Source: Treponema sp. (GTDB taxonomy: Bacteria > Spirochaetota > Spirochaetia > Treponematales > Treponemataceae). From it: a stretch of DNA of 64,000 nt. The notes beneath the pieces were generated by a model. The model was not told the DNA's origin. It saw only the letters and a list, made by a program, of their open reading frames with translations, and made no database searches. Both the position numbers and the translations under genes were made by a program. Where the stretch lies: contig JAKSTP010000002.1 of NCBI GenBank assembly GCA_024402505.1, positions 63,530-127,529 on the forward strand, written 5' to 3'. Shown one piece after another: positions 1-64,000 of this stretch (position 1 is the first letter of the stretch; each line of letters starts with the position of its first letter).

Positions 1-1
1 C

Positions 2-1006
2 ATGGATTCTGTTTACAACATTACTGACACACTTTACGAAGCCATTCAAATGGAAGGAATCAGTGTTTCCGGCGGTATTTCGGTTTTCCCTCATCATACT
101 GAATCAAAACAGGAATTGATTCGCTTTGCAGATATGGCAATCCACACGTCAAAACAGCAGGGCAAAAATCGATTTACTTTCTTCAATATTGAAATGGAAC
201 GGGTTTTTGTTCAGAAACTGACCATGCGCACAAAGATGAACACAGCTGTTCTTGATTCAAACTTTTCTCTTTACTATCAGCCTCAGTTTGATATTCAGAC
301 AAGCCAGCTCCGTGGATTCGAGGCCCTTATCCGCTGGGTAGATCCTGAACTTGGTGATATTCCGCCTTCAGTGTTTATTCCTCTGGCCGAAGAAAACGGT
401 CTCATCCTGCCTATTGGAAAATGGGTTTTAAATACTGCCATGGCCACTTTGAGAAACTGGCAAAAAAACTACAACTTCACCGGCATAATCTCTGTAAATA
501 TTTCACCTGTGCAGATGAAACAGGATAACTTTATTTTTGAACTCCGTGAACTTCTTAAAAAATACGACATCATTCCCGAATATATGGAAATTGAAATTAC
601 GGAAGGCGTTATGATCAATGATATGGAAGAAACCATTGAAAAACTGCGCCACATCAAAAATATGGGATTCCGTGTTTCACTTGACGACTTTGGTACAGGC
701 TATTCTTCGCTGAACTATCTTCAGGTTTTGCCGCTGAACACTTTGAAAATCGACAAATCCTTTATCAACAATATTACTTCCCGGGACGGAATTCAGGCCA
801 ACATTACAAGCTCCATTATCAACATGGTAAGCAAGATGGGACTAGAAACTATTGCGGAAGGTGTTGAACAGGACGACCAGCTGGACATGCTGAAGGGATT
901 CAACTGTAACATTGTTCAGGGATTCCTCCGGGGTAAACCAATGCCAACCAGCACTTGCGAAAGATATCTTTCGGGAGACAAGGACGCTCTACTGACAAAT
1001 CAGTAA
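2..1006 (+). CDS. GGDEF-EAL protein, C-terminal part (c-di-GMP phosphodiesterase EAL domain); 5' end lies outside the window
   Basis: EALIRW, ELEITE-like EIEITE, DDFGTGYSSL and IAEGVE motifs, preceded by the end of a GGDEF domain (ADMAIHTSKQQGKN). Confidence 0.93.
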   Translation: MDSVYNITDTLYEAIQMEGISVSGGISVFPHHTESKQELIRFADMAIHTSKQQGKNRFTFFNIEMERVFVQKLTMRTKMNTAVLDSNFSLYYQPQFDIQTSQLRGFEALIRWVDPELGDIPPSVFIPLAEENGLILPIGKWVLNTAMATLRNWQKNYNFTGIISVNISPVQMKQDNFIFELRELLKKYDIIPEYMEIEITEGVMINDMEETIEKLRHIKNMGFRVSLDDFGTGYSSLNYLQVLPLNTLKIDKSFINNITSRDGIQANITSSIINMVSKMGLETIAEGVEQDDQLDMLKGFNCNIVQGFLRGKPMPTSTCERYLSGDKDALLTNQ

Positions 1007-1042
1007 TATCTCCAAAATCTCCAATATCATATTTAGCCAATG

Positions 1043-1072
1043 AAAATCACCTGAAAATTCGGGTGATTTTTT
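1043..1072 (+). terminator. Rho-independent terminator
   Basis: AAAATCACCTGA-AAAT-TCGGGTGATTTT stem followed by a T-run, just after the EAL stop codon. Confidence 0.8.
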
Positions 1073-1225
1073 ATTTTTTTTCCCTCTTTTTGCCGAAAAC
1101 TCTTTTTGCACGCCATTCATATTAGTGACGGTGGATAAGAACCTGGTTTTTATCTGCTGTTTCTCTCGGCCGGAGATAAGTGCAATGCACTAAACACAAA
1201 CTATTTGGAAAAAGATGGAAAGACT

Positions 1226-1648
1226 ATGAATCAGTTAAACTCAATTATTTTAGAAGGAAACATTGTAAGAGAAAACACTTTGCGAGAACCAACACCAGGT
1301 TTCAAGGTATACCAGATCCCTCTGGCAGTAAACAGATTTTACAAGGGTGCAAATGGTGAAACCTCCGAAGAAGTGTCTTACTTTGATGTAGACTGTTACG
1401 GAAGACTTGCTGAAGTTTGCAAAGAACAGTGTAAAAAAGGACGTGGTGTGCGCGTGGTGGGGCGTATTAAACAGGACCGTTGGGAAAAAGATGGTCGAAA
1501 AGAAAGCAAAGTTGTGGTGGTGGCAGAACACATTGAATTCAAACCGGTTTTTGTGGCCAGCAACACAGACTCTGAAGCCAAAGTTATCCAGCAGACAGAA
1601 CAGGCCGCAGCGGCAGCACCTGTTACCGTTGAGGCAGCTGCCTGCTAG
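1226..1648 (+). CDS. ssb: Single-stranded DNA-binding protein
   Basis: MNQLNSIILEGNIVR...FDVDCYGRLAE...GRGVRVVGRIKQDRW OB-fold pattern; ATG at 1226 preferred over TTG at 1205. Confidence 0.9.
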   Translation: MNQLNSIILEGNIVRENTLREPTPGFKVYQIPLAVNRFYKGANGETSEEVSYFDVDCYGRLAEVCKEQCKKGRGVRVVGRIKQDRWEKDGRKESKVVVVAEHIEFKPVFVASNTDSEAKVIQQTEQAAAAAPVTVEAAAC

Positions 1649-1660
1649 ACATTTGCCGCC

Positions 1661-3928
1661 CTACTTTCGTTTAGTGTAAGAAGAGCGGTTACCTTTTTTC
1701 TGGGACTTGCCTCTAGGGGAAGGGCGCTGTCCCGGATTTTCTGCGGCCCTCTGGGCAGCGGCTTTGTATTCTTCCATTTTCTGAGGAGAGTAGAAGCCGT
1801 CTTTCCAGTTGAAGCGAGAAGTGTCTGGTAATGGCTGACCTTTCTGAAGAGATGTCATAATAGCCTTTATCTGGCTTTTTGAGACTTTTGTTTTTGAGAA
1901 GTCAACAAGGTACTTTTTGAAACCAGCCTGCTGGAGGAACTGAACCTTATCAAGAATGCTGAATGGTTGTTCTGGCATTACAAAGGATCCGTCTACAGTG
2001 GAGTTTACTTTGAAAAGAGAACCTTCTTTGTCTTCGAAGTAAGTAAAATCGTAATCTGATGGAAGTTTGAAGCGCATTCGGAACAAAGCCGGATAAGCGA
2101 AAACAGGAACCAGAACGCGAGAACGAACAGAAGTTTCGAAGGTAGCTTCCAGGTTGCGTCGGGAATTTTCGTATGGCATGATGAATGAAGAAGCATTTTG
2201 ATTTTCAAGCCATGATGCAGACCAACGGTTAAAAGAATATAAATATGGTCCGGCGATAACGTTGACCTTGTCTTTATATGTTTTGAGAATCTGAAGATGT
2301 GCCACGTTGTTTGCAACAAAAGAGGTGTATCCTTCTTTAACAAAACCGTCGATTAGTTCGGCTAAGGACTTTTCCTGTGACGAAGAAACAAATGGATCTA
2401 AGGACAGGAAGATCTGTTTTTTAGAGAAAGGCAAAACTGTTTTGTGAGCAAGCAAGTCGGCAAGAACTTCTGAGTTAAGCTCGAGAATCAAGCGAACCGG
2501 ATGCAAACCTTGTACAGCAAACACATCGGGAATTGATGAAACCTGTGCGTACAATCCGTCAGGAGCGTAGGCCAGTTCTTTGTTAGCCACCGGAGTAAGG
2601 TCGAGAACAGGGAGTCTTTCATCACCCGGTTGTTTTCTGTACTTTCCGATGTCGTGAGGCAGAACGTGATTGTAGCGTTTGCCGGCAGTTTTTGTCTGAA
2701 GCAGGTAAACACTGTCACCAAGGCCAAAGCCGCCTGGAATATCAATCCAGCGTTCTCCGTTGTCTTCGATTTCTACGGAACGCACTTTGTGGCTTACGCG
2801 GCCAGTATCATCTTTTTTATGGAGACGGATAGAATCCCCTGGATCAGGATCGTAAGAACCTCCTGACAGAAGAGCCATTTTTACACGGAGCTGTTCAGGT
2901 GGAATATCTGGAGAAGCATTGGCCATAACCTGTTCGATTACAGAATCATCAGCCTTTCTTGTTTTCTGGATTTTTCCAAGGTAAATACCAGTTCCACCGG
3001 CCTGATCAGGATTAAGAATCTTAGATCCGGCGTTATCAACACCTTCATCAAGAGTTTTAAAGCCATACCAGTAATTGGTTTTAGAACGAGCGAAATCGGA
3101 AGAAAGAATGCGTTTACCTGTAGCAATAGCACCTTTTCTGTCTTCTTCCCAGTGATCCATAACATAACGGTAAGCGGCAACTACGCTTCCAACATATTCG
3201 GCACTTTTCATACGGCCTTCAATCTTGAAAGAATCAACACCCACCTTCATAAGATCAGGAATCTGTTCAATAAGCTGTAAATCACATGGTGAGAAATAAT
3301 AACCCTGGCGTTCACCACCAGGCACTTCAGCAGTATAAAAACGGCGGCAGGCCTGTGTACACATACCGCGGTTGGCAGATTTTCCACCAAGGAAGCTTGA
3401 GAAAAGACAAAGCCCTGATTCGCTTACACAAAGAGCACCGTGTACAAAGACTTCAAGGTCGGCCCCGGTTTCTTCTTTAATTGCCTTGATTTCTTCAAGG
3501 TTCAGTTCTCGGGCCAGAACCACACGTTTAACGCCTTCTTTAATAAGAAGTTTTGTGGCAGCTGCACTTTCTACGTTCATCTGAGTTGATGCATGAAGCT
3601 CCAGATTTGGAAAGAATTCCTGACACATTCGGATTATGCCGAAATCCTGGACAATAAGTCCGTCGGGATGAACTTTATCAAGATAAGCCAGGAAACGGTA
3701 CAAACGCTCGGTCTCCCATTCTTCGCAAACTGTATTTACTGTAACGTAAATCTTCTTTCCACGACGATGAGCTGCTTCAACAGCGGCTTCAAACTGATTC
3801 CACGCAAAGTTGGTAGTTCGAAGACGAGCGTTGAAACTCTTGAGACCCATGTAAACTGCGTCGGCTCCTTCACCAAAAGCCGCATCCAATGATTCAATAT
3901 TACCCGCAGGTGCTAATAATTCTGCCAT
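1661..3928 (-). CDS. Peptidase U32 family protein (RlhA/TrhP-like)
   Basis: ELLAPAG, GADAVYMG, HASTQM, EVFVHGALC, SANRGMCTQACR and KIEGRMK motifs. Confidence 0.9.
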   Translation of the reverse strand: MAELLAPAGNIESLDAAFGEGADAVYMGLKSFNARLRTTNFAWNQFEAAVEAAHRRGKKIYVTVNTVCEEWETERLYRFLAYLDKVHPDGLIVQDFGIIRMCQEFFPNLELHASTQMNVESAAATKLLIKEGVKRVVLARELNLEEIKAIKEETGADLEVFVHGALCVSESGLCLFSSFLGGKSANRGMCTQACRRFYTAEVPGGERQGYYFSPCDLQLIEQIPDLMKVGVDSFKIEGRMKSAEYVGSVVAAYRYVMDHWEEDRKGAIATGKRILSSDFARSKTNYWYGFKTLDEGVDNAGSKILNPDQAGGTGIYLGKIQKTRKADDSVIEQVMANASPDIPPEQLRVKMALLSGGSYDPDPGDSIRLHKKDDTGRVSHKVRSVEIEDNGERWIDIPGGFGLGDSVYLLQTKTAGKRYNHVLPHDIGKYRKQPGDERLPVLDLTPVANKELAYAPDGLYAQVSSIPDVFAVQGLHPVRLILELNSEVLADLLAHKTVLPFSKKQIFLSLDPFVSSSQEKSLAELIDGFVKEGYTSFVANNVAHLQILKTYKDKVNVIAGPYLYSFNRWSASWLENQNASSFIMPYENSRRNLEATFETSVRSRVLVPVFAYPALFRMRFKLPSDYDFTYFEDKEGSLFKVNSTVDGSFVMPEQPFSILDKVQFLQQAGFKKYLVDFSKTKVSKSQIKAIMTSLQKGQPLPDTSRFNWKDGFYSPQKMEEYKAAAQRAAENPGQRPSPRGKSQKKGNRSSYTKRK

Positions 3929-3950
3929 ACGGGTAATATAACAGAAAAGA

Positions 3951-5096
3951 TTATTTTAATATACCAACAAATCCGTCTGACACAGGGGAAATGCTCCAAT
4001 TATCGGCACTGAAAGGGATTGTTTCGGGGATTTCCTCATTCCGTAAAATCTTTTCGGAAAGCTCCAGAAGGCCGGTTCTGTACAGGGAAAGTGATGCCGT
4101 TAGCTTCTGCCCTTTTGCCGCACTGGAAATTTTTGCAGAAGGGAAAATGCCTTGTGTAAGGGCAAGCTGGGCGTAATCCTGCTGAAGGGGCTTTTTCCAT
4201 TCTTCAAGGCCGTCTTCCGCATACATAAGGCCGTCCAGAATTTTGCCATCGCAGGTGTTCACAAGGAGAAGCACGTCGGTTTTGTCGCCGTAATGTGCCT
4301 TGTCTTCGGTGCCCCAAAGGTCACGGCAATGGTCATAAGAGTAAGGTGCAGTGGACAGAGTAAGGTCATCTCCAAGTTCCGACACTGTACCAGCCCCTCG
4401 AAGCCGGGGATGAAGGACAATTATCTGTCCGGCTTCAACCTCGATTGGCGGAAAGTAGAAATCCCGGGCCTCTCCGTCGTAACCGCTTTTTACTGCAAGT
4501 CCCGCAAGATTTCCAGACTTTGCTACAAAAAATTCAATCAGTTCACTTTTATAAACGCCTGCCGCCTTTTCTGCATTGTTCTGGGTTTTAAGCTGGGTTC
4601 GTATTTCGCTAAAAAGCAGAAGAGGAACACGGGAATTGTAGCCTATGAAAGGCAGGGCAAAAGTAAGGGTAGATCCGGTTTTATCCTCCGTTTCACCATA
4701 AAGGATGTACTCCTTTCCCACCTGGGTTGCTTCCATTGAAATGCGCACCAGCCGGCCTTTGTCTTCCACAGAATAATCCGCCACCAGTCGCCCCGAAAGT
4801 CCTGCCGCATCTTCAAGCTGCGGGTTCAGGTCTGTCTCAGAGATGAACTCCATTTTTTCATTTCCCAAAAGCTTTTCCGAAACTACAAGGCCGTTTACCT
4901 TCACCGAGTCGGAAAATGCCAGCTCTAGTTCTGTGTCGGAAACAACACGAAAATCATCAATAACCGGACAGGTGTAATCTGCCCCAATAATCTGAATGCC
5001 CTCCGGTGTAACCCTGCAGGAAACAGGAAAAACCGAAAACATAATGATACAAACAAGGCCTGCCACCTGAACAAACCAAACTGCAAATCTTTTCAA
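3951..5096 (-). CDS. Hypothetical lipoprotein with lamin-tail-like domain
   Basis: Signal peptide ending FPVS-C (spirochetal lipobox); LLFSEI...SELIEFF..GNLAGL resembles an LTD pattern. Confidence 0.5.
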   Translation of the reverse strand: MKRFAVWFVQVAGLVCIIMFSVFPVSCRVTPEGIQIIGADYTCPVIDDFRVVSDTELELAFSDSVKVNGLVVSEKLLGNEKMEFISETDLNPQLEDAAGLSGRLVADYSVEDKGRLVRISMEATQVGKEYILYGETEDKTGSTLTFALPFIGYNSRVPLLLFSEIRTQLKTQNNAEKAAGVYKSELIEFFVAKSGNLAGLAVKSGYDGEARDFYFPPIEVEAGQIIVLHPRLRGAGTVSELGDDLTLSTAPYSYDHCRDLWGTEDKAHYGDKTDVLLLVNTCDGKILDGLMYAEDGLEEWKKPLQQDYAQLALTQGIFPSAKISSAAKGQKLTASLSLYRTGLLELSEKILRNEEIPETIPFSADNWSISPVSDGFVGILK

Positions 5097-5224
5097 AACT
5101 ACCTCCGAAAAATTAATATCCCCTCATATAGTTAATGGTTTTTTTTCGCGTTTTTCGGCAAGAATTTCAGGGATTTTTAAAAAAAAGTGCGAAAAAAGTT
5201 GATTTTTTTTCTATAATATTGATT

Positions 5225-6190
5225 ATGAGTGACTGCAAATCAATTTGGGAAAAAATTAAAACGGAATCCGAGAAGCGCCTTGTGGGACAGCAGGATTTAA
5301 TCAAAGACATGCTTATCGCCTTTGTTGCCGGCGGACATGTACTTATAGAAGGTGTGCCGGGCCTTGCAAAAACCCTGGCCGTAAAAACTTTCAGCGAAAT
5401 GCTGGACTTGAATTTCAAACGCATCCAGTTTACTCCTGACCTTCTGCCAGCCGACGTTACCGGCACTCTTATCTACGAACAGAACACAGGAAAATTTTCA
5501 GTTCGAAAAGGACCTGTTTTTTCAAACGTTGTTCTTGCCGATGAAATCAACCGTGCCCCTGCAAAAGTACAGTCAGGTATGCTGGAAGCCATGGAAGAAA
5601 AACAGGTTACCATTGGTGAACAGTCTTACAGTCTGCCTGATCCATTTTTTGTGCTGGCAACCCAGAACCCTATTGAACAGGAAGGAACCTACAATCTGCC
5701 TGAAGCCGAACTGGACCGTTTCCTTATGAAACTGATTGTGGGCTATCCAAAACCTCAGGATGAAATCAACATTGTAAAAACTGCAGGAAAGGCCATCAGC
5801 ATTCCTGTAAAAAAAGTAGTTTCAGCTGCCGATCTTAAAACGCTTCGGGAAGAAAGCGAAAATGCCCGATGTGATGAAAAACTTGTGGAATACATCGTAA
5901 ATATTCTTACAGTAACCCGCCCTGATGAAAACCGTCAGAGTCACTCTCGAAATGACATTACCCAGTACATCACCTTTGGTGCTTCTCCACGTGCGGGAAT
6001 TGCCCTTCTGCAGTGCGCCCGGGTTCATGCCGTTCTTGAAGGCCGGGATTTTGTTCTGCCGGAAGATGTTAAGGCCGTTGCGTTGAATGTTCTGCGCCAC
6101 CGTCTGGTTCTTTCTTACGAGGCAAATGCTGATGGAATTACCGCCGATCAGATTATCACTAGAATTCTTGAAAACATTCCTCTTCCTTAA
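5225..6190 (+). CDS. moxR: MoxR family AAA+ ATPase
   Basis: GVPGLAKT Walker A, RIQFTPDLLPAD, LADEINRAPAKVQS, ATQNPIEQEGTY; ATG at 5225. Confidence 0.95.
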   Translation: MSDCKSIWEKIKTESEKRLVGQQDLIKDMLIAFVAGGHVLIEGVPGLAKTLAVKTFSEMLDLNFKRIQFTPDLLPADVTGTLIYEQNTGKFSVRKGPVFSNVVLADEINRAPAKVQSGMLEAMEEKQVTIGEQSYSLPDPFFVLATQNPIEQEGTYNLPEAELDRFLMKLIVGYPKPQDEINIVKTAGKAISIPVKKVVSAADLKTLREESENARCDEKLVEYIVNILTVTRPDENRQSHSRNDITQYITFGASPRAGIALLQCARVHAVLEGRDFVLPEDVKAVALNVLRHRLVLSYEANADGITADQIITRILENIPLP

Positions 6191-6213
6191 GATTTTCAAA
6201 TCTTCTATAAGAT

Positions 6214-7179
6214 ATGCACAATACCGATCACCTTGCTAAAAAATCAAAGCTCCTCAGACTGAATGCACAGAACCTGGCAGAAGGAATGAAACTGGGAAAT
6301 TTCCGGTCTTTGTTTCGCGGTCAGGGCATTGAGTTTTCTGGCGTTCGCGATTATGTCCGTGGTGATGATGTGCGCTCAATTGACTGGAACGTTACCGCCC
6401 GAATGGCCCGCCCTTTTGTAAAGGTTTTTGAAGAAGAACGGGAACTTCAGATCTTTCTTGTGGTAGATTCCTCACTTTCCATGAAAACAGGAAGCCGTAA
6501 ACGCAGCAAGCTTGAATGTGCCTGTGAAGCGGCAAGTTTAATTACCCTGGCATCGGAAATCAATTCAAGTCCTGTGGGAATGGTTCTTTTTGATGGAGCC
6601 ACCTCTTTTTCCTGCGTGCCACGTACAGGCCGCGAACAGATCATGCACATTTTGAATCGTCTGGATAAAAGTGATGATAAGGACAGTGATTCCCGGCAGG
6701 GGCATTCTCAAGGGCATTCCCAGGAGATTTTGGAAAGTTCACAGAAAGGTTCTGCTTTGGGACAGGCAATTTCAGTAGCGTCGCGAATGCTGAACAAAAG
6801 GTCCCTTGTTTTTATTCTTTCAGATTTTTTAGTGGCCCCGGAACTTTACCAGAAACAGCTTGGTATTCTTTCACAAAAAAATGATGTGATTGCCATAAGA
6901 TTGACGGGAGATTCCGACAAAAGTCTTCCAAAATTCGGAACTGTGCCTTTCATGGATGTAGAATCCGGCGAAACATTGCGGCTGCCAACCGGCTCTCGTC
7001 GTTTTGAAAAAGAATGGGCCGCCGACTACCAGCGCCGGGAAAAAATCTGGCACGATTTCTGCATCAAGCACAATATACGGCCGGTACTCATGAAAAGCAC
7101 CGACGATGAATTCCACGTGCTTCAGACACTTTTTTCACAGAAACTCACCGGCACAAAAAATACGGGGCGCAGCTTATGA
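6214..7179 (+). CDS. DUF58 domain protein (Bat operon)
   Basis: GIEFSGVRDYVRGDDVRSIDWNVTAR...VKVFEEERE motif, directly after moxR. Confidence 0.92.
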   Translation: MHNTDHLAKKSKLLRLNAQNLAEGMKLGNFRSLFRGQGIEFSGVRDYVRGDDVRSIDWNVTARMARPFVKVFEEERELQIFLVVDSSLSMKTGSRKRSKLECACEAASLITLASEINSSPVGMVLFDGATSFSCVPRTGREQIMHILNRLDKSDDKDSDSRQGHSQGHSQEILESSQKGSALGQAISVASRMLNKRSLVFILSDFLVAPELYQKQLGILSQKNDVIAIRLTGDSDKSLPKFGTVPFMDVESGETLRLPTGSRRFEKEWAADYQRREKIWHDFCIKHNIRPVLMKSTDDEFHVLQTLFSQKLTGTKNTGRSL

Positions 7180-8066
7180 GTGATTTGAATCAGGTTGTTG
7201 TTCCAAAAACAGTTTTTATCGGTGATAAGGCTGAACTCCACATTTCCCTGCTTTCTTTGGGAAAAAACGTTTCTTCATTTGAGGCAGGACCACTTCCGGT
7301 TTCGGCTTTTCTTGGTGAAATTGATGAAAACCTGTATTCCATTACCCAGGTGCACTTTGTAAAAACCTCCGGCGGTGCAGATCTTGTAATCAGTTTTACT
7401 CCATGGGTAACAGGTGAAATCAAACTGCCGCCTTACCGCCTTTCTGATGAAATTTTGGTTTCTTCGGATCCTGTAAAAATTGAATCAATTCTGGAAAACC
7501 AGGGAACTTCCACTCTGCAGCCGGCTCTTCCTGTAAAATTTATGCCGGGCACAATCACAAAAATCTGGCTCAATGGAGTTGTTCTTCTGGTGCTGATGCT
7601 GGCCATTGTAAGGCTGGTGATTAAACGAAAAGATGTTGCGCTTTTTATTAAAAATCAGAAACTGAAGCGGTATTATAAAAAGAACCGTAAATCTGCAGAA
7701 AAACAGATTCGTGATGTGATTAGAAATACCAGCGGAAATCTTACTGCCGGCGAAAAAGCGGCCGCCCTTCAAAAAATCATGCGTGTTTACCTTGAAAACC
7801 GATTCGGCTGGCCTTTTACAAAAGCAGAAACTTCCCGCATTATGAAGGGATTTGATCAGGTTTATCAGGGGCTTCTTTCGGAAGAAAAATCTTTTGCCGT
7901 TGAAGATCTAGTGGGCTTTTTTGTTCGCACCGACTATCTTCGATACGGCCGGCCGGAAAATTCTTCATCTCCACAGGATTTGGACAAAGAGTTTTCAGAA
8001 ACAGAAAACAAACTTTCTTCTATAATCAACATTCTTGAAAGTGAAACGGGAGGTGCTGATGCTTAG
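7176..8066 (+). CDS. Bat-operon single-pass membrane protein
   Basis: One TM helix; ATGA overlap with the DUF58 gene; position between DUF58 and the VWA genes. Confidence 0.65.
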   Translation: MSDLNQVVVPKTVFIGDKAELHISLLSLGKNVSSFEAGPLPVSAFLGEIDENLYSITQVHFVKTSGGADLVISFTPWVTGEIKLPPYRLSDEILVSSDPVKIESILENQGTSTLQPALPVKFMPGTITKIWLNGVVLLVLMLAIVRLVIKRKDVALFIKNQKLKRYYKKNRKSAEKQIRDVIRNTSGNLTAGEKAAALQKIMRVYLENRFGWPFTKAETSRIMKGFDQVYQGLLSEEKSFAVEDLVGFFVRTDYLRYGRPENSSSPQDLDKEFSETENKLSSIINILESETGGADA

Positions 8067-9060
8067 TTTCCAGACTCCAGCCGCCTTCCTTCTTGTTCTG
8101 CTGATTCCTCTTTTTTATATTCTGCGCCACTCAGGATTTTTCAAAAAACTTACGGTGCCTGCAAATCTTGGAGACTGGGGCGCACCGCTTTTTGCCTGGC
8201 ACGATCCAAAACGCCGCGTTCTTCACGTTCTGTCAAAAATTCTTGTAAATATTGCATTTGCCCTGGTAGTTTTTGCACTGGCCGACCCTGTTATTTACCG
8301 CCAGGAAAAGATTTACACTACCCTTGGAACCGACATTGTTTTTGTAATCGATACAAGCCCTTCCATGGCAGCCACAGAAAGTGACGGTCGTACTCGCCTT
8401 GAATCCTGCCGTGAAGCCGTAAAGCAGCTTTCTTTGGAAACCCAGGGAGCACGTCTTGGTATTGTGGCCATGGGCAGTCAGGCGGCAGTGATTGTTCCGC
8501 CTACAATGGATCATCAGGTTTTTTCTGCCCGCCTTGCATCCATGGAAAACGGAAGTATGGGTGACGGAACTGCCATTGGAACAGGCATTTCTACCGCGGT
8601 TTACCATCTTATTTCCAGCAAAGCACCCCGAAGAGTAATCATTTTGATGACGGACGGTGAAAACAACGGAGGAGAAGTTCATCCTGAAACTGCCGCTTCT
8701 CTTTGCCGTGAACAAGGAATTTCCCTCTACATTCTGGGCGTTGGTTCCCGAGGTCCCGTTCCAATTGATTACACTGATCCTGTAACCGGAAAAACTTACT
8801 CGGCAATTTTGAATTCCGATTTTGATTCTGCATCCCTGAAAAAAATTGCCCGGGCCGGAAACGGACGTTATTTCGAGCTGGTTTCCTTCGAAAATCTTTC
8901 ACGGGGACTTTCTAAAATTGTAAACGATGAATCTGTGGCCCAAAGCTGGACTTACAAGACCCGCTATTCATCTTATTCCGACAGGTGTCTTTTATGGGCA
9001 CTTCTGGCCTTTGCACTTTCCATCGTGATTAAGCGCCTTTTCCTGAACGAGGTGGTGTAA
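8059..9060 (+). CDS. batA: VWA domain protein, BatA-like
   Basis: N-terminal TM helices, MIDAS DTSPSM, DGTAIGTGI, ILMTDGENNGG. Confidence 0.85.
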   Translation: MLSFQTPAAFLLVLLIPLFYILRHSGFFKKLTVPANLGDWGAPLFAWHDPKRRVLHVLSKILVNIAFALVVFALADPVIYRQEKIYTTLGTDIVFVIDTSPSMAATESDGRTRLESCREAVKQLSLETQGARLGIVAMGSQAAVIVPPTMDHQVFSARLASMENGSMGDGTAIGTGISTAVYHLISSKAPRRVIILMTDGENNGGEVHPETAASLCREQGISLYILGVGSRGPVPIDYTDPVTGKTYSAILNSDFDSASLKKIARAGNGRYFELVSFENLSRGLSKIVNDESVAQSWTYKTRYSSYSDRCLLWALLAFALSIVIKRLFLNEVV

Positions 9061-10646
9061 TGGGTAAAGTGATTTTTGCACATCCTTTGTGGCTGTGGGC
9101 ATCGGTTTTTGTAGTGCCGGCCCTTGCTTTTATGTGGTACAAAACCTCTACAATTGAAGGAAAAGCTATCCGCCGGAGAGTCCGCATCAGATCGATTTTC
9201 TTCTCACTTGCCTGGTTCAATCTTGTTGTTGCAGCTGCAGGCATTTCCTGGGGTTCCTATCTTGTTGGCGTGCAGAAAAGCAGCAACGGTGTGGCCATGG
9301 TTTTTGACGTTTCCAATTCCATGCTGGCAAAAGATACAAAAAACGGCAGCACAAGATTGAAAACTGCTTCCCAGTACGCAAAACTTCTTATGGAAAAGTC
9401 GGAAGGTACTAGTTTTTCTGTAATTCTTGCAAAGGGCGACGGCATTACGGCAGTTCCTCTTACTCAGGATTATCAGCTGATTGATTCCCTTCTGGAAGTA
9501 CTTTCTCCAAATCTTATGTCGGCTCCTGGAACCAGCCTTTACAACGGCATTGAAGCAGCCCTTGAATCATTTCCGGAAAACTTTTCTTACGCACCTCATA
9601 TCTGGGTGTTTACCGACGGTGAAGAAACTGAAAGCCGCCTTGAAAATGCCATGGGCCTTTGCATGGAAAAAGGTGTTCCTCTTACAATCATAGGATTTGG
9701 AAGCACGGAAGGATGTGATGTTCTTTCAGGGGATGGAACCACTCTTGTTCATTCAAGCATGCAGAAGGATACCATTCTTTCGGAGATTCAGAACAGCCGT
9801 TCAAAAATGGGAAAACGATTTGAAGCCGTTTCATGCAGTTTTGTTGAGGCTGAAGAAAAAGGCAGCGCTGCAGAACTTCTGTCACCTTTGAAGGCAGAAA
9901 GTACGGCAAATAAAAACACATCTTTTTCGGCCTTTGAAACCCGTGACCGTCCCCGCTACAAACTTTTTATTGTGGCAGCACTTTTGTGGCTTGTAACAGG
10001 CATTTTTGTTTCAGAAAAACGAAAGTCCGCCTTAATCCTTCAGTCACTTTTAATCATGATGATTTTTACGGGCTGTAAAGAATCAAAGCCGGTCTCAAAA
10101 TCTTCTGCAAAAAATCTTATTGCCAGGGCAGGTTTTCAGTATCACAATTCAGATTACAACAGTGCCATTGCAAAATACAAAACAGTCATTGAGGCCTTTG
10201 AAAATGAAAATCCGGCTTTTATCAGGGACTATGGACTTTTCAATTTAGGAACCACTTATCTTGTTGAAGGTGAAACTGCTGCCGCCATGGAAAAATACGA
10301 TGAAATCTCTTCCGAAACCGACCAGCGAATCCTTTTTGCAGTGCTTTACAATCGGGGAGTTGTTGCCTACGAAAGCGGAAATTTTGACACGGCCCGGGAG
10401 TATTTTAAGGGAGCCTTAAAAATTGACAGCACTGACCTTCACGCAAAAATCAACCTGGAGCTCTCCATTTCCAAAAATGAATCCATGGGCCGCCAGAACG
10501 AAAGCCTTATGACAGGGGCTTCCAATAATCACGAAGAAAATGCCGGGGGTGAACACTCCCTTTTTGAACACCTTAAGGAGAACGACAGAAAACAATGGAA
10601 AAATTCCGAATCAACTTCCGACGCCGATTTGTCCAAAGATTACTAA
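9060..10646 (+). CDS. VWA + TPR protein (BatB/BatC-like fusion)
   Basis: DVSNSM MIDAS, VFTDGE; C-terminal TPR repeats (YNRGVVAYESGNFDTA...AKINLEL). Confidence 0.82.
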   Translation: MGKVIFAHPLWLWASVFVVPALAFMWYKTSTIEGKAIRRRVRIRSIFFSLAWFNLVVAAAGISWGSYLVGVQKSSNGVAMVFDVSNSMLAKDTKNGSTRLKTASQYAKLLMEKSEGTSFSVILAKGDGITAVPLTQDYQLIDSLLEVLSPNLMSAPGTSLYNGIEAALESFPENFSYAPHIWVFTDGEETESRLENAMGLCMEKGVPLTIIGFGSTEGCDVLSGDGTTLVHSSMQKDTILSEIQNSRSKMGKRFEAVSCSFVEAEEKGSAAELLSPLKAESTANKNTSFSAFETRDRPRYKLFIVAALLWLVTGIFVSEKRKSALILQSLLIMMIFTGCKESKPVSKSSAKNLIARAGFQYHNSDYNSAIAKYKTVIEAFENENPAFIRDYGLFNLGTTYLVEGETAAAMEKYDEISSETDQRILFAVLYNRGVVAYESGNFDTAREYFKGALKIDSTDLHAKINLELSISKNESMGRQNESLMTGASNNHEENAGGEHSLFEHLKENDRKQWKNSESTSDADLSKDY

Positions 10647-11908
10647 GCTTTGTTCTGTGGATGGCAGCGGTTTCTCCATTGTGGGCAGCCGCACCTTCCC
10701 TTTCCAAAAGCCAGATTGACTCACTTAAAATTTTGCCAGACCCGGCCGAACGTCTCATTACAGACCGTGAAATCAAATTTACTCTGAGCATTCCTCTTGT
10801 TTCATCCTCAGAAGTGGAAGTACGCACTCCATCTTTCCCGGAAGGTATTATTTTTAAAAGCTTCAGAAAGACCAACAATTATTCTACCGGCGGCACAAAA
10901 CTTGAAATGTGGATCACCTTTGAAAAACCAGGTCTACAGAATCCAGGACAGCTGGAAACTTACATTCAGAACCGCCGCTACTTCATTCCATTTGCTGATG
11001 TAAATATTTCGGCAAATCCAAAAGATCTTTTTCCACAGCTCATTGTTGTTCCATCAAAAAAAAGCGCCTCATATTTTAAACTTGGCGCCAGCGGAGAAAT
11101 TACAGGCCAGAGCAACAAAGTTCTTCCTGCAGGCACTCCCCTTACCTTCGACCTTTACCTGAAATATGCACAGCGGGCCGTTTCCTTCAATCATAATCTG
11201 CCCGAAAATTGCCTTTTTACCCAGGACCGCACTGTTGATTACACGGAGATTAAAAAATCCTACGACGAAAATTCCCAGAACCTTATTGACCTTGGAACCT
11301 GCACCTGGACTCCACTCTACCCGGGCACCGCAGACTTTCCACTTTTTATAGTTGACGCATACAATTATTCAAACTACAAAAATCAGATTACCAGCCCACT
11401 TTTGAAAATTGAAATTGGCAAAGGCAATTCTCTTGAAAACGCTGCTTCAATCAATGATGATTCTTCTCTTTTTGCCGACGCCTTTTATATAGAACAGACT
11501 AATGATCCTGAACTTGCCCGGGAAGCCACCGAAGAAGAAATGGCCCTTTCATGGAAAAATATCCTGAAGCGCAAAAAACTCTTGAATCTGTTGTTTTTAT
11601 CTTTGATTTTTATTACAGTTCTTCTTGCAGCCCTGCTTTTCTGGAAACGCAGATGGAAACTGGCCTTTATAGCCCTGGGCATTGCTCTTGTTCTCCTGCT
11701 TTCAAAAGGCATTTTCCTGAATAAAGACCGTCTCGTATTTTCCGGAACCGTACTTTACTCCATTCCTGAAGACAATGCTAAATCAACTGTGCCATTAAAA
11801 AAAGGAACCACAGTAACAGTTGAAGAAAAATCGGGAGACTGGCTTTACGTAAAAAGTGATTCCACTGGCGGATGGGCCAAAAAAGGGGATTTTTATGGAC
11901 ATGAATGA
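10595..11908 (+). CDS. BatD/BatE-like protein with C-terminal SH3b domain; start uncertain
   Basis: Signal peptide, two TM helices, and an SH3-like C-terminus LYSIPE...LKKGTTVTVEEKSGDWLYV...GW. Confidence 0.7.
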   Translation: MEKFRINFRRRFVQRLLSFVLWMAAVSPLWAAAPSLSKSQIDSLKILPDPAERLITDREIKFTLSIPLVSSSEVEVRTPSFPEGIIFKSFRKTNNYSTGGTKLEMWITFEKPGLQNPGQLETYIQNRRYFIPFADVNISANPKDLFPQLIVVPSKKSASYFKLGASGEITGQSNKVLPAGTPLTFDLYLKYAQRAVSFNHNLPENCLFTQDRTVDYTEIKKSYDENSQNLIDLGTCTWTPLYPGTADFPLFIVDAYNYSNYKNQITSPLLKIEIGKGNSLENAASINDDSSLFADAFYIEQTNDPELAREATEEEMALSWKNILKRKKLLNLLFLSLIFITVLLAALLFWKRRWKLAFIALGIALVLLLSKGIFLNKDRLVFSGTVLYSIPEDNAKSTVPLKKGTTVTVEEKSGDWLYVKSDSTGGWAKKGDFYGHE

Positions 11909-12449
11909 CATTCTTGCAACCTGGGACAAAATGCAGAAAGACCAGGTGAAAAAACAGAAGGAAAGCGGACACAACACGGTTAGTCATAAAAAAGCAAACG
12001 CCCCTACCAAAGAAGAAAAAGAAATTGCCAAAGCAAAGATTCAGGATTTTTCTGAAGATTTCGAAAAGCGCATTAATCCAACAGAATTGTGGCTGCGGCG
12101 CTACGGTGTTATCGATAAAGATAAAATGATTGAAGAATCGGAAGAACGGCAGCGCCAGATGGACCGGAATTATCTTGCAAACATGGCTCCGGAGGCCCGC
12201 ATTGATCTTCACGGTCTTCACCAGGACGAAGCATTGTTCCGCCTGGAAAGTTTTGTGGCCGACTGCAAGCGCAAGGGTTTCAAAAAAATACTGATTGTCC
12301 ACGGAAAAGGTATCCACTCCCACGGAAGCGATCCTGTTCTTGGGGAGCTGGTGCGCAAATTTATTGAACACGACAAAAGACTTGGACAGTCCGGTCATCC
12401 GGATAAAAAATACGGTGGAAACGGCGCCACCTGGGTTTATATTAAATAG
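11895..12449 (+). CDS. Smr/MutS2 domain protein
   Basis: IDLHGL...ILIVHGKGIHS...GGNGATWV motif. Confidence 0.9.
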   Translation: MDMNDILATWDKMQKDQVKKQKESGHNTVSHKKANAPTKEEKEIAKAKIQDFSEDFEKRINPTELWLRRYGVIDKDKMIEESEERQRQMDRNYLANMAPEARIDLHGLHQDEALFRLESFVADCKRKGFKKILIVHGKGIHSHGSDPVLGELVRKFIEHDKRLGQSGHPDKKYGGNGATWVYIK

Positions 12450-12457
12450 AGGTTTGT

Positions 12458-14083
12458 ATGTCTGACAACAAAAAAAGCTTAATCAAATCGGGGATCTCCC
12501 TTTCGGCCATTACCTTTTTGTCCCGCATCATGGGGCTTATCCGGGAAATTACAAAGGCGTCCTTTTTGGGTACAACAATGTACGCCGATGCTTTTACCAC
12601 AAGTTTCATGCTGCCAAATCTTCTGCGCCGTCTTTTTGCGGAAGGCAGTATTTCCGTAGCATTCATTCCAACCTTCAAAAAATATCTTGCTAAGGAACAG
12701 ACTCCCGAAAACCGCAAAGAAACCCAGGATTTTCTTGCCGCCACCTTTACACTGGTTACCTTCTGTACAACCTGTGTTGTAGTGCTGGGCGTGCTTTTTG
12801 CCCCCCTTATCACCCTGATTTTCTGCCACAAACCTGATCCTACAGTTGCCGATTACGCTGAACAGCTGGTGCTCTGGTCACTGAAGAAAAGTGAAATCAC
12901 TCTTCTTACCCGCATTATGGCACCTTACCTTCTGTTCATCTCCATTGCAGCTTTTTTCCAGGGGATTTTGAACAGCGAAAAGATTTTCGCACCAAGCGGT
13001 TTTACTCCTGTTCTCCTTAACGGAATTGTTATTCTTGCTACTTACCTTCTTTCCCCTTACACAGCAAACCCGGCCCGTGCCATGTCCATTGGTGTTATTG
13101 TGGGAGGATTCGTTCAGGCTGCATTCCAATGGCCTTTCGTTCACAAAACAGGATGGAGAATCGCCTTAACAAGCCTTAAAAAGACCTTCTCAAATCCAGG
13201 AACAAAACAGGTGCTTCTGCTTATTGGACCTACAATCATCGGAATGGCCGCCTATCAGTTGAACAACCTTGTTTCCACCTCCGTAGCCAGCAATATTGGT
13301 GACGGTTATGCTTCCAGCCTTGAATATTCTCTGCGCCTTCAGGAACTGATTTTGGGAATTTTCGCCGTTTCTATCAGTACGGTTATTCTTCCGGATATGT
13401 CGGTTATGGCCAGCAAAAAAGACTGGAAATCTTACAACGAGCTTCTTTCCCAGGCCGTACGCATTATCATCATGATTTCCATTCCTGTAACAGCCTTTTC
13501 ACTCTTTGCAGGAAAAGAACTCATCTGCCTGGTTTTCAAAACCAACAGTTTCAATGACCACTCGGTTATGCTCACCTTAGGCGAGTTCCGCTATCACATT
13601 GCAGGCCTTCTTTTTATTGCCCTGAACCGCATTATCTCCCCGGCTTTTTATGCCCAGGGAAACACAAAACTTCCTACACTGGCGGGAATCATCAGCGTGT
13701 TCTTCAACATTCTTTTTGTGTTCATTCTTGTGTGGCCAATGAAAGGTAACGGAATTGCTCTTGCACTTACCCTGGCCAGCGCAGTAAACACGCTTTTCCT
13801 TTTGATCTTCATGGGCAAAAAAGAAGAATTTGATTTGAAAGGCCTTATTAAATCTACCATTCCTTACACACTTAAACTGATTGTTCTTTCGGTAATTGCC
13901 GTAATTCCACCAGTTTTCATGATGAAGCCGCTTCTTGAAAAATTCGCCGGTCATCATCGTTTTGTAAGCTATGGAATTCCTGTTGCACTTTGTGGTATTG
14001 TATTCGCCGCTATTGGAGTTGCTCTTCTGGTAATCACAGGGGACAACAGCATGAAAAAGATTGTAAAAAAACTGAAAAGATAG
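12458..14083 (+). CDS. murJ: Lipid II flippase MurJ (MviN)
   Basis: SRIMGLIRE...ADAF...LPNLLRRLFAEGS...AFIP signature; multiple TM helices. Confidence 0.95.
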   Translation: MSDNKKSLIKSGISLSAITFLSRIMGLIREITKASFLGTTMYADAFTTSFMLPNLLRRLFAEGSISVAFIPTFKKYLAKEQTPENRKETQDFLAATFTLVTFCTTCVVVLGVLFAPLITLIFCHKPDPTVADYAEQLVLWSLKKSEITLLTRIMAPYLLFISIAAFFQGILNSEKIFAPSGFTPVLLNGIVILATYLLSPYTANPARAMSIGVIVGGFVQAAFQWPFVHKTGWRIALTSLKKTFSNPGTKQVLLLIGPTIIGMAAYQLNNLVSTSVASNIGDGYASSLEYSLRLQELILGIFAVSISTVILPDMSVMASKKDWKSYNELLSQAVRIIIMISIPVTAFSLFAGKELICLVFKTNSFNDHSVMLTLGEFRYHIAGLLFIALNRIISPAFYAQGNTKLPTLAGIISVFFNILFVFILVWPMKGNGIALALTLASAVNTLFLLIFMGKKEEFDLKGLIKSTIPYTLKLIVLSVIAVIPPVFMMKPLLEKFAGHHRFVSYGIPVALCGIVFAAIGVALLVITGDNSMKKIVKKLKR

Positions 14084-14105
14084 ATCAGCTTAAACTGGAG
14101 AAAAA

Positions 14106-15233
14106 ATGACTTTAAAAGAATGCATAAATAACCGCGTAGTAAGATTGCAGGACTGGCTTATGAACAACGAGTTTGGTGCCGCCATATTTGTTGATTCTGA
14201 AGAACACCGGGATCCAAACGTAACCTATCTTGCAAACTGTTCAGGGGACTGTGTTCTGGTTGTTCCAAGTTTCGGTCCAACCGTTCTTATTCCCTGGGAT
14301 GAAATTCTTGCAAAGAAAAATGCTGTGGCCGGAAAAATTGTGCCATTTACAAAATACAAGAACAATGCAGTTCAGGCTGTAAAAGGTGCCTTAAAATCTC
14401 AGAAAAAATTTATGGAATCTGACCGCATCTGCCTTCCAAATTATTTCACTTACCACGAGTTTTTGGATTATGTTGAAGAACTTGAAAACTGGGAGGTTGT
14501 CTGCGAAAAAGAAGGTGCCGTTTCTTACCTTGAAGAACGACGCATGGAAAAAGATGAATACGAACTTGAATGCATCAAAAAGGCCTGCGCCGCTGGTGAC
14601 GAAATCATCGACGAAATTGAAGAACGTGTTCGTGACGGCCGCATTTCTACCGAAAGTGACGTTGCCCTTTATATCGAAAAAGCTCTCCGGGAAAAAGGCT
14701 GCCAGCGCACAGGATTTGACACACTTGCCGCAGGGCCAGACCGTTCCTTTGCCATCCACGCCTTTCCAGGTTACACAAACGCCCCATGGCCGGCCCAGGG
14801 ACTTTCCATCCTGGATTTCGGCGTAGTTTATGAAGGTTATACCAGCGATACCACCCTTACCATTGCAAAAGGCCCTCTTACACCTGAACAGGAAGAACAG
14901 CTTTCACTGGTAGAAACCGCCTACAACGAGTGCCTTAAACTTTACCGTCCTGGGGAACTCATAAAAAATGCCTGCGCAAAAGCCGACTCTATTTTTGCCA
15001 AAGCCGGCCGAAAAATGCCTCACACTCTGGGACATGCCATTGGCCTTGAAATCCACGAAAAACCACGTGTTTCTACCCGAGACGAAGAAATCACCTTCCG
15101 CACCGGCATGGTCCTTACACTGGAACCTGGCCTTTACGACGAAAAAATCGGCGGCACCAGATGGGAAAACGACGTTCTTATTACCGACGGTGATCCTGTA
15201 GTTTTAACCCACTCCCGCATCATCAGACTGTAA
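14106..15233 (+). CDS. Xaa-Pro aminopeptidase (M24B)
   Basis: DFG....YTSDTT, HTLGHAIGLEIHE, TLEPGLY, GTRWENDVL metal-ligand motifs. Confidence 0.92.
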   Translation: MTLKECINNRVVRLQDWLMNNEFGAAIFVDSEEHRDPNVTYLANCSGDCVLVVPSFGPTVLIPWDEILAKKNAVAGKIVPFTKYKNNAVQAVKGALKSQKKFMESDRICLPNYFTYHEFLDYVEELENWEVVCEKEGAVSYLEERRMEKDEYELECIKKACAAGDEIIDEIEERVRDGRISTESDVALYIEKALREKGCQRTGFDTLAAGPDRSFAIHAFPGYTNAPWPAQGLSILDFGVVYEGYTSDTTLTIAKGPLTPEQEEQLSLVETAYNECLKLYRPGELIKNACAKADSIFAKAGRKMPHTLGHAIGLEIHEKPRVSTRDEEITFRTGMVLTLEPGLYDEKIGGTRWENDVLITDGDPVVLTHSRIIRL

Positions 15234-15242
15234 AGAACCTGT

Positions 15243-15268
15243 GAATCTCCCTTGAAAAAGGGGGATTC
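15243..15268. terminator. Strong hairpin after the M24 gene, overlapping a likely promoter of the FHA operon
   Basis: GAATCTCCCTT-GAAA-AAGGGGGATTC; no U-tract; TTGAAA (15252) N18 TATACT (15276) overlaps it. Confidence 0.5.
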
Positions 15269-15286
15269 TGGACTTATACTTAAATT

Positions 15287-15628
15287 ATGGACAACACAAT
15301 TGTTACAAACAGCCCCGTTGGAAAACACCTGGGTGCGCTGGGCGAATCAAAACCTTCCTCATATCTGGTTTTCAACAAAAAGAAGATTGAACTGGTAGCA
15401 AAAATCACCATCGGTCGTGATACCGAAAACGACATTGTGGTGGACAATAAACTGGCCAGCCGTCATCATGCCGTAATTCAGAAAATCAAGGATGCTTATT
15501 TTTTGAAAGATGAAAACAGCACCAACGGCACCTTTGTAAACTCTGTTAAAATCCCCAAAGACAAATACATTAAACTCAAATCCGGCGATGTAATCACCAT
15601 CGGAAACATGAGCCTTGTAATGTACTAG
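15287..15628 (+). CDS. Stand-alone FHA domain protein
   Basis: ITIGR...ASRHHA...DENSTNGTFVN FHA motifs. Confidence 0.93.
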   Translation: MDNTIVTNSPVGKHLGALGESKPSSYLVFNKKKIELVAKITIGRDTENDIVVDNKLASRHHAVIQKIKDAYFLKDENSTNGTFVNSVKIPKDKYIKLKSGDVITIGNMSLVMY

Positions 15629-15635
15629 GACTATC

Positions 15636-16658
15636 TTGAAAAAAAACACTTACCTGAATAATGTTTCTCTGCCAGGCCCAAAAGACCTGGAAAAACTTGC
15701 AAAAAAAGCACTTTCCCTTTCAAAGCACGAAAGTCTGTGGCGTCCACTTACCGACGTTCAAACTCCCGGCACTCTTGTTGATTTTACAAGCCCCGACAGT
15801 AATTCCGCCTGCAGTGATGTGATTGTAATTCCCGACCTCCACGGCCGCACTTCCTTTTTAAAAAGAATCCTTTCCTTCAGGATTCCAGAAGGTGATGGTG
15901 AAGGTCTTACCATTGAAGAAGCCCTTTCCAAAAACAAGATTCATCTTGTTTTCCTTGGAGATGCACTTCACACAGAGTTTTGCACCAAGGAACGCTGGCT
16001 TTTGGCCAAAGACCTTTTTGAGCAGGGTAACTACGTTTCTGATCCAATGAAACAGGAGATGGCAGAAGGGCTTACGGTTTATATCACCCTCCTTGATCTT
16101 CTCTGTAAATATCCCGACAATTTTTTCTTCCTTCGGGGCAATCACGAAAATATCAATAATAAGAATGAAGACGGCATGTTCTCTTTCAAAAAATATGCTT
16201 ACGAAGGTGAAATGACCCGTCGGTTTATGGAACAACAGTACGGAGAACATCTGAAAAACCTTCTTGCAGATTTTGAAGATGCCCTGCCTCTGGTTTACGC
16301 AAACAACCGCTGTGTAATTTCCCACGCTGAACCTATTTCACCTTTTGACAAAGACAGCATGATTCACGGACATTTTTTGGCATCGGTAATGAACGGACTT
16401 ACATGGACAAACAACGACAGTGCGGCAGAAAACGCAGTTGAACTTTCCATGGCAGCTCTCCTTGGCCACAACAGAGCAGTCTGGATTTCGGGACACAGGC
16501 CTGTCTGCGACGGCTATCACTTCCAGCGCAAGGGCTTATTTTTACAGATTCACGATCCCCGGGCAACAAAGGTGCTTTTCGTAAGCAAAGGCCGGGACAT
16601 CAATATAGAAACTGATTTTTGGGATGTTGTTCCACCAACAGAACCCATGTTTTCGTAA
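15636..16658 (+). CDS. PPP/calcineurin-like Ser/Thr protein phosphatase
   Basis: IPDLHG, FLGDALH, LRGNHE, SHA and SGH metallophosphoesterase motifs; TTG start. Confidence 0.82.
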   Translation: MKKNTYLNNVSLPGPKDLEKLAKKALSLSKHESLWRPLTDVQTPGTLVDFTSPDSNSACSDVIVIPDLHGRTSFLKRILSFRIPEGDGEGLTIEEALSKNKIHLVFLGDALHTEFCTKERWLLAKDLFEQGNYVSDPMKQEMAEGLTVYITLLDLLCKYPDNFFFLRGNHENINNKNEDGMFSFKKYAYEGEMTRRFMEQQYGEHLKNLLADFEDALPLVYANNRCVISHAEPISPFDKDSMIHGHFLASVMNGLTWTNNDSAAENAVELSMAALLGHNRAVWISGHRPVCDGYHFQRKGLFLQIHDPRATKVLFVSKGRDINIETDFWDVVPPTEPMFS

Positions 16659-16674
16659 AAGGTAGGAGAGGCTT

Positions 16675-18291
16675 ATGGCAAACGATTTTCCACCAGAGAT
16701 TGGCAAGTACAAAGTTTCGGGCATTATTGCAAAAGGGGGCATGGGCGTAATTTACAAGGCTTTTCATCCTTCACTTAAACGCTATGTTGTAATCAAAAAA
16801 ATGACCTCCCGTCGCAGTTCCAGTGCGGAACGTTTTAAGCGGGAAGCCCAGATTCTCCTTGATCTGCAAAGTCCGTACATCGTTCACCTTTTTGACTATT
16901 TTACCGAAGGCTCTTACCGTTACATGGTAGAAGAACTGGTAGACGGTCAGGCTTTGGACAATCTTATTAAAAAACAGACCGTCCTTCCAGTTCCGGTAGC
17001 CATGCTTATTCTTCAGGACGCCTGTTATGCCTTAAAATACGCCCATTCCAAAGATATTGTTCACCGGGACATTAAACCTGGCAATATTCTGATTTCTAAA
17101 CGGGGTGAAGTAAAGCTTGCCGATTTTGGAATTGCCAGTGATGAAAAAATCGAAGGCGATAAAACTGAAGCGGGACTTGCCCTTGGAACACCGGCCTACA
17201 TGCCTCCAGAACAGTTTGCCGACTCTTCTTCCGTAGACAATCGTGCCGACATTTATGCTCTTGGCATCATGCTTTACGAAATGCTCTGCGGAACAAAACC
17301 TTACGCAGGGGAATTCTCCATTGAAAATCTGAACACTATCCGAAAAGGAAAATATATTCATCCTCGGAAAATTGATAAATCAATTCCAAAGCCTGTGGAA
17401 AAACTTATTGCCAAAATGATTAAGCCAAAGGCAAAGAGCCGTTTCCAGAGCGTAGACCCGATTATCAAGAGGATTAAAAAATATCTGAAACACTACGACA
17501 CCCACGCACTCCGGGTTCTTCTTGCAAGATCAGTGCTTACCGAAAAGACCTTTGAATTTCCGCCGGTTGTAGAAAAAGATAAAAAACTCCGTGTTGTGCG
17601 CCGGGTCATAATCGGAACACTGGCCGGTGCCGCAATTCTGGCCGGTCTTTGGTTCGACGGCGTTTTCCACCGCACGGTTCTTAAGAAAATCTATCACCCT
17701 GTAAATGTGGAAATGACTCTCCCAACTTCTCTTCTTGGTGATTTTGATCTTCCTGTAAAAGCCTTTTTCTTTGAAAATGACGGTGATACAATCCCTGAAA
17801 TTGGCGGAGGAAAAGTGCTTCACGTAAAAGGCAGCACTCTCCGGGAAAAACTCCGCTTTGTTCCGGTAACCGAAATTGGCCGCAGCTTTGAAAAAAACAC
17901 GGTCTATAAAATGGGTGAAATCTACCTGAAGGACGGCAACTACCGCATAAAGATTGTTTGCGGACCTTATGTGCAGTGGGAAAGTTTTACCATCAACGGA
18001 GAAGGCATTTTTTTGAACACTGCCTTCACCAAAACCAGCCGCGTTCTTTCCTTCCGCCCAAGAGCCTTTGCCAAAATTGATGGAAAAGAAATTACCGCTG
18101 ACTGCACCTTCGAAATCTTCCAGAACAACAACTGGCGACCTCTTGATCAGGTAAATCCCGACCAAATAAAAAGCGGCACCGTCTGGAAAATCAGAGCAAG
18201 TGCCGCTGGTTATAAAAGCGAAGTCTTTTCACTGCTCATTGACTGGTATCAGGATGACATCGCCATTAATTTTGAATTGGAATCAGATTAG
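16675..18291 (+). CDS. Membrane-anchored Hanks-type Ser/Thr protein kinase
   Basis: GGMGVIY, VIKK, HRDIKPGN, DFG, GTPAYMPPEQ, DIYALG; TM helix then an extracytoplasmic domain. Confidence 0.95.
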   Translation: MANDFPPEIGKYKVSGIIAKGGMGVIYKAFHPSLKRYVVIKKMTSRRSSSAERFKREAQILLDLQSPYIVHLFDYFTEGSYRYMVEELVDGQALDNLIKKQTVLPVPVAMLILQDACYALKYAHSKDIVHRDIKPGNILISKRGEVKLADFGIASDEKIEGDKTEAGLALGTPAYMPPEQFADSSSVDNRADIYALGIMLYEMLCGTKPYAGEFSIENLNTIRKGKYIHPRKIDKSIPKPVEKLIAKMIKPKAKSRFQSVDPIIKRIKKYLKHYDTHALRVLLARSVLTEKTFEFPPVVEKDKKLRVVRRVIIGTLAGAAILAGLWFDGVFHRTVLKKIYHPVNVEMTLPTSLLGDFDLPVKAFFFENDGDTIPEIGGGKVLHVKGSTLREKLRFVPVTEIGRSFEKNTVYKMGEIYLKDGNYRIKIVCGPYVQWESFTINGEGIFLNTAFTKTSRVLSFRPRAFAKIDGKEITADCTFEIFQNNNWRPLDQVNPDQIKSGTVWKIRASAAGYKSEVFSLLIDWYQDDIAINFELESD

Positions 18292-19196
18292 TTGATTATC
18301 CATCTGCCGTTTTCTTTGACGAAGCGTTTTGCGTTCACTTCAAGGAGACGGCCGTCTTCACCAAGCATTTTAATCATACTGGTAACAGGATTGATTTCCG
18401 TAATGCGGAAATTGGTTCCGTCGTAATGGATGTGAAGTCCTTCGTTTGGAAGACAGCGGCGGGCTTCATTGTACCAGTCGTATTCGTTGGCAAGACAGCA
18501 CAAAAGTCGTCCGCACTGACCGGAAATCTTCATGGAATTCAAAGAAAGGTTCTGTTCCTTTGCCATTTTGATGGAAACCGGCCGCAGTTTGTCGGAAATT
18601 GAGTTACAACACAAAGGACGGCCACAAACTCCAAGTCCGCCTGTAATACGGGCTTCATCACGAACACCAATCTGGCGAAGTTCAATTCTCATTTTGAAAA
18701 CAGAAACCAGATCTTTTACAAGCTCGCGGAAATCTACGCGGTTGTCGGAAGTAAAGAAAAAGAGGGCTTTTGAATCATCAAAGAGGAAATGAGTCTGAAC
18801 CAGCTTCATGTCCAGTTTGTGATGTTCAACTTTTTCCCGGAAAACAGGGAAAGCATCTTTTTCTTTCTGTTTAAGGCTTTCCATCTTTTCCATATCTTCG
18901 CTGGTGGCCTTTCGTTCTACCTGAACAACATCGCCGCTTTTAATGCCAATTGGTTTCTGGGAAATACCAAGCACCTTGGCAAGATCCTTTCCGTAGCGTG
19001 TTGGCACTACAGCGTAATCACCTGCTTCAAGTTTTGGTCCCTGAATTTTGGCGTAAACACTTTCGTTGGAATACTCCAGTTTCAGATGGTAAAGAGGCTT
19101 GTCGGAAACGAAATCCCCTACTTCCTGAACTTCGTCTTCCAGATTGGAAAGAGAGTCGTTTTCATCTGCAATGTCGTTTTCAAAAATATCACTCAT
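18288..19196 (-). CDS. ricT: PSP1/RicT (YaaT) family regulatory Fe-S protein
   Basis: RVDFRELVKDL...RIELRQIGVRDEA...GVCGRPLCC...KISGQCGRLLCCL. Confidence 0.9.
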   Translation of the reverse strand: MSDIFENDIADENDSLSNLEDEVQEVGDFVSDKPLYHLKLEYSNESVYAKIQGPKLEAGDYAVVPTRYGKDLAKVLGISQKPIGIKSGDVVQVERKATSEDMEKMESLKQKEKDAFPVFREKVEHHKLDMKLVQTHFLFDDSKALFFFTSDNRVDFRELVKDLVSVFKMRIELRQIGVRDEARITGGLGVCGRPLCCNSISDKLRPVSIKMAKEQNLSLNSMKISGQCGRLLCCLANEYDWYNEARRCLPNEGLHIHYDGTNFRITEINPVTSMIKMLGEDGRLLEVNAKRFVKENGRWIIN

Positions 19197-19199
19197 AGT

Positions 19200-19913
19200 C
19201 TATTTGTTTTTGTTCAAGATTCTTGTTTCGTATTTTCCTGTTTCAAGGTCGATAAAGCGTACAAAAAGGCTTACTTTATTGTCGGCGTTCAGGTTCTCCC
19301 AAACAAGATTTGTAAAGTAGTCGATGTCGCCGTTGATGTCTACCTTTGTAGGTTCACCTTCGTAGCTTGGAAGAGGATTTCCATCACTCATGTAAGTGTG
19401 GATGAAGTGTCCTACGCCAGCTTCAGGATTTTCGTATGCGTAAGTGTAGCGGTTACAGCGGTCGCCGCATCCGTCATCACTTTTAAGAATGCTCATCTGA
19501 TAGTCGTATTTACCATTTTCTACGTGCATGATTCCGGAAATACGAGGTGTGTAGTTTGGTGCATCGTCTTCAAATTCACGGATACGCAGGCTTTCTTCAA
19601 AAGTTTTGCCGGCTTTCATTCCGTCGTTGATTGTATCAGTCTGGTCACCGTTTGTTACGATTGTGTTGTTTCCCAAAACACGAACTGGCCAGTAAATAAT
19701 AAGATGTGGATCAACCATTTTTGATTCATCAAAGGCCTGAGTGCGGAGTCCTTCGCCGTCTTCTACAAAAACACGATTTCGGCTGTTTGTGCTGCGGCCC
19801 ATAATGAAGTAAGCAGTTACAGCGTATTTTCCATCTGCAGAACGGCCAATCACAATTCCGCGTCCTGGATATGCATTAGATTTAAGTTCGTGTGAAAGTT
19901 TCACCATTTTCAT
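19200..19913 (-). CDS. IMP cyclohydrolase, PurO-like (Ntn fold)
   Basis: YPGRGIVIG...AYFIMGRSTNSRNR...IVTNGDQTD...FEDDAPNYTPRISG. Confidence 0.85.
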   Translation of the reverse strand: MKMVKLSHELKSNAYPGRGIVIGRSADGKYAVTAYFIMGRSTNSRNRVFVEDGEGLRTQAFDESKMVDPHLIIYWPVRVLGNNTIVTNGDQTDTINDGMKAGKTFEESLRIREFEDDAPNYTPRISGIMHVENGKYDYQMSILKSDDGCGDRCNRYTYAYENPEAGVGHFIHTYMSDGNPLPSYEGEPTKVDINGDIDYFTNLVWENLNADNKVSLFVRFIDLETGKYETRILNKNK

Positions 19914-19934
19914 ATCAATTCTCCTAAGTAAGAG

Positions 19935-20828
19935 TTATTTTCCTTCGTTTTCAATGTGCATTTTTTCAAGATTTGCCATGATTGCGTCAACAGTTTTCTG
20001 TTTTGGATCAGGTTCATCGGCTGGCAGTGATTCAAGAATCTTGTTGCGGAAGTCCTTACAGTCGATTACAGGGCTTGCAGTAAGTGTAACTTTGTCCTGG
20101 GCTACCACATCCATAATCATATTTTCAGGGCATTCAGGGTTGAAGCGCAGACAGTTTCCGTTGATTGAAACCAGAATCATTTTGTCAAAAAGGCGAAGAT
20201 AGCTGTCGATTTCCCGGAGACCTTTCTTTGTTTCAGGTTTGCCTGGACGATAGCGTGTGCCGCTTGGGAATACAAGAATTACCTGGCCGCGTTTTTTACA
20301 GGCGTCCATTGCACGCATGGCAGCAAAGTTGATTTTGCGGGCCCGTTTTTCTTCTTCTTCTTTTTCTTCCTGAGAGATTTCTTTTGCTCCAACTGCATCA
20401 AGGCTTCGTGTAGGATAGATTACAACTCGTGTAAAACATTCTGCAAATGCACGTACAGCAGGATCAGCTTCGTTCAGTTTCATACCGGCAACGGCAACGA
20501 TTTTTTTTGAGAAGTCTTTTGACCAGTCTTCACCATATTTGTCCAGCATGTATACGATTTCAGGAAGGTCCAGGTTTGTGTAGTGTTCCATAAGGATAAG
20601 CCCGGATTTACCATTCTGAACTTCGTCGTAGAAAGCTTTGAAATTTTCAACGGCGTTCAATCCGCTTCCAGGAAGAAGGTTGTCATCAAGAAGGGTGAAC
20701 ATGTATTTTTGAATATCTAAGTTTGCTTCTTCATAAACTGAAGTTTCATCGATTTTGGCGGCGGCTCGAGATTTCTTAGCCATCTCTTTAATCATGCTGC
20801 CGTATTTTCCAGCCAATGTGTTGTCCAT
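19935..20828 (-). CDS. Glycerol-3-phosphate/lysophospholipid acyltransferase (PlsC-like)
   Basis: HxxxxD motif (EHYTNLD) and FPSGTR motif. Confidence 0.8.
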   Translation of the reverse strand: MDNTLAGKYGSMIKEMAKKSRAAAKIDETSVYEEANLDIQKYMFTLLDDNLLPGSGLNAVENFKAFYDEVQNGKSGLILMEHYTNLDLPEIVYMLDKYGEDWSKDFSKKIVAVAGMKLNEADPAVRAFAECFTRVVIYPTRSLDAVGAKEISQEEKEEEEKRARKINFAAMRAMDACKKRGQVILVFPSGTRYRPGKPETKKGLREIDSYLRLFDKMILVSINGNCLRFNPECPENMIMDVVAQDKVTLTASPVIDCKDFRNKILESLPADEPDPKQKTVDAIMANLEKMHIENEGK

Positions 20829-20875
20829 TGTTACGTCCTTATTTAAGTTTCAAAAAAGAGTAGAAATTATTTCTT

Positions 20876-20904
20876 ATTATACCCGCAAAATAAAGAGGTT
20901 TCAA
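20876..20904 (-). promoter_or_regulatory. Sigma70 promoter of the acyltransferase gene
   Basis: Minus strand TTGAAA-N17-TATAAT, about 50 bp upstream of the ATG. Confidence 0.8.
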
Positions 20905-20983
20905 CGGTGATTTATCAAGCCCCGCAGCGTGCCAGCAACTGTGGGGTGCGACGGCAAAGTTGTGCGACTGGGGTCGGGGGGGT

Positions 20984-21527
20984 GGCTACGGGGGTTGGGG
21001 CAGCGGGAGATGGGTGCCACAGGCCTCGGGTAGTGGCAACGGGGTTGGGGGCAGCTGGCCTCGGGGGACGGCAACGGGTCGTTGGGCAGTGGGCTTCGCG
21101 GGATGGTGGCGGGTCGTTTTACGCAGTGGGGTTCGTTGCGAGTGGCCTCAGGGGATGGCAACGGGGTTGGGGGCAGTTGAGTTCAGGTTGTGGCAACGGG
21201 GTTGGGTGCCGCGGGCCTCGCGGGAGTGGCAACGGGTCGTTGGGGCGGCGGGCTTCGGGTGGCGGCGACGGGGTTGGGTGCCGCGGGCCTCGGGGGGGCG
21301 GCAACTGGCGTTGGGCGACTGGCCTCGGGGGCGGCAGCGGGGTGTGTGCAGCTGGTCTCGCCGGGCGGCAACTGGCGTTGGAGGCAACGTACCTCGGGGG
21401 GGTGGCAGCTGGCGTTGGGTGCAGTGGGGCTCGGGTTGTGGCAACGGGGTTGGGTGCCGCGGGCCTCGGGGGGCGGCAGCGGAGTGTGTGCAGCTGGCCT
21501 CGCGGGGCGGCAACGGGCGTTGGGGGG
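20984..21527 (+). repeat. G-rich degenerate minisatellite, ~15 units of 33-37 bp
   Basis: Consensus GGCAACGGGGTTGGGTGCCGCGGGCCTCGGGGGG(T/C); unit starts at 20999, 21035, 21070, 21105, 21157, 21192, 21228, 21264, 21300, 21333, 21367, 21404, 21440, 21475, 21509. Confidence 0.9.
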
Positions 21528-21538
21528 CAAATTCGGAC

Positions 21539-22076
21539 TTTTACGGAAATCGCTGCATATTTCCCTAAATTCTCCGTAGGAATTTGGAAATTTTCGGGAA
21601 GTTTTTTGAAAAAAATGTAAAACTACGAAGAATTTTCCATTTCCTAAGGATTTCTCCGTAATTTTTGTAACAGAAACCGTCTGTTTCCCACTGAAATGGC
21701 AATTTTTTACGGAGAGTGTGCCAAAACTGAGAATCTCTCCGTAAATTTTCAGAAACAATATTCAAAATTTTTAGCTAAATCTAAAATTTTACGTAGAATT
21801 TTGCTGTTTTTTAGGATTCTCCGTAATTCCTGTTGCAAAAGCCAACTGTTTTTCGGTGAAATGGCAATATTTACGGAGAGTGTGCCAAATCTGAGATTCT
21901 CTACGTAAATATTCAAAAACATCCATCAAAATTGTTGGAAAAACAATAATATTACGGAGATTTTTACATTTTCCCCCAAACTCTACGTAGAAAATTGAGC
22001 TTTTACGGGAAATTTTTTGAAAACACTAGAGAAACTACGGAGAATTTCTCATTTTCTGAAGAACTCTCCGTAGTTT
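21539..22076. repeat. Periodic array of 7 palindromic elements (TACGGAGA-N~20-TCTCCGTA), 81-84 bp period
   Basis: TACG...CGTA spans of 36-37 bp at 21542-21578, 21624-21660, 21708-21743, 21790-21825, 21872-21907, 21953-21989, 22036-22072; extra half-site at 22004. Confidence 0.9.
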
Positions 22077-22127
22077 TCGCAGAATTAGACAAATATAGTA
22101 CAGTTTTAGAACGAAAAATGGTACAAA

Positions 22128-22979
22128 TCAGGAAATGGCGCACAGGTCCCGCACAACTTCGCCGGCAATGAGAAGACCTGCGACGCTCGGAACAAAACTG
22201 CAACTGGCAGGGGCCGGCCCGTTGCCCTTGAGAGGCACTTTCTCCGCAACAGCCCCCTCGGTAACACAGTTCGCACAGCCCGCTGTACCATTGGCAGCAC
22301 AGTTCGCACCGCCCTCGATAGCCCCGCTCAGCGCAACGGCAGTGCCCTCGGTAACGCAGTCCCCCACAACGGCCCCGCCATTGGTAGCACAGTTTACAGG
22401 GGGTTCGTCGCTCCAGAGGACTTTTACTTTGGTAATGTGGCGGGCTTTTAGTTCGCGGCGCATTACTCTGGCCAATGGGCACACGCTGGTCTTTGAAATG
22501 TCCGTTATTCTGAAACGATCAGCATAAAGCTTGTTGCCGGTGCCCATACTTGAAATAACTGGAACACCTGCTGCCTTTGCGGCCGAAATAATGGCAATTT
22601 TGGCAGTCACCGTATCAATGGCATCAATAACATAATCAAAGACAGAAAAATCAAAGGCAGAGGCATTTTCCGGCAGAAAAAAAGTCTGGTGTGGAACAAT
22701 GTTTATATCAGGATTTATATCTCGGGCACGGATAGCGGCCACTTCAACTTTTGGCATGCCAATGTTGCTCTGAAGGGCAATGAGCTGTCGGTTCAGATTG
22801 CTTTCCGCAACAGTATCGTTATCAACAATGTGGATGGTACCTACGCCGGCGCGCACTAAAGCCTCCAGTGTAAAAGAACCTACGCCGCCAACTCCGAACA
22901 AAAGGATTTTCGCGCCGGCCAAACGGTCAATTGCCGCTTTTCCCAAAAGTCGCTGGGTTCTCGAAAACATTTCCGACAT
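22128..22979 (-). CDS. tcdA: tRNA threonylcarbamoyladenosine dehydratase (ThiF/E1-like) with a Cys-rich insertion
   Basis: GVGGVGS, DNDTVAESNLNRQ, DAIDTVTAK, SSMGTGNK, CPLARVMRREL, SCSFVPSVAG. Confidence 0.9.
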   Translation of the reverse strand: MSEMFSRTQRLLGKAAIDRLAGAKILLFGVGGVGSFTLEALVRAGVGTIHIVDNDTVAESNLNRQLIALQSNIGMPKVEVAAIRARDINPDINIVPHQTFFLPENASAFDFSVFDYVIDAIDTVTAKIAIISAAKAAGVPVISSMGTGNKLYADRFRITDISKTSVCPLARVMRRELKARHITKVKVLWSDEPPVNCATNGGAVVGDCVTEGTAVALSGAIEGGANCAANGTAGCANCVTEGAVAEKVPLKGNGPAPASCSFVPSVAGLLIAGEVVRDLCAIS

Positions 22980-23032
22980 GGTGCCTCTCTACAAAGCCAC
23001 CGCTTCACACTGGCAGCCTTTCTCCATCATTT

Positions 23033-24124
23033 TTATCGCAAGCGGAATTTCATCACTACAGGATGATGATCGGAATATGCAAAGCCGCAGTCAACATTCT
23101 GTAGGAATTCTACATCAATATTTTCTGACACAAAGAAACCGTCAACAATAATAACAAAGCAGTCTGGTCCGTAAGGAATATCCACATCACGGGCCGTAGG
23201 TGTTACTTTTCCATCAGAATATTTTACGCACTTTTTAATGCCGTCAGGAATAAGTTCATCGGAGAATGGCTGAGTCCACCCCATGTTTTTGTCGTAACTG
23301 TTCAGCTGGAGCACGGAAGTTCCGGTAAAATCTGCATTGTAATCACCACCACAAATTACGTAATTGCCTTTTTCATATTCGGCCTTCATATCGGCAAAAA
23401 GCTTTTTCAACTGGTTGTTTTTGATATTAGCGTCTGCGGCATAAGCAGAAAGATGGACGTTGAAAATTACAAGGTCACGGCCGTTTTCCACTTTAAGTCG
23501 GCTCCAGGTATAACAGCGATCCAGATCAATCACCTTGGAAAAACCATCGGCAATTTCAAGGCGACGGCGCAGTGCTTCTTCAATGGCATATTTTGAATAA
23601 GTAACAATTCCGCTGTTGGAAGCTCCGTGAGGTCTTAAAATCGGATACATAAGGTAAGCTGAATGATAGTTTTCGGCATAGGCCTGATCCCACAAAGGAA
23701 GCTGATCAGCAACCTGTTTTACCTGATTAATGTGATAAGATCTTGTTGATGAAGTGTCCACTTCCTGGCAGATAATAAAATCCGGGTTCAAAGACAAAAG
23801 GGTTTTTACCCCAAGATCAATTGTGTCTTTTACGGCCTGTTCGCTTCGTCCGCGAGACTCTTTTCCGCCATCCATAAAAAATGTGTAATCCGGAATATAA
23901 GCGCCGAATCCCAGGTTCTGAGTTACGATGGTGTAGGTCCTGTCCAGAGGAAGCACTTTCTGATCGGAGTTCTTTACCACCTGAACCGGCTGATTGTCTT
24001 CAATCCGATTATAAGTAATAAAAACGTAAGCAAAATAGCAGCCAACTAAAACGATTATGCCACCTAAAGTAATGCCTACCCTCGCAAGCACTTTCTTCAC
24101 AACAGACCAGCTCTTCTTCATCAA
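23033..24124 (-). CDS. Endonuclease/exonuclease/phosphatase family protein, membrane-anchored
   Basis: TQNLGF, QEVD, NVHLSAY, GGDYN and SDH motifs; N-terminal TM helix. Confidence 0.88.
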   Translation of the reverse strand: MMKKSWSVVKKVLARVGITLGGIIVLVGCYFAYVFITYNRIEDNQPVQVVKNSDQKVLPLDRTYTIVTQNLGFGAYIPDYTFFMDGGKESRGRSEQAVKDTIDLGVKTLLSLNPDFIICQEVDTSSTRSYHINQVKQVADQLPLWDQAYAENYHSAYLMYPILRPHGASNSGIVTYSKYAIEEALRRRLEIADGFSKVIDLDRCYTWSRLKVENGRDLVIFNVHLSAYAADANIKNNQLKKLFADMKAEYEKGNYVICGGDYNADFTGTSVLQLNSYDKNMGWTQPFSDELIPDGIKKCVKYSDGKVTPTARDVDIPYGPDCFVIIVDGFFVSENIDVEFLQNVDCGFAYSDHHPVVMKFRLR

Positions 24125-24253
24125 TAACTCCTTTTATCAGTATAATTCCATTCCGCTTTTTATTCCATAAAGTATTTACTCCATAAAGTTTTGTTCTATA
24201 AAAAAGGGGATTCACTCTATTTCCCAAAAAATTGATTGTGCTATAATTACAGT

Positions 24254-25369
24254 ATGAAAAATACATTCCTTGAATACGGCTACTCTGCTGACGAAATTGA
24301 AAACAAAGTATATGACACCTTCTACGAAATTTTTGACGGTTTTGGTCGTTTCTTTTTTGACGGATTAAACGATACATCATATTTTATGGATACAGGAAAC
24401 TGTGATGCCCGCACTGAAGGCATGTCTTACGGCATGATGATGTGCGTTATGATGGATAGAAAAGATTATTTTGACCGCATGTGGAAATTCTCCCACGACT
24501 TTATGTACATGAATGAAGGCCCTTTAAAAGGTTACTTTGCCTGGAGTGTTGCTCCTGACGGAAAGAAAAATGCCTTTGGCCCGGCCCCGGATGGCGAAGA
24601 ATTTTACGCCATGGCACTGCTTTTTGCCCACCAAAAATGGGGAAGTGGCGAAGGTCTTTACAACTACAAAAAATGGGGACAGGATATTCTGCGCACAGTG
24701 ATTCATCACCGTGTTCCTATGTGGACTGCCGACAATCACCTGATTAAATTTGTGCCAGGTTCACCTTTCAGCGACCCAAGCTACCATCTGCCACATTTCT
24801 ACGATTATTTTGCAAAATGGTCTTTGGAAGGCGACCGTAGTTTCTGGAAAAAAGCCTCTGAAGCAAGCCGCAATTACCTGGTAATTTCTGCCGACAAAAA
24901 AACCGGCATGCATCCTGAATACGCCCAGTTCGATGGTACTCCTGACCACACAGTTCACTTTCCTGGCGGTGATCCTCAGTTTAACGATCACGGCTGCTAC
25001 TTCAGCGATGCCTACCGCACAATAGCAAACATGGGCCTTGATGTGCTCTGGAACGGTCCTCAGAAAGGCTACTCTGAAATTGCCGACAACCTTATAAACT
25101 TCTTCGCCGACATGGATCCTGCCGACTACATGAAATACGAAATTGATGGAACGCCAACCCAGTATAAAGCACTTCACCCTGTTGGAATGCTTGCAACACT
25201 TGCTCAGGGAACCATGGCTTGTTCTGAAAAGGCCCGTCCTGCCTGCGAAAAAATCATCAAGCGCTTCTGGGAAACTCCTCTGCGCCATGGTGAACGCCGC
25301 TACTATGACAACTGTCTTTATCTTTTCGCAGTTCTCGCCTTAAGCGGAAAATACGCCCCTGTGGAATAA
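24254..25369 (+). CDS. Glycoside hydrolase family 8, reducing-end xylose-releasing exo-oligoxylanase (Rex)-like
   Basis: DARTEGMSYGMM, GPAPDGEE, SDPSYHLPHFY, SDAYR, RRYYDNCLY; TG-C-TATAAT promoter element at 24239-24247. Confidence 0.9.
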   Translation: MKNTFLEYGYSADEIENKVYDTFYEIFDGFGRFFFDGLNDTSYFMDTGNCDARTEGMSYGMMMCVMMDRKDYFDRMWKFSHDFMYMNEGPLKGYFAWSVAPDGKKNAFGPAPDGEEFYAMALLFAHQKWGSGEGLYNYKKWGQDILRTVIHHRVPMWTADNHLIKFVPGSPFSDPSYHLPHFYDYFAKWSLEGDRSFWKKASEASRNYLVISADKKTGMHPEYAQFDGTPDHTVHFPGGDPQFNDHGCYFSDAYRTIANMGLDVLWNGPQKGYSEIADNLINFFADMDPADYMKYEIDGTPTQYKALHPVGMLATLAQGTMACSEKARPACEKIIKRFWETPLRHGERRYYDNCLYLFAVLALSGKYAPVE

Positions 25370-25423
25370 CAAATATAAAATTCCCCCTGATTTTTCCAAC
25401 TTTTGCCCCAGATTCTCTGTTTT

Positions 25424-25460
25424 TACGGAGCAAAAACACAAAGTTTGCCAAATCTCCGTA
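25424..25460. repeat. Solitary copy of the TACG-N29-CGTA palindromic element
   Basis: TACGGAGCAAAAACACAAAGTTTGCCAAATCTCCGTA, 37 bp, same geometry as the 21.5-22.1 kb array. Confidence 0.8.
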
Positions 25461-25539
25461 ATTTTTTGAAAATCACCGTTTATCCGCCAAAAACAGGCCA
25501 ATTCTCCGCGGCAGACCAAATCACTTCCATTACCTTGAA

Positions 25540-25568
25540 ATGACACAACCTTTGATTCTTGCTATAAT
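25540..25568 (+). promoter_or_regulatory. Sigma70 promoter (extended -10)
   Basis: ATGACA-N17-TATAAT with TG at the extended -10 position, immediately before the TTG/ATG start. Confidence 0.65.
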
Positions 25569-25570
25569 TA

Positions 25571-26341
25571 TTGAAAATGTTGCGTTGCAGAAAGTTTATC
25601 ATTTTAATCATTCTATTCCTGGCTTTTTCTCCTCTTCACGCCCAATTCAATCAGCTGGATTCAAATAAAGGTTTTAATCTTTATGCCACAGGAACTCTTT
25701 CTCCATTTATAAACGATATCCGCATCAATAAAAAAAATCTTGTGGGAACTACGGAACTTACCCTTACAAGCCCCTACTTTTCGGCCGTGTCGGGACTCTG
25801 TTTTCAGGACCGCCAGTTTGACCTTATGTGGGGAATTGAAGGCAAATATCACATCAATAACTTTACTTTCGGCGCCGTGGCAATAAGCAATATGGCCATT
25901 TACAAAAAACTTGGCCGGGAATTCGACATTGCCTTCCTGCCCTTTGCCGACCTTAAAACCCGGGAACGCAACTTCTGGCAGATCAACCTTAAATTCGGAG
26001 CGGGCCTGCTTTTCAGCCAGATTCAGTACAAGAAAAACGGCACAAAAGTGTGGAGCAAAATGGAAAAAAACAATTCCTATCTTTGCGACATTTTCATTGC
26101 CAAACAGTTTTTTAACCGCAACAAAGCCTGGTTTGAACTGCGCACCTATGATCTTTATGACTACAACTACGGACTTTCCGCATCATTCTCCTTTGGCTAC
26201 AGTTACCAGATTCTGCCGCCACTGCTGGCCTACTTTGAGCTGGACTTAAACGAGATTGCCTTCTTTACCACCTTGGGTACTCTGCGAAATATTTCTTTTA
26301 ATTTTGGTGCTACCTGGCGCCTTGGATCATGGAGGGGTTAA
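25571..26341 (+). CDS. Exported protein, probable outer-membrane beta-barrel
   Basis: Signal peptide (PLHA/Q); alternating aromatic beta-strands; C-terminal FNFGATWRL. Confidence 0.5.
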   Translation: MKMLRCRKFIILIILFLAFSPLHAQFNQLDSNKGFNLYATGTLSPFINDIRINKKNLVGTTELTLTSPYFSAVSGLCFQDRQFDLMWGIEGKYHINNFTFGAVAISNMAIYKKLGREFDIAFLPFADLKTRERNFWQINLKFGAGLLFSQIQYKKNGTKVWSKMEKNNSYLCDIFIAKQFFNRNKAWFELRTYDLYDYNYGLSASFSFGYSYQILPPLLAYFELDLNEIAFFTTLGTLRNISFNFGATWRLGSWRG

Positions 26342-26345
26342 GGCT

Positions 26346-27368
26346 ATGAAACCAGTTTCTGCGGCAAAAAAAATCATTTCCACAACCAGAGCCCTTCTTT
26401 TTGCAGCCTCAGCCACATTCCTTTTTTCTGTTTCCGCCTGTTCTTTTGGATTTCCAAACACCCTTTTAAACACCAACAGTGCCAATGCCCGATGGACAAA
26501 CCCTGAGGCTTCTTTCAAACAGCTGGGCACAATTTACGACGGTTCCGATCCTTACTATTTTCTGCTGTTTTCCGACATCCACTTTGGAAAGAAAAACGGG
26601 CCTGCCGAAAACACACTTCTGGATTTTATTGATTTTCACAATCAGAAAGTGGCAAATGGCGAAGTTCACGAAGATGCCAATGCAGCAACCCCTTACCGCT
26701 TCTGCCTTTTTTTGGGAGACGCCGCCGAACATGGTGATGAAGAAGAGTTTAAGGAATACGCTCAATTTGAAAAAAAAGTGATTGAAAAAATGAAGGAAGG
26801 TGATGCAGCCTGCTTTGGCCGAATCCTTACTGTCCTTGGAAATCACGACACTTATTCCAAGGGCTACGGTTACTGGCAGGAATACACTTTCCCAGGAACA
26901 CCGGGTTTTATTTTTACCACAGTTTCCGGGGGAAAAAGCCGCTCTTTCTACGGAACAGATTCTGCATCTTCCTGTTTCGGATCAAATCAGCTGAATTTCC
27001 TTGAAAAAAAGTTCACCAGCGATTCAAATCCGAAATTCTTCCTTTCCCACGAACCTTATTCCCAGCTTGAACCTCACGGCAAAAGCTTCATGGTTTCTTT
27101 TGATCAGGAAGAAAAGCTTATGATGATGCAGCTGCTTTTTGAAAACAATTTTGACGCCTTTTTAAGCGGCCACGTTCACACCGGCGGCATTACTGTTCGG
27201 GACGAAACCGTTGATTACACTGTAAAAAGCTTTACCAACAACGGCGGAGAACACAGTTTTTACACCGTAAAAATCGACGAACAAAATAAAAAAGCTACCA
27301 TATACAAGTTCACCGAAGAAACCTGGAAAACAGGCCCGCAGTCCTCATATACGATAGCTTTGAATTAA
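26346..27368 (+). CDS. Calcineurin-like metallophosphoesterase lipoprotein
   Basis: Lipobox VSA-C; SDIH, LGD, GNHD, SHE and GHVH motifs; ATG at 26346. Confidence 0.85.
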   Translation: MKPVSAAKKIISTTRALLFAASATFLFSVSACSFGFPNTLLNTNSANARWTNPEASFKQLGTIYDGSDPYYFLLFSDIHFGKKNGPAENTLLDFIDFHNQKVANGEVHEDANAATPYRFCLFLGDAAEHGDEEEFKEYAQFEKKVIEKMKEGDAACFGRILTVLGNHDTYSKGYGYWQEYTFPGTPGFIFTTVSGGKSRSFYGTDSASSCFGSNQLNFLEKKFTSDSNPKFFLSHEPYSQLEPHGKSFMVSFDQEEKLMMMQLLFENNFDAFLSGHVHTGGITVRDETVDYTVKSFTNNGGEHSFYTVKIDEQNKKATIYKFTEETWKTGPQSSYTIALN

Positions 27369-27370
27369 AG

Positions 27371-27465
27371 GAGACCCTGAATCAAGTTCAGGGTGACAAT
27401 ATTTGTCATTCAGGGTGACAAGGTCTTACGTGTTTTTTGTCATGCTGAACTTGATTCAGCATCTC
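27371..27465. repeat. Inverted REP-like doublet between convergent genes
   Basis: GAGACCCTGAATCAAGTTCAGGGTGAC (27371-27397) and inverted GTCATGCTGAACTTGATTCAGCATCTC (27439-27465); partial third copy TTCAGGGTGACA near 27409. Confidence 0.85.
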
Positions 27466-27477
27466 TTTGCAGGCGTC

Positions 27478-27957
27478 TTACTCTTTTACAGAAAATGCGT
27501 CCCAGCCTTTTCTTTCAATGCCGTCGCACCACTGTTTTGCGTAGTGTTTGGCTCCTTCAAGGTTGTGATCCCGGTAGTTTCCACATTCTTCGGCTGTAGT
27601 AGCAGGAATTGCCTTGTCCCAAACCGAAACTTTTCTAAGCACCTTAAGCAGATGTCCCGCAATTTCTTCTTCAGTTCGGTCACCCCAGACTGTAAAATAG
27701 AAACCTGTGCGGCATCCCATTGGTGAAAGGTCAATTACTCCTTCCATTTCGTCACGGATGTATTCTGCAATCAGATGTTCCAGTGTGTGAATGGCCCCTG
27801 TTGGCATAAAATCCTGGTTTGGCTGGCAGAAACGGATATCAAATTTTGTTACAATGTCACCTTTTTCGCCCACTTTTTTTGCGGCAAGTCGAACGAATGG
27901 TGCAATTACCTTTGTGTGATCCAGATTAAAACTATCTACGTTATATTTTTTTTCCAT
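27478..27957 (-). CDS. luxS: S-ribosylhomocysteine lyase (AI-2 synthase)
   Basis: VDSFNLDHTKV, HTLEH, SPMGCRTGFY, CGNYRDH. Confidence 0.97.
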   Translation of the reverse strand: MEKKYNVDSFNLDHTKVIAPFVRLAAKKVGEKGDIVTKFDIRFCQPNQDFMPTGAIHTLEHLIAEYIRDEMEGVIDLSPMGCRTGFYFTVWGDRTEEEIAGHLLKVLRKVSVWDKAIPATTAEECGNYRDHNLEGAKHYAKQWCDGIERKGWDAFSVKE

Positions 27958-27992
27958 AGGCAGGATTATAACATAAAAATCTGAAAAATGAA

Positions 27993-28886
27993 TTATTTTG
28001 ATGAAAGAATTTCAAGTTTACGTGCGGCAAGAAGTTTTCCGTCGTCGTCATCAAGGGAAAGGAGTTTTTTGTAGTAAGTAACCGCCTCATTTACTGAGCC
28101 CATTTCTTCGCAGCACACGGCAAGGTTTGTAAGCACGGAAGGGTTTTTTGGATCCAGGGAATGGCCGGTAGAAAAATATTTTAAGGCAGATTGATAATCA
28201 CCTTCGTAAACGGCAAGAAGGCCTGCATCATTCTGAAGGTCTGCATTTTTTGAAAAAGTTCGGATTGCAAGGAGGACCAGCTCTTTTGCAGTTTTGTCGG
28301 CATCTTTTTCTTCCTTTACCAGAAGTGATGAAATCACACCGTGGATTCCCTCTTCCACTGATTTTACGCCGGCAGGAGCGTCTTCAAGCAAAAGCCACTT
28401 TTTTGCATTTTTGCGGTTCAGGCGGATAATCCTTTGAACTTCCTCTGAGCATTCATCATAGCGGCCGCAAAACTGAAGATAATCGGCACGTTCAAGATAC
28501 AGATCCAATCGCCTTGAATTTTTAGAAATCCCTTCATCAAGGGCAGTAAGGGCTTTTTTTGTGTATTCAGGATCGTAGCGGGTTTCCATATAAAACCACA
28601 CTTTGTTGCCCTTTTCATCAGTTCCCCCAAAGTAAGTGCGGTCGTCAGAAGGATTTTCTACCATTATGATAACAGGTCTTTGAGATTCCTCCCTGTAATA
28701 AACATAACGGTAATAATTCGGATCAGCGGACTTTGAATTTTCCTTTTCCCAATCACCTAAAAATGATTCAATCTCTTCGTACTGCCGGGATTCCTTCAAT
28801 TCCAGAAATTTTTCCCGTTTTGTTTCGGCACACATCGCACCTAAAGAGAAAATCAAAAATGCGGCGAGAAAAGCAAATTTTTTCAT
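27993..28886 (-). CDS. Exported TPR protein
   Basis: Signal peptide; TPR-like helices (NDAGLLAVYEGDYQSALKYF...NLAVCCEEMG). Confidence 0.75.
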   Translation of the reverse strand: MKKFAFLAAFLIFSLGAMCAETKREKFLELKESRQYEEIESFLGDWEKENSKSADPNYYRYVYYREESQRPVIIMVENPSDDRTYFGGTDEKGNKVWFYMETRYDPEYTKKALTALDEGISKNSRRLDLYLERADYLQFCGRYDECSEEVQRIIRLNRKNAKKWLLLEDAPAGVKSVEEGIHGVISSLLVKEEKDADKTAKELVLLAIRTFSKNADLQNDAGLLAVYEGDYQSALKYFSTGHSLDPKNPSVLTNLAVCCEEMGSVNEAVTYYKKLLSLDDDDGKLLAARKLEILSSK

Positions 28887-28891
28887 TCTTC

Positions 28892-30175
28892 CTAGTTTAC
28901 TTCTACTTTCTTAATGTGAGCGCCCAGCTTCTGTAACTGTTCTACCAGTCCTTCATAACCACGTTCAATCTGATAAACGTTGCTGATGCGGCTTTCACCG
29001 TGAGCACACAAAGCGGCAATTACCATGGCCATACCGGCGCGAATGTCCGGAGAAACCAGGTGATCACCGTGAAGCATACTAGGCCCCGAAACTACGGCAC
29101 GATGTGGATCGCAGAGAGTAATGCAGGCACCCATGGAGATAAGCTTGTCTACGAAGAACAGTCGGCTTTCAAACATTTTTTCAAAAATCAAAACTGTGCC
29201 GTCCACCTGGGTGGCAACAACAGTCATAATTGATGTAAGATCAGGCGGGAATCCTGGCCAAGGCATGTCATCTATTTTTGGAGTCATTCCTCCAAGATCA
29301 GGGTTTACCTTTAGTTCCTGTGTGTTTGGAACGGTGAGTTCATCTCCATCAATTCGCCAGGAAATTCCCAGTTTTGAAAAATGGCTTTTAAGAGGCCGCA
29401 TTTCTTCCGGTCGAATGCCTTTAATGGTGATTTTTCCTTTTGTAGCGGCGGCCATTCCAATATAAGATCCAATTTCAATAAAGTCAGGCCCGATTGTATA
29501 TTCACAGCTGTGGAGTTTTTCAACGCCTTGAATGCGGATAATATTACTTCCAATGCCGGAAATTTTTGCACCCATAAGATTGAGCATTTTGCACAGATCC
29601 TGGATGTGTGGTTCGCTAGCGGCATTCTGAATGATAGTTTCGCCTTCTGCAAGGACAGCGGCCATAACGGCATTTTCAGTGGCAGTTACGGAAGCCTCGT
29701 CCAAAAAGATGTCGGCCCCTACCAGCTTGTTTGCAGTCATTTTAAAATGCCCGTTGATTACAATGTTTGCGCCAAGAAGTTCCAGTGCCAGAAAATGAGT
29801 GTCCAGTCGGCGGCGGCCAATAACATCGCCTCCAGGTGGCATCATTTCACATTTTCCAGTACGGCCAAGAAGTGGTCCGGCAAAAACAATGGATCCACGA
29901 ACCTTCTTGGTTAAATCTCCAGGCAGTTCCGAAGATGTAAGATTTGAAGCGGTGATTTTCCAGCTGTGAGGTTCCAGTTTTTCAACCTTGGCTCCCAAAG
30001 CCTCAAGAATCTGCAGCATAACCTGAGTGTCCCGGATTTCCGGAATATTGTGCAAAACAACCGGTTCCGATGTAAGCAAAGTTGCAGTAAGACAAGGCAA
30101 AGCGGCGTTTTTGTTTCCGCTGGCTGTAATAGTTCCCGAAATTGGGAATCCACCTTCAATCACATATTCGTACAT
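28892..30175 (-). CDS. murA: UDP-N-acetylglucosamine 1-carboxyvinyltransferase (Asp at the Cys115 position)
   Basis: GNKNAALP, RGS, PGGDVIGRR, SVTATEN, PDFIE, FPPDL, FESRL, DIRAG, ERGYE. Confidence 0.97.
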   Translation of the reverse strand: MYEYVIEGGFPISGTITASGNKNAALPCLTATLLTSEPVVLHNIPEIRDTQVMLQILEALGAKVEKLEPHSWKITASNLTSSELPGDLTKKVRGSIVFAGPLLGRTGKCEMMPPGGDVIGRRRLDTHFLALELLGANIVINGHFKMTANKLVGADIFLDEASVTATENAVMAAVLAEGETIIQNAASEPHIQDLCKMLNLMGAKISGIGSNIIRIQGVEKLHSCEYTIGPDFIEIGSYIGMAAATKGKITIKGIRPEEMRPLKSHFSKLGISWRIDGDELTVPNTQELKVNPDLGGMTPKIDDMPWPGFPPDLTSIMTVVATQVDGTVLIFEKMFESRLFFVDKLISMGACITLCDPHRAVVSGPSMLHGDHLVSPDIRAGMAMVIAALCAHGESRISNVYQIERGYEGLVEQLQKLGAHIKKVEVN

Positions 30176-30184
30176 GAGTAGCTC

Positions 30185-31360
30185 CTAGACATTAAGCCTT
30201 ATTACTACATCGGCTGCTTTTGCCATTTGGTTTAGAGAAGCCCACTCACTTTTTGAATGAAAATTGTGTCCCCCAGTCCAGATATTTGGAGTTGGAATGC
30301 CCATTTCTGTTAAACGAGATCCGTCTGTGCCTCCTCGTATTGGCTTGAATACAGGTTCTACACCACAGTCCTTGCAGGCTTTAACAAGGCAGTCTACCAC
30401 GTTGGAGCCGCTTTCTTCTATTTTGTTGTGCATGTTCAGGTACTGTTCTTTGAAGGTAAGATCGATTATGCCGCCGAAAGTGTTCTCCACATCAGCACAG
30501 GCCTTTTTAATAATCTCTTTTTCTTTGTTGATTTCTTCCATTGCAAAGCTTCGTAAAAGCAGATCGCAGGATGCACTTGCAATAGATCCTTGGGTTTCCA
30601 TTACGGCAATAAAGCCTTCCCGGTTTTCCGTAGTTTCCGGGCGCATGTCTGATGGAAGCTTGTTCAAAAAAGATGCCAGCATTAGGTTTGCGTTGATCAT
30701 GCCGCCTTTCTTTGCATCTCCTGTGTGGGTTGCCTTTCCGGTAAATTCAATGTGGGCTGCCCAGGCGTTAAAACATTCAATTTCCACTTCACCAATGTGT
30801 CCGCCGTCCAGAGTATAGGCCTTTTTGCTTTTTAAAAGTTCCAGAGGCACCTTGTCCATGCCGTGACCAGTTTCTTCATCGGGACTAAAAATCACTTCAA
30901 TTTCCCCATGAGGGATTTCGGGATTTGCCTTAAAATATTCAAGGGCCGTCACAATTTCTGCAACGCCGGCCTTGTCATCCGCACCCAAAAGAGTAGTTCC
31001 GTCACTTGTAATGATGGTGTCCCCTTCTTCATTTTTGCTGATCTGTGCCTTTACATTTTTTCCAGACACTTCATCTACCGTGTCCATATGGGCCAGAAAA
31101 CAGATTGATTCATCTTTGCTGCATGATGAGCCCAGCCTTCCATAAACATAGCAGTTTTCTGTAAGCACCACATTGTCCATGCCCAATGCTTTTAGTTCTT
31201 TTTCAAGCTCCCGGGCAAAATCCCACTGACGGTCTGTAGACGGAAAAACACCTTCATCGGCCTTATTTCCGTCACTTTCCGACCAGATTGCCGTATATTT
31301 TACAAACCGCTTAAGCAGTTTTTCTTCCCAAAGTTCGTTTCCTGAAATGTAATTTATCAT
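30185..31360 (-). CDS. pepT: Peptidase T (M20B tripeptidase)
   Basis: AHMDT, LLGADDKAG, PDEETG, TLDGG, PIRGGTDG, GGHNFHS; ATG at 31360 preferred. Confidence 0.9.
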   Translation of the reverse strand: MINYISGNELWEEKLLKRFVKYTAIWSESDGNKADEGVFPSTDRQWDFARELEKELKALGMDNVVLTENCYVYGRLGSSCSKDESICFLAHMDTVDEVSGKNVKAQISKNEEGDTIITSDGTTLLGADDKAGVAEIVTALEYFKANPEIPHGEIEVIFSPDEETGHGMDKVPLELLKSKKAYTLDGGHIGEVEIECFNAWAAHIEFTGKATHTGDAKKGGMINANLMLASFLNKLPSDMRPETTENREGFIAVMETQGSIASASCDLLLRSFAMEEINKEKEIIKKACADVENTFGGIIDLTFKEQYLNMHNKIEESGSNVVDCLVKACKDCGVEPVFKPIRGGTDGSRLTEMGIPTPNIWTGGHNFHSKSEWASLNQMAKAADVVIRLNV

Positions 31361-31460
31361 GTGGCCAAGTGTAGCAAAAATTCCTTTCATTTTAAAGATT
31401 GACAAATACCCTAGAATTCCAGTTAAATATTAGTTAAATATTCAAAATGGAGATGTTTAT

Positions 31461-33272
31461 ATGAAAAAAATTGTTTTCTTTGCAAGCCTTGCCTTCCTTT
31501 TCTTTTTTTCTTCCTGTAATTTCTTTCAAGTTCCTGCTGAAAGCAAAAATGGTTCCATCGTTATTGACCTTGGAAAAAACAGCCGTGCTGTAACTTTCAT
31601 TACACGGGATTCTGTTGGAAGTTATTCAATCAATGTAAGTGGAAAAGGTTATTCTGAAACAAAACCTGCCGAAGCCTACGAAACAGTTGTTTTTGAAGAC
31701 CTTGAACCTGGCACTTACACTGTAAAAGGATTGGCTTTTAGTGAGGACAATAAACTTCTTGCCAGCGCCTCAACAACAGTAACAATCAAAGCCTTAGACA
31801 ACGTAACCGCCAAATTAAATTTTCACGATTTCGCAGAACTAAGCACACGCTTTGGAATGTTTTATTATGATGATGATTATGGATATCTTTATTATCCTTA
31901 CGATGATATTGATGATATCGATAGTTTTTCTTTAGACATGTCTTACAGTACCGATACAGGAATAAAAGACAAACTCACCGTGTATGAAATGCCAGATTCA
32001 AAAACCTATATTATTGTGAAAGATTATAGTGAGTATAAATTATATCTTCTTGATTCTGATTCTGACAAACTTCCTGATTCTCCTTCTTCTCTTGTATACA
32101 ATAGTGGTTCTATTGAATCTATAGCCTTCTTAGCTTCAGATCCATTCGACAGTTATCTTTTAGGCGATACACTTAAATATGATATTTATTTATTCACTAT
32201 TAAAACAGAGAATTCTATTAATACCAATACACTGAATGTTCGAGTATACCCTAACGATGCTTTTCCTTCAAACTCTTCAACTAGCTTTGATCTTGAAGTC
32301 CGAGATCCTATAGCCGAAATTTCCAAGGTTGTTGTACGTGGCTCACTCTTTTTCATTTCTTATAAATCAGATTCTGGTGAATCTCGTCTTGCTATGGTCG
32401 AATACCTGGAAGAACCAGAAGATTTCATTTTGCACGAAGACTTGAATACTGAAGACCTTGGTTTCACAGATACAACTGAAATCCGTGATATGGCCATGCC
32501 ACGAGATGGTGAACTTTATCTTCTTGTTGGTGAAAACGGATTTACACAGGATTTAGAATCAAAAGATGGTCCATATACCATATCTTTAGTAAACAGAAAT
32601 TTCAGTCTTAACACCCCTGATGAAACTGGTATATCCATTAAAAATACAACAATTTATAACCGTGGTGCTCTTGTAAAAATGGGTTACTCTCTTGATGGGG
32701 AACAGTTAAACCTTCTCCCAAGAAAAACATTGGGCTGGTACAACACAAAGCGAACCCTCAACGCCACAGGAACATTCACCGAAAAACCTGGAAGTCGTTC
32801 AGAGAACCGTCTTGCTGCTCGAAGTGAATTCAAGACTCTTGATTTATATGCCCCTACCAAAAGGGTAAGTTCATCTTACTTCTATGGTCCGGTTAGATTT
32901 GTCTGCACAAAACCAGACGAGCTTTATATTGTTGACTCAGGTTTTAATATCCGTCTTGCCGACTGGAATGCTACAGACAGCAATATTACTGATGAAAAAT
33001 ATGATAGAGATCAGAAAGGTCTTACCTCAAATGTTTTCAATTATGAAAGAATTATTAAGGTTGACCTTGGCTCTTTCGCCATGTCTGTAGAAAAATCCGA
33101 CAATGCATCATTCTTGTATACTGATGCTTCATTTTCTGGAGATTCAGTAAGTCCTAGTAAAGTTCGTTCGAATTTCTATTTATTGGAAAATCTTAAGTAT
33201 GTGTTTGCTGCATTAGCTTCAGCCACCGCCTACCTCGGTATTCACCCTAACCCAGTTGAACCATTAGACTAA
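31461..33272 (+). CDS. Treponemal surface lipoprotein of unknown function
   Basis: Lipobox FSS-C; N-terminal Ig/carboxypeptidase-regulatory-like segment; NRGALVK and FYGPVRFVCTKPDELYIVDSG resemble a Treponema paralogous lipoprotein family (from recall). Confidence 0.65.
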   Translation: MKKIVFFASLAFLFFFSSCNFFQVPAESKNGSIVIDLGKNSRAVTFITRDSVGSYSINVSGKGYSETKPAEAYETVVFEDLEPGTYTVKGLAFSEDNKLLASASTTVTIKALDNVTAKLNFHDFAELSTRFGMFYYDDDYGYLYYPYDDIDDIDSFSLDMSYSTDTGIKDKLTVYEMPDSKTYIIVKDYSEYKLYLLDSDSDKLPDSPSSLVYNSGSIESIAFLASDPFDSYLLGDTLKYDIYLFTIKTENSINTNTLNVRVYPNDAFPSNSSTSFDLEVRDPIAEISKVVVRGSLFFISYKSDSGESRLAMVEYLEEPEDFILHEDLNTEDLGFTDTTEIRDMAMPRDGELYLLVGENGFTQDLESKDGPYTISLVNRNFSLNTPDETGISIKNTTIYNRGALVKMGYSLDGEQLNLLPRKTLGWYNTKRTLNATGTFTEKPGSRSENRLAARSEFKTLDLYAPTKRVSSSYFYGPVRFVCTKPDELYIVDSGFNIRLADWNATDSNITDEKYDRDQKGLTSNVFNYERIIKVDLGSFAMSVEKSDNASFLYTDASFSGDSVSPSKVRSNFYLLENLKYVFAALASATAYLGIHPNPVEPLD

Positions 33273-33278
33273 TCAATT

Positions 33279-34265
33279 ATGAAGCCCTTGATTTCTGTCT
33301 GCATACCGGTTTTTGGCACTGAACCTGTTTTGGAACGGTGCCTGTTATCGGTTGCAGAACAGGATTTTTCACCTTTTGAGGTGATTATCGTAAGTGATGC
33401 ATCCCGGGGCAAAGACAGTAAAGGTCGGAATGCAGAAAAAATAGCAAAACAAGTTCTTAAAAAGCGGAAAGTCCCTTACATTTTTTACGAACACAACGTA
33501 AACCTTGGAATTATTGAAACCCGCCGTGACGCCCTGCACCGTGCCCAAGGTGACTACATCTTTACCATAGATTCCGACGATTTTCTTGGGGACCCAAAAA
33601 CCCTTTCCAGTCTTTACGCCGCCGCCAAATCCACAAAATGCCAGATTATCAATTCCCGAGGCCGTGCCTGGACCAGTTCCCCTGAAACCGCTCAGAACGT
33701 AGTTGATGCAAACCAGGCCAAACTGGATAAAATTGTCCTTGGAAAAATGGAAGGTCATAAAATCTTCAGAAATTTCCTTGTTGAAGGGGGACACCTTGGT
33801 TTTCTCTGGGCCAAACTTTTTAGCCGAGATCTTTTTACAAAAGCCTTTGACGCCATTCCCTGCACCTTCTGCACAATGGGGGAAGATACGCTCCTTTATT
33901 TTTTCATCTCCCTTTTTGCCCAATCCTATTACGGTGTGGAAGAAAAATATTACTGCTATTCTGTTGATGCTGGTGTATCCAGTTCAAATCTTATTACCAG
34001 CCTTGATCGCTGGCATAAAGTCTGTTCCGCTTCCTCAGTTTTTAATGTGCTTTTTGATTTTGTAAAAAATAATAGTGATATGTTTTCTGTTGATGAAAGG
34101 AATGCAGTGCGCCGCATGGGAAATAATTTTTTAGCAAACAATCTTTTTCAGCTTAAAGACGCAGTAGCCCCACAAATCCAGGAACAGGCTTATAATCTGC
34201 TCTGCGAAATGTGGGGCCCCGATTATGTAAAGGCTGTAGAAAAACTTAGCGAACAAACACAGTAA
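33279..34265 (+). CDS. Glycosyltransferase family 2
   Basis: ISVCIPVF...EVIIVSDAS...RRDAL...GDYIFTIDSDD...LWAKLF...MGED. Confidence 0.92.
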   Translation: MKPLISVCIPVFGTEPVLERCLLSVAEQDFSPFEVIIVSDASRGKDSKGRNAEKIAKQVLKKRKVPYIFYEHNVNLGIIETRRDALHRAQGDYIFTIDSDDFLGDPKTLSSLYAAAKSTKCQIINSRGRAWTSSPETAQNVVDANQAKLDKIVLGKMEGHKIFRNFLVEGGHLGFLWAKLFSRDLFTKAFDAIPCTFCTMGEDTLLYFFISLFAQSYYGVEEKYYCYSVDAGVSSSNLITSLDRWHKVCSASSVFNVLFDFVKNNSDMFSVDERNAVRRMGNNFLANNLFQLKDAVAPQIQEQAYNLLCEMWGPDYVKAVEKLSEQTQ

Positions 34266-35154
34266 AACGATCTTTACCGGCTTTCTTTGATTCGTACATT
34301 GCTGTATCGGCGTTGGCAAGAATTTCGTCGGCTGTTGATCCGTTTGCAGGAAATGATGCTACACCAATACTTGCCGAAGTTTTGAAGCTAACATCTTTAT
34401 CGTCAAGATGAACTTCTTCCCGTGCTTTTTCTACACACTGATTGGCAAAATCTGTAATGCTGAATCCATCTTCTGCAGGAATTACAATTACGTATTCATC
34501 ACCACCGTTTCGTGCCATAATTCCAGCTGGTTTTGGAATAGACATCCAGCGGGCTGCCATAAGATTCAAAATGAAATCTCCCGAACTGTGTCCGCTTGTA
34601 TCGTTAATCTTCTTAAAGTTGTCCAGATCAATGAAAAGAACATAGAATGGTTTTTCATCTTCAATAAGTTCTTCCAGATACTGGGTAAGGCCACGACGAT
34701 TGTAAATGCCGGTAAGAGGATCGGTAACAGCGTTTTTATTGTTCAAAAGCATGCCTGCGGCAACTTTTTTAAGGTTCAGGTACAAAATTGTGTTGATAAG
34801 ATATCCTGCAATCATAAATGAGAATCCAGGAAGAGCATCGGTATTTCGACCTCTAAATACACTGATTGAAATCAATCCGGTATAAATTGCCATTAAGCAG
34901 CAGGCAGTTATAAATCCATAATGGAAATGAACCTGAGTCATAACAACGGCCAGGGCAATCATAATGCCGCTAATCATGCCGGAAACTGTACTTGGTGTGA
35001 AAACAAAACCGCCTAAAGTAATATTCACCTGATTGCGGTTCAATGAAGATACAAAAGCAGAAAGACCAAAGTAGAAAATTGCCAGTACAATAAGTTTTCT
35101 TTTCTGAGATAAAGTAATATTCTTTTTTGCGGTGGATAAATCAAAATCGTTCAT
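34246..35154 (-). CDS. Membrane diguanylate cyclase
   Basis: About 4 TM helices; DPLTGIYNRR, IDLDNFKKINDTSGHSSGD, GGDEY; RBS GGAGGT before ATG at 35154. Confidence 0.92.
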   Translation of the reverse strand: MNDFDLSTAKKNITLSQKRKLIVLAIFYFGLSAFVSSLNRNQVNITLGGFVFTPSTVSGMISGIMIALAVVMTQVHFHYGFITACCLMAIYTGLISISVFRGRNTDALPGFSFMIAGYLINTILYLNLKKVAAGMLLNNKNAVTDPLTGIYNRRGLTQYLEELIEDEKPFYVLFIDLDNFKKINDTSGHSSGDFILNLMAARWMSIPKPAGIMARNGGDEYVIVIPAEDGFSITDFANQCVEKAREEVHLDDKDVSFKTSASIGVASFPANGSTADEILANADTAMYESKKAGKDRFTVFVR

Positions 35155-35324
35155 ATGAGTCACCTCCAGACACACTCAATAAATCCACTTTTTACTATAT
35201 AGTTACATATAATATATCAAAAAATCTCGAATTTCTCCACAAATATCTATGTTTCTTGTATAAATATTTAAATTTTTTCAGAATTTCACTAAAATAGAAG
35301 AAATTTTATCCTTGGAGGTATTAT

Positions 35325-36494
35325 ATGGATAGATTGATTTTGAATAACTATGGAAGTTTTGACCTTACTTTTGTAAAAGGCAAATGTGCCACAATGTATG
35401 CCTCCAACGGACGGAAATACATCGACTTCGTAAGCGGTATTGGTGTTAACTGCCTTGGTCACAATTACAAACCTTTGGTAAAAGCCATTGCTAATCAGGC
35501 AAAAAAAGAAATCCACATTTCAAACTATTATTTTTCTGACACAGGCCTTGAATTTGCCCAGAAGCTTTTGAAAGTAACAGGATTTGAAAAAGGTTATTTT
35601 GGTAACTCTGGTGGCGAAGCCAACGAAGCAGCCATTAAACTGGCCAGAAAATACGGTCAGCTGAACGGCGGAGATAAACGCAAGACTATTGTTACACTTA
35701 AATCAAGTTTCCACGGACGCACTTTGGCAACACTTACTGCCACAGGCCAGGACAAATTCCATCCTGATTGCTTTGCTCCTTATCCAGAAGGATTCAAAAC
35801 CATTAAGGCCAACGACTTTGACTGTCTTGCCACTGCATTTGACGACACAACTGCAGCACTTCTTATTGAATGTGTTCAGGGTGAAGGCGGTGTAAATCTT
35901 GTTTCTGCAGAATGGGCTCAGGCTGCAGCAGAAGCCGCAAGAAAAGCCGGTGCTATTGTAATGGCCGATGAAGTTCAGACTGGTGTTGGACGAACAGGTT
36001 CTTTCCTTGCCAGCGACGCCCTTGGATTTAATCCTGAAGTTGTTACTCTTGCAAAAGGCATTGCAGGTGGTGTTCCAATGGGAGCCTGTCTCTTCCGCGG
36101 TAAAGCAGCCGACGTTTTTGTTGCAGGTGATCATCAGTCAACTTTTGCAGGAAACCCTCTTGCCTGTGCTGCCGGAAATGTTGTAATCGACACACTTACA
36201 AAAGACGGTTTCATGCAGGACGTTATAAACAAAGGTGACTATATCCGTGAGATTATCAAAAGCTGGGATTTTCCTTGCGTAAAAGATGTTCGCGGCAAAG
36301 GACTTATGATTGGTATCCAGATTGATACAAAGTACAAACCTTTCGACATTGAAGTTAAGTGTCTGGAGGAAGGACTTTGTACAACAACAGCAGGTTCTGA
36401 TGTAGTCCGCTTCCTGCCACCTTTGGTAATCACCTACGATGAAATTGACAAAGGTCTTGAAATCTTCAAAAAGGTTTTGGAAAGTCTGAACTAG
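35325..36494 (+). CDS. argD: Acetylornithine aminotransferase
   Basis: DFVSGIGVNCLGH, NSGGEANEAAIKLAR, SFHGRT, ECVQGEGG, DEVQTGVGRTG, LAKGIAGG. Confidence 0.93.
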   Translation: MDRLILNNYGSFDLTFVKGKCATMYASNGRKYIDFVSGIGVNCLGHNYKPLVKAIANQAKKEIHISNYYFSDTGLEFAQKLLKVTGFEKGYFGNSGGEANEAAIKLARKYGQLNGGDKRKTIVTLKSSFHGRTLATLTATGQDKFHPDCFAPYPEGFKTIKANDFDCLATAFDDTTAALLIECVQGEGGVNLVSAEWAQAAAEAARKAGAIVMADEVQTGVGRTGSFLASDALGFNPEVVTLAKGIAGGVPMGACLFRGKAADVFVAGDHQSTFAGNPLACAAGNVVIDTLTKDGFMQDVINKGDYIREIIKSWDFPCVKDVRGKGLMIGIQIDTKYKPFDIEVKCLEEGLCTTTAGSDVVRFLPPLVITYDEIDKGLEIFKKVLESLN

Positions 36495-36509
36495 ACCAAG
36501 AAGATTATC

Positions 36510-38264
36510 ATGGACCGCAGAAATAAGCTTTTTTTGGATACATCATTACTCGTCTACGTTTTGGCTGTGTTCATTTCTGCACTTTTTCCAGAAATCAGCT
36601 TTCTGCGGTCCATTTTTTATAACCGCAAATATTCACTTGACGGCGTTGCCTACCTTTATGAAACCGATGTTCCGGGTAAAATAATTGAACTTAATCCCAA
36701 TATTGACGCAAAGGTTTTTAATGTAAACAACGACGCGCTTCCTTTAAAATTCGAAAACAATCACTATTACAACCTCTACTTTAGTGGACATTTTGATTAC
36801 GTTATTCCGGTTAATACCAACGTACTTTTACGAACCGACAATCTTTCCCTCCGCATTTTAGTAAACGGCAAGGAGATTTATCGTATTGATGATAATGACC
36901 GTGTTGTTCCCTACACCCGTTCTCCAAAATTCGGATACAGCAATTTTATTTCGGAAGGCATTTCTCCTAGCGACACCGTTGAAATCTATCTGGTAAACTA
37001 TTATCAGCACCAGTCATCCCGTTCCTTCACCGATTTTTTCAAGAACATTTATAAATCATCTCCATATTTTGTTTCTTCCCACAACTCCCGGGTTTCCCTT
37101 CTAGAAACTGTTTTTTGCTTTGCCCTGGTTTTTGTAGGAATCTTCGTACTTCTTCTCTATTTTGTTCTTCGTTCGGAAGGCCAGAGAACAAGTTATCTTT
37201 TTTACCTGGGATTTTTCATCTGCACTACGGGATTAAAGCTTGTTGCTGGACACAATATAATTATGCTTCTGGCACCAACTCCGGTTACTCTTGAAGTTAC
37301 GGAAATCTGTTTTAAATATATTGCAGCCATTTGTTTTGTTCATTACCTTAATTCGTTCCCTAATATCAACAAGGTTCATGCCCTGGATTTTATGGCTGGA
37401 TTTTTGAACTTCCTGTTTATCTTTGCATTCCTTTTCATCTACATGATTCTTGGACTTGAAAACTATTCATTCCTGTTCCATTACCTTGAAGATGCAGTGA
37501 TTTTTGCCTTCCTGCTCATTTCCTTTCTGGTTAGCCTTTTGAACAATCTTTCTAACATCAAGAAAAGCCCGGTTATTATTCTTTACGTTTCAAGCCTGAT
37601 TTACATTCTCCTCAACGGCTTTGAGATCTCACGGACAGGTTCTTTCTTCAAGATCAATCTTCCTTTCGAAATGACCGGATTCAGCCTGTTTATTGCAGGA
37701 CACATCTGGCTTTTCAAGATTTACATTAACAGTTCTGTTGAAGCTCGTGCAAAATCCCGACACATGGAAGATCTGGCCTACCGCGATGCCCTTACACACA
37801 CTGGAAACCGACAGGGCTGGCTTGAAAAAACAAAACGAATGAACGAAAAATTCATTACCGGCGACATTTTTGGTGTGGCCATGTTCGATCTGAACAACCT
37901 TAAAATGGTAAATGACGAAAATGGACACGGTAAAGGCGATGAATACATTCAGACTGCCGCCGATATTATCTGTAAAAACTTTAAGAATTCTCCGGTTTAC
38001 CGCATTGGTGGCGATGAGTTTGTGGCCATTTTAAACTCTGCCGACTGCGAAGATACAAATTCACTTCGAGAAAAACTTGAAATGGACTGCTATGTTTATT
38101 ACTGCAGCCATCCGGAGAACAAAAACTTTTCTATTGCATCGGGATATGCCGTTGTTGATTACAAAACCGACTCATCTTTCCACGATGTTTTCCAGCGTGC
38201 CGACGAAAATATGTATGCCCATAAAAAAATCATGAAGGAGCGTGACCAGTATGAAAGACGGTGA
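36510..38264 (+). CDS. Membrane-sensor diguanylate cyclase (periplasmic domain + 7TM + GGDEF)
   Basis: DALTHTGNR, DLNNLKMVNDENGHGKGD, RIGGDEF. Confidence 0.92.
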   Translation: MDRRNKLFLDTSLLVYVLAVFISALFPEISFLRSIFYNRKYSLDGVAYLYETDVPGKIIELNPNIDAKVFNVNNDALPLKFENNHYYNLYFSGHFDYVIPVNTNVLLRTDNLSLRILVNGKEIYRIDDNDRVVPYTRSPKFGYSNFISEGISPSDTVEIYLVNYYQHQSSRSFTDFFKNIYKSSPYFVSSHNSRVSLLETVFCFALVFVGIFVLLLYFVLRSEGQRTSYLFYLGFFICTTGLKLVAGHNIIMLLAPTPVTLEVTEICFKYIAAICFVHYLNSFPNINKVHALDFMAGFLNFLFIFAFLFIYMILGLENYSFLFHYLEDAVIFAFLLISFLVSLLNNLSNIKKSPVIILYVSSLIYILLNGFEISRTGSFFKINLPFEMTGFSLFIAGHIWLFKIYINSSVEARAKSRHMEDLAYRDALTHTGNRQGWLEKTKRMNEKFITGDIFGVAMFDLNNLKMVNDENGHGKGDEYIQTAADIICKNFKNSPVYRIGGDEFVAILNSADCEDTNSLREKLEMDCYVYYCSHPENKNFSIASGYAVVDYKTDSSFHDVFQRADENMYAHKKIMKERDQYERR

Positions 38265-40014
38265 GTTTTTAAAAGATGATACACTGCGTCACCGCATCTG
38301 GATTTTCATCATGGTGGGCATTAGCACTTTTATTATGATTTATCAGGCCACCAGCGAGAACTTTAGAATTCAGAAAAGTTCTGATTCATTACCTTTTGAT
38401 ATAAAAGGGTCAGTTGAAGTTTTTGAAAGCCCTGAATTTGGAAATTACGCCGATTTTAATGCTGATGAACCTGTTTTTACAGCAAACTCTCTTGAAGAAT
38501 TCTACGATTGCGAAACACTGAACTGGGCCAAGCCTATGACCATCGTCCTTCATTTGGACCGCCATGAATCATTCCCCGTAAACACCGACTTTTTGTTTTA
38601 CCTTGACCGTCTTGGTGCCAGAATTTACATCAACAAGCGAATGGTTTACGACAGCGCAATCAAATATCCTTCATCTTATTATCTTTTGAACCGTCATATT
38701 TACTGGTCCTGCTTTTCTTCACCGGGAATTACAGACAAAGACAATATTGATGTAGTTCTTGTAACCCAGTCAAAATACATGATAAAAAAGGCCATTCAGA
38801 CTACTATCGGTTCCTGTCAGATTTCCACTGAACCGTTTATTCTGAATTCTCACACCTTCAGATCCATTCTGCTTATTCTTCTGGCCATTTGCGGCATTGT
38901 TCTTGGGGCTATGACAATCATCATGTATCTGCTTTTTAGAAGCTCCAATATTAAAATACCACAGCTTTTTTATTTTGGTTCCCTGGTTGTATCCTGTGGA
39001 CTAGGCTATGTTGTTGATTTTGGCGTAAACAACTTTTTCCTGAACATGAGTTCTTTCTACCGCACCCTGGAATTTTCCGAGCACATTCTGGTAGCCGGAT
39101 TCTTCAGCATGTACCTTCAGTCATTCCTAACTAGTTACAGAACAAAAATGGTCCGCATTTCAGCCAGTATTCTTATTACTTTGCTGCCGGTTCTCCTGCT
39201 TGCACAGCAGTTTTATAACTTCGACCTTTATTCCATTACCGATCACGTTCAGATCATCTGTCTTTTAAACATTGTTCTTACTGCCGGTGCTATTATTTTT
39301 GACGCAAAATGCGAAAAATATCAGCCGGCCGACCGTATTTCTACTCCATCTACCATTATTGCCCTCTGTTATATCCTTGATATGTTCACCTACTCTTCTT
39401 CTTATATTCCTGATGCAATTTTCTCACGCATTGGAATCCTTTATTTTGTGATAACACAGTGCCGTGAACTTTTGGATTACCTGGTTGTAATTATACAGCG
39501 AACTGCCGAAGCAAAATATTACCGAGAGCTTGCCTACAAAGACAGTCTTACTCACGTTGCAAACCGAACAAGCTGGCTTGAACGCCTTAAAAAGATTGAG
39601 TCCGACAGAGTTACCATTGATTCTTATGGTGTCATTCTTTTTGATCTTAACAATCTAAAAAAAGTAAATGATCACATGGGCCACCAGAGCGGTGATCAGT
39701 TTATTTCCAGCGCCTGTAAAATTATCTGTAATGTATTCAATGACTGTGAAGTTTACCGCATTGGTGGTGATGAGTTTATTGCCCTTTTAAGAAATTATTC
39801 TGTTTACGAATGTGACCGTAAGCTTATGGAATTTGAAACAATCTGCGGAAAATGGAACTGGGAACATCAGGAGGCACTTTTTGAAATGAGTGTTGCCGCC
39901 GGTGGAGCAGTTTTTGATTTTTCTGTAGACAATTCTTTTGAAGAAACAGTTGCCCGAGCCGATGCCTTTATGTACCAGTGTAAGCTGGAAATGAAAGGTG
40001 ATGACGTCAGGTAA
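38242..40014 (+). CDS. Membrane-sensor diguanylate cyclase, tandem paralog
   Basis: DSLTHVANR, DLNNLKKVNDHMGHQSGD, RIGGDEF; same architecture as the upstream gene. Confidence 0.92.
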   Translation: MTSMKDGEFLKDDTLRHRIWIFIMVGISTFIMIYQATSENFRIQKSSDSLPFDIKGSVEVFESPEFGNYADFNADEPVFTANSLEEFYDCETLNWAKPMTIVLHLDRHESFPVNTDFLFYLDRLGARIYINKRMVYDSAIKYPSSYYLLNRHIYWSCFSSPGITDKDNIDVVLVTQSKYMIKKAIQTTIGSCQISTEPFILNSHTFRSILLILLAICGIVLGAMTIIMYLLFRSSNIKIPQLFYFGSLVVSCGLGYVVDFGVNNFFLNMSSFYRTLEFSEHILVAGFFSMYLQSFLTSYRTKMVRISASILITLLPVLLLAQQFYNFDLYSITDHVQIICLLNIVLTAGAIIFDAKCEKYQPADRISTPSTIIALCYILDMFTYSSSYIPDAIFSRIGILYFVITQCRELLDYLVVIIQRTAEAKYYRELAYKDSLTHVANRTSWLERLKKIESDRVTIDSYGVILFDLNNLKKVNDHMGHQSGDQFISSACKIICNVFNDCEVYRIGGDEFIALLRNYSVYECDRKLMEFETICGKWNWEHQEALFEMSVAAGGAVFDFSVDNSFEETVARADAFMYQCKLEMKGDDVR

Positions 40015-40029
40015 AATTTATGCTATAAT
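40001..40029 (+). promoter_or_regulatory. Sigma70 promoter of carD-ispD
   Basis: ATGACG-N17-TATAAT with a perfect extended -10 (TGCTATAAT). Confidence 0.7.
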
Positions 40030-40037
40030 AGAGATAT

Positions 40038-40667
40038 ATGGAAACAACATTTACAGTTGACCAGAAGGTCGTTTACCCAAGCCAGGGTGTTGGAGTTATT
40101 AAAGAAGTTTTTGAAAAAGAATTCAAAGGCTCTCCTATCATGTACTACAAAATCTACATCGAAGCCTCAGACATGGTTGTTATGGTTCCTGTAGAAAAAG
40201 CCGAAGGACTTGGAATTCGCCAGATTGTTACTGCCGAAGAAGCCGAAGCTGCAATCAAACTTTTGGGCGAAGAAGGAGAACCTATCACTTCAGACTGGAA
40301 ACTCCGCTATCAGATGAACCTTGATCTTCTGAAAAAAGGAACTGTAATGGACATTGCTACCATTGTACGATGTCTTTACAACCGCAGCAAAGTAAAAGAA
40401 CTGCCAATCCTTGAACGCAAACTTTACGATTCAGCAAAAAAACTTCTTGAAGATGAAGTTGCCTACGCACTTGGAAAATCAAACGAAGAAGTTGAAAGTA
40501 TGATCCACCTTCAGCTTGAACCACCTGGAGCTGTTCCAAAAGTTAAACACATCATCCAGATGGACAACGACGAAGACGATGATCTTATGGACGACGTAAA
40601 AGATAACGGTAAATCCGACGGAGACGACGGTTTCGCCGATGACGATTTTGACGATGACGAAGCATAA
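40038..40667 (+). CDS. carD: CarD family transcriptional regulator with acidic tail
   Basis: FTVDQKVVYPSQGVGVI...VMVPVEKAEGLGIR...DWKLRY...ERKLYDSAKKLLEDEVA. Confidence 0.92.
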   Translation: METTFTVDQKVVYPSQGVGVIKEVFEKEFKGSPIMYYKIYIEASDMVVMVPVEKAEGLGIRQIVTAEEAEAAIKLLGEEGEPITSDWKLRYQMNLDLLKKGTVMDIATIVRCLYNRSKVKELPILERKLYDSAKKLLEDEVAYALGKSNEEVESMIHLQLEPPGAVPKVKHIIQMDNDEDDDLMDDVKDNGKSDGDDGFADDDFDDDEA

Positions 40668-41367
40668 TATTTCGGTAATTATCACTGCTGCCGGTTCTTC
40701 CACAAGAATGGGCGGTGGGGTAAAAAAAGAATACTTATCACTTGGGGAGGGCACAGTTTTATCTAACGCCCTCCTGCCTTTTTTAAACGCTCTCAATCCT
40801 TTTTGCATTGTAATAACCTGTCCAAAAGGCCGTGAAGAAGAAGCACGGAAGGCTGTTATGTGCCATAAACAAGTTTCTTTAATTCTGGAGAAAAATAAAC
40901 TGCGCCTTGTTTTTACGGAAGGAAGCACAACCCGTGCACTTTCAGTAAAGGCTGCTCTTGAAAAACTTGAAGAATGTGCTCCAGAAACAGAATACGTTCT
41001 TATTCATGACGGCGCCCGTCCTTTCTGTCCTGAAACAGTCATTAAAAATGTGATTGCACCTCTTGATGAAAACACAGCTGTAACGCCGGCTCTTACACCA
41101 ACCGACACTCAGAAAGTAATTGATAAAAATGGGTTTATTACAGAGCATCTGGTTCGCTCAAGTCTAGCGGCCGTTCAGACTCCACAGGGCTTCCATTTTT
41201 CCAAACTTCTTGAAGCCCACCGCCGTGTAGCAGAAGAGTCTGCCTGCGAAAATGTCCCCCGGGAATACACCGACGACACAGAAATCTGGCAGAAATATTG
41301 CGGAAAAGTCCTCACAGTGCCGGGGGACCCTTCCAACAAAAAAATTACTTACAAAGAAGACATGTAG
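40639..41367 (+). CDS. ispD: 2-C-methyl-D-erythritol 4-phosphate cytidylyltransferase
   Basis: AAGSSTRMG, TRALSV, LIHDGARP, VQTPQGF, TDD, KITYKED. Confidence 0.95.
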   Translation: MTILTMTKHNISVIITAAGSSTRMGGGVKKEYLSLGEGTVLSNALLPFLNALNPFCIVITCPKGREEEARKAVMCHKQVSLILEKNKLRLVFTEGSTTRALSVKAALEKLEECAPETEYVLIHDGARPFCPETVIKNVIAPLDENTAVTPALTPTDTQKVIDKNGFITEHLVRSSLAAVQTPQGFHFSKLLEAHRRVAEESACENVPREYTDDTEIWQKYCGKVLTVPGDPSNKKITYKEDM

Positions 41368-41818
41368 CAAAAGCCTCAACAGCTTCGCCCCGGCCAGTTT
41401 CACCGCATTTTTCGCTTGTTTTGGCTTTTACAAAAACCTGACTGTTTTCCACTCCAAGCACCTTTGCTATGGAATCTATTACTGTCTGCCGGTAAGGAAG
41501 AAATTTTGGTTTTTCAAGAATTAAAACACAGTCCAGATTTTCCAAAGACCAGCCGGCCTTTGTAATATCTTCCCACACAGTTTTCAAAAGGAAAGTTGAT
41601 TCAGCATCCTTCCACTTTGCATCTTCGGGAGGAAAGTAACTTCCAATGTCCCCCATGCCGGCTGCCCCAAGAAGAGCGTCCGTAATGGCGTGGAGAAGCA
41701 CGTCGCCGTCGGAGTGAGCTTCTTCCCCTTTTTCAAAAGGAATTTCCACTCCCCCAATCCACAGTTTTCTGCCTTCCACAAGGCGGTGAAGGTCGTATCC
41801 AAGTCCCGTTCTGATCAT
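41345..41818 (-). CDS. ispF: 2-C-methyl-D-erythritol 2,4-cyclodiphosphate synthase
   Basis: RTGLGYDLH, AHSDGDVLLHAITDALLGA, DIG..FP, KAKTSE. Confidence 0.97.
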   Translation of the reverse strand: MIRTGLGYDLHRLVEGRKLWIGGVEIPFEKGEEAHSDGDVLLHAITDALLGAAGMGDIGSYFPPEDAKWKDAESTFLLKTVWEDITKAGWSLENLDCVLILEKPKFLPYRQTVIDSIAKVLGVENSQVFVKAKTSEKCGETGRGEAVEAFATCLLCK

Positions 41819-41848
41819 GGCGTCTTCCCTTTTAGTCCCTCTGCCTTA

Positions 41849-44800
41849 TTAAAGGTTGTCTGGTGTAGAAAGAATAAGGTCGATGGCTTCCATTGGAATG
41901 TGAGTTCTGGCAGAAATTTCTTCCGGTCGCCATCCCTGTGTGGCCAAAATCTTTACCTTTTCACGATCTTTTGGAGAAACTACGCCGCCCATTGAACCCT
42001 TTTCCTTAACATCGTTTCGGGCAATGTCGTGAAGTGTATCGAATTTTTTACCAATTTCGTTGTCCATCTGGCTCAGGCGGATTTCTGTCTTTTTAAGGCT
42101 TCCGTTCATGGCAGAAAGTTCTTCAAATCGTTTTTCTGCGCTGTTGAGAGATTCGTCCAAAGATTCCAGTTTGCCAATGGCCTCGGTAATTTTTGGTCCA
42201 TTCTGAAGGATTCGGTCCACCTTGCCCTGAACATCCCTGATTTCGTTTGGAAGGGATTCGGTCTGGCGTGTACAATCCCGGAGCTTTGTTTCCAGGTCTT
42301 TAAGGTTTCCAAATACAGTATCAACATCCTTAATAACACGGTCCAGAGTTTCATTTTTCTGGTCAAGGCGATTGTATTTTGTTTCCAGGTTGATAAGTCC
42401 GTCTGCAATGTTTCGCATCTTAACTTCGTAGTTCTGCAAAGAATCAGATGCGCTGGTCATTGTCTTCATGCGCTGATCAACTTCATTTGAAATGCTGTAA
42501 AGTCCTTCAAATCTGGATTTAAGGTTTGCCAGTTCTTCTTTATGTTCGTTGAACTGATCAATCTGGCGGCGCATATTTTCGTTGATGCCAAGAACTTCGT
42601 TGTACTGTTTGTTTACGTTTTCAACTTCACTGTGGAATTTTGTTACGCGGTCAAAAGAAGCGTCCAGAGATTCCATATTGGTTTCAAGCTGTTTTCGCAT
42701 CTGTTCGGCAGTTTCGAAGGCCCCGATATTTGCACGAACATTTCCAATTTCCTTGTTGAGTTCGGCAATCTGTACCTGAAGGTCATTTTCTTCGTTCTGA
42801 AGTTTAAGAACCAGAGTTGTCTGTGTATTTCGGGTCTGTTCGCTAATCTGCTGAAGTTCCTGCTTAAGATCCTGAATGCGGGCGGATGCATCGTTGTTCT
42901 GACTGCGAACCCGTTCTTCTGTATCGTTAAGCATTTCTTCATACATGCTCTTAAGCTGGGTAAGAATCTGCTGGGCTCGTTCATCGTAATTTGCAATTGA
43001 TGTGTCGGCCTTCTTTTTAAGTTCATCAAGACTTGATTCAAGCTCGGCCTGTCGTCGTTCAAGAGTTTCTGAATATTCACCAACAGCGCTGTTCATCTTC
43101 TCCTGAGCTTCGTTCATGCGGATGGCAGTTGTTGCACGGAATGTATCAAGTTCACCACGGAACTGTTCTTTTGATTCATCAAACTGAGCTGTAACCTTTT
43201 CCTTCCATGAATTAAAGGCGTCCAAAGCTGCATCGATTGTAGCCGATCCTGTTTCCTGGCGGCTTGCAATGGTTTCTTCAAAGGCCTTAAGGTCTGTAAG
43301 AAGTTCGGTCTGTACTTTTTCAAGCTGTTCGTTAATGTGCTGAACATTTCTTTCGCTGGCAGTTTTGATTTCATTGTCTGTGGCAAAAGTAACCTGATCT
43401 ACCTTTTCGTTGGTCTGAGTCTGGAAATCTTCTACCCGCTGACGGATTGTGTCCAGGGCGTTCTGAACGCTGAAACGGGTCTGCTGAATCTGTGTATCAA
43501 CATGATCAATCTGTTCGTCGGTTTTTGTCTGAAGTGAAGTAATGTTTGACTTAAGTTTTTCGATGTAACTTTCTTCCACTTCACGACGGGCATTTTCAAA
43601 CTCACTTGTAAGATTCTGAAGCTTGTTGTCCAGGGCATTTTTCCAGTCTGCAAGATCACCTGCAATCTGGCCTTCACGCACCTGAAGATTCTTGTTGAAA
43701 TCGTTTTCGAAATCCTGGAGTTTGGCACTCATGCTGCCAGTAGCCATTTCCTTAAGGTTGTCCAGAGATTTTTCAATGTCGGTAATCTGTTTTTCAAGGG
43801 CAGTTGAACTGTCCCGGAGACTGGCAGTAAAACGTTCGTGTTTGCTCTGCTGATCCTGAGTGAACATGTCAAAAGATGTAAGAACGCGGGTCTGAACTTC
43901 GCTCATGGCATCTTTCAGGCTTTTTTCCAGCATGTCCACGTCGGTTCGGGAAGTCTGAATCTGAGAAAGCTTGTATTCCAGGTCTTTTTTGTAAACAGCA
44001 ATTCCGTCATCAACACCTTCAAGAATCTGGAGGCGGCGTGTTTCACTGTCGGCAAGTGCCTTGGAAATACCGTCGTCCAGCAGGCGGTTAAGATTTTCAA
44101 GGCGGTTCTGAACTGTTGTCTGGAACTGTTCGATTTTATCGGAAATATCATTAACCTTGCCTTCAAGTTCCGGCTGCATCTGATTGGCCCGGCTCATGGC
44201 AGTATCACATTCAGCTCGCAATCTTGCCACAGAGTTTTCGGCCTGAGTAACTGCACTTTCGGCTTCGGCTTTTACCCGGGCTGTTTCCTGAGTACATTTG
44301 TTAAGGTCGTTTTCAAGGGCATCTTTAAGCTGAAGAATGCGTGTCTGTTTATCTTCAAAATCAACGCCCAGTTTCTGATATTTTTCTTCGTATGTGTTCT
44401 GAAGACCGTCAACATAAGATTTAACCTTATCGTTAACTTTTCCAAGGTGATTTTTAACGTCTTCATTGAACTTGGCATTGGTTGTTTCAAATTTTTCAAC
44501 GGCTGCTTTGTTTTTTTCCGTAAGTTCTGATTCAAATTTTTCGGCTTCGGCAAAAAAGCGTGTTTCCAGGTCATTAACCTTTGTTGTCATTGTATTGTCA
44601 AAATCCGACATTGATTCTGAAAGGTTCTTTTCGAATTCGCCCATGCGGCTGTTCAATCCCTCTTCCAGATTCATGATGCGGCCGTTTACATCACTTTCAA
44701 CCTGTGAAATGCGGGTAGAAATCTGTGCTTCCACGTCGGAAGAACTGTTTTCAATGCGTGTCTGAATTTCCTTGTTCTGGCGGTTCAGTTCGGCTGCTTC

Positions 44801-45727
44801 TGCAGTAAGCTTATCTTTGATTTCCTTAGTTTCAATGTTGAATCGTTCGTTCAAAGAAGCAGAATTTTCATTGATTTTGCTCAAAAGTGCATCAGCTTCA
44901 GCAGTTACTTTTACCAGAAGTTCATTTTTAAGCAGTTCAACCTTATCCTGGATCTGCTTTTCAATATCATCACTCTGGAATTTAAGTTCAGTAAGATACT
45001 TGTCTTTACGTTCTGTGGCCCGTTCTGTAAGGTGATTGAAAGCTGTTTCTTCCAGTGTTTCTGCTTTTCGGGCTGCTTCTCCAAAGGCCTGAGTAACCGT
45101 TGTCTGGATCTGAGCCATAAGTTTGTCGGTTTCATTTCTGTAATTTTCCAGCTGACTCTGAACATTGCTTCCATATTTTTCGTATTCATTAAGAAGAGTT
45201 GAGGCAATGGCCTTAAGCTGTTCGGCATTTTTGTCGGCAAACCCTTTTGTAACCTGTGGGATTTTTCGGCCAATATCATCAATAATCTTCTGCTGTTCTT
45301 CAAGGCGGTGTTCCAGATTTTTAACAACATTCTGTTCATTTTTGATGCGGTCCAGGTTTGTTTCTACGGCCACGGTCATGTCATTAAGTTCATGGAGGAT
45401 TTTAGCAAAGCCATTTACCTTTGATTCAATATTCTGAATGGCGGCAATATCACCTTCAAGGCTTTTTGACTGTTCAATGAAATTTTTAAGGCGTTCGTCC
45501 AGCATGTTTACAGCAGCGCCGGCCTGAGTACGTTTTGCTTCAAGTTCGCTGTTCAAACCTTTAAGCTGTTTTACCAGTTCTGTAAATGTAACTTTAAGAT
45601 CTTCATTGCGTTTGTCTGCATATTTTTTTACTTTTTCCATGGAGTTGTTGCCACGGTTCTTGAATTCAAAGAACATACAGATTCCAACGGAACAGACAAT
45701 GCTGATTATTACGTAAATAGCTCCCAC
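41849..45727 (-). CDS. Spirochete long coiled-coil protein (SpiroCoCo family)
   Basis: N-terminal TM helix followed by NNSMEKVKKYAD, ~1200 aa of heptad repeats, and a C-terminal HTH-like end (GWRPEEISARTHIPMEAIDLIL). Confidence 0.8.
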   Translation of the reverse strand: MGAIYVIISIVCSVGICMFFEFKNRGNNSMEKVKKYADKRNEDLKVTFTELVKQLKGLNSELEAKRTQAGAAVNMLDERLKNFIEQSKSLEGDIAAIQNIESKVNGFAKILHELNDMTVAVETNLDRIKNEQNVVKNLEHRLEEQQKIIDDIGRKIPQVTKGFADKNAEQLKAIASTLLNEYEKYGSNVQSQLENYRNETDKLMAQIQTTVTQAFGEAARKAETLEETAFNHLTERATERKDKYLTELKFQSDDIEKQIQDKVELLKNELLVKVTAEADALLSKINENSASLNERFNIETKEIKDKLTAEAAELNRQNKEIQTRIENSSSDVEAQISTRISQVESDVNGRIMNLEEGLNSRMGEFEKNLSESMSDFDNTMTTKVNDLETRFFAEAEKFESELTEKNKAAVEKFETTNAKFNEDVKNHLGKVNDKVKSYVDGLQNTYEEKYQKLGVDFEDKQTRILQLKDALENDLNKCTQETARVKAEAESAVTQAENSVARLRAECDTAMSRANQMQPELEGKVNDISDKIEQFQTTVQNRLENLNRLLDDGISKALADSETRRLQILEGVDDGIAVYKKDLEYKLSQIQTSRTDVDMLEKSLKDAMSEVQTRVLTSFDMFTQDQQSKHERFTASLRDSSTALEKQITDIEKSLDNLKEMATGSMSAKLQDFENDFNKNLQVREGQIAGDLADWKNALDNKLQNLTSEFENARREVEESYIEKLKSNITSLQTKTDEQIDHVDTQIQQTRFSVQNALDTIRQRVEDFQTQTNEKVDQVTFATDNEIKTASERNVQHINEQLEKVQTELLTDLKAFEETIASRQETGSATIDAALDAFNSWKEKVTAQFDESKEQFRGELDTFRATTAIRMNEAQEKMNSAVGEYSETLERRQAELESSLDELKKKADTSIANYDERAQQILTQLKSMYEEMLNDTEERVRSQNNDASARIQDLKQELQQISEQTRNTQTTLVLKLQNEENDLQVQIAELNKEIGNVRANIGAFETAEQMRKQLETNMESLDASFDRVTKFHSEVENVNKQYNEVLGINENMRRQIDQFNEHKEELANLKSRFEGLYSISNEVDQRMKTMTSASDSLQNYEVKMRNIADGLINLETKYNRLDQKNETLDRVIKDVDTVFGNLKDLETKLRDCTRQTESLPNEIRDVQGKVDRILQNGPKITEAIGKLESLDESLNSAEKRFEELSAMNGSLKKTEIRLSQMDNEIGKKFDTLHDIARNDVKEKGSMGGVVSPKDREKVKILATQGWRPEEISARTHIPMEAIDLILSTPDNL

Positions 45728-45760
45728 TTTTTATTCCCCACCAGTTATTTTACAGTTTTT

Positions 45761-46453
45761 TTAGTTTAATCCCAGAACCTGCATCAGATCTGCATAATTT
45801 GAAAACCTGATGTCAGCAAGTTCATTTTCTTTATTTTTTCTTTTTCGTGCTTTCGATTTTGATGTAAACCAGGCACTTTTCATGCCGGCTGCCTTAGATC
45901 CCACTACGTCGTACTTGTAACTGTTTCCAACGTAAAGGATATTTTCGGGCTTGATACCCAGTTTTTCTGCCATTTTTACAAAGGCGATTGGATTTGGTTT
46001 AAGGGCGCCACATTCCTCTGTTCCCATGGAAAGATCGGCCATAGCCTTAATGCCCCAAAGTTCACCCTTCTGTTCCGGCGGAAAGTCCGAAAGAATTGCT
46101 ACTTTCAAACCCTTTTCTTTAATCTTTGCCACACATTCCACCGCATTCTTGCAAGGAGTTATGCGCAGGAAAAACTTTTTAAGTCCCTGATAAACAATCC
46201 TGTCCAAAGCTTCCTGAGCCTTTTCCGGAGTTGTTTTCAGGCGGCGTGCCATGTATTCTGCCTGTATACGGGAAAAATCGCCCTCTGCCTTATCTTTGCG
46301 GAGTGCACTACGAACGAGACCATAATGTAAAAAGAAATGATTATGTGCCAGAAAATGGAAAACGATCCTGGTGTTAAGTTTCCAGTTTTCGTAAAGAGTT
46401 CCATCAATATCAAAGGCAACAGCTTGAATGTCGCCCAATTCACCCATTTTCAA
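45761..46453 (-). CDS. HAD family hydrolase
   Basis: FDIDGTLY, ILSD, KPNP, YVGNSYKYDVVG motifs. Confidence 0.9.
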   Translation of the reverse strand: MKMGELGDIQAVAFDIDGTLYENWKLNTRIVFHFLAHNHFFLHYGLVRSALRKDKAEGDFSRIQAEYMARRLKTTPEKAQEALDRIVYQGLKKFFLRITPCKNAVECVAKIKEKGLKVAILSDFPPEQKGELWGIKAMADLSMGTEECGALKPNPIAFVKMAEKLGIKPENILYVGNSYKYDVVGSKAAGMKSAWFTSKSKARKRKNKENELADIRFSNYADLMQVLGLN

Positions 46454-46520
46454 TATTTTCCCCTATACCCTACCATTATACATCAATCAAGAAAAAAAAT
46501 ATACAACACCTTCCCCTTAT

Positions 46521-46549
46521 TTGACATTTTCCCTTTTTTTTGATAAAGT
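46521..46549 (+). promoter_or_regulatory. Sigma70 promoter of tRNA-Ala
   Basis: TTGACA-N17-TAAAGT with extended -10 TG, 13 bp before the tRNA. Confidence 0.8.
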
Positions 46550-46562
46550 AATCTTACATTTC

Positions 46563-46636
46563 GGGGGTGTAGCTCACCTGGCTAGAGCGTTTGAATGGCA
46601 TTCAAAAGGTAGTCGGTTCAAGTCCGATCATCTCCA
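46563..46636 (+). tRNA. tRNA-Ala(GGC); CCA not encoded
   Basis: Cloverleaf GGGGGTG/CATCTCC acceptor stem with G3:U70, D-arm GCTC/GAGC, anticodon arm TTTGA-ATGGCAT-TCAAA, T-arm GTCGG-TTCAAGT-CCGAT. Confidence 0.97.
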
Positions 46637-46640
46637 CAAG

Positions 46641-46678
46641 AAAAAAAAAGGAATCTGCAAAGCAGGTTCCTTTTTTTT
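46641..46678 (+). terminator. Bidirectional intrinsic terminator after the tRNA
   Basis: A-run-GGAATCTGC-AAA-GCAGGTTCC-T8. Confidence 0.88.
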
Positions 46679-46707
46679 GTTTAAAACTTATTTCTATGTC
46701 CACAATA

Positions 46708-46736
46708 AGGGTGGTTGAGCCTGTCGAAACCACCTT
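46708..46736. repeat. REP-like palindrome
   Basis: GGTGGTT-GAGCCTGTCGA-AACCACC; resembles GAGCCTGTCGAA-type REP elements (from recall). Confidence 0.65.
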
Positions 46737-46756
46737 CAGCAAAACCCTACCTGTTT

Positions 46757-46774
46757 ATCGGACTTGAACCGACT
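46757..46774 (-). other. Exact 18-bp inverted copy of the tRNA-Ala T-arm (att-like site)
   Basis: ATCGGACTTGAACCGACT is the reverse complement of AGTCGGTTCAAGTCCGAT at 46611-46628. Confidence 0.85.
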
Positions 46775-47055
46775 TAACCATTGTCTTTTTGATTAACAAG
46801 GCCATTAATCTCGTTTATTATGGATTCTTCCGATAAGCAATGTCTTTTCTTTAGATAATCCCAGTCTTCGGGATAGTACTCTGAATCTTCTGGACCTATT
46901 TCATAACCTTTAATTAATTTGAGTTTACCATCTTCTAAAGATACCAGAATGCTAATCTCATGAGTAAAATGCAATATACCATTTTGGTACGACGCATCCA
47001 GTTCTACTAGAAATAAATCTGATTTATTTCTAGTAAGTGAAATAATATTTGCCAT
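46774..47055 (-). CDS. Small hypothetical protein (93 aa)
   Basis: ATG-started AT-rich ORF; its TAA abuts the tRNA-like fragment; no recognised motif. Confidence 0.6.
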   Translation of the reverse strand: MANIISLTRNKSDLFLVELDASYQNGILHFTHEISILVSLEDGKLKLIKGYEIGPEDSEYYPEDWDYLKKRHCLSEESIINEINGLVNQKDNG

Positions 47056-47189
47056 AAAAAAACAATGAGCAGTTTAACTATAATAATCAAGGATCGTCGA
47101 TCGTATAGAATTTTTAAAAAAAAGAATCCCCCCGGAAGGTAAGTCGTCAAACAAAAAATCTCGCCAGGCAGTTTTACCAACCATACAAA

Positions 47190-47241
47190 TTCTCTATGTC
47201 ATTCCATTGTTCTCTATGTCATTTTAATATATAATGACATA
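47190..47241. promoter_or_regulatory. Putative operator upstream of fic
   Basis: TTCTCTATGTCATT direct repeat at 47190 and 47210; TATGTCATT-N9-AATGACATA inverted repeat. Confidence 0.55.
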
Positions 47242-47271
47242 AAGATTTAATTCTTGGGGTAGAGATACATA

Positions 47272-48324
47272 ATGCATAATTTTGAATATAACGAAAACGC
47301 AAAAAAATTGCTGACACCAGAAATTGTTCAGATGTTGAGCACGATCTATGAACATAAAGGCAGACAGCAGCTTTTTGTTGAAGCAAAGAAAGATGAACTA
47401 AATTCTTTGATGGAAATTGCCAAAATCCAAAGTACAAAATCATCAAACAGAATTGAGGGGATTTTCACAACAGATAAACGACTGAAAGAATTGATGTCAC
47501 AAAAATCAGAACCGCGAAACAGAAATGAGCAGGAAATCTCAGGTTACAGGGACGTTCTTTCTACAATTCATGAAAGCTATGATTTTATTTCTCCGACCTC
47601 AAACATAATCCAGCAGCTTCATAGAGATTTGTATTCATATAACAAAAATGGTTTTGGCGGCAAATTCAAATCAAACGATAACATAATTGCAGAAACAGAT
47701 GACAATGGTGTTCAGAAAGTAAGATTTGCTCCTGTACCTGCATTTGAAACAGAAGAAGCAATGCGTCAAATGATTGAATCATTTTTGAAAGCTTGGAACA
47801 GTAATAAAACAGATAAACTTCTCTTAATCCCGATGTTCATTTTGGATTTTCTGTGCATCCATCCTTTTGATGATGGCAATGGAAGAATGAGTAGACTTCT
47901 TACACTTCTTTTATTCTATAGAGCAGGATTCATTGTCGGAAAATACATAAGTCTTGAAATGCTCATTGAATCTGCAAAAGAAACTTACTATGAAGCACTT
48001 CAGGACTGTTCCTATGGCTGGCACGAAAGCAAAAATCTGTATGAACCATTTGTAAAATATTATCTTGGAATTCTGATAAAAGCATCAAATGAATTTGAAA
48101 GCCGCATTGAATATCTTTCGAGCAGTAAGATATCAAAACCAGAAAGAATTAAGCGTTTGATTCAAAATACAGTCGGTAAAATAAATAAAAAAGAAATTCT
48201 GGAAAAATGTCCTGACATCAGCACCAAAACTGTGGAACGAACTTTAGCGGAACTTGTCAAAGAAGGGGTAATAGAAAAAGTCGGAGCAAGTTCAGCAACA
48301 GCTTATGTTTGGATTCAGAAATAG
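47272..48324 (+). CDS. fic: Fic family protein (class II, with inhibitory helix) plus C-terminal HTH
   Basis: Canonical HPFDDGNGRMSR motif; N-terminal SNRIEG matches (S/T)xxxE(G/N); wHTH-like C-terminus. Confidence 0.93.
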   Translation: MHNFEYNENAKKLLTPEIVQMLSTIYEHKGRQQLFVEAKKDELNSLMEIAKIQSTKSSNRIEGIFTTDKRLKELMSQKSEPRNRNEQEISGYRDVLSTIHESYDFISPTSNIIQQLHRDLYSYNKNGFGGKFKSNDNIIAETDDNGVQKVRFAPVPAFETEEAMRQMIESFLKAWNSNKTDKLLLIPMFILDFLCIHPFDDGNGRMSRLLTLLLFYRAGFIVGKYISLEMLIESAKETYYEALQDCSYGWHESKNLYEPFVKYYLGILIKASNEFESRIEYLSSSKISKPERIKRLIQNTVGKINKKEILEKCPDISTKTVERTLAELVKEGVIEKVGASSATAYVWIQK

Positions 48325-48354
48325 ATAAAATGTATAACGACCCGGAAGGTTGGT

Positions 48355-49017
48355 TTATTTCACCCCAAGATGGACCTGAGAATTCAGGTAGATCAGTTGG
48401 GCGGGGTGGAACTCGTCTTTCTGACCGCAGAGAGTCAATTTACTTACGGCGGTTAAATCAACACCCATGTGAGAGATGTACTGAAAAAAAGGAACGTTCG
48501 AAAGATAGGAAACCAGCGCTGAAATTACACCACCGTGGCAAACTATAACTATGGTTTTATCATTTGGTGCAACAGCCTTGTAACCCTGCCCTTCCCGAAC
48601 ATAACCGTGGTCTGCAAGAAATTTATCCAATGCCTTGCAGTGAATCTCATAATCGGAAACCAACTGATCTTCCTGCAGGTCCGGTAAATCCTTCCAATCT
48701 TCACCTTTAGGATAGCTTTGGGTAGTTTCAATGATTTTATCTTTAAGAGACCAGGGACTCATTGCATCGTAGGCATCCCCATTTGCCTTGCCCCATTTTA
48801 ATTCCCGAGCCCAGTCTATAGATTTTGCTTCCATGTTCCATTTTTTTGCAAGATAGCTGGCAGTAAGTGCGGCCCGCCCCATGCTTGAATGGTAAAGTTC
48901 ATCAACTTTCAAGTCTGCATAATATTCTGCCAATTTTTCTGCCTGTCCGTGACCGGCCTGTGTAATTGTATCGTGTTCGTAATCAGGTTCTGCGTGTCGA
49001 ATAAAATATAAATTCAT
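48355..49017 (-). CDS. Histidine phosphatase superfamily protein
   Basis: FIRHAE, SSMGRAALTA, VCHGG; ATG at 49017. Confidence 0.88.
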   Translation of the reverse strand: MNLYFIRHAEPDYEHDTITQAGHGQAEKLAEYYADLKVDELYHSSMGRAALTASYLAKKWNMEAKSIDWARELKWGKANGDAYDAMSPWSLKDKIIETTQSYPKGEDWKDLPDLQEDQLVSDYEIHCKALDKFLADHGYVREGQGYKAVAPNDKTIVIVCHGGVISALVSYLSNVPFFQYISHMGVDLTAVSKLTLCGQKDEFHPAQLIYLNSQVHLGVK

Positions 49018-49083
49018 ATTGCTATTATGATAAACCATACAACTTGGGCTGGCAACTTAACATACATGTGTGTTACAGTTGTT

Positions 49084-49166
49084 CCTTTAAAAATGACATA
49101 AATCTATAATTTTTACCTTTGAAAAATGACAATGTAATATATGTTTTACCTTTGAAAATTGACAAT
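49084..49166 (+). promoter_or_regulatory. Three phased direct repeats overlapping the promoter of the AAA ATPase
   Basis: CCTTT(G)AAAA(A/T)TGACA at 49084, 49116 and 49149; TTGAAA-N16-TACAAT with extended -10 at 49152-49179. Confidence 0.6.
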
Positions 49167-49198
49167 ACTATGATACAATTCAGGCAGGAGATTCTGTC

Positions 49199-50596
49199 AT
49201 GTTACAAAGAGAAATCTGGAATGAATTAATAGCCTGGAAAGAACGAAAACATCATCCTCTTATAATCAAAGGGTTAAGACAGATAGGAAAAACCTTCATC
49301 GTTAAACATTTTGGTGAAATTTATTATGAAAATGTTGTCTATCTAGATTTAAGAGCAAATAAAACTGTTCACAAAGCCTTTGATGGTAATTTTGATGTTA
49401 ATCAGATGATTCTTTCAATAACATCAACCGATTCTTCAGCCCGTTTTATTCCAGGAAAAACTCTTTTGATTTTAGATGAAATTCAAGATTGTACAAATGC
49501 AAGAAGTTCCCTTAAGTATTGGGATATGGATGGCCGATTTGATGTCATTTGTACAGGTAGTTTTCTTGGCGTAAAAGGATTCAGAAATCCATATGTTCGG
49601 GGTATTCCTGTTGGGTATGAAGAGCAAATAACGATGTATCCGCTAACATTTAAAGAGTTCCTTGATAACACAGGCATGGATGAAAAAGTTTTTGAATATG
49701 TTTCAAAATCTTTATCTGCTAAAACAATGATAGATCCGACGGTTCATGACAGCATAAGAAATTTATACTTGCAGTATTTAATTGTTGGTGGAATGCCAGA
49801 TGTTGTTCTAAAATTCTTTGAAACTCACGATTTGAATCAGGTTCGGGAAATTCAAAAAAGAATTCTGCAATCAATACGAGATGATTTTGGTCGCTATAAG
49901 GATAAGAATGGAAATGATGCTGTAAATGAGGTTTTAAAGCTTAGGGCAGAGGCTTGTCTTAATTCACTTCCGTCACAACTGGCCAAAGAATACAAGAAAT
50001 TCCAGTTCTGCTTAGTTGATGTAAAAGGTCATTCACCGGAAAAAGCAGATGGACTTCAATATCTGGAAGATGTTGGTCTTGTTGTCAGGGCATTTAATAC
50101 AAGGGAACTTGTTTATCCATTGAATGCTGCTAAGATTTCAACAGAGTTTAAAGTTTTTTATATTGATACTGGGCTTTTGATTTCTCAATTGGGTGAGGAT
50201 GTACCTGCAAAAATTTTAGCTGGTGATTTAGGACCTTATAAAGGAGCTATTGCAGAAAATATGGTTGCCGCAAGTTTTGCAAAAGAAGATATGGATTTAT
50301 ATTATTTTCATGCATCAAGCGGATCTCCAGAACTGGATTTTTTGTATGAAGAAAATGGTTCAGTTGGAATTATAGAATGTAAAGCTTCCAATAACAGAGC
50401 AACCAGTATGAAATTTGTTCTTGCAAATGAAAAAAGATTTGGAAAACATTCTGCAGTTAAGATTGCCGATTCTAATGTTGGAGGTGGAGAAAATTTTGAT
50501 ACCTATCCTCTTTATTCATTGGGTTTTATGCAGAAAAAACAGACAAAAAATATTGTGGATGTTATTGATGTAAAGAATATAACTGTGCCTGAATAA
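49199..50596 (+). CDS. AAA_14 + DUF4143 ATP-binding protein
   Basis: GLRQIGKT, LDEIQ, CTGS, LQYLIVGGMPDVV, KVFYIDTGLL, ELDFL, IECKA. Confidence 0.9.
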   Translation: MLQREIWNELIAWKERKHHPLIIKGLRQIGKTFIVKHFGEIYYENVVYLDLRANKTVHKAFDGNFDVNQMILSITSTDSSARFIPGKTLLILDEIQDCTNARSSLKYWDMDGRFDVICTGSFLGVKGFRNPYVRGIPVGYEEQITMYPLTFKEFLDNTGMDEKVFEYVSKSLSAKTMIDPTVHDSIRNLYLQYLIVGGMPDVVLKFFETHDLNQVREIQKRILQSIRDDFGRYKDKNGNDAVNEVLKLRAEACLNSLPSQLAKEYKKFQFCLVDVKGHSPEKADGLQYLEDVGLVVRAFNTRELVYPLNAAKISTEFKVFYIDTGLLISQLGEDVPAKILAGDLGPYKGAIAENMVAASFAKEDMDLYYFHASSGSPELDFLYEENGSVGIIECKASNNRATSMKFVLANEKRFGKHSAVKIADSNVGGGENFDTYPLYSLGFMQKKQTKNIVDVIDVKNITVPE

Positions 50597-50665
50597 TACG
50601 AAACCTGGTTTTTTATGAGGTTTTTCTGTACACTTAAATAAAACGGATAGATTGGGGGACAGACT

Positions 50666-52081
50666 ATGGCAGAAACTAGACCAACTCCATCTTGGGCAAA
50701 GGATATGCCTGAAGGTGCATTTATTTCTTACGGACCAACTTACAAGGTTGGAGAATATTTTAATCTTTTTAAAAATGATTCAGCCAGCGGCATGAAATAT
50801 TACTTTTTTGATCCTACAGAAAACGGATTTGAAAAAGGCAAAGCTTATCCTGTTTTAATTTTCCTTCACGGCTACACAAACGCTTTGGAAGGGGATGTCT
50901 GCATCAACTACGCAGGTGCTGAATTTTTTGCTACAGAAAAATACCAGAAGGCTTTAGGTGGCGCTTACGTTCTTGTTCCACTTGCCAACGAAAAACGCAA
51001 TGCTGATGGAGAAGTAGTTGATTCTTGGGGCCCAGAATATGAGGAGCCTCTTTACAATCTGATTTGCGATTTTATTAAAACTCATACCCAGTCCAACGGT
51101 GGCGTAAGTAAAAAAATGCTTTGGGGAAACTCTGGCGGCGCTTCCATGACCTATTTTATGGGGGAAAAGTATCCTGATTTCTTCAATGTTCTTATTCCAG
51201 TTGGTTCAGATGATTTACCAGAAGATCCAGTAATCGACACCTGGGACAAAAATGACGTTCACCTTTTCCTTGCCATGGGTAAACGGGATGAATTCAATGA
51301 TTATCAGGGAAAAATTGTGCCACGCCTTCCTCGCCTTGAAAAAATGAAGCACTGTTTCATTTTTACTCCAGACTGGGTTTACAACGGCGACAAGGGAATT
51401 GCTTCAATCAACTTTGGAAGAGAAATGGGCCAGCACTGTCTTGTAAACCCAATGCATTCAAACCTTTTATTTGATGACGGTACAACCATGGATGAACGCC
51501 TGCCTCGAGGCCTTACAGACTGGCTTAGTTACGCCCTTACAGATCATCCTTACATTGAATCAACTCCAGTTTTGGAAACAGAGCGCCTTATTCTTCGTCC
51601 TTTAGTTTTTGATGATCTACTTGCAATTTACAAATGGGCAGGGGATGAAAAAACTGCTCACTTTATGCTTTATCCAAAATACAAGAGTCCTGCCGACGGT
51701 GTAGACTGGGTAAATTCGCTTTACACAAATCCAGATGATTTGGAATACGGAATTGTGTGGAAAGAAACCGGCGAACTTATTGGAAGCGGTGGAGTTTATC
51801 ATTCTCACAATCCTGAAAATGAACTTTGGAGCATTGGCTACAATATCCGCAGTGATATGTGGAACAAGGGAATTACAACTGAAGCAATCACTAAGATTAT
51901 TGAATATGCCCGCCAGACTCGCAAAATCCCGGGCCTTGCAGGAACTTTTGCCGTAGATAATATTGGAAGCCGCCGTGTAATGGAAAAGCTTGGCATGACT
52001 TACCTTGAAGATACTGAATACACAAAGTGGGATGGTTCTGCAACTTTCAAAGCACAGACTTACGGTGTGAGGTTTAACTAA
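50666..52081 (+). CDS. Alpha/beta-hydrolase (esterase/peptidase) fused to a RimJ/RimL-type GNAT
   Basis: PVLIFLHG and GNSGG nucleophile elbow in the N-terminal ~295 aa; LETERLILRP...IGY...WNKGITTEA...NIGSRRVMEKLGM at the C-terminus. Confidence 0.8.
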   Translation: MAETRPTPSWAKDMPEGAFISYGPTYKVGEYFNLFKNDSASGMKYYFFDPTENGFEKGKAYPVLIFLHGYTNALEGDVCINYAGAEFFATEKYQKALGGAYVLVPLANEKRNADGEVVDSWGPEYEEPLYNLICDFIKTHTQSNGGVSKKMLWGNSGGASMTYFMGEKYPDFFNVLIPVGSDDLPEDPVIDTWDKNDVHLFLAMGKRDEFNDYQGKIVPRLPRLEKMKHCFIFTPDWVYNGDKGIASINFGREMGQHCLVNPMHSNLLFDDGTTMDERLPRGLTDWLSYALTDHPYIESTPVLETERLILRPLVFDDLLAIYKWAGDEKTAHFMLYPKYKSPADGVDWVNSLYTNPDDLEYGIVWKETGELIGSGGVYHSHNPENELWSIGYNIRSDMWNKGITTEAITKIIEYARQTRKIPGLAGTFAVDNIGSRRVMEKLGMTYLEDTEYTKWDGSATFKAQTYGVRFN

Positions 52082-52138
52082 GTATTCTGAAATAATAATA
52101 TTGTATCCATCAAAAATAATCTTTGTTATTATATATAT

Positions 52139-54136
52139 ATGATGAAAAACTCATTCCTAAGAAAATTTCTTTCTGTATTTTTATTCACAATTCTGTTTGG
52201 ATGCATTCCTTCAATAGCTCAGTCATCTCAAAGTCTGGACGATTGTATTGATGGAGTTTGTTCAATTCCTGAACTAGATGATGACGGTAAGCAGGTTTAT
52301 GCTGTTGTTTCACCAGTGGGCTACAATTCCGTTGATATGATAAAACAAGCTTCCCGTCTGAATACTTTAGATGGTAAGAACATTGCATTAGTAGGCGGCA
52401 GTTTTATGGCAACTGTTACTCATGCAGAAATAAAAAGATGCATTTTAAATGAATATCCAACTGCAAAAGTTTATATGTTTGATGATATTGGGCAGGCAGG
52501 CCCTTTTTCAGTTTTTGGAACTACAGAAAAAACAAAGCAATTTCAAAAGAAATTAAAAGATCTTAACATTGATGCGGTTATTACAGGAAACTGTGGCTGC
52601 GGACTTTGTACAACAAAAGAAACAGGAAACTCCATTGCAGCAGAATACATTGGAATTCCAAGTGTTACAATTGGAGCACCAACCTTTGTAGCCCAGATTC
52701 ATTCAACGGGTGTAAATCGAGGTGTCCCAGTTCTACGAGCTGCAGAATATCCAGGAGCTTTTGCATCTCATACAACTGAAGAACTAAAGAAGAATGCGCG
52801 AGAAGTTTTGTGGCCTCAAATAAAAACAGCATTAACTACTCAGATTACACAAAAGGAAATATCACAATATGCACCAGAAGGAAAACGTCCTGCTGATGAA
52901 ATTATCTATTACGGAAATTTTGATGAAATCCAGGAATATTTTAAAATCAATAACTGGACAGATGGACTTCCTGTAATTCCTCCAACTCAGGAAAAAATCG
53001 AAGAATATTTAAAATTCACTCCATATAAAGCAGATGATGTTATTGGAACTTTAGCAGTTGCCTACAGAGAATGTACAGTTTATACAGTTGCCGCAAACGC
53101 TGTAATGTCAGGAGTTCCAGCAGAATTTATGCCAATCTGTATTGCATTTGCCAGTGGAATGAATGATGGCGAATGGAGAAAACCTCTTTCAAGCACCCAC
53201 GGTTGGACTCCCTATGCATGGTTAAATGGTCCACTTGCCCGTCAGCTTGGAATAGATAATCAACAGGGAATGATAAGTGAAGCAAACAATAAAGCTTTAG
53301 GCCGTTTTATTGATCTTTGTATGATGAATCTTGGTGGCTATTATGTAAAAGAAAACCGTATGGGAAGTTTTGGTTATCTTACTCCATTTACATTTTCAGA
53401 GGATGATAAAGCTTGTGTAGAAATAGGATGGAAACCTTACCATGTTACAAAAGGCTATGATATTAACGCAAATACAATTACCAATGCATCCTGTCTGGCA
53501 TGGGGAAATAATGTTACACCATCTACCAGTGATCCGGAAAAAATCAAAGATGTAATCGCTTTTGATATTACAGAAAAACAACAGAATGGACTTGGAAATA
53601 CAAATCCTCAGGTGTACAGAACTTTATTTATTACAGAATATGTGGCAAAAGATCTGGCAAAACTTTACACTTCAAAAAGTGCCTTGGAAGATGCTTTAAT
53701 TGAAACCGCCCGATGTCCTTTAGCTTTACGAGCTTATGCACTTTATTGGGCAAACACGGGAAGCCAGCAGTCAAATCGTAGAACTTTTGATCAAGAATAT
53801 AAGATGCTGCAGAAAGATGAAAATGAAAAAGTTGCTATGACTCCTACTCCTGAATGGTACAAGGCTCTTATTGCAGAAGATGAAATTGAAACAATTGCCT
53901 GCATGAATAAGGGAGAAACTCCAATTCTCATTACCGGGGATGCAAATAGAAATAAAATTCAGACAATGCCTGGGGGTGGTTATGTTACAACAGAAATTAA
54001 ACTTCCAGAAAATTGGAATGAACTTTTAGCACCTCTTGGCTATGAACCTATTGAAAATTTCTACATTGATGCTAAATTTTATAATGAACAGAAATCAGGA
54101 AAATCAAATTCCAATAGAAAAGGAAGGTCAAAATGA
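52139..54136 (+). CDS. Exported UGSC-family-like (seleno)protein homolog, Cys form
   Basis: Signal peptide, CIDGVC motif, RLNTLDGKNIAL, GNCGCGLC...AEYIGIPSV, NWTDGLPVIPPT; family assignment from recall. Confidence 0.7.
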   Translation: MMKNSFLRKFLSVFLFTILFGCIPSIAQSSQSLDDCIDGVCSIPELDDDGKQVYAVVSPVGYNSVDMIKQASRLNTLDGKNIALVGGSFMATVTHAEIKRCILNEYPTAKVYMFDDIGQAGPFSVFGTTEKTKQFQKKLKDLNIDAVITGNCGCGLCTTKETGNSIAAEYIGIPSVTIGAPTFVAQIHSTGVNRGVPVLRAAEYPGAFASHTTEELKKNAREVLWPQIKTALTTQITQKEISQYAPEGKRPADEIIYYGNFDEIQEYFKINNWTDGLPVIPPTQEKIEEYLKFTPYKADDVIGTLAVAYRECTVYTVAANAVMSGVPAEFMPICIAFASGMNDGEWRKPLSSTHGWTPYAWLNGPLARQLGIDNQQGMISEANNKALGRFIDLCMMNLGGYYVKENRMGSFGYLTPFTFSEDDKACVEIGWKPYHVTKGYDINANTITNASCLAWGNNVTPSTSDPEKIKDVIAFDITEKQQNGLGNTNPQVYRTLFITEYVAKDLAKLYTSKSALEDALIETARCPLALRAYALYWANTGSQQSNRRTFDQEYKMLQKDENEKVAMTPTPEWYKALIAEDEIETIACMNKGETPILITGDANRNKIQTMPGGGYVTTEIKLPENWNELLAPLGYEPIENFYIDAKFYNEQKSGKSNSNRKGRSK

Positions 54137-54648
54137 AAAACTTAAAGAAAATTTTAATCAGTTTATTTCTCCTATTATTAACCGCAAATTCTTTTCTATC
54201 TGCACAAGATATTAAATTTTCAGCAAAAGACATTTATAACAAAAATATCACAGACGAGATTTTTAAAGATGCTGATTTAACAATGATAAATATTTGGGGA
54301 ACTTTCTGTGGGCCTTGTATTGCAGAAATGCCAGATTTAGGAAAATTGAATAAAGATTATGCTGGCAAAAAATTCCAGATTGTTGGAATCGTAATTGATG
54401 CAGTTACTCGAAAACTAACTCCGTCGGCAAAAATCATTGATTCTGCAAAAAAAATTGTAGATCAGACTGATGCCGATTATCTTCACATTGTACCTAGCAC
54501 AGAGATGATGAATGGTTTTTTAAGCGACATTACTGTTGTCCCAACTACAATCTTTGTTGATAAAAATGGTAAAATTGTAGGTCAGGTTTACGCTGGTTCC
54601 AGATCCTATTCCGACTGGTCAAAAATTATTGATAACCTATTAAAATGA
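54133..54648 (+). CDS. TlpA-family thiol-disulfide reductase, exported
   Basis: MINIWGTFCGPCIAEMP; VPTTIFVDKNG; signal peptide. Confidence 0.92.
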   Translation: MKNLKKILISLFLLLLTANSFLSAQDIKFSAKDIYNKNITDEIFKDADLTMINIWGTFCGPCIAEMPDLGKLNKDYAGKKFQIVGIVIDAVTRKLTPSAKIIDSAKKIVDQTDADYLHIVPSTEMMNGFLSDITVVPTTIFVDKNGKIVGQVYAGSRSYSDWSKIIDNLLK

Positions 54649-54782
54649 AAAATAAATTAATCTCTATAATTTTTCTTTTGCTTGGAATTACACTTATTGT
54701 TGCCGGAATCTTTAGAGAAGAAGCTGAAGTTGTAATAGAAAAAGCCACAAAAATCTGTATGGAGTGTATTGGAATTGGCTAA
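54645..54782 (+). CDS. Small membrane CxxC peptide (CD1871A-like), 45 aa, absent from the ORF track
   Basis: MKNKLISIIFLLLGITLIVAGIFREEAEVVIEKATKICMECIGIG*; ATGA overlap with tlpA and overlap with the next start. Confidence 0.85.
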   Translation: MKNKLISIIFLLLGITLIVAGIFREEAEVVIEKATKICMECIGIG

Positions 54783-55608
54783 AATTTCAAAAATCCGACT
54801 GCTTATCCAGGCTTCATTTACTGCAATTTCCAATGGCTACATAAAAGGATTTGCCCACGGGAAAATCTACACGGGAGACCTAAAATATCTTTGTGTTCCA
54901 GGATTAAACTGTTATTCATGTCCTGGGGCTCTAGGGTCATGTCCTATTGGTTCTTTACAGGCAACTTTAAGCAGCCGGGAATATAAAATCTCACTTTATG
55001 TAATAGGATTTCTCGTAGTTTTTGGCACATTATTAGGCAGACTTGTTTGTGGTTTTTTATGTCCCTTTGGTTTATTACAGGACCTGCTTTTTAAAATCCC
55101 ATTTTTTAAGAAAATTAGAAAACTTCCAGGCGAAAATTTTTTAAGATGGTTTCGGTATTTTATCTTGCTGGTTTTTGTAATTTTACTCCCCTTATTTGTA
55201 GTAGATATTACAGGTTTAGGAGAGCCCTGGTTTTGTAAATATATTTGTCCTGCAGGTACTTTAGAGGGAGGGATTCCTTTAGTGATATTAAATAAATCAC
55301 TAAGAAGTGCTGTGGGATTTTTGTTTAAGTGGAAAGTAATAATTCTTTTGGTTACTGTTATTGCTTCGATTATTTTGTACAGACCTTTTTGCAGATATAT
55401 ATGTCCTTTAGGTGCAGTTTATGGAGTATTCAATAAAGTTTCTTTTTTCCGCTACAAAATTGATAGCCAAAAATGTACTTCTTGTGGAAGATGTGAAGAA
55501 ACCTGTAAACTGAACATTAAAGTCTATAAAAATCCCAATTCTTTGGATTGTATAAGATGTGGAGAATGTAAAGCTCATTGCCCTCAAAAAGCAATTTTAA
55601 TCAAATAA
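54769..55608 (+). CDS. Membrane 4Fe-4S binding protein (NapH/MauN-like)
   Basis: CVPGLNCYSCP, GRLVCGFLCPFG, FCKYICPAG, RPFCRYICPLG and two CxxCxxCxxxC clusters. Confidence 0.9.
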   Translation: MELAKISKIRLLIQASFTAISNGYIKGFAHGKIYTGDLKYLCVPGLNCYSCPGALGSCPIGSLQATLSSREYKISLYVIGFLVVFGTLLGRLVCGFLCPFGLLQDLLFKIPFFKKIRKLPGENFLRWFRYFILLVFVILLPLFVVDITGLGEPWFCKYICPAGTLEGGIPLVILNKSLRSAVGFLFKWKVIILLVTVIASIILYRPFCRYICPLGAVYGVFNKVSFFRYKIDSQKCTSCGRCEETCKLNIKVYKNPNSLDCIRCGECKAHCPQKAILIK

Positions 55609-55634
55609 GAAAATTACAGTGTGAGGTTTAACTA

Positions 55635-56060
55635 ATGTTTAATTATATCTGGCCGCTGGCGATTATCGTTTTTTCAAATATTGTTTATCAGATTTGTGCA
55701 AAAGGTATTCCACAAGAGATGAATACTTATGCTTCAATGACAGTAACTTATGCAGTGGCTACTTTATTTTCGGCCCTTATGTTTTTTGTTACAACAAAGG
55801 GTGGAAATATTCTCCGGGAATTTAAGTTTTCTAACTGGGCCACAGTTGTACTTGGGATTGTAATCACCGGCCTTGAAGTTGGATTCATTTACGCTTACAA
55901 AGCCGGCTGGAAAGTTAGCACTTTGGCCACAGTAACAAATGCCTTCCTTGCAATCGGGCTCCTTTTCCTTGGATTTTTTATGTACCACGAAGTTATCAGC
56001 TGGAGCAAGATTCTTGGTGTTGCAATCTGTTTAGTCGGACTTTGGTTTATTAACAGGTAA
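55635..56060 (+). CDS. EamA/DMT family small transporter
   Basis: About 5 TM helices; GLEVGFIYAYKAGW...LGFFMYHEVISWSKILG. Confidence 0.85.
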   Translation: MFNYIWPLAIIVFSNIVYQICAKGIPQEMNTYASMTVTYAVATLFSALMFFVTTKGGNILREFKFSNWATVVLGIVITGLEVGFIYAYKAGWKVSTLATVTNAFLAIGLLFLGFFMYHEVISWSKILGVAICLVGLWFINR

Positions 56061-56120
56061 AATCATGATGAAATTCCTGCAGGAAAATACATAAGAATTA
56101 ATGTGCAATCATTATGCAGC

Positions 56121-56552
56121 CTAATATCCAATAACCTTTAATTCTTTGAAGAGTTCAAAATCCTTAGGATTTGCTGTAAGAATAGAAGAAACTCCATTAT
56201 GCAGGTAGCAGGCGGCCATGTTTGTATCGTTCAAGCGGTTTCGGCCAAGTTTGTAAATGGTAAGCCAGGCTACAGATCTTCCAAAAGACTGCTCATCTGG
56301 GAAAAGTATTTTCACATTTTCCAAATCTCGCCATTCATCTACAACTGCCAGCGCTTCTTCCATAGAAAAAGCATTTTCAAAGCGGCGGGAATCCGTAATA
56401 ACATGAATAAACTCGTTAAAACAATTGTAATGTACGCAGACTTCCTGACCATTGGCCGCAATTTCATTGAACTTTTCCAGAACTGCACTATGACGTGGCG
56501 AATCTTCCCAGTACAAATCAATAAGAAAGCAAGAATCTAATCCTACTGCCAT
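56121..56552 (-). CDS. vapC: PIN-domain toxin (VapC-like)
   Basis: LDSCFLID, NEF..V, NDTNMAA, ILTANPKDF PIN acidic residues. Confidence 0.85.
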   Translation of the reverse strand: MAVGLDSCFLIDLYWEDSPRHSAVLEKFNEIAANGQEVCVHYNCFNEFIHVITDSRRFENAFSMEEALAVVDEWRDLENVKILFPDEQSFGRSVAWLTIYKLGRNRLNDTNMAACYLHNGVSSILTANPKDFELFKELKVIGY

Positions 56553-56553
56553 T

Positions 56554-56856
56554 CTAATTCTCCAACTGACCGTTTCCAGAAGTACTTGTCTGATTATCCA
56601 TAAAGTCGCTTTTGTAATCAGAAAGAAAATCCTTTTGGTTGTCCCGGGCTTTTACAGTTCGATTCAGATTTAATTGAGACATAGATTTTTTCTGATAGAA
56701 ATTGCGCTGGGCATAATCTTCCATTGCATCACGAATAAGCTCAGAGGCCTTTTTACCCTTTTTCTGAGCTTCAATCTGATAAGTTTCGTAAAGCTTAGTT
56801 AGCATATAAAGAGTAACAGGTTTTAATGCTGGCTGCACCGTATACATATTATTCAT
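56554..56856 (-). CDS. Ribbon-helix-helix antitoxin (VapB-like)
   Basis: KPVTLYM...KKGKKASELIRDAMEDY RHH pattern; stop codon 1 bp before the PIN ATG; start at 56856 or 56847 rather than 57084. Confidence 0.75.
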   Translation of the reverse strand: MNNMYTVQPALKPVTLYMLTKLYETYQIEAQKKGKKASELIRDAMEDYAQRNFYQKKSMSQLNLNRTVKARDNQKDFLSDYKSDFMDNQTSTSGNGQLEN

Positions 56857-56865
56857 ACATATATT

Positions 56866-56886
56866 ATACATATAAATTATATGTAT
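56866..56886. promoter_or_regulatory. Putative TA autoregulatory operator
   Basis: Perfect inverted repeat ATACATATA-AAT-TATATGTAT, 10 bp upstream of the antitoxin start. Confidence 0.7.
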
Positions 56887-56914
56887 GACAAGTGAATTAC
56901 CTTGATATAAGCCG

Positions 56915-58990
56915 TTACACTGTAAATGTTCCAATCTGGCCGCTGATTCGCTGAATTGAATCATCCACATTATTGGAAATTTCTTTAAGCATTTCGCCAC
57001 CATTCTTAATATTGTTAAGATCTCTTTCCATTTCCAAAACAGATTCTTTTGACTTTTCTGTAGCAGCCGAAAGATTTTCAACAATGGTTGTAATGTTTCT
57101 TGTATGCTGGGTCATAGATTCCGAAGCCTTACGAACTTCAGCAGAAGAACTTTCCATTTTTGAAAGATATTCACTAACAGTTCCTGAGGATGCCTGCTGA
57201 ACATTCATTGCTTCACTAATATCACGAACAACAACATCTGTGGTATTAATGCGCTGAAGTACATTTCCAAAAGCATGCATAGATTCTTCACTGGATTCTA
57301 CAACTGACTGAATGGACTCCCGAATGTGAGAAAGCTGCTGTCCAATCTTATTTGATTCTTCTGTAGATGTTTCAGAAAGTTTACGGATTTCATCAGCAAC
57401 AACCGAGAATCCTTTTCCTGCTTCTCCTGCGTGGGCGGCTTCGATTGCAGCATTCATAGCCAAAAGGTTGGTCTGTTCAGCAATAGAGGCAATTACAGCA
57501 TTGGCTTCAGAAAGCATGGCGGAATCATTTTCAATAATCTTAATTTTTTCGTTTACAGCATTCTGAGTTTCACTACCTTTTTTGGTAATGCTAATAAGAT
57601 CATCAAAAGAAGAAGCCATATTTTCAACAGAATTATTAACCGTAAGAATATTCTGCAGCATCTGATCAATTGTGCTGGATGATTCTTTTACAGCATCATT
57701 CTGAACCTGGATAAGTGACGAAAGGGAATTCATGTTTTCATTAATAGAAGTAATTGATGAAACAGTATCGTTTACACTTTCTGCCTGAGAAGAAATCTGA
57801 TTCTGGAAAAGAGTTATATCATCAGAAATACGATTTACATTATCCAAAGTATTTACTGTAATTTCGTTAAGAGTTACGCCGGCTTCATTTAATACAGATT
57901 CGGAAGTTTTCATATCACCTACAATCTGACGGAGTTTTTCTATAAAGCCATTGAATCCTTCTGCCATCTGTCCAATTTCATCTTTTGACTTAACTGGAAT
58001 AGTTTTGCTTAAATCAGCATTTCCTTCTGCAATAGCTTTTCCGTATTCTTCAATATATTTAAGAACTTTTTTAATTCGCTTAATAATATTCCAGATAAAC
58101 ACCTGGAAAATCACAAGAATGAAGGCAACAATAAGAACAAGTCCTACTGCAACAAAGTTCGAAGCAGAATTGTCAAAGCCGCTTTTTGGGAAACCAATAA
58201 GAATATTCCATCCAATTTCTGGGATTGGAGCAACTACATATTCTCCATCTTTTGTTGAATAATAAGTATTATCTGTTGGATTTTTTTCGGCAAAATTAAT
58301 CTGTGGGAATAAAGCTGAAATGGCAATTTTATCTTCAATATCTTTTTGATTTTTTGAACCTGTAACTTCAAGTGCATCATTAAAGAAGAACAGTTCCTGA
58401 ACATTGCCTGCATTTTTATAAATGGTGTTAACAAAGTCCGAAATAGGAATTCCAGTTCCCGCAATACCAATAACCTTTCCACTTTGGTTATGAACAACAG
58501 CGTTAACCCACATGAAGGTTTTTCCCAAATCAGGATTGTAGTTGATGTTGAAGTTATAAACTGGAGTTTCATTAATTGTCATGTTGTACCAGTACTGTGC
58601 AGGATCATCAGGATCCAAAGTATAGGCATAAGCACAATCAGAATAAAATTCCTTATCGATAGTATTGATCCAGAAGATTGATTTTCCTAGGAATGAATTC
58701 TGATAACTGGCGAATTCTTTCATGGCAGATTTTTTTAATTCCTGGTTGTCTGGATTTTCCATGTAATCAATAATTGTTGGTGAAGAAACCAGCTGCATGG
58801 CAAGTTTTATTTCGCCATTCAAACTATTCTGAAAATCCAGTTTCTGTTTAATAGAGTTTGTATCAAGAAAAGTTCTTGAGGCTTCTTTGAAATTCCTACT
58901 TGCAAGAATATTAATGGTAATGTTTGTAAACAAAAGTGTTATTACAACACTAATTACAGAAAATAATATTATTTTTCCTTTCAGTTTCAT
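56915..58990 (-). CDS. Methyl-accepting chemotaxis protein (Cache-like sensor, HAMP, MA domain)
   Basis: Two TM helices; [15 protein letters not shown]; [38 protein letters not shown]. Confidence 0.96.
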
Positions 58991-59108
58991 AATATTTTTA
59001 TCATAAGGGATAAAATAGGAAAACGCAAATTTCTAGAAAAGACCTCAAGAACATTGACAAAAACAGCCCGGTTATTGAGCAGTACGAACTACACGGAAAC
59101 GTGTAATT

Positions 59109-59693
59109 ATGTATTTTAAGGCAAAAATCACCCAGGCAGATGGAAATGAGGTTCAGATTGCAAGCTTTGGACCTTTGTGCGTAAGTCATAAATACAGAAA
59201 TCTTGGAATCGGCAAATTGCTGATGACAGAAACTTTGTCTCTTGCAAAAGAAGCGGGCTATCCTGGCGTTCTGATTATTGGTGAGCCTGAATACTATCCA
59301 AAGGTTGGTTTTATCCGCTGTAAAGATTGTGGCATTACTGATGCAGAAGGAAATTCCTGGGATGCTTACATGGTTTATGAATCTGAAAAAGGCAGCATGA
59401 AAATCCCTGGGGTTTTTGAAGAACCTTATGACATTACAGACGGTATTCCACCAGTTCCTCCAGCTGAGTATGAAAATCAGTTTGAAAATTGGACACGGGC
59501 TGCAATTCCATGCCAGTTTATGTACCCTAATCCATGTGACGAAAACAACGGTTACCATTTGCGCCGTGAAGAAGAGTGTCCTGTTGCTTTTGGCGAGTTT
59601 TTTGCAAAGACTGGAGTTACCGGTGTGACTGCAGAAGAAATAATCGCCAATCCTTTAATGGCAGAATATGTATTGGAAGAGACAAATAAATGA
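59109..59693 (+). pseudogene. GNAT acetyltransferase, apparently 5'-truncated
   Basis: FGPLCVSHKYRNLGIGKLL...GEPEYYPKVGF core present, but the ORF starts at the usual beta-strand MYFKA; in-frame TGA at 59076. Confidence 0.6.
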
Positions 59694-59782
59694 CCAGCAA
59701 AGAAATTTTAGAAATTGCCATGAAGCAGTCGGCTTTGGATACAAATGCGACAGTCGAAGATTTTATAGATGAAATGACCTGA
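59690..59782 (+). pseudogene. 30-codon N-terminal gene remnant
   Basis: MTSKEILEIAMKQSALDTNATVEDFIDEMT*; ATGA-coupled to the upstream gene; resembles the N-terminus of a Firmicutes GNAT family (from recall). Confidence 0.5.
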
Positions 59783-59830
59783 AATTGTATATATGATATA
59801 ATACGGAAAAAGAAAAAAGGTATATTCATC

Positions 59831-61249
59831 ATGATTCACTTTTTAATAAAATACCAGAAATTAATAATGATTTTTTTAATGGGAGCCTGTTTACTTACTG
59901 GCTTCCTGGTTTTAATTACAAAAAATCTATGTTCTCATCGTAAAATAGCAATTTTTATGCTGGAAATAAGTGCGGTTTTATATCTTCTTGCTCCAGTTGT
60001 TTTCTTAACTTATGAAGGTTTCTCTGGTAACTTATTTAAATGGATATTAAGAATTTCTAAATTTGTAGATTATCTATCTCCTTTACTTATGCTTTTCAGT
60101 TTTTGTTTATATCTTAGAGATTTACTTTCTTTTGAAAAACATGAATCCCATGAAACTCCTGTTTTATTAATTGCGGCTGATATAATTTTGTTGATTGGAG
60201 TTATTCTTCTTATTCTTTCACAATTTTTTGGCTTTTATTATTACTTTGATGAATTTAATCATTATCAACGCTCAAATGGAAGAATCATTGCAACTGTAAT
60301 TCCTGCTTTGTGTTTGGTTATTCAAATAATTTGTATTTTTTCAAAATATAAGCAAATTCCAAAAAGAGTAAGACTTCCAATTGTTCTGTTTTTGACAATT
60401 CCAATTGTAACTTCGATTCTGCAGATTCCTATTCATGGTATTTATCTTACAAATATTTCAATAGTTTGTATGGCAATTGTTTTGTATGTTTTTATTGTTC
60501 AGGATTCAAACGAGGAAATTGAGTTAGCCCATAAAAGAGAAATGGAGATTCTTGAAAATCACAAAAAGGATCTGGAAATTAAAGTTGAAGAAAGAACCAG
60601 AGAACTTCGCATTGCTAACGAAAAGGCAGAAAATTTGTTGCTTAATATTTTGCCTGAACCTATTGCCCGGGAATTAACCGAACATCCTGATAAGATTATT
60701 TCTAAAAAATATCCAAATGCTACAATTTTGTTTACAGATATTGTTGGCTTTACAAAAATGAGCAGCGAAATGACTTCTGAAGAAACTGTTTATATGCTGA
60801 ATGAAATTGTCACTCTTTTTGATAAACGGGCCAAAGAAGAAGGTATTGAAAAGATTAAAACCATTGGTGATGCATACATGGCTGCAACTGGACTTACTAC
60901 TAAAGCAGATAATAATGGTGCATTAAAAATGATTCGTTTTGCAGTTGGTCTTTTACGGGATGTTAAACAATTTAATGAAAAATCCTCTGTTCAAATACAA
61001 ATACGTATTGGAATAAATTCTGGAAATCTTGTTGCCGGTGTTATTGGTAAAAGCAAGTTTATTTATGATGTTTGGGGCGATACAGTAAATGTTGCCAGCC
61101 GAATGGAAAGTACAGGAAAACCAATGCATATTCATGTTTCAGAAAATACTTTTTTACAGACAAAAGGCAAAGTTCCTTTTAAAGGCCCTTACGCAATTGA
61201 AGTAAAAGGTAAAGGCCAGATGAACGGGTATTTTCTCTTAACCAAATAA
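59831..61249 (+). CDS. Membrane class III adenylate cyclase
   Basis: FTDIVGFT, KIKTIGDAYM, RIGINSG, YDVWGDTVNVASRMES; Lys/Asp specificity residues indicate ATP. Confidence 0.93.
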   Translation: MIHFLIKYQKLIMIFLMGACLLTGFLVLITKNLCSHRKIAIFMLEISAVLYLLAPVVFLTYEGFSGNLFKWILRISKFVDYLSPLLMLFSFCLYLRDLLSFEKHESHETPVLLIAADIILLIGVILLILSQFFGFYYYFDEFNHYQRSNGRIIATVIPALCLVIQIICIFSKYKQIPKRVRLPIVLFLTIPIVTSILQIPIHGIYLTNISIVCMAIVLYVFIVQDSNEEIELAHKREMEILENHKKDLEIKVEERTRELRIANEKAENLLLNILPEPIARELTEHPDKIISKKYPNATILFTDIVGFTKMSSEMTSEETVYMLNEIVTLFDKRAKEEGIEKIKTIGDAYMAATGLTTKADNNGALKMIRFAVGLLRDVKQFNEKSSVQIQIRIGINSGNLVAGVIGKSKFIYDVWGDTVNVASRMESTGKPMHIHVSENTFLQTKGKVPFKGPYAIEVKGKGQMNGYFLLTK

Positions 61250-61275
61250 TTTTTTTCATGATCAATTATTTTCTA

Positions 61276-62121
61276 TTAATCATTCTTTTTCATAAAAAAA
61301 TTGCCTTTTATTACTTTTGTTTGCAGGATATTAACAAAGGCATTTGGATCGACATATTTTATTGCATGAATGACTTTGCCTTCTTCATCGCTGGAAACAA
61401 CTGTATAAATCATTTTGCGCTGCTGTTTTGAATAACCACCTTCACCTGTAAAAATAGTGGCATCATGATTTACAGTCTGGCGAACTGCATCAACAATTTC
61501 ATTAGGCTTATTGCTGACAATCAGCAAGGTAGATTTTTGATAACGCTTGTACAAGAGATTTAAAATCTGTGTACTTACATATTGAAAAATGATTGAATAC
61601 AAGGCGCGATTCCATCCAAAAAGCAAACCGAAAATCACCAGAACACAACAGTTTCCAATAAAAATATAATTCCAGATGCTCTTGCCGGTTTTTTCAGAAA
61701 CGATGATAGAAATAAAATCTGTACCGCCAGTAGTTGCTCCAGCAAAAAGTGCAAGACAAACGGCAGCGCCATTTACAATTCCACCAAAAACTGTACATAA
61801 AAGCACATCCTGAGTTATATCAAGGCCAGGAATAATATCTGTAAGCAAACCGGATAGAATGACAACCCACAGTGAATACAAAGTAAACTTTTTTCCAACG
61901 TATTTAAAGCAAAAAGCCGCTGGTACAAGGTTCATTGCCCAGTAAACAACACTATATGGAAGATTGATATTTAGATAAGTCTTAAAAACTTCCTGAAGCA
62001 GCAAAGTGATTCCAGAAAATCCTCCAGGAAGAAGACCTCCGATATGAACAAAAGTATTAATGTTTACAGCCATAAGAACTGCAGAGGCAGTAACCAGCAA
62101 AAAGCGCGTAATATTTTTCAT
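61276..62121 (-). CDS. YitT family membrane protein (DUF161/DUF2179)
   Basis: GLLPGGFSGI, GATTGGTDF, ATIFTGEGGYS, VDPNAFV. Confidence 0.92.
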   Translation of the reverse strand: MKNITRFLLVTASAVLMAVNINTFVHIGGLLPGGFSGITLLLQEVFKTYLNINLPYSVVYWAMNLVPAAFCFKYVGKKFTLYSLWVVILSGLLTDIIPGLDITQDVLLCTVFGGIVNGAAVCLALFAGATTGGTDFISIIVSEKTGKSIWNYIFIGNCCVLVIFGLLFGWNRALYSIIFQYVSTQILNLLYKRYQKSTLLIVSNKPNEIVDAVRQTVNHDATIFTGEGGYSKQQRKMIYTVVSSDEEGKVIHAIKYVDPNAFVNILQTKVIKGNFFMKKND

Positions 62122-62145
62122 AAAAGCTCCATTTAAAATATACTG

Positions 62146-62721
62146 TTATTTCATCTTTTTGCGTAAAACTCTTGTCTGCTCGCCCCAAACTGTGCCGGCT
62201 TCTGTAAAAAATTCATAGCCGTATTTTTCATAAAGTCCAATATGATCTGTGGAAATGTAAGTGTATTCGGCGTTGAATTCTTTGATGGAATATTCTTCTG
62301 CAAGCATGATTAACTTTTCTGACAAGCGATTTCCACGATATTCTGGATAAGTAAAAACGCAGCCTATCCAAGGAGTCCAGGATTCACGGCCTGGAACTGT
62401 AATATCCACTTCATCATTGCGGGCAAGACTAACAAAAGCTGCCAAACGGGGACAGACCTCGCTTTTATTATTCACAGTAATTTCAGTTTTGTTTGCTTCT
62501 TCCAGCATAAGGAAAAGTCTGCCAGGGCCAAGTACATCGTGGAAGCCGCCGTCGGTTAGTGAAACCTGTGGCTGACCTTCCTTCTTCAAGCAATTTATGA
62601 TGAAAGGAATTGCACCCCACAAGTCTTTACGGGCTTCAAGCTGATTTATAATTTCTGCCTGCTGTGATTCGGACAGTTCAAAATAATCTACAATTTTAAA
62701 AGCAGGAGCTACTGTTTTCAT
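62146..62721 (-). CDS. GNAT acetyltransferase
   Basis: WTPWIGCVFTYPEYRGNRLSEKL...TDHIGLYEKYGYEF. Confidence 0.88.
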   Translation of the reverse strand: MKTVAPAFKIVDYFELSESQQAEIINQLEARKDLWGAIPFIINCLKKEGQPQVSLTDGGFHDVLGPGRLFLMLEEANKTEITVNNKSEVCPRLAAFVSLARNDEVDITVPGRESWTPWIGCVFTYPEYRGNRLSEKLIMLAEEYSIKEFNAEYTYISTDHIGLYEKYGYEFFTEAGTVWGEQTRVLRKKMK

Positions 62722-62807
62722 GAGTTAAGTATACCATAAAATTGAACGCCGCAAGAACCTTCAACTTCCGAGGATGTGCAATTACTTCGTATAAGCGTAG
62801 TTGTAGT

Positions 62808-63527
62808 TTACGCCAGATATTTTTCCACCATTGTTTGCACGAACTTTGGGTTTAGTGGAAGCTCAGATTTTTCCATTGTGAAGATAAAATTTTCCCCAAG
62901 GTTGTAGCCACTTTCTTGAATTTTCTTGATTTTACTGATGGCTTTTGAGATGTAGTCGGGGTCATCCATAAGTCCAAAATGTTCCCAATAGACTTCCTGA
63001 CGGGTACGCAGATTGAGGCAGCAAAAATCCGGGTAGATAGTTTTACCATCTTTCAGTTCCAGAGACATTTCGTATTTGTATGGAATTTTCATGCGGGATA
63101 AAGTATCTGCAATTATGACTTCCGATTTTGAGCGGACTTTTTCTCCATTTGCGGTAAAAAATTCCGGAGAGTTGAAGAAGTCATTTCCAGATTTTTTATT
63201 GTGCACCAATAATTTTTTTATAGCTGCAAGTTCTCTTTTGGCGGAGCGCAGGATCTTTTCGTCATAGTCGTATTGAATTAGTTGTCTGGCAAAATCGTCC
63301 TGATTACGGGGAAGATATTTTCCAGTTGTGTCATTCTTTTTTGTGATGAGGTAAAACTGCATGGTGTTTTTGTGTGGGACAATTCTAATTTTGCCTGCTT
63401 TTTTCAGCTGGGATTTTTCATTTATCGTGTTTTGCTTTGATTTAATGATTTTTTCAAGCTGGATTTTTCTTTTTTCCAATTCTGCTTCATAAGTTACAGG
63501 TGGTAATGCTTCAAATTTTCTTTTCAT
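62808..63527 (-). CDS. Hypothetical protein with a C-terminal PD-(D/E)XK/Vsr/DUF559-like nuclease domain
   Basis: Basic N-terminal coiled region; GEKVRSKSEVIIADTL...IPYKYE...IYPDF...YWEHFG; RBS AAGGAG upstream. Confidence 0.6.
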   Translation of the reverse strand: MKRKFEALPPVTYEAELEKRKIQLEKIIKSKQNTINEKSQLKKAGKIRIVPHKNTMQFYLITKKNDTTGKYLPRNQDDFARQLIQYDYDEKILRSAKRELAAIKKLLVHNKKSGNDFFNSPEFFTANGEKVRSKSEVIIADTLSRMKIPYKYEMSLELKDGKTIYPDFCCLNLRTRQEVYWEHFGLMDDPDYISKAISKIKKIQESGYNLGENFIFTMEKSELPLNPKFVQTMVEKYLA

Positions 63528-63601
63528 AAGACTCCTTGCAAAGGCTTTGTGTTGTTGTGTGTGGTGTGTGCCTTCTGATTTTTGGTAGTTTTCTGAAAAG
63601 G

Positions 63602-63723
63602 TACGGATAAATGTGTGGAAATTGTATTTTTAGCCGTATGATTTTGGGAAACTCACCTGTTTGGGAAGTGTAAAATTCTCATTTTGTACGAATAAATTTG
63701 CAAAAACCGCATTTTTATTCGTA
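63602..63723. repeat. Two more TACG-N29-CGTA palindromic elements, 85 bp apart
   Basis: TACGGATAAA...TTTAGCCGTA (63602-63638) and TACGAATAAA...TTTATTCGTA (63687-63723), each 37 bp. Confidence 0.8.
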
Positions 63724-63777
63724 GAATTAAATCATAGCTTTATACAAAAACCTGAAAATCACCAGTATAATAAAAAA

Positions 63778-64000
63778 ATGGACATACAGACTATAGACAT
63801 TATTGGTAAAAATCATTTTGAAACCTGGACAAAAACAAGAATTGCCTGCCGTGGACTGATTATTCAAAACGGCAAGATTCTTTTATCTTATGAAACAAAA
63901 AATCAAAACCAATATATGATTCCCGGCGGAGGGCTGGAAGAAAATGAATCTGAAATTGAGTGTTGTAAACGGGAAATTGAAGTTGGAATGGAGCCACGAT
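63778..64000 (+). CDS. NUDIX hydrolase, N-terminal part (runs off the window; Nudix box broken)
   Basis: RIACRGLIIQNGKILL...MIPGGGLEENESEIECCKREIE then VGMEPR instead of EETG; TATAAT at 63766. Confidence 0.7.
   Translation, partial: MDIQTIDIIGKNHFETWTKTRIACRGLIIQNGKILLSYETKNQNQYMIPGGGLEENESEIECCKREIEVGMEPR

Follow-up and report, generated by a model that had tools for sequence, protein, structure and literature searches.

Between an acyltransferase gene and a TcdA-like gene in the genome of a gut Treponema lies a tandem array of G-rich units next to a cluster of phased palindromes, which raises the question of whether this tract is a gene, a recombinogenic or structural element, a modifier of the neighbouring promoter or a repeat for which no regulatory role is needed. 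The array was analysed within a window (the whole stretch of DNA under study, 64,000 nt) corresponding to positions 63530–127529 of contig C12 of assembly G000. This source genome is a metagenome-assembled genome (MAG) of 2.48 Mb in 83 contigs, 92.4% complete and with a GC content of 39.8%. Orthologues of the neighbouring genes carry Treponema names and originate from rumen and gut isolates and MAGs, and the sequencing runs found to contain array sequence are animal gut metagenomes.

The spacer comprises 1.3 kb without a credible gene between the start of the acyltransferase gene (20828) and the stop of the TcdA-like gene (22128), with the G-rich array occupying the left 0.6 kb and the phased palindromes the right 0.55 kb. 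The downstream neighbour (19935–20828, minus strand) encodes a PlsC-type acyltransferase (PF01553, 23.4 bits with a cut-off of 23). Treponema orthologues of this protein bear the names 1-acyl-sn-glycerol-3-phosphate or glycerol-3-phosphate acyltransferase. The promoter, on the array-facing side of the gene, is of the sigma-70 type (TTGAAA-17-TATAAT, 20876–20904, minus strand), matching the consensus at 11 of 12 positions. Both hexamers and their spacing are kept in the array-free relatives L042 and L057/L058, and the placement of the repeat beside this promoter in the original prediction is borne out. The upstream neighbour (22128–22979, minus strand) belongs to the ThiF family (PF00899 at 1e-39); TcdA was the best NCBIfam model for it, at a score below the model cut-off, and in a search for further alleles the exact protein was carried by the source assembly only. 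RNA contigs from one metatranscriptome covered the acyltransferase gene only (20300–20392 and 20580–20847), the missing cover of the array being uninformative.

The array itself (20960–21527, G-rich strand plus) was resolved into approximately 16 degenerate units of 33–37 nt. Manual phasing gave 14 full units, preceded by degenerate sequence that begins at about 20960 and followed by a last unit cut short at 21527, with the hand-split units of 33–37 nt running from 20999 to 21508; none of the runs compared carried this window allele (594 nt), the exact unit count of which is that of the MAG assembly alone. These 14 or so full and two partial units agree well with the minisatellite of about 15 degenerate 33–37-bp units that had been predicted. 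Tandem Repeats Finder (TRF) reported a period of 35 nt with 10.8 copies (21144–21524, 71% matches), a super-period of 72 nt with 4.7 copies (21192–21525) and a further 35-nt pair at 21049–21118. The mean column identity among units was 78%. Self-identity at a lag of 35 nt was 0.484 as opposed to 0.355 ± 0.018 in shuffles (7 sd above), with further peaks at lags of 72, 107, 142 and 176 nt, and blocks of the array spaced 142 nt apart were 91% identical. The peaks at 72–176 nt indicate that blocks of two to five units were duplicated again, giving higher-order blocks of 72 nt and 142/176 nt, and the hierarchy of repeats from 35 to 176 nt is typical of unequal exchange.

The composition of the array sets it apart from the remainder of the genome. 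Base counts over 20960–21527 were A52, C120, G296 and T100, i.e. 52% G and 21% C on the plus strand, which contains 46 runs of three or more G and none of three or more C. At 73% GC the 500-nt segment holding the array is the maximum of the genome, the runner-up reaching 54% and the genome mean being 39.8% (sd 4.0). The description of a tract much richer in GC than its flanks with dozens of GGG+ runs on one strand was thus accurate. BLAST detected the array at a single locus of its own genome, and among 20 long tandem arrays found by a genome-wide TRF search it is the only G-rich one. Its left edge is variable: at 20937–20959 (plus strand), a comparison of contig L040, sister species L042 and the window showed degenerate G-rich sequence in place of about 40 nt of an ancestral terminator-like hairpin. 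Repeat-derived G-rich sequence therefore starts at about 20937–20960, which is 33–56 nt from the −35 box. The distance of about 80 bp originally given holds for a start at 20984 but not for this nearer edge.

An alien composition in a short-read MAG could mean that the array is an assembly artefact or chimeric foreign DNA, such as a host minisatellite or poly-G noise, and contig-end poly-G artefacts do occur in related MAGs. However, the same array with both of its flanks was found in an independent run (L040), with fragments in another study. It is also built on a 35-nt structure and not on homopolymers, and it lies at least 21 kb inside a 127-kb contig. This explanation is therefore exceedingly improbable, and it can be regarded, along with a coding function, as essentially excluded.

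A coding function is brought up by overlapping long ORFs of 237, 202, 191 and 121 aa on both strands, one of which is annotated in the public assembly (P0125), and the array could on this basis be a gene for a Gly/Ala/Arg-rich or Pro-rich repeat protein. However, the six frames hold 0–2 stops each where 1.8–3.5 are expected from composition, and their openness is thus explained by base composition. As the unit does not have a length divisible by three, successive units are read differently in every frame. The 237-aa ORF matched no Pfam family and had no relative beyond its own annotation among 5.8 billion proteins, and most of it is missing from a short allele of the array described below. The probability of a repeat-protein gene is accordingly close to nil. 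The array is non-coding and its ORFs are composition artefacts, which removes the objection, raised along with the original prediction, that one of them might be a real repeat protein.

Nor did the array resemble a structured RNA. Rfam searches gave no match to it at gathering thresholds or at E ≤ 1, the only matches being chance miRNA-like ones that all fell in the palindromes, and an alignment of 13 units yielded no consensus structure (−0.44 kcal/mol). The C-rich strand folded as RNA was equal in stability to shuffles (z −0.27), while the G-rich strand folded as DNA was mildly stabler than shuffles (z −2.7). A conserved hairpin within the units was considered and rejected, as none was found in the folds or in the unit alignment.

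A potential for quadruplex (G4) formation had been noted for this tract, and it is substantial when set against the rest of the genome. Six of the 11 non-overlapping canonical G4 motifs (G3+, loops of 1–7 nt) of the whole genome lie inside the array, which also accounts for 20 of 26 positions scoring at least 2.0 with G4Hunter. This makes the array the dominant G4-prone site of the genome. The strongest predicted motif (20970–21000, plus strand; regex match C12:84499–84529) has four runs of G4–G7 with short loops, and is also the sole four-layer G4 retained in a G4-aware minimum-free-energy fold. Against the array's own dinucleotide shuffles the picture is different. The shuffles contained 3.8 ± 1.3 motifs compared with the six observed, with 11% of them reaching six, and the mean G4Hunter score was 1.19 for the array and 1.18 for the shuffles. 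In a G4-aware RNA fold about two quadruplexes survived ordinary pairing, fewer than in shuffles. The invariant columns of the unit are GGC, GC and TC and not the G-runs, and four G3+ runs, with loops of 2–7 nt, are present in some units only. As motif count and G4Hunter score are close to those of shuffles and the G-runs are not the invariant columns, the capacity to form G4 appears to be a by-product of composition; it is real but does not look like a selected feature. Motif counting and G4Hunter scoring, both proposed as checks at the outset, thus support the predicted G4 potential in the genome-wide comparison but not beyond what base composition provides.

The phased palindromes on the right of the spacer had been joined to the G-rich array as one combined 1.3-kb element, and this part of the prediction does not hold. 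Seven palindromes of 37 nt, of the type TACGGAGA-N21-TCTCCGTA, follow the stop of the TcdA-like gene at 21541–22076 in a strict phase of 81–84 nt with double units of about 165 nt, and the RNA fold of this region has a z-score of −5.3. The same palindrome family forms two more arrays without the G-rich minisatellite (C23:27276–27731 and C24:27237–27523, with a phase of 83–84 nt), the three arrays holding 7, about 6 and 4 copies, and it also occurs as solitary copies, one of them at 25424–25461. A kinship between the minisatellite and a short G-rich head of the C23 array was rejected, its score being no better than that of shuffles. The palindrome family was not found in 150 same-genus genomes, and a scan of all GTDB species returned four single, unrelated terminator-like hairpins, approximately the chance rate. 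On these sequence comparisons the palindromes are a separate, species-specific family of the REP/BIME kind. Like the REP/BIME elements of Enterobacteria and Pseudomonas they are extragenic palindromes of 35–40 nt in regular clusters downstream of a stop codon, and a genome holds several arrays as well as solitary copies. They differ in that their sequence family is restricted to one species and in that no RAYT (Y1 transposase, PF01797) was matched in the 92.4%-complete genome, an absence which is not proven at that completeness.

Several further observations concern the palindromes. Their arms do not co-vary, which suggests that they are protein-binding half-sites rather than hairpins. Contig L040 (positions 1–100, window 21652–21816) carries one 165-nt double unit more than the window, with a joint from 21816 to 21652, and the palindrome cluster is on this evidence also variable in copy number. 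Tandem arrays of other palindromes with a period of 80–87 nt (or 166–187 nt) were found by the genome-wide TRF search at C7:16302–16594, C33:7136–7378, C21:8681–8846, C28:8668–8869, C18:33531–33950 and C9:53062–53421, and clusters of palindromes phased at about 83 nt seem to be a common arrangement in this genome.

The G-rich array was then considered in terms of its distribution. It had no BLAST match in 200 family genomes, and the clustered unit-type G4 pattern was absent from 400 family genomes, the matches there being singletons or contig-end poly-G. Orthologous acyltransferase genes in 22 genomes of the same genus had no such array upstream. It was also absent from a sister species in which the acyltransferase has 94% aa identity, and from L057/L058 (95% aa identity). 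Exact-pattern scans for the unit and for the junction of array and palindromes found neither in GTDB genome contigs or JGI metagenome contigs, and BLAST of plasmids and phages with the array gave no match. From these searches the arrays appear in one species only. It should also be noted that long poly-G runs occur within the first 100 nt of contigs in several related MAGs (G078, G152, G206, G279, G447 and others); these look like two-colour sequencing artefacts, which a survey of genomes could take for G4 motifs.

The array forms part of a lineage-variable segment (20913–23029) of 2117 nt, for which L057/L058 have 67 nt (blastn of L057 against the window; gene maps of L042–L058). In L057/L058 an EEP-family gene directly abuts the acyltransferase promoter, and in the sister species L042 an EamA fragment and a NUDIX-HD gene lie at the same site beside a tcdA remnant (aa 77–107). 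A comparison of the window with L042, L047, L057 and L058 accordingly showed three states of the spacer that separates the acyltransferase gene from the gene of the EEP-family phosphatase/nuclease, namely direct adjacency, a tcdA remnant with the EamA fragment and NUDIX-HD gene, and an intact tcdA with the arrays. These three states indicate that tcdA is ancestral at the site and that the spacer is a rearrangement hotspot.

Such a hotspot, with tcdA lost or truncated and the EamA fragment and NUDIX-HD gene inserted in close relatives, together with the presence of G4 motifs, could be explained by a G4 which initiates recombination in the manner of that at pilE and so drives rearrangement of the locus. 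However, the rearranged relatives are those without the array. Moreover, the array is unique in its genome with no donor or silent copies, and no adjoining plus-strand promoter was found for the G-rich strand. A recombination-initiating role is for these reasons very unlikely.

More informative are the differences between strains. Logan contig L040 (run X1) encodes an identical acyltransferase and differs from the window in one of 638 flank bases, and yet the length separating the anchors GCGTGCC and CAAATTCGG is 156 nt in L040 as opposed to 594 nt in the window. L040 retains a terminator-like hairpin with trailing T's, some 40 nt of ancestral sequence that is also present in sister L042 and has been lost from the window, and its array starts inside this hairpin. 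L040 is not a simple de Bruijn collapse of the window allele, since that allele lacks most of the 15-mers of L040; L040 may nevertheless under-count its own units. An adaptor-flanked fragment from a second study has a third arrangement in which 54 nt are replaced by 16. All these allele lengths were taken from de Bruijn contigs of short reads, in which repeats can be broken or collapsed, and exact counts need long reads. Contigs of the low-depth DNA runs X3 and X4 break off at the edges of the array or close to them (20833 and 20954), as expected for a GC-rich repeat, and this is no evidence of absence. At the level of contigs, then, unit number varies between strains (594 nt, 156 nt and the third arrangement, in independent samples), as the original prediction had supposed in calling the array a VNTR, and the array evolves much more rapidly than the flanking sequence. 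Its persistence in samples of several studies implies that it is not quickly lost.

Variation of this kind could make the array a tunable promoter modifier or contingency locus, in which unit number or G4 folding alters transcription of the acyltransferase gene, and the array end does lie 33–80 nt upstream of a near-consensus, conserved promoter. In pathogenic Treponema the length of a poly-G tract near tpr promoters modulates expression. Against this, genomes with a long array, a short array or none do not differ in the promoter core or in the 33 nt that precede the −35 box. The changes in length are distal and come in steps of 35 nt, leaving promoter spacing unaltered, and G4 motifs are not enriched beyond composition. 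Promoter and acyltransferase protein do not differ between the strain with approximately 4 units and that with approximately 16. Promoter modification is thus distinctly unlikely.

The most attractive of the functional rivals, though still a doubtful one, is that the array is a transcriptional insulator between tcdA and the acyltransferase gene. Read-through from the TcdA-like gene would have the G-rich strand as template, and the untranslated C-rich RNA so produced would serve as a Rho loading (rut) tract while quadruplexes on the G-rich template block RNA polymerase; in detail, the array would substitute for the intrinsic terminator hairpin which it disrupted. The minus-strand RNA would comprise about 570 nt of untranslated and unstructured sequence (z −0.27) with 52% C and 21% G, and Rho is encoded in the genome (Rho_RNA_bind match, 115 bits). 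A rut tract is expected to be untranslated over at least about 80 nt, C-rich, G-poor and poorly structured in a genome with Rho, and the tract has all of these, which are features of composition only. No intrinsic terminator was predicted in 20700–22300, and the start of the array falls within a terminator-like hairpin which the sister species retains and whose place the array has taken in the window. However, the strain with about 4 units keeps the same gene arrangement, and the transcript could already be terminated or stabilised by the REP-like hairpins that immediately follow tcdA. The C-richness also merely complements the G-richness of the other strand, so that this fit is not independent evidence. 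The stronger proposal that the tract is a selected, length-tunable barrier, with a G4 template and a Rho-loading transcript insulating the acyltransferase promoter and with unit number setting the expression of a membrane-lipid acyltransferase, is unlikely.

The reading preferred here, which is probable though by no means certain, is that of a young intergenic VNTR, non-coding and rapidly evolving, which arose through slippage and unequal exchange and is specific to one animal-gut Treponema species. It is suspected that the array grew from a short G-rich seed located at the former terminator hairpin of the spacer or next to it, with replication slippage and unequal exchange multiplying this seed into 35-nt units. 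Two-, four- and five-unit blocks would then have undergone further duplication, and the array would have kept expanding, contracting and diverging much faster than its flanks. The outcome would be a tract of 570 nt, 52% G on one strand, in which several G-quadruplexes are possible in principle. Its G-rich strand would be the template for read-through from tcdA and, by local GC skew, for leading-strand synthesis, and any effect of the array would most likely be passive and exerted on transcription entering from upstream. A regulatory role is unnecessary to explain the data, neutrality being the default and not a result. It must be added that slippage accounts for the repetition and not for the G-richness of the tract (73% GC and 52% G in a 40% GC genome).

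The replication orientation was deduced from GC skew. The leading strand usually has more G than C. The background skew of the contig is −0.05 to −0.07 over 110 kb, that of the array being +0.42, and taken together with the above rule the negative background suggests that the G-rich strand of the array is the leading-strand template. This would be the unstable orientation for G4 minisatellites in yeast, the instability of which depends on replication direction and on short loops according to the statements in PMC6614823 that draw on its references 33 and 63. An orientation-dependent instability of this kind would feed length variation, and by analogy it fits the variability of the array. The skew of contig C12 was also seen to change sign near 110 kb, from about −0.055 (1–110000) to +0.055 (110001–120000). 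This switch, at about 46–56 kb of the window and near a tRNA-Ala gene and an accessory tract, may represent a replication origin or terminus or a rearrangement.

With regard to known systems, the array has the features by which bacterial intergenic VNTRs are recognised, i.e. head-to-tail units of about 10–100 nt, a non-coding position and a strain-variable number. As in the MIRU-VNTR loci of Mycobacterium tuberculosis, units of tens of nt are arranged head to tail in a non-coding spacer of co-oriented genes, with a number that varies between strains and a function that is unproven. MIRUs are dispersed over about 40 loci with a genome-like composition, whereas the array occupies one locus, lies 33 GC points above its genome and is strand-asymmetric. 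The GGGNATC repeats of Xanthomonas and Nostoc have 7-nt units, occur at hundreds of loci in each genome, favour arrays of exactly four units and have been shown by CD to fold into G4 (Rehm et al., 2015; PMC4692102). The array resembles them in being G-rich, quadruplex-capable, located between co-oriented ORFs, as they mostly are, and variable in unit number. It differs in its 35-nt unit, its approximately 16 units at one locus, its irregular G-tracts without a four-tract preference and in that its G4 is predicted from sequence (comparison with PMC4692102). Bacterial intergenic VNTRs of the MIRU type and the G4-forming Xanthomonas and Nostoc repeats (PMC4692102) are the closest known kinds, from which the array is set apart by its 35-nt unit, single locus and extreme compositional contrast.

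More distant likenesses were also noted. The vertebrate minisatellites CEB1 and CEB25, as studied in yeast, share with the array a unit of 35–40 nt, strand-asymmetric G-richness, higher-order variants and length instability. A further likeness may be that the G-rich strand of the array is, by GC skew, the leading-strand template, an orientation described as unstable for these minisatellites in the part of PMC6614823 that relies on its reference 63. Unlike the array, where only some units qualify, they are eukaryotic and have a regular, short-loop G4 in every unit. The G4 upstream of pilE in Neisseria gonorrhoeae is similar as a G4 motif upstream of a gene in a bacterial genome with few G4s, but it is one G4 of 16 nt that has its own sRNA promoter and silent donor copies for gene conversion, features which are all absent from the array.

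The array alone reveals no new regulatory mechanism. It does provide a well-bounded example of a compositionally alien minisatellite arising and rapidly changing in a low-GC bacterial genome, and a natural test case for replication-direction-dependent instability of G4-prone repeats in bacteria. It is also a potential strain-typing marker for a gut Treponema species. If unit number did tune transcription in the spacer, the logic of contingency loci would extend from repeats of 1–7 nt to G-rich units of 35 nt, and a length-tunable barrier, if real, would amount to a minisatellite-based contingency locus in a commensal spirochaete.

A second repeat was observed in the neighbouring TcdA-like gene, which contains at 22200–22410 (minus strand) an in-frame GC-rich insertion encoding a Cys/Gly/Asn/Ala-rich repeat. 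Kinship of the array with this insertion was rejected, the two being on opposite strands with a best local score of 22 (shuffle mean 21.4). This coding repeat is also polymorphic, with other strains having a 33-nt in-frame deletion (22264–22298) and a 31-nt insertion near 22360.

What the first reader, a model, noticed from the sequence alone, without database searches (positions are those of the whole stretch)
21539..22076. Helically phased array of fixed-geometry palindromes (TACG-N28/29-CGTA, ~82 bp period)
Seen: seven elements with conserved ~8-10 bp inverted arms (TACGGAGA.../...TCTCCGTA) and variable centres. Outer spans are 37, 37, 36, 36, 36, 37 and 37 bp; starts are 21542, 21624, 21708, 21790, 21872, 21953 and 22036 (periods 82, 84, 82, 82, 81, 83). 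Units 2+3 and 4+5 form a higher-order 164-bp dimer. Inference: arm sequence and arm-to-arm distance are conserved while interiors drift, and 82-84 bp is about 8 helical turns. That is the pattern of a phased protein-binding or recombination-site array (nucleoid organiser, parS-like or recombinase/nuclease target), or of iterated REP-like insertions. It is not a simple tandem repeat, not a CRISPR, and none of the annotated genes explains it.
Basis: partly seen in the sequence, partly recalled or inferred. Interest (0 to 1): 0.82.

Follow-up and report, generated by a model that had tools for sequence, protein, structure and literature searches.

The report
Phased palindrome array tied to nuclease gene
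The seven evenly spaced palindromes are real and belong to a previously undescribed family of helically phased site arrays that, in gut Treponema and Lachnospiraceae, sit next to an uncharacterised nuclease-like gene, much as REP repeats accompany their transposase.

Summary
Seven 36-37 bp units TACGGAGA-N20/21-TCTCCGTA lie 81-84 bp apart in a 1.3 kb intergenic gap. Three more units lie elsewhere in the window.

Only the 8-bp arms and the lengths are conserved. The interiors are not complementary, so this is not an extended hairpin. It is not coding, CRISPR, attC or any Rfam RNA.

The same unit forms arrays in another Treponema and at many loci in several Lachnospiraceae. Centre-to-centre spacings fall only at 52-54, 60-63, 73-75, 82-84, 92-95 and about 106 bp, that is 5-10 turns of about 10.5 bp, although the spacer sequences are unrelated. 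This points to a constraint acting on double-stranded DNA.

Arrays of this kind lie directly upstream of an uncharacterised ~275-aa gene, here called 'X'. It has long N-terminal helices and a C-terminal PD-(D/E)XK nuclease fold, has no Pfam family, and has 3,177 cluster representatives. The association holds in all five independent loci seen in two phyla, including window 62808-63527.

Best reading: an orphan array of X-type recognition sites, organised like a REPtron. Binding itself is inferred, not shown. The array is missing or altered in closely related strains. A Spirochaete AAA_14-DUF4143 clade carries the same arms as a single operator; this remains unexplained.

The parts
21539..22076 (.). 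Array of seven class-1 split palindromes, centre-to-centre 81.5-83.5 bp (about 8 helical turns)
21542..21578 (.). Unit 1 (37 bp), arms TACGGAAA / TCTCCGTA
21624..21660 (.). Unit 2 (37 bp), arms TACGAAGA / TCTCCGTA
21708..21743 (.). Unit 3 (36 bp), perfect arms TACGGAGA / TCTCCGTA
21790..21825 (.). Unit 4 (36 bp), arms TACGTAGA / TCTCCGTA
21872..21907 (.). Unit 5 (36 bp), arms TACGGAGA / TCTACGTA. Related strains carry C at 21903, which restores TCTCCGTA
21953..21989 (.). Unit 6 (37 bp), arms TACGGAGA / TCTACGTA. It is the only unit kept in strain L239
22036..22072 (.). Unit 7 (37 bp), perfect arms. A similar unit lies at another locus in related strains
25424..25460 (.). Solo class-1 unit (TACGGAGC...TCTCCGTA, 37 bp), intergenic, about 110 bp upstream of the gene at 25571
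63602..63638 (.). Class-2 unit (TACGGATA...TAGCCGTA), 74 bp upstream of the X gene start
63687..63723 (.). Class-2 unit (TACGAATA...TATTCGTA), 85 bp from the previous unit
62808..63527 (-). X-family gene (predicted PD-(D/E)XK nuclease fold, no Pfam family). This copy has a 37-aa in-frame internal deletion
21006..21525 (+). Adjacent G-rich 35-bp tandem repeat. It shares the intergenic gap, varies between strains, and has no shown relation to the array
19935..20828 (-). Left flanking gene, acyltransferase-like (context only)
22128..22979 (-). Right flanking gene, ThiF family (context only)

Best explanation
The array is an 'orphan' cluster of recognition sites for a member of an undescribed protein family, here called X.

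X is about 275 aa. Its predicted structure has two long N-terminal helices with a small beta domain, followed by a C-terminal PD-(D/E)XK nuclease fold.

SHOWN
- Each unit has two inverted 8-bp half-sites (TACGGAGA) held 28-29 bp apart centre to centre. The 20-21 bp between them is free to vary and is not self-complementary.
- Units are set an integral number of helical turns apart, 8 turns in this array.
- Arrays with the same design lie directly in front of X genes, and sometimes behind them, in both Treponema and Lachnospiraceae.
- The same genomes also hold arrays with no X gene beside them.
- This particular array is absent or reduced in close strains.

INFERRED
- An X dimer binds each unit, one nuclease-fold domain per half-site, with the helices acting as a spacer.
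- Phasing places neighbouring dimers on one face of duplex DNA, so they can assemble cooperatively.
- At its own gene the array overlaps the promoter and would give autoregulation.
- Orphan arrays arise and are lost through the repeat system's own spread or through recombination, as REP/BIME clusters do around a RAYT gene.
- The X copy in this window has class-2 arms (TACGGMTAAA) and an internal deletion. A second X paralogue specific for TACGGAGA is therefore expected elsewhere in this genome.
For: Geometry and conservation of arms only:
-.
- There is no complementarity beyond arm position 8, and the two arms of a unit agree no better than arms of different units.

Selection on arms and lengths:
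- In Lachnospiraceae the interiors and the 16-bp spacers are unrelated in sequence but fixed in length.
- Among the substitutions listed between strains (the lists are incomplete), one falls in an arm, and it restores the consensus. About 10 fall in interiors and about 12 in spacers.

Helical quantisation:
- Spacing classes are 52-54, 60-63, 73-75, 82-84, 92-94 and 105.5 bp.
- At a period of 10.5 bp, R = 0.83 with an offset of -0.1 bp over 79 spacer families.
- X-adjacent Treponema arrays have periods of 84-85 and 93-95 bp.
- AA/TT periodicity of 10.25-10.5 bp is the strongest signal in the two Treponema arrays.

Association with X:
- Loci fetched by X homology alone carry 4 units (L255) and 5+2 units (L257). 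In both, the last unit ends 33 bp before the start codon.
- Loci fetched by the motif alone hold X right after a 6-unit array (L037) and a 5-unit array (L098).
- The window's own X has 2 units upstream.
- No such arrays occur in about 130 other loci.

Nature of X:
- AlphaFold model with pLDDT 91.5.
- Foldseek hits are Bax1, DrdV, the R2 endonuclease domain and MunI.
- PADLOC PDC-S68 C-terminal nuclease domain matches at E 1e-23 to 1e-27.
- Invariant residues are E173, D204, E219, H220 and K236.
- The family has 3,177 representatives at E<=1e-30.
Against: - No X gene lies beside this array. The only X in the 64 kb is 41 kb away, carries the other arm class and has a 37-aa deletion.
- Binding has not been tested.
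- X has no recognisable classical DNA-binding domain.
- Only five independent X loci could be inspected.
- A Spirochaete AAA_14-DUF4143 clade has the identical 8-bp arms as a single palindrome in its own promoter. A different protein could therefore read TACGGAGA.
- If X is an active nuclease, dozens of chromosomal target sites would need some form of protection. None is known.
Confidence: 0.55

Rival explanations
1. The array is bound by an AAA_14-DUF4143 (COG1373, PADLOC PDC-S01) ATPase-wHTH-nuclease of the 'CGGAGAT' clade. It would act as an assembly or titration platform, much as DnaA-box clusters do for DnaA.
For: - Single TACGGAGAT-N18-ATCTCCGTA palindromes lie 16-57 bp upstream of this clade's start codon in at least 8 Spirochaete loci.
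- Across the family, 51 of 78 homologues carry a clade-specific 31-41 bp palindrome at that position, against 5-6% in controls.
- The model shows an ORC/STAND-like ATPase, a winged helix and an intact PD-(D/E)XK domain.
Against: - Only single sites are seen there, never arrays.
- There are no further TACGGAGA sites in about 60 kb around three such genes.
- No gene of this clade occurs in the window or in about 30 Lachnospiraceae array loci.
- The operator half-sites have T at position 9 in 94% of cases, whereas array half-sites prefer A. A likelihood test for positions 9-15 was no better than the control.
- The window's own DUF4143 gene has different, direct repeats upstream.
Confidence: 0.1
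2. This is a phased binding array for some other, unidentified DNA-binding protein such as a nucleoid-associated protein or a regulator. Under this reading X genes merely sit beside such arrays, or are regulated by that factor.
For: The geometry, the phasing and the arm-only conservation require a ruler on duplex DNA but do not name the protein. X lacks a known DNA-binding domain.
Against: The arm class changes together with the X lineage: TACGGAGA with Lachnospiraceae X, TACGGMTAAA with Treponema X. The adjacency is tight and repeated in two phyla.
Confidence: 0.12
3. The units act as hairpins in single-stranded DNA or in RNA, for example as classical REP-type elements handled by a Y1 transposase, as RNA stabilisers, or as processing sites.
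For: The region folds better than shuffles (z = -5.6 and -5.3). Arrays mostly lie between co-directional genes and so could be transcribed.
Against: - Folding is equal on both strands.
- The stem would be only 8 bp with a 20-21 nt loop.
- There is no complementarity or covariation beyond the invariant arms.
- The 10.5-bp quantisation of spacing and the fixed loop length have no meaning for a hairpin.
- No Rfam family matches, and no terminator-like sites were found.
Confidence: 0.06
4. This is a neutral, decaying tandem duplication whose palindromic ends are incidental.
For: Units fall into A/B/C classes that are 73-82% alike, so duplication did occur. The array is dispensable in close strains.
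Against: The same arms and the same geometry recur with unrelated interiors and spacers in other genera and in another phylum. The arms resist substitution between strains.
Confidence: 0.03

Closest known systems
REP/BIME repeats with their RAYT gene ('REPtron'; own knowledge: Nunvar 2010, Ton-Hoang 2012)
   Same: - One protein gene is flanked by its cognate palindromic repeats.
- Many further copies or clusters are scattered in intergenic DNA.
- The repeat sequence differs between lineages along with the gene.
- Copy number varies between strains.
   Different: - The partner here has a PD-(D/E)XK fold, not an HUH/Y1 transposase fold.
- The units are split palindromes with a non-complementary 20-21 bp interior, not GC-rich hairpins with a 5' GTAG.
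- The units form tandem arrays phased by whole helical turns.
Plasmid centromere arrays such as F sopC (12 x 43 bp, each with a short inverted repeat bound by SopB; own knowledge)
   Same: Tandem, evenly spaced units, each holding an inverted repeat. They are presumed to nucleate a cooperative protein assembly.
   Different: - There is no parA/parB next to the array.
- The arrays are chromosomal and occur at many loci.
- The half-sites are 29 bp apart.
- The sequences between sites are unrelated.
- Nothing was found on plasmids or in viral contigs.
DnaA-box clusters (oriC, datA) together with dnaA autoregulation (own knowledge)
   Same: Sites lie in the protein's own promoter and extra clusters lie elsewhere. 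Phasing matters for oligomer assembly.
   Different: The protein, the site and the half-site geometry are all different. There is no link to replication.
Neisseria NIMEs (dRS3 inverted repeats alternating with RS spacer families; own knowledge)
   Same: Short conserved inverted repeats alternate with families of spacer sequences in intergenic arrays.
   Different: dRS3 is 20 bp (6-N8-6). No helical quantisation is known for it. Its partner is an IS110-type recombinase of a prophage.
Operator palindromes of AAA_14-DUF4143 (COG1373) genes
   Same: The outer span is 31-41 bp with arms of 8-10 bp. One clade has exactly TACGGAGAT arms and a 36-bp span.
   Different: They are single sites at about -35 to -55 from the start codon, never arrays, and the extended half-site differs.

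Membership tests
X-associated phased split-palindrome arrays (family defined here) | A 36-37 bp unit with TACG...CGTA termini, 8-bp inverted arms and a non-complementary interior | tested here: met
X-associated phased split-palindrome arrays (family defined here) | Unit spacing equal to an integral number of about 10.5-bp turns | tested here: met
   81.5-83.5 bp, about 8 turns
X-associated phased split-palindrome arrays (family defined here) | An X-family gene directly adjacent | tested here: not met
   The flanking genes are acyltransferase-like and ThiF. The only X in the window is at 62808-63527 and has class-2 arms. This is therefore an orphan array, like most arrays in Lachnospiraceae.
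X-associated phased split-palindrome arrays (family defined here) | A cognate X paralogue (TACGGAGA class) elsewhere in the same genome | not testable with these tools
   Only 64 kb of the assembly is available, and the DNA of the source assembly could not be fetched.
REP/BIME (RAYT-mobilised) | An imperfect GC-rich hairpin with complementarity along the stem and a conserved 5' GT[AG]G | tested here: not met
   There is no complementarity beyond 8 bp, and the interior is AT-rich.
REP/BIME (RAYT-mobilised) | A Y1 (HUH) transposase gene flanked by the repeats | not tested
   No RAYT profile search was run. The neighbours annotated show none.
CRISPR array | Near-identical direct repeats separated by unique spacers | tested here: not met
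   Only 16 of 36-37 positions are conserved between units, and the units are palindromic rather than direct repeats.
Integron attC sites | R''/R' core sites RYYYAAC...GTTRRRY bounding gene cassettes | tested here: not met
   The termini are TACG/CGTA, and the 45-47 bp between units holds no cassette.
ParB/SopB-type centromere | An adjacent partition operon on a plasmid or prophage replicon | tested here: not met
   The neighbours are housekeeping genes. There are no arrays in viral contigs, and X is not on plasmids.
Type III toxin-antitoxin RNA repeats (ToxI-like) | Contiguous, near-identical direct repeats upstream of a ToxN-type gene | tested here: not met
   The units are separated by 45-47 bp, the interiors differ, and no such gene is adjacent.
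AAA_14-DUF4143 operator | A single palindrome about 35-55 bp upstream of an AAA_14-DUF4143 start codon | tested here: not met
   No such gene lies beside the array. The window's DUF4143 gene (49199-50596) has other repeats upstream.
Known structured RNA (Rfam) | A match at the gathering score | tested here: not met
   The only hit in the window is tRNA-Ala, and there are no hits on arrays in 18 loci.

The most novel reading that the evidence does not exclude
X and its phased split-palindrome arrays form a new class of chromosomal repeat-protein system, spread by horizontal transfer among gut anaerobes (Treponema, Lachnospiraceae, and probably Fibrobacter and Bacteroidales). In it a PD-(D/E)XK nuclease-fold protein uses a fixed 29-bp ruler to read two half-sites. 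It would build or maintain arrays at exact helical-turn spacing, either by a copy-and-insert mechanism that measures distance from an already bound site, or as a chromosome-structuring or defence-related nucleoprotein filament.
Probability: 0.35. Interest if true: 0.88.

Novelty: new variant of a known kind. Interest (0 to 1): 0.74.

Why it matters
- It gives a concrete, testable DNA partner to a large protein family with no annotation: 3,177 representatives at 50% identity and no Pfam or NCBIfam model.
- It describes a repeat architecture not reported in the searched literature: split palindromes with a fixed 29-bp half-site distance, arrayed at exact multiples of the helical repeat, with everything between the sites free to vary.
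- If X binds as proposed, the system is a natural example of ruler-based site recognition. It would also explain why these genomes break into short contigs at such loci.
- As a by-product, the huge COG1373 (AAA_14-DUF4143) family turns out to carry clade-specific promoter palindromes. This makes its DNA specificity testable as well.

Tried and rejected
- **Literature.** Full-text search for the arm sequences returned only primers. Searches for DUF4143, COG1373 and Treponema palindromic intergenic repeats found nothing on function.
- **RNA families.** Rfam found nothing on the window or on 18 array loci.
- **Viral contigs.** Only single matches, most of them one conserved coding sequence, and no arrays. 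X homologues there are only a C-terminal nuclease domain on large helicases.
- **Plasmids.** Only a domain-level hit.
- **Conserved neighbour genes.** All-vs-all clustering at first looked empty. The one two-member pair in it later proved to be X.
- **Leifsonia (140-bp period) and a Bacteroidetes MAG (41-bp period).** Set aside as chance matches amplified by near-identical tandem duplication.
- **The DUF4143 operator lead.** Followed at length and then demoted: only single sites, no co-location with arrays, and the half-site extension differs.
- **Raw-read runs X19 and X20.** They held no reads of this organism.
- **Gene orientation around arrays.** No preference: 12 co-directional, 2 divergent, 2 convergent.
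- **Promoter scan.** Two weak TTGAAA-type matches inside the array, not above expectation in any meaningful way.

Full report
**1. Checking the observation**

The region reads exactly as described. Seven units match TACG-N28/29-CGTA, starting at 21542, 21624, 21708, 21790, 21872, 21953 and 22036. Their spans are 37, 37, 36, 36, 36, 37 and 37 bp.

The loose pattern occurs 11 times in the 64 kb, against 1.85 +/- 1.27 in dinucleotide shuffles.

The repeat finder confirms the 164-bp higher-order repeat (units 2+3 against 4+5, 77-82% identical). It adds that units 1+2 resemble units 6+7 at 73-75%. The layout is therefore A-B-C-B-C-A-B.

Three further units exist in the window. One is a solo unit at 25424-25460. 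The other two are a pair at 63602-63638 and 63687-63723, set 85 bp apart, whose arms read TACGGATA/TACGAATA instead of TACGGAGA.

**2. Local context**

The array fills the right half of a 1.3 kb gap between two minus-strand genes. One is an acyltransferase-like gene (19935-20828) and the other a ThiF-family gene (22128-22979).

The left half of the gap is a G-rich 35-bp tandem repeat (21006-21525).

The window holds no Rfam family other than one tRNA, and the gap has no terminator-like sites. The small ORFs that cross the array have no support.

RNA folding is better than shuffles, but equally so on both strands (z = -5.6 and -5.3). That is what any palindrome gives.

**3. The same unit in other genomes**

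Most were single chance hits, often inside ORFs. Arrays appeared in:
- Candidatus Treponema equifaecale, with an 84-bp period.
- Many loci of several Lachnospiraceae: Ca. Pseudolachnospira avium, three Acetatifactor MAGs and others. Periods were mostly 52-53 bp, and also 60-63, 73-75, 83-84 and 92-94 bp.

Arrays there usually have 5-7 units. They are intergenic, often sit at contig ends, and show no preferred gene orientation.

A Leifsonia array (140-bp period) and a Bacteroidetes array (41-bp period) consist of near-identical tandem copies. I treat both as chance matches that were then amplified.

Viral contigs and plasmids hold no arrays.

**4. What is conserved**

Only the arms and the lengths are conserved.

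In 136 distinct units, positions 1-8 are nearly invariant. From position 9 inward, the two sides are no more complementary than expected from composition, and at some positions less so. Within a unit, the two arms agree no better than arms taken from different units. The unit is therefore a pair of inverted half-sites at a fixed distance, not an extended hairpin.

In Lachnospiraceae the 16-bp spacers and the 21-bp interiors are unrelated in sequence yet fixed in length. I counted 79 spacer families.

The substitution lists between related strains are incomplete. In them, one change falls in an arm, and it restores the consensus. About 10 fall in interiors and about 12 in spacers.

**5. Helical phasing**

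Centre-to-centre spacings fall into discrete classes: 52-54, 60-63, 73-75, 82-84, 92-94 and 105.5 bp. Nothing lies between these classes.

Different classes occur within single arrays, for example 52, 63, 53, 53, 60 in one and 75, 53 in another.

Using one value per spacer family, the resultant length at a period of 10.5 bp is 0.83, with a mean offset of -0.1 bp.

The six short-range classes all lie within about 1.5 bp of 5 to 10 turns. Under a uniform null this has a probability of the order of 1e-3 or less (my arithmetic).

In the window's array and in the T. equifaecale array, the strongest AA/TT periodicity between 5 and 20 bp is 10.25-10.5 bp. One caveat applies: in a tandem array only harmonics of the unit can appear.

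A constraint of this kind acts on double-stranded DNA.

**6. A first lead: AAA_14-DUF4143 genes**

In Spirochaete MAGs, single perfect palindromes TACGGAGAT-N18-ATCTCCGTA lie 16-57 bp upstream of the start codon of AAA_14-DUF4143 genes.

Across 78 metagenomic homologues, 51 have a clade-specific 31-41 bp palindrome at that position. Controls give 5-6%.

The protein model has pLDDT 92.5. It shows an ORC/STAND-like ATPase, a winged helix, and a PD-(D/E)XK domain with invariant E281, D313, E326 and K328. PADLOC lists the family as candidate PDC-S01.

These are single sites, however. No further TACGGAGA sites were found around such genes. No such gene lies near any array. The operator half-site continues with T at position 9 in 94% of cases, where array half-sites prefer A; a likelihood test for positions 9-15 did no better than the control.

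I keep this as a rival explanation and as an unexplained coincidence of arms.

**7. The stronger link: gene X**

The variant pair at 63.6 kb lies 74 bp upstream of an unannotated gene, 62808-63527 on the minus strand.

Its homologues are about 275-aa hypothetical proteins of Treponema, Fibrobacter, Muribaculaceae and others, mostly found on very short contigs.

Two homologue loci were fetched by protein identity alone:
- L255 (Treponema sp.) has four units upstream.
- L257 has five units upstream and two downstream.
- In both, the arms are TACGG(A/C)TAAA, the units are 36-37 bp, the periods are 84-85 and 93-95 bp, and the last unit ends 33 bp before the start codon.

- In L037, X lies 137 bp after a six-unit TACGGAGA array, and a five-unit array lies downstream.
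- In L098, X lies 58 bp after an array of at least five units.

This was the one recurring neighbour pair that I had passed over.

No comparable arrays occur in the other roughly 130 loci.

The arm class follows the X lineage. Class 1 (TACGGAGA) goes with the Lachnospiraceae X. Class 2 (TACGGMTAAA) goes with the Treponema X genes sampled here.

**8. What X is**

X has no Pfam, NCBIfam or PDB sequence match.

The AlphaFold model has pLDDT 91.5. It shows helices of 25 and 40 residues with a small beta domain, followed by an alpha/beta domain. The best structural neighbours of that domain are PD-(D/E)XK nucleases: Bax1, DrdV, the R2 endonuclease domain and MunI.

The same domain ends the PADLOC candidate PDC-S68, a large SF1 helicase.

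The invariant residues are VRSKSE (E173), PDF (D204), WEH (E219, H220) and K236.

A profile search finds 3,177 cluster representatives at E<=1e-30, all 250-340 aa long.

The copy in this window has a 37-aa in-frame deletion that removes conserved residues.

**9. Variation between strains**

Orthologues of the flanking acyltransferase from strains 94% identical in that protein show a different locus. The ThiF gene and the array are absent, and an EamA fragment, with or without a NUDIX/HD gene, is present instead.

One strain (L239) keeps the ThiF end, a single unit like unit 6, and remnants.

A metagenomic strain keeps the array but lacks the G-rich repeat. It also shows a 165-bp back-joint consistent with a different unit count.

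More distant Treponema (JC4 and others) have no array at this locus.

The array is therefore not a conserved organiser of this locus.

**10. Interpretation**

Shown:
- the geometry of the unit;
- conservation of the arms only;
- helical quantisation of the spacing;
- distribution across two phyla;
- tight adjacency of such arrays to X genes;
- the nuclease fold of X;
- the lability of this particular array.

Inferred:
- X dimers read the two half-sites. A 40-residue helix per subunit is of the right order to span 29 bp, about 98 Å.
- In-phase dimers assemble cooperatively.
- The array at X's own gene gives autoregulation.
- Orphan arrays such as this one are spread and lost as REP/BIME clusters are around a RAYT gene.

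The array works like a REPtron, or like a centromere-type site array. It is a member of neither family. The defining features of REP, CRISPR, attC, ParB centromeres, ToxI repeats and Rfam RNAs were tested and were not met.

I give 0.55 to the X-site reading. I give about 0.8 to the broader statement that this is a phased protein-recognition array on duplex DNA.

Noticed in passing
window 21006-21525: A G-rich 35-bp tandem repeat of about 11 copies (71-75% matches) lies immediately left of the palindrome array. It is rich in G-runs on the + strand. It is absent in one related strain (550-bp skip) and rearranged in another.
   Followed up: partly
window 62808-63527 (-): The X-family gene in this window lacks 37 internal residues found in all homologues, including conserved R126, P132 and W144 of P0271. 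The reading frame is kept. It may be a decaying copy.
   Followed up: yes
window 49199-50596 (+), upstream 49080-49180: An AAA_14-DUF4143 gene lies in a low-GC stretch after tRNA-Ala. It is preceded by two direct repeats TTTTACCTTTGAAAAWTGACAAT rather than by a palindrome.
   Followed up: partly
loci L120-L199, L200-L207, L251-L253: AAA_14-DUF4143 (COG1373, PADLOC PDC-S01) genes generally carry a clade-specific 31-41 bp palindrome centred about 35-55 bp upstream of the start (51/78 against 5-6% in controls). One Spirochaete clade uses TACGGAGAT-N18-ATCTCCGTA, the same arms as the array. These genes cluster with paralogues, restriction-modification genes and IS110 elements.
   Followed up: yes
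window 22128-22400: The 3' part of the ThiF-family gene is a C-rich repetitive extension. It is shortened in strain L239 and has a 33-bp skip in a metagenomic strain.
   Followed up: no
window about 46000-47500: The cumulative GC skew reaches its minimum here, next to tRNA-Ala (46563-46637), and GC content drops from about 0.43 to about 0.35 beyond it. The downstream genes (Fic, DUF4143 and GNAT genes) look accessory.
   Followed up: no
L080 746-843 and 3047-3272; L070 663-827: In Lachnospiraceae MAG RUI574, an AAA-ATPase_like + PDDEXK_9 gene is bracketed by TACGGAGA arrays that lie inside direct repeats of about 170 bp. Whether this is coincidence was not resolved.
   Followed up: partly
L008 7200-7235, L024 2486-2521, L044 6335-6370: Solo copies of the DUF4143-type operator, with similar interiors, occur without an intact gene. 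In L024 what looks like a short 5' remnant of the gene follows, which suggests gene loss that left the palindrome behind.
   Followed up: partly
L039 230-275: A perfect 34-bp palindrome (GTAGGTATATATGTTATATTACATATATACCTAC) and a G8 run lie just before the T. equifaecale array. The window's array is likewise preceded by TTGGGGGG.
   Followed up: no
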